A DNA stretch of 64,000 nucleotides from Narcine bancroftii. Its lineage: Eukaryota. Position numbers and translations under genes: made by a program. Below, in pieces: positions 1-64,000 of this stretch (position 1 is the first letter of the stretch; each line of letters opens with the position of its first letter). The notes under the pieces were generated by a model. It was not told the origin of the DNA and made no database searches. It saw nothing but the letters and a program-made list of their open reading frames with translations. Location of the stretch: assembly GCF_036971445.1 (NCBI RefSeq), contig NC_091473.1:206708001-206772000 (forward strand). Direction: 5' to 3'.

Positions 1-760
1 CCTTTTAATAAAGGAATAACTTTCACACAAATTATATGTTACCTTTAACAAAGGAATACACATTCTCAATTCTGTTTGCCACTTTTGAATATTCAATTCA
101 ATTTCATCCTTCCACGTAATAGCTATATATTTCCTCACAACTGCTAAAGCTAAAGGAATAAAAGTCATTTCAAATTTAGCCAATTTTAAACGCAAAGTCA
201 ATGTAATGGTACATCACAAAAAATAATAATATTCATAATAATAATAATAATAATAATAACAATGGATTAAATATTAACTTATATTAAAATAAAGCTTCCA
301 GGAAATCCACAATCCTTTGCCAAAAATGTTTCACCTTTTCAGAAAGCCAAACTGAATGTAAAAAAGTGCCAATTTCTTTAACACATCAAAAACACACTTC
401 TGAAGAACTAAAGCCTTATCTTTTTAACTATTCAGAAGTTAAATACAATTGATGTAAAAAATTATAAAGAACTAAATTATCTCACATAATTAATTAGTCA
501 TACAGTCCTCACCCATAGTCATCCACTCTTCCTGAGATGTTGAAATAGCCAAATCTTTTTCCCATTTATTTTTCGTTTTATACAAATCAGGTTTTTTCAT
601 CTCCTGCTGTAAAAGATCATACCTTTTGTCTCCTGTCTTTGAGGAGCTGTCTAAAAGATAAAATTTTCCTACATCTCATTTTCCACATATATATAGATGA
701 GGAAATTTTAAAATGTTACTTTATCTACATTTCCAATACATCATCAGTGAAGTTACGGAT
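1..760 (-). mobile_element. Degenerate L1/Tx1-clade LINE, ORF2 3' region
   Basis: Minus strand resembles the ORF2 C-terminus (Cys-rich HxxWxC region) also seen in the L1 copies near 22300 and 61600; heavily interrupted. Confidence 0.55.
235..259. repeat. (ATA)n microsatellite
   Basis: About 8 ATA units read directly. Confidence 0.9.
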
Positions 761-799
761 AAAACTTTATGTTTAAACGCTTTTTCAGAAGAATTTAAT

Positions 800-1225
800 A
801 GCAACAATTTATGATTTTATGCTGAAATTACGTCCAGTGATTTCTGACAAAATTAAAAATGAATGGTGGAGAGATCTTCAGATACCTTTACCTATATAGA
901 TATTGGAGAAAATTCCAAAATTCGGTAATGCTTCTGGAATGTGTGCTCGACAATCCTTGATACAATCGAAGGTGGTGCCAAGGACCCTTCTGTCCAAGAA
1001 CAATCCAGTTTGTTTTTATTCTCACATAAACCATATCCGTGACGGATGTAATTCTGAGGTGGCTTCCCTGACACATGTTTTGGTCCTGCCCTTCCCTGAA
1101 TAAAAAAATTCGAAAATATTTTATATTATTTCTGCAGTTTTGCTCATTGACCTACAACCTCATCATATTAGTGCACATTTTCAAAGACACATTTTTGACT
1201 CTGGTCGTTTATCTGCTTCAGCTTG
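800..1225 (+). mobile_element. L1/Tx1-clade ORF2 C-terminal fragment, opposite orientation
   Basis: ORF 903-1103 reads CARQSLIQSKVV...INHIRDGCNSEVASLTH followed by frameshifted FWSCP, a degenerate CCHC end of fish L1 ORF2. Confidence 0.65.
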
Positions 1226-1269
1226 TCGTGTGATTGAATGCGTTACTGTAATAACCAGAAGAGCCATTG

Positions 1270-2110
1270 CATTCAAATGCAAAGACACTAAAACTTGAAT
1301 TATGTTTCACTGTGGACAATCTTCGGTTACCTATCTCGGCATCCTTCGCTTCAGTACCACTGCTCAGGTTCCAGAGTCTCTTGCGATCCCTACTAGCAAA
1401 TAAAATGCGCCTGACTTTGTGTGTGTTCAAAAAATAACCAAAATGGAAGCAATGAGGTTAAGAGCTGTTCCGTCCTATAAAATGTTAACAATGCTGGTTT
1501 CACGTACAAATGTTATAAAGCAATCCATGGGACGCATTCCAGGTTGCCCAACGACGATAACGTTTGCAAAAGCACAATTAACGTTTTTTTTTACAAGAAG
1601 AAGGTTATCATCATGATGACATACATGACGTTTCTTTTAGTGCAGTATTTGGTTATAATGTTCTGAGTAGAAATAACCACAAAACGATCGAAGCTGAAAG
1701 CGACAGTTAACTAAATGGAATAATTTGTGGTAGCAGGAGCCAAGAACAGAATGCATCTGCACACTTCATGGTAAAATAGGAACGAGTTAAACTAATAAAG
1801 GTTGGCAAGTCAGTTCAGTATTACCTCGCAAAAAAACACCAAGACTTCCTCTGTCGCCATGGACTGGAGGTAACATATGATACATTTGGAGAGACCACAC
1901 TTCCTTCGCGAAAGAATCACAATTGCCATCACGTTTACTAGGACAGAAATAAAAGTGAAACATGATCAGCGTTATGCCGAACTGTCCCCTAAATATGAAT
2001 GAACTTCCTCGGAGGATGAAAGATCATTTATCGGGTGAGCGATTAACTCCTATTTTGAACAAGTAGAGGCATGCGTTTGGTTCCTGTAGAGATTAAATAT
2101 ATTATGCTGA
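1270..2110 (+). mobile_element. Very degenerate Gypsy-like pol relic
   Basis: GQSSVTYLGI near 1314-1343 resembles the RT motif after YxDD; the rest is barely alignable. Confidence 0.3.
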
Positions 2111-2115
2111 CTACT

Positions 2116-3130
2116 TGTTATTGGTTATGACTGTATATTGGCTCCAACCTACTGGTATAACAGATGGTGTAACGTATCCCACTGACCAGTAGAAGTAGCT
2201 TCTATTAATAAAAGCCTATCGTATGATATAAGTCTGGTCCATGTCTCTGGCAAATCAATTTTCTTAACAGAAGAAAAATTATGGATATTTACCTCAAACC
2301 TGGAAGACTCGAAATAGATCACAATGCCACCCGATCCGGAGAAAAGTTCCACCACTGGATCCAGTGCTTTCAAGCATAAATGCAGAAGAACAATGTTGTG
2401 CAAGACACTGAGAAAATGGACCATTTTTAGGGTCTCCTTGGAGACGTCTCCTACACCGTGGTCAGAGAGATAGCTGGCTATCAGTACGCAGTGAATCTCC
2501 TTAAAACCTACAATGGTGTTCCTCAGAACTCCCTGTATGCAAGACACCAACTTCACATTTGGAAGCAACAAGCAGGAGAGAGCGTAGATGCGTTCGCGCT
2601 CGCCGTGAAAGGGTTATCCAGGGACGGTGCTTGCGCCGCCGTCACGGCTGAAGCTCATTGTGAGTCCCTGATGTTAGATGCATTTGTAAACGGTCTGGAA
2701 TACGGATATTTTAGACAGCGTCCACGGGAGTCTCCGGGCTTGACTGTTAATGTGACTCGGCAACAAACGAGGATGCTCCTAACTGCTTTTCGAGGGGTGA
2801 AAGCATTTGAACAAGGAAGAAGTGGCGCCCCTCAAATCGACACATAGTGAAGATTCACAACTGAGCTGATGAGACCGTGATGCAAACGCCGGTTCCCAAA
2901 GTGTTATTTTTGTGGCTTGGCAGACATTCCCACGACTGGTGCCCTTCACGCAGAGATACCTGCGCCAACTGCGGGAATAAGGGCCATTGGGCAAGAGCTT
3001 ACCGAACTCTGGGAACGGCTAACTTTAAATAGAGTTCGAAGAGGGAGTTTCAGATTCCAGAAACCAAATGTAACTGCGAATTCATGTTTTCTCAGTAGTT
3101 CGGGAACTGGTCCTGAACAGAGAATTTGAG
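2116..3130 (+). mobile_element. Gypsy (Ty3) LTR retrotransposon remnant: probable LTR plus gag pseudogene
   Basis: ATG 2281 MDIYLKPGRLEID...FHHWIQCF; ORF 2458-2847 GESVDAF...LMLDAFVNGL; zinc-knuckle region CYFCG...CPSRRDTCANCGNKGHWAR at ~2901-3005. An upstream TG...CA segment with AATAAA may be the LTR. Confidence 0.7.
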
Positions 3131-3837
3131 ATTTGAAACTCATCATCAGAATAGCAACCTCTCAACACAACCCTGAATCATGCAGCTCCGTGTCCTTGTG
3201 CACATTCTTGAATATTTATTAATTGAAAAAAGGCAATAAATTGCAAATAAGGTGACGTGAGTTATTGGTATCCTGACGGCATACAAGACCAGCTGTGCTG
3301 ACAGGTCGAACGTTTGTCTACATTGTTGTGGTAATGGTCCACCCTTTCGGAGTGAAGCACTACTTCTGGTGATTTATTCTCCTCGGGTGTGTTTGTTCAG
3401 CATTTGTATTTCTACTCGTAAAACTGGTGCCTATCCAGAAATATAAATAATTCACCATCGGAATTTATTGGCTCGGGCTTTATGCGGGACCAAAGTGGAT
3501 TTACTTGGCAGCTCAGAAACGCTTTCCATTATGTCCTGAATCTAAAATAAGAACGATGCTTAAAGAAAGTTAAACTTATGGACACGTCTTTTAATGCTTC
3601 CAGACACATAATGTGACATGTGCCCGTAGACATGGTACGTTCAACTTTGGTGCTTCCCCTTAGAAATAATTGAGTAACCAAAATTTAGACAGTCCCTTTA
3701 ACTAACATCTTTTCTTCCTATACTATTTTGAAATATATATTTTCCGTATATTCCTTGATTACAGAAATTACTTCGACCTGCAAGTATACTCTATTTCACG
3801 TTTCAAGTGTATTGACTAATCCTCTGGTCGTTTTCAG

Positions 3838-5976
3838 AGTTGAGTAAGATTGATTGGGTGGTGTTTATCGGGGAGTTGACTGTGGATAGACAATGGAAAG
3901 CATTCACAGATCTAATGGAGAAATTGCAAAAATCGTTTATACCAGTTTGGCATAAAAATAAACCAAAAAAGGTGACTCAACCGTGGATAACAAGGGAAAA
4001 TAGAGACAGCATTAGATCAAAAGAGAGAGCATATCAATTTGCCAAAAAAAAGTACCACAACCGAAGACTGGGAGCAGTTCAAGATGCACCAAAGGAGGAA
4101 AAAGGGATTAATCAAGAGAACAAAAATAAATTACGAAAGTAAGCTTGCGGCAAATATAAAAACCAACTGCAAAAGCTTTTATAAATATGTCAAGAGGAAA
4201 AGATTGGTGAAATCCAGAGTAGGTCATTTGCAGTCGGAATCAGGGGAATATATAATGGGGAATAAGGAAATGGCAGACCAATTAAATTCTTACTTTAGTT
4301 CTGTTTTTACAAGCGAGGATACAAATAACCACCCAAGGATGTTGGGAAACATAGAGACTAATGCAAGGGAGGAACTGAAAGAAATCAGTATATCTAAGGA
4401 CATGGTCTTGGGGAAATTGATGTGATTGAAGGCAGATAAATCCCAAGGGCCTGATAATCTACATCCTAGGGTACTTAAGGAAGTGGCCATTCAGATAGCA
4501 GATGCTTTAAGAATTATTTTCCAGAACTCGTTAGACTCAGGATCAATACCCATGGATTGGAGGGTAGCTAATGTTACCCCACTATTTAAAAAGGGAGGTA
4601 GAGAAAAAGCGGGAATTATAGGCCGGTGAGCCTTACATCAGTAGTGGGCAAAATGATGGGATCCATTATTAAGGATGCAATAGCAGAGCATATGACTAGC
4701 AGAGAAGGGATCGGACGGAGTCAACATGAATTTACAAAAGGTAAATCGTGCTTGACAAATCTATTGGAATTCTTTGAGATGGTGACAGGTAAAATAGATG
4801 GGGGAGAGCCCGTGGATGTGGTGCACCTGGACTTCCAAAAGGCCTTCGGTAAGGTCCCGCAGAAATGACTGGCTTACAAAATCAAGGCTCATGGGATTGG
4901 GGGCAAAGTATTGATGTGGATTGAGAACTGGCTGGCAGGTTGAGAGTTGGGATAAATGACTCGTTTTCTGAGTGGCAGACGGTGACCAGTGGGGTGCCAC
5001 AGGGATCTGTGCTGGGACCCCAGCTGTTCACAATTTACATTAATGATCTGGATGAGGGGATTGGATGTAATATCTCCAAATTTGCAGATGACACTAAGCT
5101 GGGAGGGGTTGTGTGCACGGAAGAGGGGGTCAGGAAGCTCCAGTGTGATTTGGATAAATTGAGGGACTGGGCAGATACATGGCAAATGCATTACAATGTG
5201 GATAAATATGAGGTTATCCACTTTGGTAATACAAACTGGAGGGCAGATTCCTATTTGAATGGCAATAGATTAAGAGATGGGGAAGTGCAGAGAGACCTAG
5301 GGGCACGCAGGTACAGCAGGCGGTTAAAAAGGCAAATGGTATGTTGGCCTTCATATCAAGAGGGTTTGAGCATAGGAACAAGGATACCTTACTGCAGCTG
5401 TACAGGGCCTTGGACAGACCACACCTGGAGTATTGTGTGCAGTTTTGGTCACCTTATCTAAGGAAGGATGTTCTTGCAATGGAGGGAGTGCAGAAGCGAT
5501 TCACCAGGCTGATACCTGGAATGGCAGGAATGACTTATGAGGAAAGATTGTGCAAATTGAGATTGTACTCGCTGGAGTTTAGAAGATTGAGAGGGGATCT
5601 CATAGAGACATATAAAATTCTGGCAGGACTGGACAGAATGGATGCAGATGGGATGTTTCCAATGATGGGAAAATCCTGAACCCGGGGCCATGGTTTGAGG
5701 ATAATAGGCAAACCATTTAGGACCGAGATGAGGAGGAATTTCTTTACCCAGAGGGTGGTGAATCTGTGGAATTCATTGCCACAGAGGGCAGTAGAGGCAG
5801 GTTCATTAAATATGTTTAAGAGGGAATTAGATATATTTCTTCAGTATAAGGGTATGAAAGGTTACGGAGTGAAGGCAGGGACGGGGTACTGAACTTTAAG
5901 ATCAGCCATGATCTCGTTGAATGGTGGAGCAGGCTCGAAGGGTCGAATGACCTACTCCTGCTCCTATCTTCTATGT
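3838..5976 (+). mobile_element. CR1 LINE, 5'-truncated, ORF2 RT with frameshifts and 3' UTR
   Basis: KSQGPDNLHPRVLKE, WRVANVTPLFKKG, KSCLTNLLEFFE, SGVPQGSVLGP, SKFADDTK, RPHLEYCVQFWSP; CR1 3' UTR ending cctactcctgctcctat. Confidence 0.95.
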
Positions 5977-7219
5977 ATATTTACTTAGATTCATCTGTGT
6001 GTCCTGTGAAAAGGGTGGGACCATCAATGAAAGCACAAAATGATAATAATGGAACCTAAAGCTCTCTGTCCTCTACTCCGAGGTCTGAGCAGATATCGCC
6101 AAGTAATAAATTGTGGTCACATCGCCAAACACAGCGAGTGGGCATAAATACAAAGGATGTCCGAAAATATAACTTATGGATAATGACTGGTAGAATTCTC
6201 TTTATATTCAAACATGCTGGAATACTAACACAAACCACAGGAAAAAAGAAGTCTGCATGAACTTCGTACTTGATTTGTGCATTCACTGTGGACATATAAG
6301 CACAGAACGGAATGAGGAAGCATTTATCGCCGGATTATTGCCCTTTATTTATATTTATGGGTACATTTGGATCACCCCTTCGAAGTTGCTTATGAGATTT
6401 AAAGTTTTGAAAATCTCCTAACTCAACCGATTATGTAATATTGTAAGTAATATATTCACTAAATATGATATGCATACTTTAATACCATTCCCACCAGACT
6501 TTCTGCGACTTTGGATAAGAGAACAAGTCTTGAGGGCTTGATTATTAGCAATTATTTAGAAATTAGCAAAGATTTTTCGTCTGTATTCAGGCACGAAAAT
6601 GTTAGAGGAGCAAAGAACCATTTGTTAGAGGAACACAACGCTCAGATCAAAAAAAGTTCAAATGAGCGTGTATAGACGGTATATAGATGAAGAAAAATGT
6701 TGCCAGAAATTGTATCTGATAACGAATGAAGGTGAAACTACTGGTGCAATGAAACAGCGGACGAATTCCAAGGGGACAGTGGAGGTGTAATAATGCATGG
6801 TAAAGGTTGGGTCAGGAAAATGGAAGCATAGTCGGGGAAAAGAATCAAAACGTTTACCGGGGTGACCCGATGTTATCAAATCAGTTGGATTTGCAGGCTA
6901 ACATGGGTTCGCAGATGAATCTTATTCCGAATTTAATTTACAGGCACTTTCTGTCTGTCGGGAATCCAGAACATGAAAATTAATTGCAAAGCGGTCTGTC
7001 AATCTCTCACCATCACATTCCACGATTGATTCTATGGTGGGAAATTATTTACGCTGATTACTTCTTTAAATTGCTAGTTCTCAGTAGCAACGAATCACTC
7101 AAGGACGACGTATATGACGTCGACTAATAGAGGAGAAATGAGTTTTCCTTTGGATATTTCGGATTTAAAAGCTGACGACAACGCAACCTGTTGCTATTGA
7201 GCTAAGTACTGAATGTAGC

Positions 7220-8030
7220 CCGGTGTACAGCACCAGAGGGACTGAGCAATGTCATCAGAGGCCACGGCAGCACACCCATGTGCCTTTCCTATCATTGCAG
7301 GGTACTTCAACCAGGTACACCTGAAAATGTCTTCCACGAACTATTACCAATACGTTTCATGCTATAAATGATGGGACAGCACACTTAACCACTCTAAGAA
7401 GCTATGAAGAACACTTGACGAAATAGTCCACTACCGCGCTTTGGCACATCTTATCACCAGACTATACTTCGACTCCCGGTTTATAAGCAGAGACTTAAAA
7501 CTGTGTTTGCAGTCAAATTATAATGTGGGGCTGAGGTGGAGTAGAGAGTCTGCATAACAGCTTGAATCAGTATTCATCCTCAAACTTTAATGAAGATGCT
7601 ACGGCTGTCATTAACTTCATCAAGATATGTGTGGGCGAGTGTGTTCTGACGCGTACAACTTGGCAATATCCCAAACAGAAAGATAGAATGAATATTAGCA
7701 AACTGCTGTGCCCAAGTTCGATGGAGTTCAAACTGGTTGTCCAGATCTCTAAAGGAAGTGAATATGACCTACAGAAGCCTATCAGAGAACGTTCTGAGAG
7801 ATGCTCGAGACACACTCAAACACTCGTTAACTATGGTAATAATTGCAGGCCATTACATACAACTGGGCAAGAACGAACACCGGAAATAGTTGTAGAACTT
7901 CATTACGCGATGATCTGAACACATTTTATGCTCCCTTTGAGATGGATTACGCACTGATAGCTTTGTGAATCCATGTATAATCCGACCACTAGGTTATATC
8001 TGTCTCTTACGCCAATGTCAAAGCTCGACA
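7220..8030 (+). mobile_element. Rex1/Babar-clade LINE relic (endonuclease region)
   Basis: Degenerate HPxAFPIIAGxFNQ, TLxH, FGxSxH, LPxYKQRLK; downstream VINFIKICVGECVLTRTTWQYPKQK. Confidence 0.65.
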
Positions 8031-8049
8031 ATTGGTTATTTCAACAGGA

Positions 8050-9115
8050 ATGTCAGGAGGTTTGCTATGTAACCAAAGAATCTTGCAGAATTCTACGGAT
8101 GTAACCTCGGGAGTGTTCTGACTGATTGTGTCAATGTGTGCGGTGGACATAAGAACAAAACTACATTGAGCTGTGAACTCAGCCAGCACTATTACAGAAA
8201 TCAGTTAATTGAGCACATGGACAAGAGGTGGTTGCTTGAGAGAGCAGTCTCTATTCTCAAATTCCCTCACCATTCAGACAGTCCCTGCTTCACACTGATG
8301 ACAGTTGTCAGAAGTCAAACTCGAGTTTGAAACCTTGTGAAAGACAAGGCTGAGTACCAATAACAAGAATTAGTGCTGTTGTGCGTGTACTCCTGGGAAA
8401 AGTTGAACAGAGTAGCAGTAGCTTTTGAAAACAAAGGAATACAACTTCTCTGATTTTTCAGAAAAGAGGACAGATATCTACTGGGTCCATTTTTTTATGG
8501 CCTTGTTTGGATTGTGACTTTATCGTAAAAGAAGACATCAATATTTGTTTAACCTTTATCTGGGATTGTGAATTCATCAGAGAAGAATAAAACCACTTCA
8601 GTTAATCCTTTTTTGGGTTTGTGAATTCATCTGAATTCCTCTTTGTTTGAGAGGAAAGAACATTCTTATTGTGGAAAGACGAATTGTGAGTAAAAAATGC
8701 CTGCGAATATGCTGTTTAAAAGCGCTTCCTAGATATCCCTGAACTAACAATTTAAGACCTTCAAGCAAGACTAAAAAATAATGATGAAGTTATAAATACT
8801 GACCTTTCNNNNNNNNNNNNNNNNNNNNNNNNNNNNNNNNNNNNNNNNNNNNNNNNNNNNNNNNNNNNNNNNNNNNNNNNNNNNNNNNNNNNNNNNNNNN
8901 NNNNNNNNNNNNNNNNNNNNNNNNNNNNNNNNNNNNNNNNNNNNNNNNNNNNNNNNNCATTACATTTGTGCACAGTTTGGTTAAATTTAGAGTTAAGCAA
9001 ATTTAGAAAAAAATAAGAAATGTTGTTTGTTATTAGCTTAATTAAAAAAAACACTGTTATTTTGAAGTTACCATTTTCTCGTCAATTTTCCATTGCTGTT
9101 TCCATGTTAGTAGTA
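8050..9115 (+). mobile_element. Possible old solo LTR spanning a gap
   Basis: 8958-9110 resembles the reverse complement of the left ends of the LTRs at 33318 and 34763; boundaries uncertain. Confidence 0.35.
8809..8957. other. Assembly gap
   Basis: Run of N. Confidence 1.
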
Positions 9116-9624
9116 AATGCAAAGCCCCTCAAGTCACAAATAAAATTTAAAATGGATGTTAATTCGTAAAATAATAATTGCAGGGAAATGCAATATTGAC
9201 AAAGGTAGTTAGGTTTCGCAATTTATTGAAAAGAGCAAATTTCATTGTGAAAAGCGAATAGTTTTTGCTCTGCTGCATGATAAGTGACAGTTCATGTTGC
9301 GAATTTCTGTGAATTCGTATAAGAGTTTTACGGCTTCTTCCTATGTTTTGACGAATTAATTTTCTTGGAATACAGGAAAGCATTGGTGTAACAAAATTTT
9401 ATAACGCATTCAAAAGTAAAGAATAACTGCTCAAAGTTTTTTTTTAATTTAACTCAGAGTACAGAATTTTGATTGGCTGTCACATGCACTTCGATATCTG
9501 TACTCCAATAAAAATGTAATTGCTTTCAGGGATTTACGGATATCTGCTCTTGTTGTGATGCTTGGGCAATTGTTAAAAAAAAATTCGCCACTTCACAGGT
9601 GCATATAATATCCCATTTCCCCTC

Positions 9625-9796
9625 NNNNNNNNNNNNNNNNNNNNNNNNNNNNNNNNNNNNNNNNNNNNNNNNNNNNNNNNNNNNNNNNNNNNNNNNNNNN
9701 NNNNNNNNNNNNNNNNNNNNNNNNNNNNNNNNNNNNNNNNNNNNNNNNNNNNNNNNNNNNNNNNNNNNNNNNNNNNNNNNNNNNNNNNNNNNNNNN
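9625..9796. other. Assembly gap
   Basis: Run of N. Confidence 1.
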
Positions 9797-9834
9797 ACAC
9801 ACACGCCACCAAATAAATCATTACTCTGGATGTT

Positions 9835-11040
9835 ATATGTCTGAATGGAGAACGGTGAAACATTAAAGCAAACAGCCCTCTGGACCATGCCGAAAATTTT
9901 GCCTATTCCCATTGACCTGCATAGCCTTCCATACATATCAGATCCATGTACCTGTACAAATTATTCTTACATTTTAAAATTGAACCCGCATTCACCAATC
10001 CACTAGGATTTCGTTCAACTCTCTGTGTGAATAAAGTTCATCTCATGTTCCCCTAAATGTTTCCCCTTTCACCCTTATCCATCTCTTCTGATTTTTATTT
10101 TAATTAATTTCTTTTGGTAAAATCTATCTACCTTTATCCTGTCTATCCGCTCATGTTTCAATAACCTGATCAAATTTTTCCTCATTCTTCTATGCTGCAG
10201 GGAAAAATATTCTAACCTATATCTGAGTTATTGAAGTCCGGTCAATATCCCAGTAATTCTTCTCTGTACTGATTATATCTTAATTCTATCTTTCCTGCAG
10301 TTCAGTGACCAGAACTGGGCACAATGCTCCAAATGTGGCCTCACCAATGTCTTATATACCTTTTCCATTACATCGCAAATCCTATTCATGATAATTTGAT
10401 TTAAAAAGGCCAGTATGCCAAAAGTTCTCCTTAAAAACCTATCCACCACTTTCAGGGATTTATTTATCTGTATCCCTAGATACGTATGTTGTTCTGCACT
10501 GCTCAGTGCCCCACCATTCACCGTGTATGCTCTTTCTTGTTTTGTCCTTTCAAAATACACCACACATGTCTGAATTGAAGTCCATCTGCCATTCTTCAGC
10601 CGATTCTTCCAGCTGGTCCAGATCCCTCTGGAAACTTAGAAAACCTTCTTCTCTGACCAAAATACGGCAAAATTAGTTTCATCTGCAAAGTTGCCGATCC
10701 ATTTTACCACATTATAATCCAGATGACAAATAACAATGTTCATAGCACCGATCTGCGCAACACGCCATTAATCAGATGCCTCAAGGCTGGGAAACAATAA
10801 CCCCCATTACTATCAGTTTACTCCAGTCCAACTATTGTAGAATCGAGTTTACTCCTTCATCTGGAAAACCGACTTTCTGAACCTTCCTGACTAATATCGC
10901 ATGTGTGACATTACAAAATTCCATGTTGGCAACATATACAGACTTTCCTTCCTTAACATTCCTTGTAACTCCCTCGAAAATTCTATAAGATTATTTAAAT
11001 GTGACCTACCATGCACAAACTCATGTTCACTAGCACTAAT
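9835..11040 (-). mobile_element. Older CR1 LINE, 3' UTR and RT end
   Basis: ORF 10273-10563 YKTLVRPHLEHCAQFWS; HEFVHGRSHLNNLIEF near 11000. Confidence 0.85.
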
Positions 11041-13770
11041 CATTTTCTGGGTACTATTTACCATAACTCCTAAATCCCTTTGTTGCTCTGCACTCCTCAA
11101 TTGTCTACCATTCAATGTATATGACCTATTTAAATTTGCCTTTCCAAAATGTAGCACCTCACATTTATCTGTATTAAATTCCATCAGCCATTTCTCAGCC
11201 ACACCTCCAGCCTTCCTAAATCACCGTTTAATCTACTGTAATCTTCCTCTCTGTCCACAACACCACCAATGTTTGTATCATCTGCAAACTTGCTTATCCA
11301 ATCCTCCACCCCTACTTCCAGATCGTTAATATATATAACAAACAATAGAGGACCCAAGACCGATCCCTGAGGAACTCCACTAGCCACAAGCCTCCAACTG
11401 GACAAACAATTTTCTACCACTACTCTCTGACAGCTCCCATCCAACCATTGCTGAATCCATTTAACTACCTCCTTATTTATAGCTAATGCCTCCACATTTT
11501 TTCCTAACCTCCTGTGGGGAACTTTGTCAAAAGCTTTACTTTTGCATCCACAGCTATCCCTTCATCAACCTTTTTTGTATCCCCCTCGAAAAACTCAATC
11601 AGGTTTGTCAAGCATGATCTACCCCTGACAAAACCACGTTGATTACTCCCTATCAATCCCTGTACCTCCAAATATTTGTAAATAGCATCCCTCAGAACAC
11701 TTTCCATCAACTTACCCACCACATATGTCGGACTCACGGACCTATAATTCCCAGATTTACCTTTGGACCATTTCTTAAACAGCAGAACCACATGCGCCAC
11801 CCTCCAATCCTTTGGTGCTACCCCCGTGACCAGTAACATCCTAGATATCTCTGTTCATGGCCCCATTATCTGTCCACATGCCTCCCTGAGTGTCCATGGG
11901 AATGTTTTGTCCGGTCCTGGAGATTTATCCACCTTTATATTTTTCCACACAGCCATCACTACCTCCTCGGTTATCCTTATATGCTTCATGACCTCCCCAC
12001 TATTTTTATTTACTCCAACTGGTTCAATATTGTTTTCCTTAGTTAATACCGAGGCAAAGAAATCATTCAAAATATCCCCCATTTCCTTTGACTTCTCACT
12101 CAGCCTAACTTCGCTATCTACAAGGGGTGAAATTTTATCCCTCACTAATCTTTCACTTTTAATGTACCAATAGAAACCCTTTGGATTTATTTTTTCTCTG
12201 TCTGCTAAAGACTCCGTGCCTTTTTTTTTGGTCTTTCTAATTTCTTTCTTAAGATTCCTTCTACACTACTTGTAGTCCTCCTTCAAACTCTCAGCTCCCT
12301 GCTCTTTAAACCTCTTGTACACCTCCCATTTTCTCCTAACCAAATTTCCGATATTCCTCGAAAACCAAGCCTCCCTATGACTTCCAGCCTCTCCTTTGAT
12401 CCTCATTGGGACATATCTACTCTGTACACTCAAAATATCTTTTTTGAATATCTTCCATTTTTCATTTACATCCTTAATTGAAAATATCCTGTCCCACTCA
12501 ATACTCCCGAAATCCATTCTTATTCTTTCGAAATTTGCTCTTCTCCAATCCAGAACCTCAACTTTAGGCCCCTTTTTGCTCTTCCCTAAAACTACCTGTA
12601 AACTAACAGAATTATGATCACTAGACCCAATTTGTTCTCCAATATTAATGTCCGATCTCTGACCTAGCTCATTCCTAACAGGAGATTTAGTATTACACCG
12701 TCCCGAGTCGGTTCTTCTACTAATTGATTTAGTAAACAATCTTGAACACATTTAACGAATTTAGCCCATCCAGCCCTCTAACTGTATGGGTATCCCAATC
12801 AATGTGAGGGAAGTTAAAATCTCCCATAATCACTACATTATGATTCTCACACATATACGTTATCTCCCTACAAATTTGTTCCTCTAATTTTCTTGGTCCA
12901 TTTGGTGGTCTGTAATACACCACTATTAGCACTCTGATGCCTCCTTCACCCCTCAATTCCACCCAAACAGCCTCACTGGACGATCCCTCCAGACCATCCT
13001 GCCACCTCACGGCAGTAATGTCCGCCTTAACAAACAGAGCAATTCCTCTCCCTTTTTTACCCCCTGCCCTATCACATCTAACACAAATGTATCCTAGAAT
13101 ATTAAGTTGCCGGACTTGCCCCTCCTGTAGCCAGGTCTCACTAATTGCCACAATATCATGACCCCGAGTATCTGTCCATGCTCTAAGCTCATCTACCTTG
13201 TTCACTATGCTTTTTGCATTAAAATATACGCATTTCAGAGAATGACCCTCACCTATATTCTCTTTTCTACCTTTACCCTAATCTCCATCCTATCTTTGTT
13301 ATCGTTATTATTCCTATCTAGGTGGCCATGCTCCCTTGACACTGCTTTCACACTCTGCTCCCCACCCCCCTGCCAAACTAGCTTAAACCTTCCACCACAG
13401 CTCTAGAAAATCTGCTTGCCAGCACATTGGTCCCCATCTAGTTCAAGTGGAGTCCGTCCCTTTTGTACAGGTCCGACCTTCCCCTGAAGAGATCCCAATG
13501 ATCCAGAAATGTTATTCCTTGCCTACTGCACCATCTCTTTAGCCACGCATTCATCCTCCACATCCTCCTATTTCTACCCTCACTAGCGCGTGGCCCCGGC
13601 AGCAATTCAGAGATTACTACCTTGGAGGTCCTTTTTTTTAACTTCCTACCTAATTCCACATAATCCTGTTTCAGAACCTCATCCCCACTTCTAACTAATT
13701 CATTGGTCCCCCCATGGACCACAACTTCTGGCTGTTGTCCTTCCCCTTGCAGAATGCTATGAACTCGATC
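11041..13770 (-). mobile_element. CR1 LINE: ORF1 SGNH/esterase end, APE endonuclease and RT, lacking its 3' end
   Basis: VHGGTNE...YKRDGLHLN (ORF1); IVAISETWL, YYRPP, IMGDFNFP, SSDHNSV (EN); KSPGPD, GVPQGSVLGP, SKFADDT (RT). Confidence 0.92.
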
Positions 13771-13779
13771 AAAGATCTA

Positions 13780-15350
13780 TATATTGATTGACAATACTTT
13801 TTACTGAACGCATTTGACAAACTCCAGGCCATACATCTGTTTTCAATTATGGGACTCGCTGTCATTATGTAGAAAATTAACATCACCAACTAACACAAGT
13901 TTATGTTTTCTCCAGCTTTCTAATATCTCTCTGAAGATTTGCTCCACCAATTCACCCTGATTATTGGGCAGTGCAAATAATAATCAGACGAGTGTGGTCA
14001 TACATTTGCCGTTCCTCATTCCTACCAATGTAGCATCAGTAGATTACGTCTTTGGTCTCTTGTGCCTTAGCACAGTTGTGGAAATTTCCCTGACGAGCAA
14101 TGCCACTCCTCCACCGTTCATATCCATTTATATCGCTTCAAAACGAATGGAACCCCAGAAAATTGAGATACTACTCCTGCCCCTCCTCCAGCCAAGTTTC
14201 TCCTATGGCCACAATTCATAATTCCATGTTTCAATCCATGCTCTAAGTTTTCTTCCCTTTTCATTGAAATAGATAAACCTGAAAACATTTCCACCACCTA
14301 CTAATCTTTGACAGTGTTTGAAATTTGCACATCATCGTTTCCCACTTCCACTCCTATATATGTTCAGCACTCATTTCCATTCAACTGAAAACCTCGTCTA
14401 AACCTTTCTGAGCAGCCCTGGCAAACCATCGCACAAGGATATTAATCACATTCCAGTTCGGATTCCAATCATCCAATCTGAATAGGTCCCACATTACCTG
14501 GACGAGCGCGTAATTATTCCAAAACTGAAGCTCTCCCTCCTGCACCATGCCTTTAGTAAAGTGTTTAGCTTCATTGCTTCCTTTTCCTAACCTTACTAGC
14601 ATATGACACGTGTAGAAATCCTGAGTTCACAACCGTTGACATCCTGTCTTTCAAGCTAGGCTTAACTACCTACCTCAACTTGCAGGACACCCTCACCCTT
14701 CCTACCAAAACCATAGATAGCTATATCAATTACGGCATTCTGATGCTCATACCTACCCACCATCCACCCTCCACCCCCCACGGCGAATGTAGTGAACTGG
14801 ACTGTAAATATATCGTACCCTGCCACCAGAGAGATAACATAACATCTGAGATACTCGGTTTCTTCCACAGAGCATCATCGCTAACACTACCTATGGAAGC
14901 CCCCTATCACAGTAAATTGTCTCTTCCCCCTTGCCTTCTTAGCTACAGGCTAGATCCTGTTCCAGAGACCTGATTGACGTGGATTGTAGATGATATTTCG
15001 ACCCTCCCAAAAATACTCAAATGGTAAACATGCTATAGGGCCAACACCAAGACGGATGGCATGCACTGCCTCCCTGTTAATTTTTCCTCTTTTGTCTGTC
15101 ACCCACCTAATCCCCCTTCCTTATAGGTGTAGAAATGTCCCTGTAACCTCTGTCTACCACCCCATTTACCTCTCGAAAGATCCGAGGTTTATCCAACTCC
15201 CGCTCCAATTTCTTACCTGGGCTTATCAGTACCTGAGCCGAGTCGTCTTCTCGCAGTTTAAGTCTTTAAGGCTATCCTGACGACAGATATTCTGCAAGAG
15301 GAGCATTTTTCTGCATTGGCTGCCATTCCCACAGTTCATGACTAGCCCTA
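13780..15350 (-). mobile_element. Older CR1 LINE, endonuclease and ORF1 relic
   Basis: Degenerate EN and ORF1 esterase-like segments (e.g. WDLFRLDDWNPNWNVINILVRWFARAA). Confidence 0.7.
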
Positions 15351-15499
15351 AAATATATGCAATATGACATCCTGCAGTTGTCTAAGCCTACATGAATCAA
15401 TTTTGTTCCTTGAATACTTCAACACCTTCACCACCACCACCATCTTAGCCACTTCTCGACGTAGCATCTTGAGCCACGTCCTTGCCACCTCCAACAATG

Positions 15500-15721
15500 A
15501 CCACTCCCTCTATGACAACTCGCTTGACGACCGCTCTGCCACCGAGAATCTCACTTTGATAATTATATTTTTTTAATTACTGACCTCGTCTTCCCTTCAA
15601 TGGTTGATCTCGACTACTCCCTCTATGACCACTCGCTCGATGATTGCTCCGCTAAACAGTCCCTAACTTTATTAATGATTTTTAATTAATGACCTCGAGT
15701 TCCCTTCAACTGTTGAACGCG
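15500..15721. repeat. Two tandem ~112-bp imperfect repeats, probably CR1 5' UTR
   Basis: gac(c/t)actccctctatgac...tgacctcg..ttcccttcaa..gttga occurs at ~15500 and ~15612. Confidence 0.7.
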
Positions 15722-15849
15722 ATAGCAAATAATCTGCTAACTGCTGTGCCTCTCCTTTGCAACACTTTTGTTTTCAAATTGACCTGCATTGTCCAGATCA
15801 TCTCTCCTCTCTCTTCAACTGTTTAACGTGATTGCCCAAACAATTTTTC

Positions 15850-18800
15850 CACTGTCTTGAGCTAATGAACTTGCACAATTAAAATTTATTGAACCATGTG
15901 TGATAGGAGACCATTATATGGTTGCCTTTCCTCTTGAGACTCACACCATACTGTACATCATGAATGAATGGGAAGTCAGGATTGTCATTCAAGCGTTTAT
16001 ATTTTGACCTTGTGCAAGCTCCTTTGAGATCAATAAACCAAACCAAGTTGTCATGGAACATGTCAATCCATCCTTCACCTGTTGATCATTGAGAGAATGT
16101 TCGATGACATGACAAATTTACTAGCATTCATTCTTTCACCTTTGTCTGGATATGTCGAGTATTAGACAGGACATATAAAATATCGACTCCAAAAATTTGA
16201 CAGTACAAACCACTTCACATTCAATGCCACCGTGAAGAATTGTACATGGTTTCTCGGCCTTCCGCTTAAAATCAAAATGGATATGTTCCCTGGTAGAATT
16301 GATGGAAATATTATTGTTCTAGCACCACACAACTATGTTGTAGATCTTTATTCTGGATTCTGACTCTTATTCTCCTTATTCATCCCACAATGGTTATAAC
16401 GTCAGTGAAATTTTAAATTGAGTTAGAGGCGTAATTGCGCAGTTATTACTACATGGATTGCAGCGTGATTCCCCTGTAGTTTGAGCAGTCTGATTTCTCG
16501 CCTTTGTTTTTGTACAGGGTGATGATCATGGCATCACGAATCTTCGCTAGGATTCTCCTAAATAGAATAATACCTAGTGTCACCAAAAATCTTCTCCCAG
16601 AATCACAGTGCACCTTTCGCGCAAACAGAGGAACTACTGACATGGTCTTTGCCCTCAGACACCTCCAGGAAAAGTGCAGAGAACAAAACAAAGGACTCTA
16701 CATCACCTTTGTTGACCTCACCAAAGCCTTCGACACCATGAGTAGGAAAGGGCTTTGGCAAATACTAGAGCGCCTCGGATGCCCACCAAAGTTCCTCAAC
16801 ATGGTTATCCAACTGCACGAAAACCAACAAGGTCGGGTCAGATACAGCAATGAGGTCTCTGAACCCTTCTCCATTAACAATGGCATGACGCAAGGCTGCG
16901 TTCTCGCACCAACCCTCCTTTCAATCTTCTTCAGCATGATGCTGAAAAAAGCCATGAAAGAACTCAACAATGAAGACGCTGTTTACATCCAGTACCGCAC
17001 GGATGGCAGGCTCTTCAATCTGAGACGCCTGCAAGCTAACACCAAGACACAAGAGCAACGTATCTGTGAACTACTCTTTGCAGACGATGCCGCTTTAGTT
17101 GCCCATCCAGAGCCAGCTCTTCAGCACTTGACGTCCTGTTTTGCAGAAACTGCCAAGATGTTTGTCCTGGAAGTCAGCCTGAAGAAAACTGAGGTCCTCC
17201 AACAGCCAGCTCCCCACCATGACTACCATACCCCCACATCTCTATCGGGCACACAAAACTCAAAACGGTCAACCAGTTTACCTATCTCGGCTGCACCATT
17301 TCATCGGATGCAAGGATCGACAACGAGATAGACAACAGACTCGCCAAGGCAAATAGCGCCTTTGGAAGACTACACAAAATAGTCTGGAAAAACAACCAAC
17401 TGAAAAACCTCACAAAGATTAGCATATACAGAGCCATTGTCATACCCACACCCCTGTTCGGCTCCGAATCATGGGTCCTTTACCAGCATCACCTACGGCT
17501 CCTAGAACGCTTCCACCAGTTTTGTCTCCACTCCATCTTCAACATTCATTGGAGCGACTTCATCTCCAACATCGAAGTACTCGTGATGGCAGAGTCCAAC
17601 AGCATTGAATCCACGCTGCTGAAGATCAAACTGCGCTGGGTATGTCACGTCACCAGAATGGAGGACCATCACCTTCCCAAGATCATGTTATATGGTGAGC
17701 TCTCCACTGGCCACCGAGACAGAGGTGCACCAAAGAAAAGGTTCAAGGACTGCTTAAAGAAAGCTCTTGTTGCCTGCCACATTGACCATCGCCAGTGGGC
17801 TGATATCGCCTCAAACCGTGCATCTTAGCACCTCACAGTTCGGCGGGCAGCAACCTCCTTTGAAGAAGACCACAGAGCCCACCTCACTGACAAAATACAA
17901 AGGAGGAAAAACCCAACACCCAACCCCAACCAACCAATTTTACCTTGCAACCACTTCAACTGTGTCTGCCTGTCCCGCATTGGATTTGTCAGCCACAAAC
18001 GAGCCTGCAGCTGACGTGGACATTAGCCCTCCATAAATCTTCATCCGCGAAGCCAAGCCAAAGAAAAGAAAGAAAACATGGATTAGAGCAATATTTGAAT
18101 TCCTTGTGTTGATGGTCTGTGTTGAAGTGTACACCATTGAATAAGATGATAAACCAAATGCTGAGGGACAGTGTCCCAATTTCTTTACTTTGGTCGTACG
18201 CTTTGCGGTTTTGTTCATGGGTGGGGATGGGGTGATTCTAAGACAATGATATTCATTCCATTTCCGAAGGTTCCCCAAAATCTTTAACACAAATATTACA
18301 ATTGAGACAATCCTGTGAACTGAAAGCCATTGTCTGAGGAGGAAACGCCCAACACATCTTGAAAACACAAACTCTGAATGTTCATTCTCTTTCTTGAACG
18401 TGGTGCATGTCTAGAAATTAATTTCCTAACATATAATTGATGCACTCTACCAAAAAGTGTCACGACAGGAATATGGAAATTGCATGAATATAATACAGCC
18501 ATGTTTCGAAATATTTTGTCTCAAATCGGAGTCAATGAGAATCTCTAACACAGATTCCATTCTCAACAGTGAAGACACAAGGCGATCATGCGAACTTTAG
18601 CTCCAATGAGATCCGACTATGTGTATTGGCACCGTCAGCATCAAGACATAAGTCTTCCTGTTATAACTTCCTGAATATTACCAGTTTAAAGGTAATATTC
18701 AAAATTTAAAGTAACGAAAGTAGTTTCCTGTGAACCAAATTTATGTAAGTATCCAGTTTAGAGATAAATTCACCATATCCACCAATTCCGCACTGCAGTG

Positions 18801-20460
18801 GATAAATAAACAGTTTATTTCTGTGTCCTGGCTCCCAAAGCCATTTAACCAACTTATATCCGTTTTCAAAACATGAACTTCATTTGTGATTTTGTTTTCC
18901 CACTACCTCTGTGCATATTCGCGTTGTGCAGAATGTAGATATTTTCCCATGATCTGTGATATTGCTTGTAAAACTTTTGCAATCAATTATCATTGGTATA
19001 TAATTAAATTCGGGGGTTTTCTTGTACTGTGTCCATTCGACTCTTTCTGTCTTTAAATTCACCAACGCATCTCCCATGGTTTTACTGAAATTCCTATAGA
19101 CTGTTAGTTTGCCGTTGTATTTACTTCATTTTTGTTGAACAGGAATTGGATTATTCGCCCTACTTCAGTTTTCATGGATTTACCATAGATTGACAAAGCT
19201 AATTTATCATAAGGAACGCATGTATCTACATTGAGAATAATAATCAAAAATTGAATATGAATCCAATCCGTCTCAATGATTGGGAAATTATCACATAAAA
19301 TAGTCCCTTGAGTGTCCTCCAATCGTTATCCAATCAGTTATCCAATTTTTTAATCCTTACGCCACTTCTCCTAAAATATGGTTAATTAAGCCAGACACTA
19401 CAGTTAAAAGCGTGCAATGATTTAAACGGAAATCTTTTCTATACCTGTTTATCACAGATGAGATAAACTTGTCTTATCGATGGGGAAAGAATTTCCAGCT
19501 TCCGAAAAAGATGCAAAAAGGAAATACCAGAGGATTTTTCATTTATCTACGGATGACAGGTTACATTTATAAATATAAAACGTGATTCGTTATCTGGCTT
19601 CTTTAACCAAGTAATTTCTTGAGTTTTTCACAGGCCGTCGTTTTTTGACATCGATTCCATGGGTAGAAATTGGACAACAGCTATTTCCTCTGTAGATTCA
19701 TAACTCCAGAGATGGTCACATATTTGGATCTCGGGTATGTTTTGCCCCTCGTACGTATCATTTTTGATGGATGCTGATGCATCACACATTCAATTGAACG
19801 TGATAGATAATCAATTGCCACCATCACTTGCACCTAATTTGTGATAAATATTAAAATGTTGAACACGTTGATATTGGCAAGCGCCAGCACGTCTTTGACC
19901 ATTCGGAAAAGAATATCGGAGGAATGAGATTGATGGCTTTGCCCTTGAGGAAGCTGTCTTTTACCAAAAGCTCTTTCTTTAACAGCGTCGTTGCATTTTC
20001 GTCACACACAAGTATCAGCCTTCTCCAGGTGAAAAGTTTGCGTGTTTCTTTCTTCCTTCATGTGGAATCTGCCAATCCAAATCTTCCGCCCGTCCTGCTT
20101 CACCACTCCTGAGGTCATCCCGCCTTACCATTCCGAATCTGTCATTTCTCACGTTAATTTCGCTCTCCACATCACGTCCTACTGAAGAGCTCTGGCTCGA
20201 AGAAAACATCATTCATTTCCTTCAAACGATTCTACTCGAACAGCTGGGTTATTCAATTAGATTGTGCTCCGCATATTTTTCACTGCTCCATCACAATGAT
20301 CTCTTCCTGCTTAAATTTTCGGAAAAGTTAAAATGTGCAATATGATCTTTAACTGTGTTTCAAGTAATTCAGAAATAAACAGGAATTAATATTTATCGTT
20401 AATGGAATTGTCGAAGATAATGATTAAATTCATTTCAAAACTTGTGAATTGAAGCCTTTA
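15850..20460 (-). mobile_element. Highly degenerate BEL/Pao-like LTR retrotransposon relic, interrupted by RTE
   Basis: Scattered minus-strand motifs in BEL order: gag TRGK-like ~19750, DLIGAKV ~18610, WFII..NGVH (cf. WYLPHHGV) ~18140, PSILPG ~16300. No ORF survives. Confidence 0.35.
16460..18075 (+). mobile_element. RTE-clade (BovB-like) LINE, 5'-truncated with an 81-bp 5' inversion, AAAG-rich tail and 9-bp TSD ACATGGATT
   Basis: ORF 16504-17331 LPESQCTFR, FVDLTKAFD, QGCVLAP, LLFADD. 16460-16540 encodes RDAMIITLYKNKGEKSDCSNYRGITL on the minus strand. TSD copies at 16451-16459 and 18076-18084. Confidence 0.95.
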
Positions 20461-20769
20461 ACTTGTCTTCCGAAAGACGACACTATGTTTCAATATCCCA
20501 TATAATTCCATGTCCCTCCAATATATGGTGAAATTGTCCCTATTATGTTCAGAGCTCCTTCCAGCGATTTATTACAGGAGATAGTTTTAATTTTACCTCT
20601 GTTATAATCAGATATCCCACGCCAACCAAGGCTTGCTCGTGAACAAATACATTTACATAACACATACATTAATGCCCCAACTATGCAATTCTAAATTAAT
20701 CGCCTGTTGAAATAATTTCCTGGGATGAGGATACGTTTCTGAGGAATCATGCAAAATGTGTTGGAGAAC

Positions 20770-21365
20770 TCCAACGATGTTAAAATATGCATTCTCCAGC
20801 TACATTTGAGAGTAAAGCACTGTTCATGAGGTTCTATTGGGTACTGGTTTGGAGTACTGTGTGCTGTTTTGGGTGCCTTATGTTAGAAGGGGTGTAATGA
20901 TTTTGTTGGGAGTACAGATATTTACCACTATTAGTCCTGGAATGCAAGGGATAAAGCGGGAAATGTTTATTCGCTCTTGGGCTATATTAGAAGAATGACA
21001 ATGGAACACATACAACTATTTCGAATACTGAAAGGATTGGACAGTGTAGATGTGAGTAAGATATTTTCCTTGGTGGATGAATTCAGGACAAGAGTGCACA
21101 GTCTATGATATAGAAGGTATCAATTTAAAACAGAGATGAGGAGAAAATTCCATTGCCAGATAATCATAGATTTGAGGAATTCCTTGCCACATACAGCTGT
21201 GGAGGCAATATCATTGGGGTAGGTTTAAGGGTATTTTAAAATGTATCTAAGGTTATGCGGAAAAGGACGGAACTTGGAACTATATTTAGAGCAATTTATA
21301 TCACGGTGGATTTTCAGAGAAGACAGGATGGACCGAAAGGCCTACTTCTTTTCCTTTATCTTGTG
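20770..21365 (+). mobile_element. Old CR1 3' fragment (copy A)
   Basis: ggagtactgtgtgc..., gagatgaggagaaa..., gggcctacttct 3' UTR motifs. Confidence 0.75.
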
Positions 21366-21699
21366 ATCTTTGTGACGATTTTTAATGTCTGTGAGAGCGT
21401 GGTACAATATCTCCAAATACTCCTCATATTTTCACTTCTTACATCAATACTGGGACATACATTTGAAATATCATCTTCTCGTTATCCGACCTCAGATTGT
21501 CTGGCTGCAAATCGATTCATGAAACACACCCCTAATTCTAGCCAGGCCATTTCTTATTTGAGGTCCAACAAATGCGTAGCCTCAGCACAACCACGTCAGC
21601 AGCCGGGAAAAGAACAACTGATTGGTTTAGGACTTTCTAAAAATTTAATACGGTATCGAGGCATAGCGTGATGTACTCCTAACTTCCAAAGCATTGTAC

Positions 21700-24600
21700 A
21701 TTTTTGAAAATTTTATTTAAAAACAAAATCAATATTATTACAATTAATACATTATTAATCACAATAATATAATTTACAAATATATGACCAGACAAAATAA
21801 AAAAATCTCTAAAAACACCTTGCTAATTTTCCATAACCCTTAATAACCCTACTAAACTACAGCCGAAATATAAAATACATGACAAAACAGCTATATATTG
21901 ATATGGGTTGCTCGGATGACGCTCCAGGATCTCAAAGAAAACATTTTTCTCTTAAGACCTTTACTCGTTTTAGGGGAAAATGTCACCGGTTGGAGGATAC
22001 AAATAAAATATTTATAACTTTAGTCCCATTATTCCAGCATACGGATTCCAAAACGTGTAGAACTACAGAATATTTACCCCTCAAATTATTTCTAAATTAA
22101 TAAAACTTGGAATTTCTGTATGCCATCTTCTTCATTTTAATGAAATTTCTGATTTCCAAGTTACAGCAATACATTTCCTTGCTATTACCAAAACTTATTT
22201 GACAAATTTCAATTGAAAATAGGATAAAATTAGTTTAGGAATTATATTCTCAAAATTTCCTATCAACAATAATACCGATTCCAACGGGAAAAAAATACCC
22301 TAATTCTGTGTTTGAACTTACTACTCGAAATCCAAAAATGTTTCACCTTTGAACAAGACCATGTGGAATACATAAAAGTTCCAAAATGCTTCCCAGATCT
22401 AAAACTTTGATCTGATGTATCCGATTTCCATCTATTCTATTTCTCAGGTGTAATATATAATTGACATAAAGATTTAAAGTGAATTAATTGATATCTTATA
22501 TTAATTATGTTTAACATAACTTCTTTACATAAATCTTGCCAAACCTGTTGATCTATCGATATACTTACATTTGTTCCGATGTTTCCTTTGATTTAAACAA
22601 ATCTAATTTAGGTAGTTTTTCTTGTAACATTAAAAATACAATTGAAATATTTTAGCCATTCCATCAACAATTAACTTTTCTAAATGTTTAACATGTTTTA
22701 GAATAATGTCAGATTCTAATTCCTCTCTTAAATTAGCTCTTAATTGATAATTAAAAGCTGTATTGCGAGGAACATCATACATAACTTTTAATTCTCAAAT
22801 GGAATAGGTATACCTTTACCATAACGAACTCCTAATTTAGAAATATATTTCTTATTCTAAATGTTCAACAAAGAATTAACTTTTGAATATAAATGAAAGA
22901 GGTTTGGTGTTTTTAACGATAAAAAGTTTTCTATCAAATCCTAATTTAATTTTATTCCGTTCATTAAGCATAATATTTGAACGTCACTATCAGTTGACAT
23001 CAAACTCGGTTCCCTTTTATTAATAATTTCTTCGGATGTAGTTTTCCAATCTTCTTTAATTCAGTTTTAATCCATGATGACTTAGATTTTCCAAATAAAG
23101 AGACAGGAATTTTTAATGGTGCTGCTTTCAAATAATTCCTAAAATTAGGAGGTTTAATAATCTAATTCCTATTTCCATGTTTATATTTAAAGATTTTCTT
23201 GCCATTTTACCCTTCCAAGGGAAGTTCCCCACTTGTTTATTTAAATCAGAAAAAACTACAGTATGGAAATAGATAAATTTGAATTCTCACGAAAATATAC
23301 ATTTTAATAAAATTTACTTTCAATTTAAGTAATAAGTAAATGTACGTTTTTTTAAAAAAAATCTTCGTCTATTTTAATAAATTATACAATATAATTTAAG
23401 TTGTATAACTTTTTTCAAATTATTATCATCATGTACACCTAAATATTTTATCTAATCTGCCCATTTAAACTGAATATATTTTAGTCATTGTGAGTGTCCT
23501 CCTGTATTACTGGCATTAGTTCACTATTTTCCCCAGTTTATTTTATATCTTGAAACTTTTCTATATTCTACCAATTGCTTAAAAAATCTAGATAATGATA
23601 ATTGAGGTCGAGTTAAATACGCTAAAAAACCATTTGCAATTAAACTAATCTTAAATTTGGCCCGATTTATCACAAATCCTTTAAACTTTTTATCAGAATG
23701 AATCCTTGGTGCAAGAGGTTCTATAGCCAAAGCAAACAAAGCAAGTGATAAAGGACATCAGTGGCGATACCAGCTGGCTAAATAAAATGATTGAGATACC
23801 TGAACATTATTTATTACTTTAGCCTTAGGATTGTTATATAAAGCTTAAATTCAATTTATAAAATTCTATCTGAAAACAAATTTATTCAAAATTTAAATTA
23901 ATTATAACATTGTAATCTGTTAAAAGCATTTTCTGCATCTGAACTCCTTTTTCTTTTGTGCTCAAGGGATTATACTTAATAAGCTTGCAGTATTATCCGG
24001 TTTATCTTTTTTAAAACTGTTTCATCCATATTGATCAATTCAGGGATATAATCATTAATTCTGCTTGCTAAAATTTTGGCTCTAATTTTTAATCAATATT
24101 TAGCAACGATACAGATGTTTATGAAGCTGGTTTTAATAGATCTCTATCTTTATTAGGGATAACCATAATAATCACCGTTTTTAAAAGTTTCTGGAATATT
24201 ATGCAATTTAAAAGTTTATTTTATCAGCGGGATAAATAAGGAAATAATTAAATCGTTAATTGTTTTCGATAAAATTCAACAGGATATCCATTATCTCCTG
24301 GAGATTTACATTGTTGCAAACAAGTAAGTGCATTATAAGCTCCTTTTTCAGTAAAATATAATTATCTAAATCATTTTGCCTGTCTCAGTCAACATTTTTC
24401 ATATAAATTGTGACAAATAATCATCTATTAATACATAGTCATGCCACATTCAGATGAACAATGTTTTAAAAAAAAACATCCTTAAACGTTTCAGTTATAT
24501 TTTGTGGTCTAAGTGTCACTTCCTTTATCCTGTTCTATTGCATGGATTGTTCTTGAAGTCAGTTATGTTTTTAATTGCCAAGCCAAAATATTATAAGATC

Positions 24601-27400
24601 TTTATCTTAATCTACAATATTTCTCTTTACACATTTTCCTGTTTAATCTGCTAGCATTATATTAGAATATAATTTCTTATTAGACAAACTTCTAAATTTA
24701 TTCCCTGAAGGTGTTTTGAATTTCTTTTTCAAACACTTATTTATATTTCTAATTTATCCATATCTTTCATATATTATTTCTCAGCTTTGAAGTATAGCTT
24801 ATAATTTGTCCTCGTAATTAAGCTAGTAACAATTCCCAAATGATAAACTTATCTTCTGTTGAATGTAAATTTGTATCACAAAACAGTCCTATATGTTGTC
24901 GCATAAAGAACAAAAATATTCACTTTTCAATAATAAGTAGTTTAATATCTTTCTATATACTGAATGCTGTTTTAAGCAAATTCCACTTCAATCAATAATG
25001 GCGAATTATCAGATAATATTCCTGTTTTGTAGGGAATATCCGAAACTCAAACTCATTATTGATTTTTCACCTAGAACAAAAAAAAAACATGTCAACCGTA
25101 GAATTAGTACCAAATAGATAAGAACAAAAAGAAAAACCTCTGTCGTTGGGATGTATCCTTCTGCATATATGAATTAAGTTAAAATCCCTCATTAAATATA
25201 ACAATGTTTTAGCTGCTTTAGATTTAACTGCTGTTCTCAATTAATTATCCAATAGTGAATATAAACAAATAATAAATTCCTATTAAAATAGTTTTGTGAA
25301 CGTCTGATAAATTACAAAAGGTGTCTTGTATAAATTTCTCATTATCTATATTCGTTGCATATATATTTAACAGAGTGCATTACTCTAAATATATTTGACA
25401 ATTTTCCATTATATATCTACCAACCAGATCTATGATCACATTTTGAATTTTAACTATCAGATTTTTCTTACCTAAAGTTACCACTCCTCTAGGTTTAGAA
25501 TGAAATGAAGAGAAAAGTACGTGATCCATTCAATCTCTTCTTAATTTTAAATGTTCTTTTTCAGTTAAATGAGTCTCTTGCAAAAAAAAGCGATATCAAC
25601 TCCCAATTTCTTAATATAAGACAAAATTTTCTTTTTATTCCAGTTAATCCTATTAATATTAAAATATAATCTTAACAGCTTTATACATTTTCCTCCTATA
25701 TATTTTTTTAACTTCCTTTACATCACTCCGATCGAGGAATAATTTCCATAAATAGATTTGGTCCTGAACGTCGTCATCTGCAATCAAAAAATATCAAAAT
25801 TATTCAGAATTAATTAATTACTGAAAGAAAGGAAGAAAATGAAAAGGAAAACATGATTCTCCAAGTGCGAGAAAAACTAGCACTACCACCTTCCATTTTA
25901 CAGGTCATGGACAAACCATGAAAACACATGTAGCTATCAGAAATCAAACAAAGAGACCCACCGAACAAAGAGAAAAAAAAATTTTTTTTTTATCTTTCCA
26001 ACATTTCCATCCAATAAAAGGATTCTTCGTCCCTCAAAATGAAGGTAATAAAAGAGAAAATGGTGATAACATCCCCTCTCTTTATACATCAGATGCATTG
26101 CAACAAATCAGTGTCCTCTGTTACTTCAAATTGAGGCAGGTTCTCATCATACTCTTTGGCTTGTAAATATTTTGTAAAAATCACACTCTGTTGATCTGGT
26201 ATAAATATATTCAAAGTTGCAGGATAAAAAAAAATCTATCACCTTTATTATATAGAAATCTATTAACTGGATTCATTTCTCTCCTTGTCTTCAATAAATT
26301 TTGACTCAGATCTGGATAAAATAAAATCTTATCCCCTTCGTAACTCAAAAGTTCGTGTTCTTTAGTACTTCTCGTTCCAGACCAAAATGCTTTCTCCCTA
26401 TTCTGGTAGTTGATAAGTCTAACCAGGATAGTCGAACTCTTTGGGTTCGACGCAGTTTCGGTTTCAAAGCTCGATGATCTTGCTCAGTTAAAATGTTAAC
26501 TATGAAATGTTCTTCTCCGCATAACTATTATTTCTTGATAAAAACGAATCACATCTTGTCCTTCAGACAGTTCCATAATGTTCATATTATTTCTTCTACT
26601 GTAGTTTTCCAGTAAATCAACTTCCTCCGTTTTTAATTCATAGAAATCAAATGAGTACTCGTATCTTCATTCACATTAGACCCCTGCTCAATGTGGTGTA
26701 CTTCTTCGTGAACATCTTGAAATTTATTTCCAATTTATCAACACTCTGTGAAACATTACTTATTGCCTTTGTCAAATCTGTTTTAATTTTTTCCATTCTG
26801 CAGTTAACAGTTTATAATTATTCTGAAAAGCTTCAGAAAATCGATCTATTTTAGTTTAAGCTTTAATAATTTCTTTATTTAAAATCTTATTCATCCATCT
26901 AAGTCGTTCCTATTCCGAACTTCACATTTCACCTTAACTGTCGTACTCTTAACAAATCTTCTTGCTCAGAATTCGAAAGCTGGAAGAGACTCAGTGTATT
27001 TTTTTTTAATTATATTTTCCTTCTGAGGCGTCCATTCTCGACTTCTCGCACATGCACAATACAGATTTATCTTTTTCTCCTGCGCTATCTTTACGGGATT
27101 CTAGAAATAAGGTTCGGGAGGAAGGTCCCTCAGGGGGTTCTTTGCTGGTTTATCCAGAGGAGATTTCTGCTGCCTGCCTCATTGATAAGGTCGGAACGAT
27201 TTCTCTCTTCTATATTTCCGATTTTTTAAAGGTGTTGTTTTTAGTTTCCTTTTTGGTGATATTACCTTTTCTTCTGTTAATCACTTTAAAATATGTTTGA
27301 AGTAGTTTGTATTAAGTTAATAATTTGTAAAATGATTTTTAAAATTAATCCTGGGTTAGCTAATAGGTGCGTGATGGTTCTTATGAATCCCGTGATGTCC
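21700..27400 (-). mobile_element. Near full-length degenerate L1/Tx1-clade LINE (copy A)
   Basis: Minus strand: ORF1 relic ~27260-26080; EN LQETHL ~25575; DAENAF ~23930; CPLSLALFALAIEPLA ~23750; A-rich 3' end ~21700. Confidence 0.85.
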
Positions 27401-27403
27401 CGT

Positions 27404-27430
27404 CCACCACCACCACCACCACCACCACCA
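27404..27430. repeat. (CCA)9 microsatellite at the L1 5' end, not expanded in copy B
   Basis: Read directly; explains the poly-W ORF 27356-27577. Confidence 0.95.
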
Positions 27431-30148
27431 CGCCACAGCATTGGACTTTATGAAGTAGAACGATGACACTAATATTGCATTCGGTGGCGCCAACTCGGAT
27501 TTGAAATATTTATCAAGGATATTCTTAGGTTCAATAAATAAGAATGGATAAGAGCAACCAATGAGTGTAAAGAACACAAGATGTCAGACGACCTTAAAAG
27601 AGGGCGAACACAAGCATTCAGTCAACAAATATTGTGGACATCGAATAGGTACCGGTGTGCAGGTTTGGAGGATACATTAATGCAAGGTTTAAAAGCGTGC
27701 AACTGTTTTCAGACTAATATTATTGGATCTTAATTCTAACTCGATGAACTTACTGAAAATTCCAGTCATTTCGCTAATATCCATATAAGGTCTAAAGTGA
27801 AAAGAAGCTTTGCATAATTTATCTAAATTGTCTACGTACGTTTGAATTGAATTGCAATCTCTCCGGACAATTTTACAGTATTTCAACTTCTGAATTCACC
27901 GAAAGTATCCAGGTAAAAGGCCTAAGGTCACTCTGAGGAAAGTCTCGGGTACTTATGAAGCGAAATCATATTTTGTAAAAACTCATTTCTGTCAACACCC
28001 AGAGCGTGGGAATACCAAACTGTTTAACAGCAGTCAAAATAATTTATCGACTCCTCATTTAATACTTCACCCTATGCCGCATATGTGGTGTTAATGAGTT
28101 TAAACCTTTGAATAAAATCGTCTATCGTATTTTCAAAACTTAGTTTTACCAACTTCAGTGGGTGTGTGGTTTCCTGCCATCTTGATAACTCTTCCCTAAT
28201 GTTGTTCATTTTCCCTTGTCGCTGATCTGTTTAGGTTCAGCCGTGATTCATTTGTCCATCGGTTGAAAACGACATTCCAATGTCTGTATTTAGATTCATA
28301 ACCTCTTCTCTCTTTTTATATTTTTCTCCAAAATCTGAATGTTCAAGGTAGATTGCTTCCATTCCTTCCTTGAATAAGAATAATGAATATTAACACTCGC
28401 CACTGAGTCTGCACTCTCACTAATGTTCCAGAATTTCTTTCGCTTATGTGTCACCAGCAACTGCTGAGTTTGAAGCGAGCACAGTAATGGAAAACAAAAT
28501 AACGGCTTCACCCACGCTGAGATCAAGAGCCAGTTTTCTCCTGGAAGACTAGATACTTGCTAATCATAGAGATCAATCATTGACAACCTTCGTGGAAACA
28601 GCCTATGAATGAATGTCTGAAAAACCCTCAATTAGACTAAGAATTCCGACGCAGGCCCTCAGACCCGTTCAATATTTTCCTACTTGATTTTGCGACCTGC
28701 CAAGGTTTCTATTGTGCTTCTTTCTCATAGACCTTCATTCCCTCATCTTTCAAAGGGATGTCCATTTCTTCAAAAACACACATAATAAGCTAGCCTCCAC
28801 AAAACTGTAGGCTTGAAAATTCCAGAGTTTCGCTTTGATTTGGGATGCCATATAGAGACGAAATTCAGTTGAAAAAGATTATTTTTATCGTAGCATCAAA
28901 TCCATATAATCAATAAAAGCTCTACCATTAGTGAAAATGATCCAACGCCTAACCTTTCATTTCATGTCAGCAACATACATAATTGAATTAAATCCTTCAT
29001 TATTTGGAAAATCTTGAACGATTATTAAAATACCAAGAAAAAAATTCTGGAGAACGATGTGTTCCACAAACAGCCAAATGTGTTGTTTGAAGTATACTAA
29101 ATAGGATAGTACAAAGAAAGGAAAGGAATTCATCATTGCCATAGCATTCGATATTAGGTCTCAATAAATCTATTAACTATTCACAAAGTGAAATTTGCTA
29201 ATTGCCTCTTTTTTAACTTGTCGGATATCTATACCATTCACAATAATCGTGAAACGTTGTGGATATAAGGAGCATTCTTCTTTGGAGATGTTGAGAGTCA
29301 TTTCAAGATATTGGGGAAGGGTCATCTCTGCTGTAACAGACACAGATGGACTCTCATTGAAAACAGGCATAGACACCACATCCCCTCTCACCACTGTCTT
29401 TTTTTTTCTCAGAGACATGCCAACACTTTTTCATATGTTCATAAAGGGTACAAGCCAGAAACGTTGGTTAGGTTTTTTTGCTATTTCAAGGATATTGCTT
29501 GATCTGCTGGGTTTCTCGTGCATTGTGTGTGTTTTAGAGAAGTCCTTAAGTATATTCGCACAATAATCATGAAAGATATTGACGAATGAATGTTCTAACC
29601 ATGTACTTTTGTGCACAAACAACGAAAAATATAAATGCTGCTGCCAGGACAAATATTATTTGTCAATATATTAATAGAATTTCTTTATGTCTTGGATCGC
29701 ATTGATTACCAATTATACGTGGCGATAATAATCTCTGCAGTAGCATGTTGCACACAAAGAAACATAAAAACACCCTTATTGTTCCTTTAGATAAATTCTG
29801 TTTACTCTGTTCTCTTTGATAACATCACCTTCCAGAAATGAAAACAACGGCCATATCGCCGAACAGAGCTATTGAATGGGAAACGAGCAAAAATGTAATT
29901 TAACTTATTGTCTTATCACTTCGTTTCTAATTATATCGAGATAGCCACGAACTCGGAGACAGATGTAAACTAAGAGCAGATTCCACTAGGTAGTCGTAGT
30001 CCCCAAGGATGTAATATCTACGCCCTTTGTTAATATCGAGGGCTTTCTTCGTTGTAATGGCGAGGAGGCTATGTTTTCCAAAACAGTTTCTGCAAGCAAA
30101 ACTGTTTCACATAGTGAACACTTACTGTGTCCCAGCTGGTGGCTAAGC

Positions 30149-30222
30149 GTGTGGGCGGTGTCTGAAAACAAACGAGGTCTCGAGTGCAGATCCAATTCGT
30201 TGACACTAAATACCCGCCCAAT
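30149..30222 (+). promoter_or_regulatory. Putative V1 promoter elements (GC boxes, CCAAT)
   Basis: GTGTGGGCGGTG 30149-30160 is identical at 40775-40786; CCGCCC/CCAAT at 30214-30222; no Ig octamer seen nearby. Confidence 0.4.
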
Positions 30223-30318
30223 GCCGCACCAGTACCACCATCTTGAACTGTAGAATCTAAAACATACTTAAGACCGAGAACAGTTCGATGAGAATACAAT
30301 ATTTCCTTCATTGGCAAT

Positions 30319-30364
30319 ATGAAAATACTTGTCATCTGGATTGTCTTCGGATCATATGTTGCGG
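30319..30364 (+). CDS. TCR alpha/delta V1 leader exon (MKILVIWIVFGSYVA+g)
   Basis: 46-nt signal-peptide exon, phase-1 donor G|GTAAAA, 99-nt intron 30365-30463 with CTAAC branch site and TTTTCAG acceptor; splices in frame to the V exon. Confidence 0.9.
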
Positions 30365-30463
30365 GTAAAATTATAATGAACAATTTCAGTCATTTATTCG
30401 AACAGGGATTAGGCATCAACTGTAATCACAGCCAGTCTAACTAACAATATTTGTTATTTTCAG

Positions 30464-30770
30464 ATCGTGGTAATGGAGATTCTGTCATTCAAACTAAGTC
30501 CTCAACAGTGAAGCCAGAAGGTGAGGCGGTGACTTTCAAATGCGACTATGATACTACAGTGACAAAGTACAATCTCTTCTGGTACCGACAGCAACAAGGC
30601 AAAATAATAGAATTTGTTATGAGAAAATATTCGCTGGGTGCTGAAGATAAAGCGGATTTCGCTCAAAACCGCTTCTCTGCCGACCTCAAGACCACAAGAA
30701 AATACATCCGTTTAACCGTTTCGGCACTACAGCTGAGAGATTCTGGCATTTATTACTGCGCCTTGCAACA
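30464..30770 (+). CDS. TRAV/TRDV: TCR alpha/delta variable segment V1, V exon, open frame
   Basis: DSVIQ...VTFKCDY...LFWYRQ...NRFS...LTVSALQLRDSGIYYCALQ: both Cys, Trp and DxxxYYC present; TRAV/TRDV-style frameworks; followed by an RSS. Confidence 0.9.
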
Positions 30771-30808
30771 CACAGTGATCGAATCAAAGAAAACTTCTTA
30801 CAAAATCT
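30771..30808 (+). other. V1 recombination signal sequence, 23-type with 22-bp spacer
   Basis: CACAGTG 30771-30777, 22 nt, ACAAAATCT 30800-30808. Confidence 0.9.
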
Positions 30809-31109
30809 TCAAACTCCCAAAGTCTCTATTTCAAATCAGCAGGCGATAGATAAGCACATGCTTGCTTTTGTGGTTTTCAGTTACTTTGAATTCGAGATGA
30901 ATATTTAGAATTTCCTTTGTATTCAATCTCTGGTTTTACTACTCGTGGTTCTTCTCACATGCTGGAAATTGTCTCTCGAATGTCTGTGTTAATGTTCATA
31001 GCATCTGCCCTCACCTATTTTAGCATGAACATTTGGAGGCTTTGGTAAGTTTGGTGTGATATCATATTGCTGGCAGAATTCATATCCTTCTTAACTTTCT
31101 GAAAGTTTG

Positions 31110-31597
31110 TTATATCCCAGCGACCGCCATTCCTACACCCACCTGACTATCCATGCACTTCTCCATGGCCAGAATAAGTCAGGTCGTAATCTCTGCAGAA
31201 CAACATATATTTTGTTGTGATCAGTCCAGAGCACGGTGATATGAAGAGGGAATTTTCCAATTTCGGGCAAGCAAGACCCCGACTCTTATTCTCAGTTACT
31301 TCTTTCTTTACACTTCTCCACCAGTATTAATCAATGCCCCCCACCCTACGGACGTTCTTATCGCCTCAGATTTCATATTAATCCGCCAATATTTCCACAG
31401 AATTATTCCTCTGCCGACGTATCCCCTGTCATTTCATCAATATTTCTCTCACAGCTCTCGTTATAATCCTTTACTCTTATCGGATTACAATATCGTAAGG
31501 GCATTTATCTGCTATTATAACATACTCCACACAACCTCACTCACCGTTCACCTGAACTTGGTTTCAATCTTTCTCGACTCCTTTATTTAGCATATGC
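31110..31597 (+). mobile_element. Penelope-like repeat 3' fragment; paralogue at ~41745-42420
   Basis: gaacaacatatattttg...gatatgaagagggaattttccaatttc plus a pyrimidine-rich tail; resembles the ERV target repeat. Confidence 0.45.
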
Positions 31598-32019
31598 TAT
31601 TATTTATCGCTAATCGAATTGTAAATATATCGATACAATTTATTTCAAAATTCGTGGATTAACGCCTTGTAGCTTCTTTTTAACCTTTACGTTTGTCTCC
31701 TGGAAGTCGATTTTGTCTGTCCATATCTCATAAAATTCCAACTCCCTCTGGAAGCTGGTGACATTGTTCCTATTTTGGAGTTTCTGTGCTCCTTCCAGAG
31801 ATTTAATATAAGAGATTTATTTTTATTTCACCTCTGTTTAAATCAGATTTCCCGCACCACCCAAGGCTTGCTTATGATCAAACACATTTATATGACACGT
31901 ACATGTATGGCTAAGCTCGGCAATTCCTATTGAATCACCTGCTGAAAAATTCTCTTGGGATGAGGATAGATCCTTTCTCAGAAATCACGCAAAATGCGTC
32001 GGAGATCTTTGACATGCAA

Positions 32020-32578
32020 TCTCCCGCTGTGTTATTGAAGAGTTGTTGATGAGGTTCTTCAGTCCACTGATGAGTCACCATTTGCAGTACTGTGTGCAGT
32101 TTTGCTCCCCTTATTTCAGAAAGGATGTAATGATGTTAAAGAGAGTACAGATATTTCCCAGGATTATTCATGGAGTGTTTAGCGGCTCTTGGGCAGTATT
32201 CAGTGGATTATAGAAGAATGACAGGGGATCTTATAAAAAATATTTCGAATGCTGAAAGGTTTTGAAAGAGTAGAAGTGAATACAATCTTTACTTTGGTGG
32301 ATGAATCTAGGACAAGAGTGAACAGTCTTAGAATTGGAAGGTACCAATTTAAAACAGAGAACCGTGGAAGTGAGGAAATCGTTGCCTCATAGAGCTGCAG
32401 AGGCAATATCATCGGGTGGCTTTGGGGGGAATATTGATAGGTATTTAATTAGTCAGGGTATCAAATGATATGGGGAAAAGACTGGAATTTGGAACTAGAT
32501 TTGAGAGCAATTTATATCAGGGTGGATTTGAGGAGAAGACTCGATGGTCTATTTCTGTTCCTTTATATTGTGATCTTG
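32020..32578 (+). mobile_element. Old CR1 3' fragment (copy B)
   Basis: Paralogous to 20770-21365. Confidence 0.75.
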
Positions 32579-33317
32579 TGATTATTTTTAAGGTCAATGA
32601 GAACGTGGAACAGAATCTCTAAATACTCATCTTTTCATGTTTTACATCAATCACGGGACATGCTTTCGAATTGCGACCTTTCCCTGATCCGACTTCAGAT
32701 GGTTTAGGTGCAAACTGATTCTCGAAAATAGACGCCTAATTCTAGCTACGCCATTTCTTATCTGGGGTCCAACCAATACGTGGCCTCACCACAACCACTT
32801 TGGCAGTCTCGAGAAGAACAATTCATTGGTTCCCGACATGCCAAATATTATTGCGGTAACGAGACATAGTGGGATGTACTTATAACCTCCAAAAGAATTG
32901 TACTTCTTTTGAATATTATATTTAAAATAAAAATATATAAAACACCAATTAATAAATCATGAATCACAATAATAAAGATTACAAATGTTGATCAATATAT
33001 AATAAGAAATGAAAAAAGAGTAAAAGTATATAAAAATCCTCTACTAATATCTCCCCCACCCCCTCCCTAACCCTGATTAATCCTACTGAACTAAAGCCTA
33101 AATCTAAAGTACATGCTAACTTAACTATATATTGATGTATGCTGCTTCAGATCACTCTAACATCTCAAAGCAAACATTTTTCTATTAAGACACTTACTCA
33201 TTTTCAGATAAAACTAAACTGGTTGGAGGTTTCAACCATTATTCGAGCATACGAGTACCAAAATAAAAAAGATTTACATCTCAAATTAAATGTCATTCTT
33301 TTCCAAAAGGATAGGAT

Positions 33318-33920
33318 TGTTACGAACCCAAAGGACACCAAAAGGCAGCAGCAATAAATATTCACCACAAGTAGTTACTTAAAGAAAAGTTGTTTTAACT
33401 ATCTTTAAACATGAAAACAGAATAAAACTTTAACTTATAACTATTAAATTAACTAACCCAACTTAACACCCTTCTAAATCTAAGCCTACGTGTATGCAAT
33501 GTGTGTGTAAATTTAAAAAAAGTTCTTTGGTTCACAGTTCAATCTCACTTTTCATTCTTCCAAGTTCACTGGTGGCAGACAATTCTTATTTTGTGCACAG
33601 AATTTAACATGTATAAAGTTCACCAGGTTTTGGTGCACGAAAGGTAAATGGCTACCGCTCAGAAAATTCCTTATAGGTTTGCAGAGAGAGATGTGTACTT
33701 CCAGGATTTCCACAACTAAGGTACCATCATTTCTCATCTCAATGCCTTGCTGATGAAACATGCCCCATCAGAGTTCTTTCAGGCTTTCACAGAGTTCCTT
33801 TCTGTTCGATTTCTTCAAAACGAAACTTCAGGCAGATAACACTTCCAGCCATCTGCCACTCTTGAGCTTCTGATTAAGTTTCAACAAGTTTACCTCGTTT
33901 GTTACAGCTTTTCGTGTGAC
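33318..33920 (-). mobile_element. LTR (probable solo LTR) whose other end lies in the gap
   Basis: Starts TGTTACG, related to 34763-35643, absent from copy A. Confidence 0.7.
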
Positions 33921-34161
33921 NNNNNNNNNNNNNNNNNNNNNNNNNNNNNNNNNNNNNNNNNNNNNNNNNNNNNNNNNNNNNNNNNNNNNNNNNNNNNNNN
34001 NNNNNNNNNNNNNNNNNNNNNNNNNNNNNNNNNNNNNNNNNNNNNNNNNNNNNNNNNNNNNNNNNNNNNNNNNNNNNNNNNNNNNNNNNNNNNNNNNNNN
34101 NNNNNNNNNNNNNNNNNNNNNNNNNNNNNNNNNNNNNNNNNNNNNNNNNNNNNNNNNNNNN
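33921..34161. other. Assembly gap
   Basis: Run of N. Confidence 1.
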
Positions 34162-34762
34162 CTGTTATACTTCTGCATCCATAAGGGAATCTGTAAATAT
34201 TTAATTATTTTTTTATAAAATTCAATAGGATACCCATCTGCTCATGGAGATATACTATTTTGTTAAAAATAAATTGTAAACAATAAACTTCTTGTTCAGT
34301 TAAAAAAAACTATTTAAATCATTTTACCGGTCTGTCAACGTTGATAATATAATTTGTGACAAATAATCATCTATAAATATATCATAATGCAACGATTCAG
34401 ATGTATACACGTTTTCAGAAAATTTCTCATTTTTTCATTTATTTCCTGAGGTTTAAATGCCACTTCTTTTATTTTGTTGTATTGATTTGATTGTTCAAGA
34501 AGACATTAATTGCCAAGCAAAAACTTTATGAAATCATTATCCTAATTCGTAATATTTCTGTTTAGATCATAATATCATTTTCTGTGTTTAAGAGTAAGCA
34601 TTGTATTGTATTAAAATTCATTATTAGTTAAACGACTAATTTTGTTATCTGTATTTATTTTTTAAATTTATTTTTCCAACAATGTATTTTTATTTCTAAT
34701 TTACCTACATCTTGCATATATCCCTTTTTCAGTTTCGAAGTATAGCTTATAATGTGGCCTCG

Positions 34763-35643
34763 TGTTACCAGTCCAGAGTACCTCAAACCCCAGCAGCAAT
34801 AAAAAAATGTGCCATGACAAGGGGATACTTAAACAAAAGTTCCTTTTAAATATATTTGAACATGAAAATAGAATCAAAATTTTAAGTTATCTCTATTGAC
34901 TCACTTAACCAACTTATTACCCTCCTAATTCTAAGTGCAGGCGTCTCTGATGTGTGTGTAAGTTCAGCAAAGTTCTTTGGCTCACAGTCCAATCTCACTA
35001 GTTGCAGGTAATTCTTGAACTGTGCACAGATGTTAACATTAATAAAGTTCAGAGGGATTTGGTGCTTAACAGATAATTGGTTGCTACTCAGATGGGTTTA
35101 TGTTGGTGTTCAGAGAGAAATTTCCTTATCCAGCATATCCCCAACCGATTCCTTATTTAATCAGCCACTCCAGTGTATTGCTGACGAACCTTGCCCTCTT
35201 CAGGGTTATCCAAATGACAACCTCTTTCTTGTAGGTCACCACAGAGATCCTTTTTATTTCCCCTGTTACAACGGAAACATCGGAGAGCCAGTCCTCTCAT
35301 TTGACCAGGCTTTCTTCCAACGATTGACAGCTTGGCCCCAAGGAACAGATGTCTCTGTCGCTCCATTTACCCCCTCCAACACTGAGAGCAAAGTCTGTTT
35401 TTTTCTGCTCTCTCCCTGAAAAGAACACATGACCTTCCAGACAGAAAATTCTGTTTTCCTGATAGATCAGTTACTGAATATTGTTACATTTGTTACCTTA
35501 TGAAAACAACACTCCATTATTGAAGTCTCTGCCCAGTCTTGCAAATGATCCTGCATAAATTCTGTTTTAAAGTGTTTGCATGAGACCCCTTTAACAAACC
35601 TTTACCTATGTATCTCCGAAATACCTCTATATACTCTGTCCAA
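34763..35643 (-). mobile_element. Solo LTR, 881 bp, 4-bp TSD CTCG
   Basis: Termini TGTTACC...TGTCCAA; CTCG at 34759-34762 and 35644-35647; empty site gtcctcgtaattaagc at ~24808 in copy A. Confidence 0.85.
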
Positions 35644-38600
35644 CTCGTAAGTAAGCTATTAATGCATCACAAATAATAAACTTATTTTCAGTTGAATGTA
35701 AATTTGTATCATAAAACAGTTCCATATTTTGTCGTCCAAAAGAACACAAATCTTTGCTTCCCAATAATAAAGTTTAATGTCCATCTATATACTGAATGCT
35801 GTTTTTCAGTAAATTCCACTTCAATCTGCAATAGCGAATGCTCAGATGATATTCTTGTTTTGTACTAAATCTTCAAAACTCTTTAAGCTGCTTTAGAATT
35901 AACTGTTGTTCTCTATTATTTATCCAATAGAGGATATAAACAAAAATTAAAATCTCCCCCTATTGCAATATTTTATGAACGTCTGCTAAATTTAAAAAAG
36001 TGCCGTGTATAAATGTCTCATTATCTATAAATGGTGGATATATATTTAACAAAATCCATACCTCTGAAAATATTTGACAATTTACCATTATATATCTACC
36101 AAGCAGATCTGTGATCACATTTTCAATTTTAAATATCAGTATTTTCTTTATTAAAATTACAACTCCACTAACTTTAGAATTATATAAAAATAAAACTACC
36201 TAATCCACCCAATTTTAAATGTTATGTTTCATTTAAATGTGTATCATGTTAAAAAATGATATCTACTCCCAATTTCTTAATATGAGGCATTTTTTGCTCT
36301 TTTAATTCCGTTAATTGTATTAATTTTAAAAATCATGATATTAACAACTTCATACATTTTCTTTCTTTGAAAATATTGCAAATTTCCTTTCCATCACTCT
36401 TAACCAGCAAAAAATTCCTACAAATAGATTTGGTCCTGAATGTCATCGACTGCAATCCAAAATCATCAAAATTATTCAGAATATCTACATCATAATGAAT
36501 TACTGAATAGAAAGGAATAATAAAAGAAAAACAAAACAAAAATAATTCCACAAGTGCTGGAAAAACTTGCACTACCACCCTCCATTTTACTGGTCATGAA
36601 CAAACCATGAAAACATGTATCCGGAGAAAACAAAATCACTTTTTATCTACATACAATAGAAGGATTTTTCATCCCTCAAAATAAGGTAATAAAAGAGAAA
36701 ATTGTGATTGCCCGCCCTCCCTTTATACATGAGATTCTTCACATCAAATCAGTGCCCTCTGTTACTTGAAGTTTAGGCAGATTCTCAGCATACTCTTCGG
36801 CTTTAAAATAATTTGTAAAAACAAACATTCTGTTGATCTGCGACAAATATTCTCAAAATAGCTGGATAATGTAAAAATAATTAATACCCTTGATTATGTT
36901 AACGCTCTTAACTAGATTACATTCTCTCCAATAATTTTGAACCAAATCTGGATTTAGAAAAGTACTCTTATCCCCTTTGTAACTCAAATGTTCGCATTCT
37001 ATATCTCTTCTCTTTGATAGAACAAGAGTCCTCTCTCTATTCTGGTAGTTGAACAATCTAACGAGGATAGTCGAGGTCTTTGGGTTGGATGAAGCTTTGG
37101 TCTCAAAGCTCAATGAGCACGCTCAGCTAAAATCTCATCCTAGAGATGTTCTTCTCCAAATAGCTCTTTATTAATTTTTTGAAAAACGAATCACATCATG
37201 TCCTTCAGACAGCCCTGCAATTTTCAAATTATTTATTTTACTAAACTTTTCCAGTATATCAACTTACTCGAACAGTTTTTAATTCACAGAGTTCAAGTTA
37301 GTAATCATATTTTCATTCATATTAGGCCTCTCCTCAATACATTGTACATTTTCGTGAACATCTTGAATTTTATTTCCCAATTTATCAACTCTCGGTGAAA
37401 CATTAATTATCAACTTTTTTTTCAAATGTATTTTAACTTGTTTCAGTTCTGCAGTTAACAGTTTAAAAATTATTCTGCGAAGCTTCAGAAAGTCCATCTA
37501 TTTTATTTTCAATTTTACACATTGCTTTTTTTTTAATATTTTTCTTCCATCTAAATCATCCCTTTTCTGAACTTCACATTTCATCTTCACTGCCATACTC
37601 TTATTAAGCCTTCTCGACTGGAGAATTATCACCTTCTTGCTCATTAGCTAAAATGCCGAAAAGCCCCTTTTAGAGACTTGATGATTTTTTGCATTTATTT
37701 TCCTTCTGTAGCGTGCAGGCCCGACTTCACGCACATGCACGATATAGTTTTACCTGTTTCTTGGTCGCTACCTTTACGGGGTACCGCAACGAAGTCTCTG
37801 GAGGAAGGACCCTCATCAGGGTCTTCGGTGGTGTATCCAAAGGAGAATTCAGCAGCCTACCTCGTTTGCAAGATAGGCCCGATTTTTCTCTTAAACTATT
37901 TTTCCGATTTTTTTAAGGTGTTGCTATTAGAGATATTTTGACGACGTTTTCTTCTACTGTTAATCTCTTTAAATTTATTTTAAAGCAGTTTTTATTACGT
38001 TAGCTTTTATTTCTATAATTTTTGGGGGTACATGATGCATCTCACTGCATTACGCCACCCCCAAAAAAATGCATTGCAATTGATAAAGTAGAATGATGAC
38101 ACTAATATTGCATGCGGGAGTGCCAACAAGGATTTGAAATATTTATCACCGTTATCTTTAGGTCCAAGGAAGAAGAATGCATGATGGTAACCAATGAATG
38201 TGAATAACAGACGATGTTGGACCACCTTAAATGAGGGCGAGTACCTCAGTCAACAAATATATTGGACACGGAGTGTAGGTTTGGAGTGTACATTAATGCA
38301 AGATTTGAAAGAGGGCAATTATTTATGGCTTCGGATTAAAATTATTGGATCCCAATTCTGACTCGATAGACATATTGAAAATCTTGTTAATTTGGCTAGT
38401 GTCCATATAAGGTCTAACATGAAAATAAACCTTGTATAATTTATCTAAATTGTCGACAGACATTCGAATTGAATTGTAATATTTCCGGACAAAATTTCAA
38501 GAATTTCATTTTCTGGATTCAAAGCAAGTATTAAGGTAAAAGGCTTGAGGTCACCCTGATGAAATATTCGGGTTGTTATGGTGAGAAACCAGGTTTTGTC

Positions 38601-40944
38601 AAAACTCGCTTCCTGTCAATATCCATACAGTGGGAATATCAAACTGTTTTACAGCCGACAAATCAACGAATAGACTCCTCGTTTAACACTTAACCCTAAG
38701 CCAAATATGTGGTGTTAATCAATTAAAATCTCTCAAAAAAACCCATCTAACGTATTTGCAAAATTCAGTTTTAGCAACTTCAGTTGAATATGTGTGCATC
38801 CTGTGTGGGTGTGTGGTTTCCTGCCACCTTGATAACTCTTCACAAATTCGTTCATGTTCCATTTTCCCCCGGATCTGTTTTGGTTCAGGCATTATTCTTT
38901 TGTCCATCGGTAGAAAAAGTTATTTCAATGTCTGTGTTTAGATCAAAACCTCTTCTCTCTTTAGTCATTTTCTCCAATATCTGAATGTTAAGGGCAGATT
39001 TCTTGCTTTGCTTCCTCGCACAGAGATAAAGAATATTAACACTCGCCACTGTTTCTGCAATCTCATTTACTGTCCAGAATCATTATCGCTAATGCGTCAC
39101 CAGCAACTGCAGAGTTTAAAGGGAGAAAAGTAAAGGATACAAAATTTGGCCTTCACCCACGCTGAAATCAAGAAGTGCCAATATTCTCCTGGCAGACAAG
39201 ATACTTGTTAATCATAGAGATCAATTACTGGCAACCTTAGTGGAAACATCTGTTTTGCTGAACGTCTGGAAACCCCTCAATTTGATGGATATAAGAATCC
39301 CGATGCAGAATAGACCGCTTTTGCCCTCAATGTTTTCCTTCCTGATTTGCAACCTGCCAACGTTTCTATTGTTCTGCTTTCTCGTAGACCGGCATTCCCT
39401 CATCTTTCCAACAGATGTCCATTTCTTAAAACAACACATATAATGAACCGGCAGGCTTGGAAATTCCCGAGTTTTGCTATGCTTTCGGATGTCATATCGA
39501 GACGAACTTCAGTTGAAAAAGATTATTGTTATCCTGTCATCAAACCATTTATTCAATAGAAAGTGATCTGACTTCTAATTTTTCATTTCTTGTCAGCAAC
39601 ATACATAATTAATTTACATCCTTCATTATTTAATATATCCTGAACAATTATTAAAAGACCACGAAAACATTCTGGATAGCAATGCATTCCAGCACGAAAG
39701 TGTTAGGTTAAGTATCTTAAATTAAGAAAGTATAAACAAATGAAAGGAATATATCATTGCGTTAGCATTTCACATTAAGTATCAATAAATATTTAACTAC
39801 TCACAAAGTTAAATTTGTTAATTTTCTCTTTTTAAATTGCCGGAATCTATATCATTCACAGTCGTGAAACGTTGCGGATAGTTCAAGCTCCAAACGTCAG
39901 AATTCATATTCGTTTTTTGAAGATGTTCAGTGTTAGTTCAAGATATTATCTGCTGCAAATGAAACTGATGAACTCTCATTGATAACACACACCCCTCCCT
40001 TGTCCTCAAACACACGCCAAGACTTTTTTCATACGTTCATGAAGGGTACAAGCCTGAAACCTCGGTTTAGATTTTTAACCATTGTTTTTTCAAGGCCGCT
40101 GCTGGAGCTGCTGAGTTTCTCCAGCATTGTGTGTTTTTAGAGAAGTCCTTAAGTATATCCGCACAATGATCATGAAAGGTATTGACGCATGAATGTTCTG
40201 ACTATGTGATTTTGTGTGAAGCGATGAAAAATATATATGCAGTTGTCAGGACTGATATTATTCAACAAGACAATCAACAGAATTCCTTGAATTGGACGTG
40301 TCGATAATAATATTTGCAGTAGAATGATGCACTATATTAGTCACAGAATCATACAAACACACTTATTTTTGCTTGGGGTCAATTTTGTTTATTCAGTTTT
40401 CTTTGACAACTTCCACGTTCCAGAAATAAGAAAAAAACAATGCCCATGTCGCTGAACAGTGCTACTGTATGCCATATGGACAACAAAGTAATGTAACATC
40501 TTATCGTATCACTGGGTTCCTATCGAGATATTCACGGGCCCGGAGACAACTGTAAGCATAATAGCAGACAGTTGGTTTGGTCTCTGAAACGATACTGAGT
40601 GCTGAATTGACTGAGTAGTCATAGTCCCCAAGTTTGTAATATCTGCGCTCTTTGTTAATAACGGGGGCTTACGTTGTTGTAATAGCGAGGTGGCTATGTG
40701 GTCCAACACTGTTTCTGCAAACCGAATTGTTTGACATAGTGAACACTTACTGTGTCCTAGCTGGTGCGATAAGGGTGTGGGCGGTGACTACATACCAAAC
40801 GAGATCTCCAGTGCAGATCTATTTCATCGACACTCACTCCCCGCCGAATCCCCTACCAGCACCACCAACTCATTCAGTAGAATTAGAACATATTTAAGAC
40901 CGAGAACAGTTCAATTACATCCCAATATTTCCTTCATTGGAAAC

Positions 40945-40990
40945 ATGAAAGTACTCATCATTTGGATTGTTTTCGGATCATATGTTCCGG
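40945..40990 (+). CDS. TCR alpha/delta V2 leader exon (MKVLIIWIVFGSYVP+g)
   Basis: 46-nt exon, G|GTAAAA donor, 100-nt intron 40991-41090 ending TTTTCAG; in frame with the V exon. Confidence 0.9.
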
Positions 40991-41090
40991 GTAAAATTAT
41001 AATGAACAATTTCATTCATTTATCCAAACAGAGATTAGGCATCAACGGTAATCATCAGCCAGTCTAATTAGCAATATTTGTTATTTTCAG

Positions 41091-41397
41091 ATCGTGCTAA
41101 TGGAGATTCTGTCATTCAAACTAAGTCTTCAACAGTGAAGCCAGAAGGTGAGGCGGTGACTTTCAGATGCGACTATTATACTACAGTGACCAGGTACCAT
41201 CTATTCTGGTATCGACAGCAACAAGGCAAAATAATAGAGTTTGTTATGAGAAAATATTCGCTGGGTGTTGAAGATAAAGCTGATTTCGCACAAAACCGCT
41301 TCTCTGTCGACCTCAAGGGCACAAGAAAATACATCAGTTTAACCATTTCGGCGCTACAACTGAGAGAATCTGGCATTTATTACTGCGGCTTCAGACG
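41091..41397 (+). CDS. TRAV/TRDV: TCR alpha/delta variable segment V2, V exon, open frame
   Basis: DSVIQ...VTFRCDY...LFWYRQ...LTISALQLRESGIYYCGFR; 26 of 307 nt differ from V1. Confidence 0.9.
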
Positions 41398-41436
41398 CAC
41401 AGTGAGCGAAATCAAAGAAAACTTCTTACAAAATCT
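41398..41436 (+). other. V2 recombination signal sequence, 23-bp spacer
   Basis: CACAGTG 41398-41404, 23 nt, ACAAAATCT 41428-41436. Confidence 0.92.
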
Positions 41437-41828
41437 CCAAACTCCCAAAGTCTCTATTTCAAATCACCAGGCGATAGGTAAGCACATGCTTGCTTTTGTG
41501 GTTTTCAGTTACTTTAAAGTCGAGATGAATGTTTAGAGTTTCCTTTGTATTCAATCTCTGATTTTACTGCTTGTGGTTCTTCTCACAGGCGAGAAATTGT
41601 CTCTCGAATGTCTGTGTTTATGTTCATAGCATCTTCCCTCACCTATTTTAGCATGAACATTTGAAGGCTTTGGTAAGCTTGGCGTGATATCATATTGCTG
41701 ACAGAATTCACATCCTTCTTACCCTTCTGAAATGTTGTTAATATCTCAGCGACTGCCAGTCCTACATCGACCTTTCTATTAGCAGACTTCGCCACGGCCA
41801 GAATAGGTCAGGCCGTAATCTCTGCAGG

Positions 41829-41864
41829 AACAACATGTATTTTGTTAACAACATGTATTTTGTC
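41829..41864. repeat. 18-bp tandem duplication specific to copy B
   Basis: aacaacatgtattttgt(t/c) twice; single in copy A (~31199). Confidence 0.85.
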
Positions 41865-42769
41865 GTGGTCAGTCCAGAGCACGGTGATATGATTAGGAAA
41901 TTTTTCAATTTCAGGCAAGGAAGCCCCCGACTCTTATTCCCAGCTACTTCATTCCTTTACACTTCTCCACCAATATTCCACAAGGCCTCAGGTTTCCTCA
42001 TCAATCGCCAATATTTCCATAGGATTTTTCTTGTGCCGATGTATCCAATGTCATTTCCTCAATATTTCTCGCACACCTCGCTTTATAAACTTTTACTCTC
42101 ATCAGATTCCAGCATCGAATGCATTTATTTCCAGTTATAACCTGTTCCACTCTACCTCACTCACCGTTCACCTGAACATTGATTCCATCTTTCCCGATTC
42201 CTTTATTTAGCATATGCTAATCAATTCTCTCTGTTTATTAACTTTCATTGCCATGGTAATAAATCCAAACTATCTCAACAATTCTTTCTACCTGTCTGCA
42301 TTATACGATCACCCCACTCTACTCTCTGTTTGATCAGCAGTTCAAGCTCCAAACGTCACAATTCATTTCTTACACTGACATACCTTTCCCAGCAGACTTT
42401 CTCCGGCAGACCGTTCATTGCCAAAGCCTAGGTATCATTACATTATCATCGATTTTCATAAATGAACAGAGATATAGGGGTTAAGCAACACTGCTTTATA
42501 TCAGTGTGCATAAAACCCAATACTTAACAAAATGATATAAATTAATAGGATAGTACTTGACAAATGAGGATGAAAACAACTGGTTTATCCACCGCAACAG
42601 GAAGATTAAACATAACTAATATCATTACTGGGCTTCTATTCCCCTCAGTCTGCCTTCGCCAATCCAGGTGACTCTGCATTTTGTTGTATGATTATTTCTG
42701 TATTATTTTCCCTGCCTTTTATTCCTTTATTTTTCATTATTTTCCAATACCCAGACTTGATTCAAACAC

Positions 42770-43320
42770 GTTGGCAGATGGGATGATGTATGATGTTCAA
42801 AATCTTGAATCAATATGAGTGTAGATTAGATATCGTAAAGGAAAAACTCACTAGTGTTAGGTGCCTATGGTCACCGAAAAATAATATATTAGCTCGGGCA
42901 ATAAACCAAGAAATCTCGGAGGCATGTACCACTGCAAAAAAACAGTTATCATGGTGGAATTTGAAATGCACATGGATTATGCAAATTAGGCCGCTAGAGG
43001 AAAACTTGAGGACGAGTTCATAGAATGCATACATGATGGCTTTTTTGAACAGAATGATCTCGTCCTGTGCAATGAGCAGGCAAATTTGGCAATCATGTTG
43101 TCATGGTTACTCTTGATAAGTTTTTCAGAAAAATGGAGAACACAATAATTTGGTATTAAACAAGTGTGTAATGCCCAAACAAGGGAAACTCCAACCAGTC
43201 AAAGTTAGATTGGGAACGCGTGCAATATGGAGGAACCCTTGAGGAACCTTCAGCGAGATTGTCACGATGCTCAATAACATTTATTCCTGTTAAAATCAAG
43301 GACAGTAAGTATGGGAGCGG
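42770..43320 (+). mobile_element. Old CR1 endonuclease-region fragment
   Basis: Degenerate GAYGHRK...INQEISEAC...WWNL (cf. YRPP, MGDFN). Confidence 0.6.
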
Positions 43321-43539
43321 CGTCACGTTATACAGCTTTATACGAGCCTCGGGGATCCTCATAAAAAATAACACAATGAAATGCGTCCTGTAACGCCTAT
43401 AAGATAACTCAATGTCTATGATATGAGCAAAACAAAACGAAGAAAAATAAACCAGGTAATTTACACACTGATGAAAATCCAGCTTCTACAGGATCATTCA
43501 TTTCAGCAACGGGCTGTCAGGAAAATAATAAAATGGCGG

Positions 43540-45360
43540 CTGTAAAAGCCTCGAGGACTACGAAGGGACCCATCCGTGGAATGGAGCCAGCCTGAGCAAC
43601 TTATCAATAAGGAAGACTCACTTGCCCTCCTCTAAGACATTAAAATAGGTAATGAAACTATCTTTAATAAGATTAACTGCAAAACGGAAGAGATTATTCA
43701 GTCCAGCTCGGGACTTAAAACCACTAAATTCCTGGATTGCTGCTGCGGAGGAACATGTTGATAGCCACACTCGGTGTGTTGACTTGAGAAATTACTTTCT
43801 ACTATGGAAAATAGACCAGCTGAGAACCATAGCCGATATTACTATATCCGCAATTTATACTTGAAAGAAGGCGGTTAAAGAAATGACCTCGTCGACTTCT
43901 TTACTGTCTGGATCCCAGACAATATTGGACGAGAACACTTTAATGAACTGATAATAATTGAACAGGCTTATTTGGGCCTTTTGCATCCAACCCATCTGCG
44001 GGCCAGAGACTGAGACGACCTTATATGTATGTTGAAGTAACAGGACTGGATAAAATCCCTGCGTGTCGTCGCGTGGCAGACAAGAGAGGATATAGGCCAG
44101 TGCTATTTTTACCTGACATAAGTTCAAATTCAATGAAGCGCAGGAGGGAGTTTGATCAAGTCAATAAGTAATTTATCAAGAAGACCGCCTTTATTTCAAA
44201 ATAGACTTCTTCCATTCTCTATGGGAAACTATTTTTAAAGATTTAAACAATTATGGTACTGAGAAAATTAAGGATTCTTTTAGCCGGGAAATACATTACT
44301 TTTATAAAATGAAGGAAATGTTTCAGGTATTGGAAAATTTCTCAATTTTATTATTATCAAATTATGAGATAACTACGTGAAAGTTTTGATCAATATTCAG
44401 TATTACCAGCAGAAACTGATGTAATGTTGTTAAGTACTGTAGATGTAACGAAGTTTATTTCAAATATGAATGAATTATTACAAAAGACCTCTGGAGGAAG
44501 GGGTTCATAAATCAAGACATAAATGGGAAATAAATTTAAATGAGCAAATAGATGAATATGAATGTACCGAGAGTATGAAAAGAACAATAAACGTAACTAT
44601 AGGCTAGTTTAGTATTATTTTACTCAATAGTTATATTTCACTCCACAGAAGTTACATAAGATGAAATATACATAATCGGATTTATGGTTTGTTTTTTTGA
44701 TAAGAAGTGTGTTCATTTCTGTGTTTAACTTAGCAGTATTCCACAATTAAACCTTTTCGGCTTGAAATAGGTAATTTATTAGGAAGAATAACAGTGGTAA
44801 ATTTCCTACAGGATCCATGATACTTTTAGTGGGAGATATTAGAATGATTAAACGTAAATTAATATTAAATTTGTAGCAAGTGAAATTTGTTCAAAATGCT
44901 TTGTCAATGAATAGAAATGTATTGTTATAACTTGGAAATTGAATCTTAACTTTAGAATGGATTGAAGACACACGAAAGTTCGGTGTTGCATTCCATTTCA
45001 GAAAATTACTTATATTTTAATAGATACATACCATATATGTTAGAAAATATGGTGCCTATATTTTCAAGATGTTGGCATTAATATTTAAATAAATCTGAAA
45101 CACTCCCTTTATCTCATAATTCGAGAAATGTGAAATACTCCTCTAGTAGTTCTCTTATCTTCTTCTTTTTCTCTTCTTTCTCTTCTTCTGGTTTTGTTGT
45201 GGCTTTGAAAGAGGATAGTGGGGGGTTATAGAATGTTTATTCAGTCTTATTTTATTTTTTTCTATATATACCACATGTATTTTGATTGAATTTGAAATAC
45301 TGCAAATGTTTATTTTGTGTTTTAAATTTTAAATAAAATTTCAAAGAGACAAAAAAAATT
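43540..45360 (+). mobile_element. Old L1/Tx1 fragments: ORF1 relic followed by ORF2 3' end
   Basis: ORF1-like remnants 43600-44150; L1 3' region ending AATAAA(45332) plus A-rich tail. Confidence 0.55.
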
Positions 45361-45419
45361 CAGATCGAATAACATTCATTTTTCTTACTTATTTCACCCT
45401 GAAACATTGAGGGTCACAC

Positions 45420-48200
45420 CCCCTCATGGAGGGAGGATATTCTTCAAAACGCCCTGGAAATGATGACTGGCCATAAGGAGAATCAAATGGAGAATGAAAG
45501 CATGTCGACGAAAACTGTATGGGAACTCGTCGTTATCACGAGCTGCCGAGGATACATTTCCTAAAATGTGGTCACTTTTTGCACTTAAAATGAATAGATG
45601 TTCCAATTGGAAAGAAAAAATTAAAAGGATTAGTTTCGATAATAGCTGAATTTTACAGTAACTGTTTCATAGTTTATCGTTTTTAAATCTATTATCGTAT
45701 TGAAAATTGGATTATCATGTTATTAAGAAAAATATGCATGCCAGATATAGGACTGATATGTAAGTTGTGAAATTTGAAAAGGAGTATGGCACCAAAGAAG
45801 TATGGAAGTGCTTTAGACAAACAAACTTAAGTAAAATACACTGCACACTTTTAAAATTGAAAGCCTCATTTAAGAACTAAACGAAGATAATATAAATTAG
45901 GATAGAAAGCACTTACAGTCTTGTACTGCAAGAGGAAAGTTCGAGAATAATTAATTTTATTCAGACTGAAGTGAGCTCAGTCTCATATAATCCAACATAA
46001 ATCCAGGACTCAATTAAACAGTTCTATGCAGATTTATACAAATCAGGATCCAAAGAAGACCTAACGAACATTGATGACTTTTTATCTACTGCTGAACTGT
46101 CCAAATTTGACCAAGATGAACAAGAATGTCTGGAGGTTCCACTTACCCTAAATACATTGAAAGAGCCCAAGGCTCCATGCAGTCCAATAAGTCACTATGG
46201 GAGGCTTGTTTCCTGCGAGAATTTTATAGAGGATTTAAGGAATTGCCCATACCCCTCATCATTGATATCATTGACTTAGCGTCTAATACCCAAACTACCT
46301 ACTGCCATAATTACTGTAATTCATTAGTAAAAACAGAGACCCATTAAATTCCTCTTCACTTCTGAACATTTGATTTCTGAACAGATTATAGGTTGATTTT
46401 TAAGTCCCTGTCTTACAAACTTGGCGAATACATACTGCAATTAATAAATCCAGCCGAGAGTGGCGTTATTTTGAAAAGCTGATCAACCAACAACCTATGT
46501 AATATTATATATTATGCAAAGTCTAAGGCTGAATCGAGTGTCACTATGGTTCTGAGTGCAGATAAAGTCTGGCAGCCTGTACTGGCCGTATTTGTTTAGA
46601 TTGTTGGCCAAGCTCAGTTTGGGCAGCTATTTCTTAAATGACTTTAAACCCTTCATCACAGATACAAAACCAAGTTCGCCACAATGGACAGGTATTTGAA
46701 ACGTTCTCTTTTATCAGGTCTAACCTACAGGGCTGTCCTTTAGCTCCAGGACATTCCATCTTGGCAATTGAGCCGTTATCATATGCAATGAGAGAAGACT
46801 CAGATAATGTATGTCAGAGAAATCACAAAATTAATTTTATGGAAGATGATGAAATCCTGTACTTAACAGATCTGGTTAATTCCCATACGAAATTAAAGAT
46901 TTTATTAATATCTTACGGCAAAGTTTCAGAATACAATTTAATCTGCAGAAAAAGCGAAATTATCTCACTAGCAAATTTCGATTGCATTGAGTACCAGAAA
47001 TCAAGCCCATTCAAGGGCCATCGGTGTCATTAAACTTCTTGGAATGATGGCTGATAATGATCTTCAGACTTTCAGACATATAAACTTAATTACCGTGCGT
47101 TAGTAAATGTGAAAATTAGAGATGATGGGTTAACTTTCCCATCCCTCTAACTGGCTGAGCCACTGGAAGAAAATAAATACATTGCCGTTATTAGAGTATA
47201 TTATAGAGTCCTTGCCCATTCCACAATAGAATGCTTTTTTTTAAAATCCTTCATAAGCATTTTGAGCTGTTGACATGGAAGTGTAAAGTGTCAGGGTTAT
47301 CAATGGAAAAAGGAAGAGGGGTAATCGATTAGGAGGCTTTCGATTGCCTATTTTCCAGAAATATTATTTGGAGACTAAATTAGATTTATTTATTTATTTT
47401 TCGACTGTGATAATGCCCCCTCCTGGGTACAAATTTTATTGAACTCCCTAAAAAAGAGCTGTGCAGTGAGTTTAGTTATAAACGTAATTCTGGAATTATA
47501 GCCATCAGGACAGACAGTCATATTTTGAAATATTGGTTAGGATATGGTGTGAGACCTCTGGATGTTTTGGACTGAAACGTGAATTTTCACATAAAACACC
47601 CTTAAGAAAAAATGATCTTATGCCAAGACCTTGAATAACGTGATTCTGGAAGCCTGGTGTCACAATGCAACGACTGGACGATTGCTGTGTGAATGGATTA
47701 TTCATGACATTTGAATATTTTAATTAAAAATGTAACGTGGCAAACAAGATGTTCTTTTGTTATCTCCAGTTAAGATCCTTCCTTATGGCCAATTTAGGCC
47801 CTGAAATGACATTACCTCAGGGCCCCGAAATGGAAAACTACTCCATGAGGAAAGTATAGAAGATTATTTCTCGAATATCTGCTTTTATTGATGATTTAGA
47901 TCCCAAATCCAGGTTTTCATACGTCTAGAATGAGCTGTCTGTCAGATTTAGAAATAACAGTTGATGGAGTCTCTGGTCAGATCTAAGTCCGGGGTGTTTA
48001 TTGGCTACTATCAATGGCAGTAATCGATTGGTCTACTATAATTTTATCAATCAGCTGTCCCTCACGCCACATAAATTAAACCAATATAGATCACTTGATT
48101 GTATAGGTGCGCTTTCCTTTGCTGAGTTCAACAATAGCCTCCATTTTGTCGGTATTCACGGTGGAGGAGACATCCAGCATGTTAAATTAACTGGCATATA
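45420..48200 (+). mobile_element. Old L1/Tx1 ORF2 relic
   Basis: ORF 46638-47033 QGCPLAPGHSILAIEPL...FMEDDEILYL...YGKVSEYNL; SDH near 45560. Confidence 0.75.
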
Positions 48201-49549
48201 ATTTCCTCCCTTTTTCCTTCGTCCTTTCTTGAATAGTGGTGTGAATAACGTAGAAGAATATTTCAATAAAGTGATAAACAAAAGGTTCAACAACAACGTT
48301 GCAGGGTATAAATTCTACATTAAATGTAGACAAAAGACAATAATGATTTTTTTTATTTATTCGTTTATGCTCCAGCTGCTCAAGTATTCTTTCAATTAAT
48401 ATCGCAGGGTCACGCGGGATACACAGGTGTTTATGAAGGTCCTGAGCATGTATGAGGATACTGAGAGAACAACACCAAAAGTTTCAGACTGCATTTTCTT
48501 GATCATATATTAACATGTTTTTCTGTCCCACTCGCTGCTCTCTTGTTCAGCGGAGGTCCGGTGGGTGACGAAAATTTGGAGTAGTCTAACAAATATGTGA
48601 ATCATGATTCAGCAGTTGTTTAATTTGCAAGCTTAAAATTATTCCACTGAATTCGCCTTTATTATCGAACCTACCTTCTAATAATCGACTCAGGCATCAG
48701 TCTCACACACTGGCGCTCTTCAAATTGACCCTATAGCCATTCCTATTTAATCTTTCATACTTTTATAACTTTTCCTCTCGGATCTAGTTTTACACATCCT
48801 TATTAATATTTTCAGCCCTTATTTTTAGGTTTGTTCCAGTCAATCTTCAGGGTTTGAATAAATATTGATGACTTGATATATCAAGCTGCCACTTCAAATG
48901 AACATTTCATTAACCCTAACTCATTCCTGTTATTGTTCATATTTCATCTACATAATACGACCCATATGATATGAAAATCGTACCATGGTGTTTTTCTGTT
49001 GATTTGAAATGTGGCGTACTGTAACTTAAGACTTGGAATGATCATTGTTCGGCTTTAAGCCCTTCCTCGTGAGCCGCTGATAACCGATCATAAATGAGAA
49101 CATCAGACAATATGTCTAATGATGTCTGAAGCCAATGGAATGCTAAAATAAAATAAATAACTTCTGCCAGCATATAATCCATATCTAATCTTTCCGTGAA
49201 TATTAATGTCTATCTAACAGTAGAATGTTTTAAAGAAACAAAATTCTGAAGCATATGTTGTGATTACACTGATGTTTATAAGAATATGCCCGGTCTAATT
49301 TGAAATCACAGTGAAAAATATTCCGAATGTTCAAACATGTGTACGGGTGCATTTTTGTTGACATTACCATCGTGGCACTCATATGAATATACATAGATCC
49401 CAATTTTAGAAATTGTAGAAATTTACAGAGAAAATAACTTGAATTATTCTGATACATGGGAGCATTTAAAATGCACCGGGAGAGGGAGGTGCTTGTTTAA
49501 ATATCTGCATTGCTAATAGCACATAAAAGGAAGGGAAGCTCAAGCAGAG

Positions 49550-50490
49550 CGCTCATTCTTGGAGTGGCCAGCGTGTGTGCGGTTTAATGTAAGCATAAAA
49601 AGTTGAGACTTTGACTCGAGACATTTACAGCGAGCATAGGATTAGCTGGAGGTAGGTTTAAGCAAGATAAAGACAGTTAAGGGTAGTTAGGGAAGCGAAC
49701 AGTTTCTTTGACGGCTTCATCCGTGAGAAATCCACCGAACTGCAGCTCCTTTAAAACAGCGAAAGGGAATGAGAATTATGATCACCTGATCATTGGAGAA
49801 GCAGAGGGTTCGAAAGTCAAGAGTTAGAATGGCGCAATCATGCCTCGACTTCATAAAGATGGTTTCTGAGTTTCAGTCAGGAGAGGTAATAGAAAAATAC
49901 AGGCAGTGTACGACCTGTGGTCATTTCCCTGAGAAACATTTAGATACAGCTAAGGAGGCTTCATATCTGGTCAAGGCAGCAGCCAGACAAATTGCAGAGT
50001 TTTCGTCTCTGAGCCCCAGAAAGGAATGGTGAAGTCAGATAGAGCGATAATCGATAGTCAAGGGAATCGATAGTAGGTTCTTGAGGCCCGAAAGAGACTC
50101 CAGTATTGTGTTCTGACTCCCAAGCGCTTGAAACGAGGATGTCTCTGTACAGCTGCTGAATATTGTAAGAGAGGAGGATTAACAGCCAGAGGTCTTTAAA
50201 ATATTAGTAAGAATGTCAAAAGCAGGCATGCGGTGAAAGGCCGCAAGAGTGTCCTGAGGAAGTTAGGAAAATGGCTGAAGAGCAAGGCTGCCACTTTGGC
50301 AATCACTGCATTACCCCTGGTGTCACGATATAGTGATGATCAGAACAGAAAGATTGTTCCGAAATATGAGTGGCTGAAGAGATGGTGCATGGTTTTTGAA
50401 TCATTGGTATCTGTTCGGGTATTGGGTGAAGTGGGACGGGTTACATCTGACCACGAGGTGAACCCGCAGAGCCGATGTCGATGGGGTTGA
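49550..50490 (+). mobile_element. Old CR1 5' region / ORF1 esterase relic
   Basis: RAIIDSQGNR...RDSSIVF*LPSA; LRKLGKWLKSKAATLAITALPLV...WLKRWC. Confidence 0.7.
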
Positions 50491-50529
50491 CGGCCTTACG
50501 TGTATCTCTTGAATTCCCTGAACATATAT

Positions 50530-50825
50530 ACTGGCACACTCCGCCTGGAGAAGCAAATAAGTTAGGATTCCCTTCCTCCTGACCCATTACCCGAAACCCC
50601 ACAGTACAAAAAATAGTAACCTCTGTATTTTCATCAACAACAACGTAAACATATCAATTCATTGCGCGGCTTTGATCTGTCTACAACAACGGCACAGATA
50701 TTCCAGTGCCAAACAATTTTTTTCCACATCCTATTCCCACACAAACATGTCTATCTCTGCCTCATTCACTGCAAATCCGAGTCTAGTCACAAATTGGCAA
50801 GCAACATCTTATATTCGGGCACTCT
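50530..50825 (+). mobile_element. Penelope-like repeat, split by the ERV and resuming at 55751-55990
   Basis: gcaacatcttatattcgggcactc|...|caac...cattgactgccacaatttcc rejoins as one repeat motif. Confidence 0.5.
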
Positions 50826-52582
50826 TGTAATGGAGGGTTAAGACCATGTACCCAAATAGTTGTTTGCTTATGTGGAACTAACGACACTGGGGCCACACTC
50901 AGGTCACCTTACTTTCAGAACTAGCAGATGTAATTAATCTCAGGCATGGGGACTTATCTGAAGATACACTTTGAAATGGAATTCCACTGTGAGGCCCAGG
51001 GAAAGCAGTTGTCAAATCTGACACTCTGAAATTGACGAATTGGTCACAACCTGTCTTGCTCGAGAAGTTTTAATGTATTTGTATCTACGATATAAACCAG
51101 GAGATCATAGCATCCTGGTTCCATAATAATTAATCTTCTAAATTGTAGAACAGTATGTTCAGCTTTGATTTTGACTGAAAATGTTAGAGGGAGTGGGCGC
51201 ATGATTAATTATTTTGGGGTATAAAAGCCTTTGGTCCTGCTGCTGAAATTTAGACTCTCCGATGGGTGGGAACACCCCTTGTCAAGAAGGAAGAACAGCC
51301 AGAGTCCGAGCAACGTCCCGGTCCGGGGAGGTGAAGAAGCTGCTACCAGCGCCCTGCCAGCCTACTACAAGTGTGCCGTCCTTGCCTCGCTTTGGCAGTT
51401 GGCACCAGTCCAGGCATTGTTAAGTATGATTAGGGAGGGCTTGCATATTGTAGTTTGAAATCTGCTTAAGTCTTTGCCCATTCAGAGCCAGCTCTTCAGC
51501 GCTTGACATCCTGCTTTGCGGAAACTGCCAAAATGTTTGGCCTGGAAGTCAGCCTGAAGAAAACTGAGGTCCTCCATCAGCCAGCTCCCCACCATGACTA
51601 CCAGCCCCCCCCCCCCCCACATCTCCATCGGGCACACAAAACTCAAAACGGTCAACCAGTTTACCTATCTCGGCTGCACCATTTCATCAGATGCAAGGAT
51701 CGACAATGAGATAGACAACAGACTCGCCAAGGCAAATAGCGCCTTTGGAAGACTACACAAAAGAGTCTGGAAAAACAACCAACTGAAACACCTCACAAAG
51801 ATTAGCGTATACAGAGCCGTTGTCATACCCACACTCCTGTTCGGCTCCGAATCATGGGTCCTCTACCGGCATCACCTACGGCTCCTAGAACGCTTCCACC
51901 AGTGTTGTCTCCGCTCCATCCTCAACATCCATTGTAGCGCTTTCATCCCTAACGTCGAAGTACTCGAGATGGCAGAGGTCTACAGCATCGAGTCCACGCT
52001 GCTGAAGATCCAGCTGCGCTGGGTGGGTCACGTCTCCAGAATGGAGGACCATCGCCTTCCCAAGATCGTGTTATATGGCGAGCTCTCCACTGGCCACCGT
52101 GACAGAGGTGCACCAAAGAAAAGGTACAAGGACTGCCTAAAGAAATCTCTTGGTGCCTGCCACATTGACCACCGCCAGTGGACTGATATCGCCTCAAACC
52201 GTGCATCTTGGCGCCTCACATTTTGGCGGGCAGCAACCTCCTTTGAAGAATACCGCAGAGCCCACCTCACTGACAAAAGGCAAAGGAGGAAAAACCCAAC
52301 ACCCAACCCCAACCAACCAATTTTCCCCTGCAGCCGCTGCAACCGTGTCTGCCTGTCCCGCATCGGACTTGTCAGCCACAAACGAGCCTGCAGCTGACGT
52401 GGACTTTTACCCCCTCCATAAATCTTCGTCCGCAAAGCCAAGCCAAAGAAAAGAAGACTTTGTAATAAAGGTTTGTGTAAATTGAAATGCTCTCGGTGTG
52501 TGTCTGTGTTTTATTTCGGTAGCTCAAACACTGTGACCAATCTGAAACCAACAAAGTGAGAGGTACAAGTTTGCCCAGAACA
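50826..52582 (+). repeat. ERV 5' LTR, interrupted by an RTE
   Basis: TGTAATG...GAACA; TATA 51220-51226; AATAAA 52464-52469; ~94% identical to the 3' LTR over 51213-51470. Confidence 0.92.
51477..52453 (+). mobile_element. RTE-clade LINE 3' fragment inserted in the ERV 5' LTR
   Basis: ORF 51594-52397 (YLGCTIS, LRWVGHV, RLPK, CSRC...SH); AAAG-rich tail; TSD AAG(T/A)CTTTG at 51468-51476 and 52454-52462; same family as 16460-18075. Confidence 0.95.
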
Positions 52583-52584
52583 AT

Positions 52585-52602
52585 TGGCGCAGCGAGCAGG
52601 GT
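52585..52602 (+). other. Primer binding site, tRNA-Ser
   Basis: TGGCGCAGCGAGCAGGGT complements the 3' end ACCCUGCUCGCUGCGCCA of vertebrate tRNA-Ser(UGA) as recalled; 2 nt after the LTR. Confidence 0.85.
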
Positions 52603-52612
52603 TGGTCTCAAG

Positions 52613-54404
52613 ATGTTTAACCAAAAGAAAGAGGTGAGCCCTGAGCAGTTTTTGATTCCGGGATGGACTTACAAAGATGATGGATTTGGCATGCTGGCTA
52701 ATACCCTGTCTTGTTGGGAACACCCATCAGTTGGGATAAAAGGTTAGATCCCTTAAGTGCGCCTCTGGGAGAGCGGGTTGCCACTCTCCTTCGAGAAAGT
52801 AAGTTTCAAAAAAAAGGGGGATGCTGACGGATGGTTTTTGACTGCTGGCCACAGCCTTATGCCGCACGGTTCAGCGTGAAGTAGAATTAGTTCAGCAGCA
52901 AGTGGAGTCTGAACGTAAGAGAAAACAACTAGAGGAGGAAGTAGAGACTATGCGACAACGCTGCTCGATGATGAGCGAAATTGTTAGCACCAGTCAGGAC
53001 CGAGCCAAAAAATGGGAGGATAAGCATATTCAAACGATCTGCCATAATATTAAACTCCGGCAGCAGCTCTGTGTGAATAAGGAAAAGCAAGGAATAGAAC
53101 CTGATCCACATCGTATTCGTCCCGTGATAAGGAATGGCGACGTTCCTGATGTAATTGATGATTGAGACGGGAATATCTGGTATGATGATAATGGTAATAA
53201 TGCAGATACCCCTCGGCATGTGCCTGACATACTCCCCTCTCCCTCCGCTGTTCAAGCCCACCCCGTAAGGCAGCGGACTTCCCAAGCAGACGAAGGCGAA
53301 AGGGGGGATGATGTAAGTGTAGAAACTGAAGAAACAGGTGTTCCGATCTCCCAAGCGGATCCAGGGGAAGGCTCCCAAACCCCTATTTATGCTCGGTGGG
53401 ATCCCCCCTCAACGGGATGGCCTCAGCAGCCTCCCGTCCATTGGGTAGAGGGCCCTATGGGCCAGAGTGGGAACAGGGGTCGGGAACAGTTAACAAAAAT
53501 ACGTGACTTCACTATAAAAGAGCTGGCAGCCTTGGAGATCGATTTAGGCAAACGACAGGAGAAACTTTGGCGGCCTGGCTCCTGCGTGTTTGGGAGCAAG
53601 GGAGAGGTAGCATATGCCTGACCTCTGAGGAATTGTTGGGATTAGGATCATTAACTACTGATATTCGAGTCACTGCCGAATTACATGGCAGAAGGAGAGA
53701 TGTAGACTATTTGCTTGCTACCCTAGGAGAAGCCTTGTTACGGGTGTATCCGTCACCAATAGATTGGGATTTGCATTTGCAGAACAATTGGGGCGCACCA
53801 GAGGAGGGTATAGCAGAGATTCGCCAACAGGTCGTGGCCTCTGCTTTGTATGCGGGGTGCCTGAGGCTGTGGATACATGGGGGGAGCTCCGATGAAGAAT
53901 TATTCACATCCAGAATGCATACCCGATTGGTTCGTTCAGCCCAACCTACTGTACGGGGACTGGTCCTGTCTGTAACTAGTCTGCTAATAGGGCACCTCGT
54001 GTCTGAAGCAGTGCATGCCCTATCTGGACTCCAAAAATTGGAGTTGGGAAGTACAATCCACTCACGTACAACCCAGGTTAAATCAGACAGACAGGATTAA
54101 AGGAGAGGGGCTGCTGCTAATAACGGACTGACCAGAAAGGACCTTTTTCTAACTTTGTTAAAGTTAGGGGTACTTAAAAGTGCTATTGATGGAAAACCTA
54201 CTACGGCCCTATATGCCCTTTATAAGAGGAAGGCAGGGGAACATCATCCCCAGCTGCAGGGTCCTCCTGGCCCAGCTGTGCCTTCTGCTCCCACCGCTGC
54301 TCCTATCGAGCCAGCTTCTCCTGGTGCAACAATGGGTTAAACAGGCTCTTAAGGTTAACAATAGCATGTGGTCCTGAAAGCCCCCAAACCCTTCTGAAGC
54401 CTGA
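52613..54404 (+). pseudogene. gag: ERV gag, frameshifted
   Basis: ATG 52613 MFNQKK...IPGWTY; coiled-coil segment; AAWLLRVWEQGRGSICLTSEELLGLGSL; LGVLKSAIDGKPTTALYALYKRK, matching recalled ERV-L/ERV-S Gag motifs. 3' boundary uncertain. Confidence 0.8.
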
Positions 54405-54935
54405 AGATGTGGGCAGGATTCCCGTGTCTACTCCATCGAGACACGGCGCACACACGGGGATCCGCGGCCCTACATACCGTTAACAATCCACTGGGGTAGG
54501 GGTAATAATCACCAATACTTGGCTTCGGTCGACACCGGTGCAGAGCATTCGGTGATTCCTGGTAACCCCGACCTCTGGAACGGACCCACATTTCGAATAG
54601 AAGGGATGGGAGGGGCGATCACCCTGGTGAAGGAAATAAAAGTCCGCGCCACGGTGGATGATGGTCCTTCCCCAATATGGTTACATGCATTGGTAGCTGC
54701 CACTGACGAGTGTATCCTGGGTATTAATATGTTGGCCAGTACAGCCCTTAATATGAGCCAAGTGGGGTTTGCATTGGGAATTCGGACTATTACATAAAGT
54801 TTAGTGGTGGGTCAGGCCAAGTGGGATCCCGTGGTGGTGTCACACACCCCCCCACCCCCAAAACCTGTATGCATTCCACAATATCGCCTCCCTGGAGGGC
54901 AGGGGGAGATTACTGCCACCATTGATGCTTTGAAA
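54405..54935 (+). pseudogene. pro-pol: ERV protease plus first residues of RT, truncated by deletion
   Basis: GDPRPYIPLTIHWGRGN...VDTGAEHSVIPGNP...ECILGI; VGQAKWDP...QYRLPGGQGEITATIDALKE. Confidence 0.88.
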
Positions 54936-55750
54936 GAATTCAACTGTGAGGCCCAGGGAAAGCAATTGTCAAATGCGACACACTGAAATTGACGAATTAG
55001 TCACAACCTGTCTTGCTCGAGAAGTTTTAATAAGTCTTTGTATCTAAGAGATAAACCAGGAGATCATAGCATCCTGGTTCCATAATAATTAATCTTCTAA
55101 ATTGTAGAACAGTATGTTCAGCTTTGATTTTGACTGAAAAATGTTAGAGGGAGTGGGCGCATGATTAATTGTTCTTTCCTAAATGTAGGATAGCATGGCA
55201 TTGCAAAGCCTGAGAAGTTTCAATAGGTCTTTGTATCTACGAGATAAACCAGGAGATCATGGCATCCTGGTTCCATAATAATTAATCTTCTAAATTGTCG
55301 AACAGTATGTTCAGCTTTGATTTTGACTGACAAATGTTAGACGGAGTGGGCACATGATTAATTGTTTTTGGGGTATATAAGCCTGTGGTCCTGCTGCTGA
55401 AGTTTAGACACTCCGAGGGGTGGGAAAACCCTTTGTCAAGAATGAAGAACAGCCAGAGTCCGAGCAACGTCCCGGTCGGGGGAGGTGAAGAAGCTGCTAC
55501 CGGCACCCTGGCAATCTACTATAAGTGTGCCGTCCTTGCCTCGCTTTGGCAGTTGGGACCAGTCCAGGCATTGTTAAGTATGATTAGGGAGGGCTTGCAT
55601 ATTGTAGTTTGAAATCTGCTTAAGACTTTGTAATAAAGATTTGTGTAAACTGAAGTGCTCTCGGTGTGTGTGTGTGTTTTCTTTCGGTAGCTCAAACACT
55701 GCGACCAATCTTAAACGAACAAAGTGAGAGGTACAAGTTTACCCTGAACA
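54928..55750 (+). repeat. ERV 3' LTR lacking its first ~143 nt, with two 155-bp U3 repeats
   Basis: Matches the 5' LTR from 50969 on; repeats 55019-55173 and 55212-55366; TATA 55374; ends GAACA. Confidence 0.92.
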
Positions 55751-55994
55751 ACTCCCCAACTAAACGAACTTACCATTGACTGCCACAATTTCCATTAAAC
55801 CCCTCCTGGAATCTTCTTATTTTACTGTTCTTGTTGTCTATTTTACTCCAGTTCCACGGCTATTTGCGGCAATCCCCCCCCCCCACCCCCTTTTCGGCTC
55901 ATTTTATTTTTATCTTCTGCCTTCCCACTTCTACCCACCTATGGCCATTTACCTGTTGTCGTGTGCTCATTCTCCTGTCCCTTCATGTATGTTC

Positions 55995-56622
55995 ACACAG
56001 GTTTTTATAAAACGTAGTGTGCACAGGCCCCCGTTGCAGAGACCCTATGATGGGGCTGCACCGCGTTGTCCAGCACATTGCTTAAACCTATGTAATTAAT
56101 ATCGGCGGCCGAGAGGAGACCTTTACCGTGGGCAGGTTCAAATCAGCCTATTTGGACATTACACAGCAGATCGACCACCCTCCACAACCTCCTCCCCTCA
56201 CCCCCCACCCCCCGCACCCCCCGCAGAAGAGGCCATCCTCCCGGTTCTGGGGGTAGTGCCCTTTGCAGCTCCCGCACTGGGCCTCACAAAATGAAGGACT
56301 AATGGAATGATCCAGCAGGCTGCACTAGGCCCACAACACTGCCTTCCAATTGGCCACAACCAAAACAACTTAATTGGCCTATCAAGGAAAGCAGATCACA
56401 AACACACCAATCAGTGCTGAGAGGGTTCTTTACCACACTCCTCAGGTTGAGAATAAAAGCAGGGCAGTGGGCCCAATAAAGCCCAGTGTTAACTACACTC
56501 AATTGGGATTTGTGTAGTTCTTTCTGGGAACAGCGTCTTCTTTCTGAACTGATCTGCACGCAACTTTAACCATTCCTGTACTATAGGCTCCGCAGAGCCA
56601 TAGCTTGTTGCAGCTAGCTACA
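55995..56622 (+). mobile_element. Gypsy 3' end: integrase tail, PPT and 3' LTR
   Basis: VFIKRSVHRPPLQRPYDG...GGREETFTVGRFKSAYLD; G-rich ggttctgggggt; LTR ~56253-56622 with AATAAA, ending CTACA. Confidence 0.75.
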
Positions 56623-57018
56623 ATAATTCACATTTTTGTAGAATTATATACTGTGAATCTTGCATATTATTGACGTGATTCATATTCTGTATTGCATTAT
56701 ACAAAAGCTATTTATTAATCAATATATAAAAATACATATATGTAATATGTCTCTAATAAACTAATAAAAATATTTTAAAAAGAATAGGAGATCCGCAGCA
56801 ATAACACAATATTCACCAACGTTGAAGTTAATTGAAAGAAATATTCCAAAATTTAATTGCTTTTTCAACAATAGTTTAATTTATCCGAAACTTTACTCTT
56901 TCCGACAGAACCTAAACAAAGTCCCAAATTTTTGAGGTAGCCTCAACAGCACCAGGTGAAATTATGATGATTTTATGACAGGGGCATGCAATGTTATTTG
57001 TTTTTCAATATATGAAGG

Positions 57019-58545
57019 TGTAACAGGTACACAGCACGGTATTGCGAACTGTCACCATCAGTTCACAGACTTACCTGACACATCGCAGGCTAGCATTGCT
57101 GGGCGCCAACGTACAGTGAGTGGATCAGATAAAGCCCATGCTTAAAGGCACTAATGGCTCATAGCTTTAACCTGCTGGTCCACATTCACTAATGAGCTCA
57201 ATAACAGGCAGGGAATAAAAGGTCTGTGTATGTCTGCAATAAACCAGTCCTGAGTTGACTACCTTTGTGTGTGTTTGCCTTTATTTAGTAGCATCTACCA
57301 TAGTTGCCGCTACAAATTGGTGACCCCGAAGTTATGATTCAACGAATTTGAATCATTATGGAAAAGGAAGAAATCCCAACAGCAGCAACAACTGCCACCG
57401 CCATGGCAGTTAATGTAGTTGGACACATCAGCCTCGAATTTGGTTTCTTCAAGCCGAAACCCTGTTTCAGCTTCAGGGTATAATGGCCGAGGACACAAAA
57501 TATTTGAATGTCATGAGTACATTGGATGTGGCCACTGCATCACGAATAAGCAAATTTATTCTTCATCCTCCGGCAGATGACCAGTACACCACGTTCCGCC
57601 AGTTTCTTCTTGACACATTGGTACTAGGCATGGGTGTAGCATGCGTCTTTTGAACATGGAAGACCTATGTGACAAGATGAATGAGATGCCGGCAGTGTCA
57701 GATGGTCATTCCCTTTGTCTGCTTTTTGAAACCTTATTTCTGTCAAAACTTCCAGCTCAAGTTGCCATACCAATTGGTAACATGGATTTCCGCCGACTCC
57801 ATGACGTGGCTCAAAAGGCTGACAGGCTCTATCGTACTCCTACACATGAGTCTGCCCGAATAAATCCAGGTTTTGCAGAAAAAGCATCTCCCGCATCCTA
57901 CCAGCTTCCTGTATCTGCAGTCCAATCCATGGAATAGGAACGTGCAGATGTACATTGAGAGTGGTGTTTGTACCATCGCCACTGGGGATGGAATGTACAT
58001 AAATGCGTCCAGCCAAGCACCTACTGCAAAAGGAAGTCGGGAAATGAGAGAGCCGACTCCCAGTAGTGGCCTCGGCACCTAGTGTACATACAGGCCTATT
58101 GTATCTTCAGGACGATGCGGGTAAACGCAAATTCTTTGTAGACACAGGTGATTAACTTAATTTGCTCCTTGTGAACTATTTTGAAAGGATGCATAAAAAA
58201 TGTCACTTGATCCTGAGCAGAAAATAAAACTGTCATTCCAAATTTCGGCACTAGACTAGTCGCAATTCGAATAGGTGGAACCACGTTGCATTGAAATTGT
58301 GTCCTTACTTCTGTCGCTCAACCCAGTTTGGGTGTGGATTTTTTACGTTTCCATGACTTATTAGTTGATGTGAAATGCAGAAAATTAGTTCATGCCAACA
58401 CCTTTCAAACATATCCACAGCCATGTATCAAGGGGAGAATTTCAAGCTCGGAGTACATACGTAACCATATAACCATATAACCATACGTAAGGACACATTT
58501 ACTGATCCACTCAATGAATTTCCCCATATTCTCACCCCTAACTTA
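57019..58545 (+). mobile_element. Gypsy 5' part: LTR 57019-57314, PBS-Trp, gag and protease relic
   Basis: TGTAAC...GCTACA; PBS TGGTGACCCCGAAGTTAT 57318-57335 (16/18 to recalled tRNA-Trp); WTHQPRIWFLQAETLF; CLYHRHWG..VHKCVQP; FFVDTG. Confidence 0.85.
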
Positions 58546-58877
58546 TTTTTTTATCAAATTTATTAAAAGATAGAAAAAGCATAACTTACAGTCTAGCAAT
58601 CATCAAAATTGATTTTACAAAGATATATATATATATATATAACAAGAAACAAAACTAAAAAAAAGAAAAAGATTATAAAAAACCCAAATTCACCCTCCCA
58701 CCCCTTCAGCCAGCTCTCTTAAGGGGAGCCAAAAATGTGAATTATATATAAAACTATTATAAATGTTAAAAACAATTCAAAGTATATCTAAATGCATATA
58801 TTCCAAATACGGAGACCATTCGCTAACAAAAAAAGAATGATTATCATGTAAATTAAAGGTAATTTTTTTCCATAAAT

Positions 58878-59367
58878 AGAGAGAGTGCAGAGAAGGTTCA
58901 CGAGAATGTTGACAGGATTTCAGGGTCTGAGTTACAGGGAAAGGTTGTGCAGACTGGGGCTTTTTTCTCTGGAGCGTAGAAGATTGAGAGGGGACTTGAT
59001 AGAGGTGTTTAAGATTTTAAAAGGGACAGACAGAGTAAATGTGGATAGGCTTTTTCAATTAAGAAAGGGGGAGATTCAAACTAGAGGACATGGTTTAAGA
59101 TTGAAGGGGGAAATTATAAGGGGAACATGAGGGGAAATTTCTTTACGCAGAGGATGGTGGGGATGTGGAATGAGCTTCCGGCAGACGTGGTCGAGGCGGG
59201 ATCATTGGTTACATTTAAGGAAAGACTGGATCGTTACATGGATAGGAGGGGACTAGAGGGGTATGGACCAGGTGCTGGTCAGTGGGACTAGGAGGGTGGG
59301 GATTTGCTACGGCATGGACTAGTAGGGCCGAACTGGCCTGTTCTGTGCTGTAAGTGGTTATATGGTT
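58878..59367 (+). mobile_element. CR1 3' fragment with TGGTTATA-type tail, nested in L1
   Basis: QRRFTRML...LERRRLRGDLIEVFKIL; the L1 sequence ccataacaatac rejoins across it. Confidence 0.92.
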
Positions 59368-59593
59368 AACAATACATTTTCCAATCATTATGCCAAAGTA
59401 GTATATTAATCTCTGTATTGTCTTTCCAAGTACCTCCACATCAAACGTACAAAAGCAATTTGAATTTTATCCAAACCCAATCCCCTCCACGAAATCAAAT
59501 TACCCACAAGATAATCGTTGGGTCTAATGGTAATGTAAAGTTATACAATTTTTCCAAAACTACTTTAATTCCTTGCCAGAATGGTTTAACTTT

Positions 59594-61587
59594 TATTTTA
59601 AACTTTATTTAAAATGTTATGACTTGAATAAAAAAATAAGATAATAAAAATTAGGATACTACATCATTAAACTACACAAATTAAGCCCCCCCAATAATTA
59701 TAACACAACATTAATCGTCTAATTTAACATTAGTCCAACCTTCCCCCCCAAAATAAAGAGTGAAGAATTAATTAACAATGTTGTCAATAAAATAGAAAAA
59801 ACCCCACTTACAAAAAAAGGATAAAACTTAACAACAAAATAAAATTACTAACAACAAAAAAAATCAATACTAAAATAATACCCTTAAAAATATATTTAAA
59901 TCAAACATAATACATCTATTTAACAAATGAAATCCACTTTAAAACTAAGTTCAAATATTAAAATCATATATCAACCACAAAAAATACAAAAAATCATAAT
60001 TAATAATACATAAATACAGAATTTCCATTAATACCAAGTTTCCTTTATAATTCATCGAGAGAACAAAAACATCCCTTAGAACAACAATCAGATAAACTTT
60101 TTATTCCCTTCTCCTCCCCTTATATAAAAAAAGACAAAAAAGAAAAAAAAGTTCAAACTCTTATAAAAATCTCCATATCATCTTCAAAATTCTCTATCGA
60201 AATTAACTTAATTTTATTAAACTCTTCTCCATCAATGTATTTGTACTTGATTTTCTTCTTTTTTCTTCTTATCACCTTTCCCCTCATCTTCCACTTCATC
60301 TAATTCAACGTCCTCAATTTTTGACTTATTATCTTCTGTGACATCATCCTCTTAAAAAAGAGAGAAAAAAGAGAAAAAAAACCCAAAAAAAGAGAAAAAA
60401 GGAGAGAAAAAAACCTCCTAATTCCCTCTCAATTACAATCAGAAAACAAAAAGAGTTAAAAAAAAAATTATTTATTTTTAAACATTTTTTTAAAAACCTT
60501 CACATCTTAACCCAAAAATTAAAAAGAAAAAAAATCAGGTCGGAAGTCACGACTACCTCCTCCTGTTTAAGCCGCCCAAAGCGGTAACTCCCCCAAAATA
60601 TTGGGTGTGAGATAACTCACAGGTTGCTGATGACTTCTGGAAACTGCCCACCCAGTTCCCTCTCCCAACTCCCATTTCATTAAACTATCATCATTATTTA
60701 AACTATTTAAGCTCTTCTCAAAAAAAAAGATAAAAGGTTTATTTTTTTAAATTAACGTTACCACTTTGGTCACCATTGCTTCCATTTATATTAAAAATCT
60801 GGATCCCACCTTACATCTCTACTCTCTTTGGAGACCTTAAAGGACTACATAGTTCCTGAAACTGCATGATTGGTAGAGACTGAGCAAAGTCCATAACCTC
60901 TTTAGGATTGTCAACGAACTTTGGCTGATTTCCATCCTGAAAAATCTTCAGTACCGCAGAATACCTGAATGTTGCCTTATGTCTTTTTTTCCACAACCGT
61001 TCTTTCACAGAATTAAATCACGTCATTGAAACATAATTTCTTGACTCAAATCTTGAATCATTTTCACTGAATCGATGTCTGGAAAAACCGTTGTAATTGA
61101 AGATGCATTTTGCAGCGCCATCACTGTAGCAGTCGCATGACAGCTCTTTAACTCTCCAGCTGGTGGCGCCCCAGCTGATTCAACTGTCAACCTCTAAGTA
61201 ACAGCACTCACAGTGGCCGTTGTGTGAAATACTGGCACCCGGCCAGCCCTTTGTTCTGAAAGCTGCTGAATGCGACCTGCAGAGAGCCTTACCGGTATAA
61301 AACGGAGTTTCAATGCCGAATTCTGAATGTCTTCTTCTGGATCCATTCTACGCTGAGTCCTGGCTTCTTGTAAACAAGCAGGCCCAGACAATTTCGGAAA
61401 ATGTAGTTTTTTAACAGTCTGTTGATGTTTTCTTTTACCTTTTTTTTTTGCATATAAACCACTAGGCACTGATCCAGCACCTCTTATTATTTATAAACTT
61501 TTAAAAGAACTTTTGCGGGCACTTAAAGACAAAACAATAAATCAGAGTCAGGAGAGATCTGGAAGGCACACCATCTTGCCATGCCCC
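59594..61587 (-). mobile_element. Non-autonomous ORF2-less L1 derivative (HAL1-like), 18-bp TSD
   Basis: TSD CCAGAATGGTTTAACTTT at 59576-59593 and 61588-61605; 5' end GGGGCATGGCAAGATGGTG; ORF1 N- and C-terminal pieces; AATAAA and A-rich end. Confidence 0.8.
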
Positions 61588-63051
61588 CCAGAATGGTTTA
61601 ACTTTAACACAAGTCCAAACTGCGTGTAAAAGTGTTCCAATGCATGAATCACATCTAAAACATGCGTCTGAATTACTAAACCCATATTTTTTTCAGTTTC
61701 TCCGGAGTCAAATATAATTGTTGCAAAAAATTATAATTAACCATTCCATATCTTATTATTAGTAAATTTGATTTCATTATCCTGAAACATATCCACCCAA
61801 TCATCATTAGGAAAAATAAACACTAAATCACTCTCCAATTTAAGTTTAGATTTTTTCCAATCCGGTTTATCCTTATTATCTTGTAACAAATTATACATAA
61901 CCGAAATATAACCCTTCTTTGGTACAGAGGAAATCAAAGACTCAAATCTCGACAAACTAGGTAAATTGATCTCTCTGCCATAATTATCCTTTATCAAGGC
62001 TCTAAGTTGGTAATACACAAACAAAGAATTTACAGATATACCAAATCTCTCTCAATTGATTTAAAGAAAGAAATTGTCCCTTTTCAAAACAATCCTGTAT
62101 TGTCCTTATACCCTTAAAATCCCAAAACTTTAAACAACTATTAAGCATAGAAAAAGAAATAAGATGATTATTATACATTGCAGTTAAAATTGATTATTTA
62201 TCTTTTTATCCCAATACCCTATTTTTTAATCTAGTTCTTTAACAAATGTTTCAAAACTGGCATGGTATATTCCTGTAACAATTTCAAGGTCCAACGAAAT
62301 ATAAATGTATGTACCTCGACCTGAGAAATACACGCCATTTCCACCTTATCCCAGATGGATCTAGATCCATCAACCTATTAATAAACTTCAACTGGCCCAC
62401 TTTATAATAATTTTGAAAATGTAGTTACTGAAGTCCACCTAACGCATATTTCCATGTAATCCCACTCGAGATAATTTACCTTTCCATAAAAACTCCCGCA
62501 CTACATTATTTAAATCCTGAAAAGAACTTTGGAAAGTAAACAAGGTTTTGACTGAAATAAATAATGAATTCTGGGAAACATATTAATTTTAATACAATTG
62601 ACCCTACCAATCGAAGTTAAATGGAAGTTCTTTGCATTTAGTCAAATCTTTTTTAATCCGTTTTAATATAGGAACATAATTTAACTGATACAATGACTGA
62701 TAATTAACGTCTAAAGACACACCTAAATATTGAATTTTATTTGTCGACCTTAATTTTGGAATAATTTTCAATTCTGAATAATCTCCTATTTCAACTGGTA
62801 AAATTTCACTTTTATCCCAATTAACTTTATATCCTGTCAATTCTTCAAATTTCAACAAACACTCTTGCAACTGCTTCAATTACCATTCTGGTTCCGTCAA
62901 ATTTATCAATACATCATCTGCAAACAAAGTAACCTTATATTCTTCATTCATAACCTTCATCCCTTTAATTTCATTATTTTGTCTAATAGTTTCACCTAAT
63001 GGTTCGATAGCCAACGCAAATAAAGCTGATTACGATGGACAGTCCTGCCGA

Positions 63052-63606
63052 GAGTATTGTGTACAGTTTTGGTCACCTTATCTAAGGAAGGATGTTCTTT
63101 CAATGGAAGGAGTGCAGAGGCGATTCACCAGGCTGATACCTGGAATGGCAGGAATGACTTATGAGGAAAGATTGTGCAAATTGGGATTGTACTCCCTGGA
63201 GTTTAGAAGATTGAGAGGGGATCTCATAGAGACATATAAAATTCTGGCAGGACTGGACAGAATGGGTGCAGATGGGATGTTTCCAATGATGGGAAAATCC
63301 AGAACCCGGGGCCATGGTTTTAGGATAATAGGCAAACCATTTTGGACCGAGATGAGGAGGAATTACTTTACCCAGAGGGTGGTGAATCTGTGGAATTCAT
63401 TGCCACAGAGGGCAGTAGAGGCAGGTTCATTAAATATATTTAAGAGGGAATTAGATATATTTCTTCAGTATAAGGGTATTAAAGGTTATGGAGAGAAGGC
63501 GGGGACGGGGTACTGAACTTTAAGATCAGCCATGATCTCGTTGAATGGCGGAGCAGGCTCGAAGAGTCAAATGACCTATTCCTGCTCCTATCCTCAATGC
63601 TTCTAT
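63052..63606 (+). mobile_element. CR1 3' fragment nested in L1 RT; same subfamily as 3838-5976
   Basis: ~96% identical to 5430-5975; L1 codons SR|QDCP rejoin across it with a GAG(A) duplication or microhomology. Confidence 0.95.
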
Positions 63607-64000
63607 GAGATGAATGAGTCAACCTAAATGGTAAAGAAATCTGACAATTTGTCACCATCCTAGCAATCGGGTTCATATATAAAGCATTAACCCAACCAAT
63701 AAAAAAGGCCAAATTTAAAATTTTCTAACACCTTAAATAAAAAATCCCACTCAACCCTATCAAAAGCCTTTTCTGCCTTTACTGCAACCACCATAGGATG
63801 GTTTGGCTGCTTTCGGTATGCATTGGCCAAAGTAATTAATCGAAGAATATTATCTGATGCATTTCTGTTCTTAATAAAACTTGTTTGATCAGTATGTATC
63901 AATTTAGGTAAGTACGTAGCAAGTCTGTTAGATAATATCTTGGCTATAATTTTATAATCTACATTTAATAACGAAATAGGTTCATATGAAGACACTTTTA

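Follow-up and report, generated by a model that had tools for sequence, protein, structure and literature searches.

In the window, by which we mean the entire stretch of 64,000 nucleotides of Narcine bancroftii DNA under analysis, we located a provirus lying on the same strand as the V segments, about 55 in number, of the array that surrounds it (Table 1). The surrounding locus is likely a TCR alpha/delta V array; a preliminary description of this DNA had supposed a probable TCR locus. The same description reported paired LTRs, a 5-bp target-site duplication (TSD), a tRNA-Ser primer binding site (PBS) and a gag ATG 10 nt past it, all of which we found; the PBS, given there as 18 nt, turned out to be a perfect 19-nt complement, and a tRNA-Ser(TGA) gene matching it is present in the same genome. 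The protein motifs quoted there could all be located in the listed reading frames. The imperfect TSD is credible since relatives show perfect 5-bp duplications (12/13 fetched copies, and 13/14 in a set selected for env). The LTRs differ by 6.2% (38/618 aligned bases, K2P 0.064), in agreement with the earlier estimate of ~6%.

Table 1. Features of the provirus and of the neighbouring V exons (window coordinates).
Feature	Position	Strand	Remarks
V-set exon with recombination signal, spacer 22	30502..30808	+	closest single-chain matches TCR alpha/delta V
Second V exon with recombination signal, spacer 23	41129..41436	+	86% identical to first
Left TSD	50821..50825	.	ACTCT
5' LTR	50826..52582	+	TGT...ACA; ~770 bp of LTR sequence, split by LINE
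5' LTR signals	51220; 52464		TATA-like; AATAAA
LINE, presumably RTE, 5'-truncated	51477..52453	+	977 bp, inside 5' LTR just ahead of poly(A) signal
PBS	52585..52603	+	19-nt perfect complement of tRNA-Ser(TGA) 3' end plus CCA
gag, ERV-L-type, broken	52613..54404	+	ATG 52613; closing TGA in frame with pro
Predicted splice donor	52634..52639	+	GTGAGC, after gag codon 7
gag frame changes (four)	near 52711, 52810-52880, 53520-53535, 54325-54333
gag stops	52839, 53163, 54098
Aspartic protease	54405..54794	+	DTGA at 54531
Stop codon and first ~45 RT codons	54795..54935	+	end is deletion junction
8-bp microhomology at deletion	54928..54935	+	counterpart 50969-50976
3' LTR, 5'-truncated	54936..55750	+	AATAAA 55632
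193-bp tandem duplication inside 3' LTR	55019 and 55212
Right TSD	55751..55755	.	ACTCC; 4/5 match to left

The provirus was damaged in several ways. The LINE that splits the 5' LTR is flanked by its own 9-bp duplication (51468-51476 / 52454-52462) and is ~97% identical to other RTE copies; we take it to be RTE from the look of its protein, a Pfam search of its frame having assigned no family. By comparison with full-length copies, ~4.3 kb were lost from about codon 175 of pro-pol to the U3 of the 3' LTR, that is the rest of pol (including RT core, RNase H and integrase), env, the PPT and the first ~145 bp of U3. The deletion can be placed after integration because the 5' LTR retains the U3 start that is missing from the 3' LTR. 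The remaining protease is broken, as is gag. The copy integrated at an earlier time (LTRs 6% apart) and then underwent the RTE insertion and a microhomology deletion. The RTE LINE, the ~4.3-kb deletion, the 193-bp tandem duplication and the frame changes and stops of gag were absent from the preliminary description. The window copy is a dead, internally deleted provirus, an ordinary fossil, and nothing suggests a role for it in the TCR locus.

Relatives in the ray genome and their phylogeny

The gag, protease and LTR of the window are 91-93% identical to other family copies. The better-preserved relatives predicted in the preliminary description are present in the genome as full-length copies with open frames, organised as LTR-PBS(Ser)-gag-TGA-pro-pol-env-PPT-LTR with TGT...ACA ends, and its chondrichthyan host was confirmed by family proteins 95-99% identical to Narcine bancroftii records. 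Gag has neither a CCHC finger nor an N-terminal glycine and is 46% identical to a stingray protein annotated as Fv1-like. Pol carries DTG and YIDD in the order PR-RT-tether-RNase H-IN, with no dUTPase found by Pfam match or by motif and a gap in its place when aligned to MuERV-L. From the sequence, Gag-Pol would be made by read-through of the in-frame TGA. First-look searches returned 1,399 protease, 853 RT and 1,960 LTR candidates, which are not copy numbers and of which the best 40 of each are listed; the copies fetched are best hits, so that young and intact ones are over-represented. In one DNA run the contig depth of env was ~20x that of the flank, which likewise does not serve as a copy number, and a viral-contig scan with the family Pol gave no match.

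Over 988 aa, Pol of a full-length copy shares 46% identity (840 bits) with P0020, which we took as MuERV-L Pol because its cluster includes a mouse record and its motifs are spaced in agreement with Table 2 in the available part of PMC8278194; in RT-RNase H, identity to MuERV-L reaches 51%. Against solved structures, Pol scored 165 bits with MLV RT, 162 with foamy and 109 with Ty3, in contrast to the 297 bits to MLV of a class I element of the same genome. We then built a careful tree of 32 rows and 616 columns (14 rows dropped from a 46-row set), in which the class III group received 100/100 and a ray-only clade, made of the family and of the stingrays Hemitrygon and Hypanus, 97/97; none of the rows in these trees is a sequence named as HERV-S, snakehead retrovirus or foamy virus. 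Union of the rays with class I rows was rejected (p-AU 0.0004). Three quick trees joined the family with MuERV-L and XtERV-S (support 93-97), a grouping that the careful tree leaves without resolution. Another lineage, from sharks, groups Carcharodon with teleosts, and its union with the rays in a single clade was rejected (p-AU 0.0005). Protein and representative searches yielded no Pol named as HERV-S, snakehead retrovirus or foamy virus, and a clade probed along the way proved to be a rodent-containing class III group. The check proposed earlier, RT of full-length relatives against Gypsy and epsilon viruses, left class I and Gypsy rows outside the clade. Judged by Pol identity and by the tree of the relatives' Pol, the assignment of the family to class III, as an ERV-L-related retrovirus of rays, is supported, in keeping with the preliminary description.

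Env conservation and predicted splicing

The env frame (~500 aa, PF00429) encodes a CXXC in SU (residue 162), a furin-like site, an immunosuppressive motif, a CX6CC in TM and a membrane anchor, and its fusion motifs are intact. Among six young copies, dN/dS was 0.15-0.32 in 15/15 pairs, with an upper bootstrap limit below 1 in 14/15, although the pairs are non-independent owing to their common history and the young ones rest on 3-31 changes. Values were 0.25-0.29 in 18/18 young-versus-old pairs and ~0.25 between subfamilies with a synonymous distance of 0.43-0.53, while one old pair gave 0.96. At about 0.2-0.3, these ratios show env to be under purifying selection and so point to spread by reinfection.

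In the young env frames, the first Met does not occur before residue 178. We predict an env mRNA in which a donor after gag codon 7 is joined to an acceptor just ahead of a signal-like hydrophobic stretch, so that the first seven codons of gag likely supply the Env start codon by splicing. The donor GAG/GTGAGC is kept in 38/41 copies holding the region according to a script tally (one ends GTGAGCTC), the acceptor TTC(C/T)AG in 37/37 copies, and both are phase 0. Moreover, two annotated host isoforms (P0220 and P0221) join the env frame exactly at the predicted acceptor. An in-frame ATG lies shortly upstream of the acceptor in 12/38 copies, mostly env-deleted, so another env start is possible. 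None of the runs listed as carrying the family is recorded as RNA. Two runs were presumed to be RNA, but env did not rise above the unique flank, itself covered, so that they carry no information on expression; of 68 joints, 15 were listed, and these do not include the predicted env joint. Alpharetroviruses provide a precedent for a gag-derived env leader, for which a literature search returned no confirmation.

Comparison with known elements

In mammals, where it is chiefly familiar, ERV-L lives inside the cell and lacks env, and it is not known to have an infectious member. The ray family resembles MuERV-L and HERV-L in domain order, YIDD and ERV-L-type Gag, but unlike them it has env; its Pol is also ~100 aa shorter than that of MuERV-L between the integrase core and the C-terminal domain, where the dUTPase is missing. 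The PBS differs too, being Ser in the ray family and Leu in ERV-L. The 5-bp TSD is shared with both elements, according to the available part of PMC8278194.

Together with MuERV-L, the nearest named relative is XtERV-S of Xenopus tropicalis, much like the ray family in organisation, as described in the accessible sections of Yedavalli et al. 2021 (PMC8278194), for which these sections give no evidence of virus production. Both combine a class III gag-pol with a gamma-type env, and both have a 19-nt tRNA-Ser PBS, a 5-bp TSD, TGT...ACA ends, an in-frame TGA between gag and pol, YIDD and a PSAP motif, without CCHC or myristoylation signal, and young intact copies alongside deleted ones. In contrast to XtERV-S, the ray family sits on a separate branch (the ray clade), has no dUTPase, has a leader of ~10 nt rather than 158 bp, is predicted to carry within gag the env donor that XtERV-S has in the LTR, has its CXXC in mid-SU (residue 162) instead of near the SU start, and is present in many more copies. 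HERV-S, in the same sections, has a Ser PBS and env and no dUTPase, as in the ray family; however, a Ser PBS is not enough for ERV-S membership because XtERV-S also has one.

The preliminary description had suggested that cartilaginous fish might be new hosts for the clade, a claim that earlier work overturns. In the label order of S2 Fig, within the available part of Xu et al. 2018 (PMC6001957), Rh_ty_ERV3 of the whale shark adjoins HERVL and Murine_ERVL; it shares the cartilaginous host and, by eye and without alignment, the same Gag motifs, and its listing beside a Nothobranchius ERV fits the other shark lineage (Carcharodon with teleosts). In addition, across the genomes of 6 chondrichthyans, Blanco-Melo et al. 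2024 (PMC11089739, Table 2) counted 2,843 RT loci of clade III. ERV-SA.a-Ppe, which Chen et al. (bioRxiv 10.1101/2021.11.23.469661) call SnRV-related in the part of the preprint available, also has a class III Pol and a gamma-type Env; read from the code alone, "Ppe" probably stands for a ray, the sawfish Pristis pectinata, and the element, compared by description only, may or may not fall in the same ray clade.

Related retroviruses of sharks are thus already catalogued, and what appears not to be described in the literature searched is the ray lineage with its young intact copies. It is the second well-preserved env-bearing example after XtERV-S, and it shows that ERV-L-type viruses entered sharks and rays on at least two occasions. 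The accessible parts of PMC9967133, PMC12287698 and PMC4977317 hold nothing specific on rays. Supplementary Data 8 of PMC10435555, as far as available, lists invading ERVs in 0/13 cartilaginous fish, and the genus Narcine is absent from the survey files searched, a gap that the ray family fills.

Copy age and competing readings

Very probably, the dead, deleted provirus in the window belongs to a multicopy class III, ERV-L-related ray family, likely spread by reinfection with its gamma-type Env. The family could instead be an intracellular retrotransposon like MuERV-L, with env as a passenger kept only through the youth of the copies. Many of the copies fetched are internally deleted and env-less, including 7 of 13 with identical LTRs, and the RT (853) and LTR (1,960) first-look candidates far exceed the env copies listed; however, a dN/dS of ~0.25 across subfamilies and among young copies, together with the intact fusion motifs of Env, argues against a passenger, which we judge improbable. 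In the main reading, complete copies would have mobilised the env-less deleted ones in trans. An origin among the snakehead-retrovirus-like, epsilon or Gypsy elements that earlier work reported from sharks would agree with Han 2015, where the elephant shark holds only SnRV-like and epsilon-like lineages, and with the SnRV-related label that Chen et al. give their own class III elements in the available part of their text. Such an origin is nevertheless most improbable given the RT-RNase H identity to MuERV-L (51%) and a Gag without CCHC finger whose stingray homologues are annotated as Fv1-like, and for epsilon and Gypsy it is contradicted by the position of the class I and Gypsy rows outside the clade.

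Returning to a family spread by reinfection, its copies include young ones. Among hand-picked loci, 11/34 (six insertion sites) are open in gag, pol and env, as are 10/14 of the env-selected loci (five insertion sites), these 10 having LTR pairs 0-0.5% apart. This would be compatible with present-day invasion of the germ line by the family, which would make it an ERVi as Wang and Han 2023 use the term, all the more as several of the differences between LTRs consist of transversions alone and could be errors of assembly. Yet none of the 10 measurable intact loci has strictly identical LTRs (1-5 differences, or one length difference without substitution), and at the slow shark clock assumed in PMC4422223 (2.2e-10 per site per year) one or two differences amount to 2-5 million years, so ongoing invasion seems rather unlikely. 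Apparent empty-site joints for one provirus came from other copies of the repeat hosting it. We can only tentatively propose, and with some doubt, an env-bearing, dUTPase-less ERV-L-type virus, long present in rays, whose entry into the germ line of the electric ray continues and whose Env start is spliced from gag; if this is true, cartilaginous fish would here show their first invading retrovirus, and the infectious ancestor of ERV-L would have a living model. Finally, the position of the window copy within the ~55-segment V array, on the same strand, would fit co-option as a regulatory element of that array, but the chance of this seems very slight in view of the ordinary decay, the interrupted promoter LTR and the presence of family copies elsewhere in the region: the neighbouring 90 kb contain no further one, and others lie in the broader region, one of them at C11:205.79 Mb.

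Structure and decay of the window provirus

We found a provirus in the window where the preliminary description had placed one, and its parts agree for the most part with what had been proposed. Of 618 bases aligned between its LTRs, 38 differ (K2P 0.064), close to the divergence of about 6% first estimated, the primer binding site is perfectly complementary to the final 16 bases of a tRNA-Ser(TGA) gene in this genome plus CCA, and the gag start indeed follows a very short leader. A duplication also flanks the element, although the two copies of the proposed 5-bp target site (ACTCT/ACTCC) agree at 4 of 5 bases only.

This copy is dead, an ordinary fossil. Four frame changes and several stops break its gag, the protease is directly followed by another stop, and RT is reduced to a remnant of about 45 codons, which a deletion at an 8-bp microhomology has fused to the U3 of the 3' LTR. 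Since the 5' LTR retains the U3 start, we infer that this deletion postdates integration. The 5' LTR is split by a 977-bp RTE LINE fragment; a further fragment of the same family lies elsewhere in the window. Between the LTRs we counted 23 transversions and 15 transitions, which is unusual for neutral decay, and transversion-only differences also occur in several young LTR pairs. In addition, a U3 unit of ~190-210 bp often differs in copy number between the two LTRs of one provirus (loci L035, L038, L048 and the window copy).

Coordinates of the provirus, of related loci and of the surrounding immune-receptor exons
Feature	Sequence	Position	Strand
5' LTR	window	50826-52582	
3' LTR	window	ends 55750	
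LTR segments compared	window	50977-52582 vs 54936-55750	
Primer binding site	window	52585-52603	
gag start	window	52613	
Repeated U3 unit	window	55019-55404	
Further RTE LINE fragment	window	16480-17900	
Env-deleted copies with 131-132 aa frame	L013, L016-L018, L020, L023, L024, L026, L028, L030, L032		
Broken C1-set exon, 14 kb beyond window	L067	4550-4780	-
Open C1-set exon, about 230 kb beyond window	L075	363-569	+
Multi-exon Ig heavy-chain-like clusters	C11 (contig around window)	207.5-208.2 Mb	

Young relatives and classification of the ray family

By searching the genome with protease, RT and LTR DNA, we obtained at least 40 matches each. The best 20 protease matches and 11 close LTR matches were fetched, together with 20 env matches (14 from a chosen young group of this ray family, 3 from older subfamilies and 3 from another family), so that the samples are biased toward young copies. 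As had been suggested, better-preserved relatives exist in the same genome, both full-length and open. Full-length copies (8.05-8.5 kb) read LTR (773-989 bp), PBS, gag (~600 codons), in-frame TGA, pro-pol (1,043 codons), env (~500 codons), PPT and LTR. Of the loci fetched, 1 of the 20 in the protease sample and 10 of the 14 in the env sample keep all three frames open, together representing six insertion sites. LTR pairs of these open copies are 1-5 bases apart or show one length difference, none being strictly identical (one copy is without a measurable 3' end); identical pairs were found in 7 of 13 measurable protease-sample copies, every one internally deleted. The two rates of PMC4422223 (2.2e-9 and 2.2e-10) give 0.2-5 million years for LTR pairs with 1-2 differences and roughly 15-150 million years for the window copy. 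More worthwhile than the fossil is the lineage behind it, which carries env and is young by its LTR pairs.

Five loci on one contig (L039-L043) share one insertion site inside satellite and two others (L045-L046) share another; these proviruses multiplied by segmental duplication. A second young family, of class I, was found at L049-L051 (297 bits to MLV RT, 569-aa env frame, LTR pairs >99% identical), and the flanks of L047 reveal a class III copy nested in a copy of it.

Pol of the ray family contains RVT_1, tether, RNase H and rve domains with YIDD, and its best named relatives in a protein search came from stingray, amphibian, lungfish, teleost, bird and mouse. By comparing motif spacing with Table 2 of PMC8278194, we could name two of them: P0020 as MuERV-L and P0163 as XtERV-S. 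Identity to MuERV-L Pol is 46% over 988 aa, and among solved structures MLV scored 165 bits, foamy 162 and Ty3 109. In a careful tree of 32 rows and 616 columns, the ray family falls inside the class III group (100/100), where it joins two Hemitrygon lineages and Hypanus in a clade of rays alone (97/97), and its union with class I rows was rejected; neither this tree nor three quicker Pol trees had named HERV-S or snakehead retrovirus rows. Together, these data uphold the class III affiliation, and the grouping of RT with Gypsy or epsilon viruses that would speak against it did not occur. A closer link to MuERV-L and XtERV-S was seen in the quick trees only. A white-shark element groups with killifish and mudskipper elements, and a single chondrichthyan clade was rejected (p-AU 0.0005), this group having been defined after an earlier tree had been inspected.

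ERV-L has a dUTPase, whereas the ray family lacks one and, unlike ERV-L in the strict sense, has env; it is therefore ERV-L-related rather than strict ERV-L. XtERV-S has a genome plan like that of the ray family (PMC8278194). In a class III Pol relative, P0276, a single frame combines thymidylate kinase, thymidine kinase and dUTPase domains.

The proposed host-range extension to cartilaginous fish does not hold, since class III elements there were already published (PMC6001957, PMC11089739), the latter with 2,843 clade III RT loci from six chondrichthyan genomes. Going by the order of labels in S2 Fig of PMC6001957, Rh_ty_ERV3 of whale shark adjoins HERVL, and its Gag has the ray family's motifs on comparison by eye. 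A preprint (Chen et al., bioRxiv 10.1101/2021.11.23.469661) presents a class III element with a gamma-type Env, whose code (ERV-SA.a-Ppe) probably denotes sawfish and which may bear on the novelty of the ray family. In PMC10435555 (Supplementary Data 8), invading ERVs are recorded for 0 of 13 cartilaginous fish. Our search, which covered mainly open-access literature, found no description of the ray family.

Envelope, predicted splicing and spread

The motifs CWVC, RHRR and CX6CC occur in Env together with an immunosuppressive motif of the LQNR type and a membrane anchor, and the protein is related to gamma-type Envs from rays, sharks and fish. Within the set of six young copies its dN/dS is 0.15-0.32, and comparison with older subfamilies gives 0.25-0.29 (one old pair, 0.96); gag and pol show similar values. 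Where env is under selection, spread usually includes an extracellular step. Because env is under selection here, the sequences are best read as those of a family that spread by reinfection, and deleted copies would have been carried in trans.

A predicted env splice from gag probably explains the very short leader. In 38 of 41 copies a consensus donor lies directly behind gag codon 7, a pyrimidine-rich acceptor precedes env's hydrophobic start in all 37 copies, and both are in the same phase. Moreover, the young env frames lack any Met ahead of residue 178, and host annotation includes two isoforms (P0220, NKAIN3-like; P0221, HSPBAP1) that join env at the predicted acceptor point. With such a splice, gag's basic first codons would begin the Env signal peptide; an ATG close to the acceptor in 12 of 38 copies may offer another start.

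All 11 env-deleted copies retain an open 131-132 aa frame past the acceptor, with a signal-like stretch and a membrane anchor, in which the NKAIN3-like and HSPBAP1 isoforms terminate (97-99% identity). This frame may reflect a chance in-frame deletion plus exonisation. Sequencing run X7, labelled as another organism, contained 78% of env words and an identical flank, and two runs of the same sample contained none; mislabelling or carry-over is possible.

The host locus

Proteins of the ray family translated from the fetched stretches match records labelled Narcine bancroftii, an electric ray, at 95-99% identity. The preliminary description had suggested a TCR locus, and TCR alpha/delta is likely, short of proof, because several features agree: two V-set exons with recombination signals in the window, which among single-chain structures most resemble V domains of TCR alpha/delta; the location of 56 of their 66 matches in the 3.33-Gb genome within one 1.7-Mb array surrounding the window; and single C1-set exons downstream of it. 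Two C1-set exons beyond the window, one broken and one open, are presumably TCR-delta-like, as judged by eye, and are followed by the Ig heavy-chain-like clusters.
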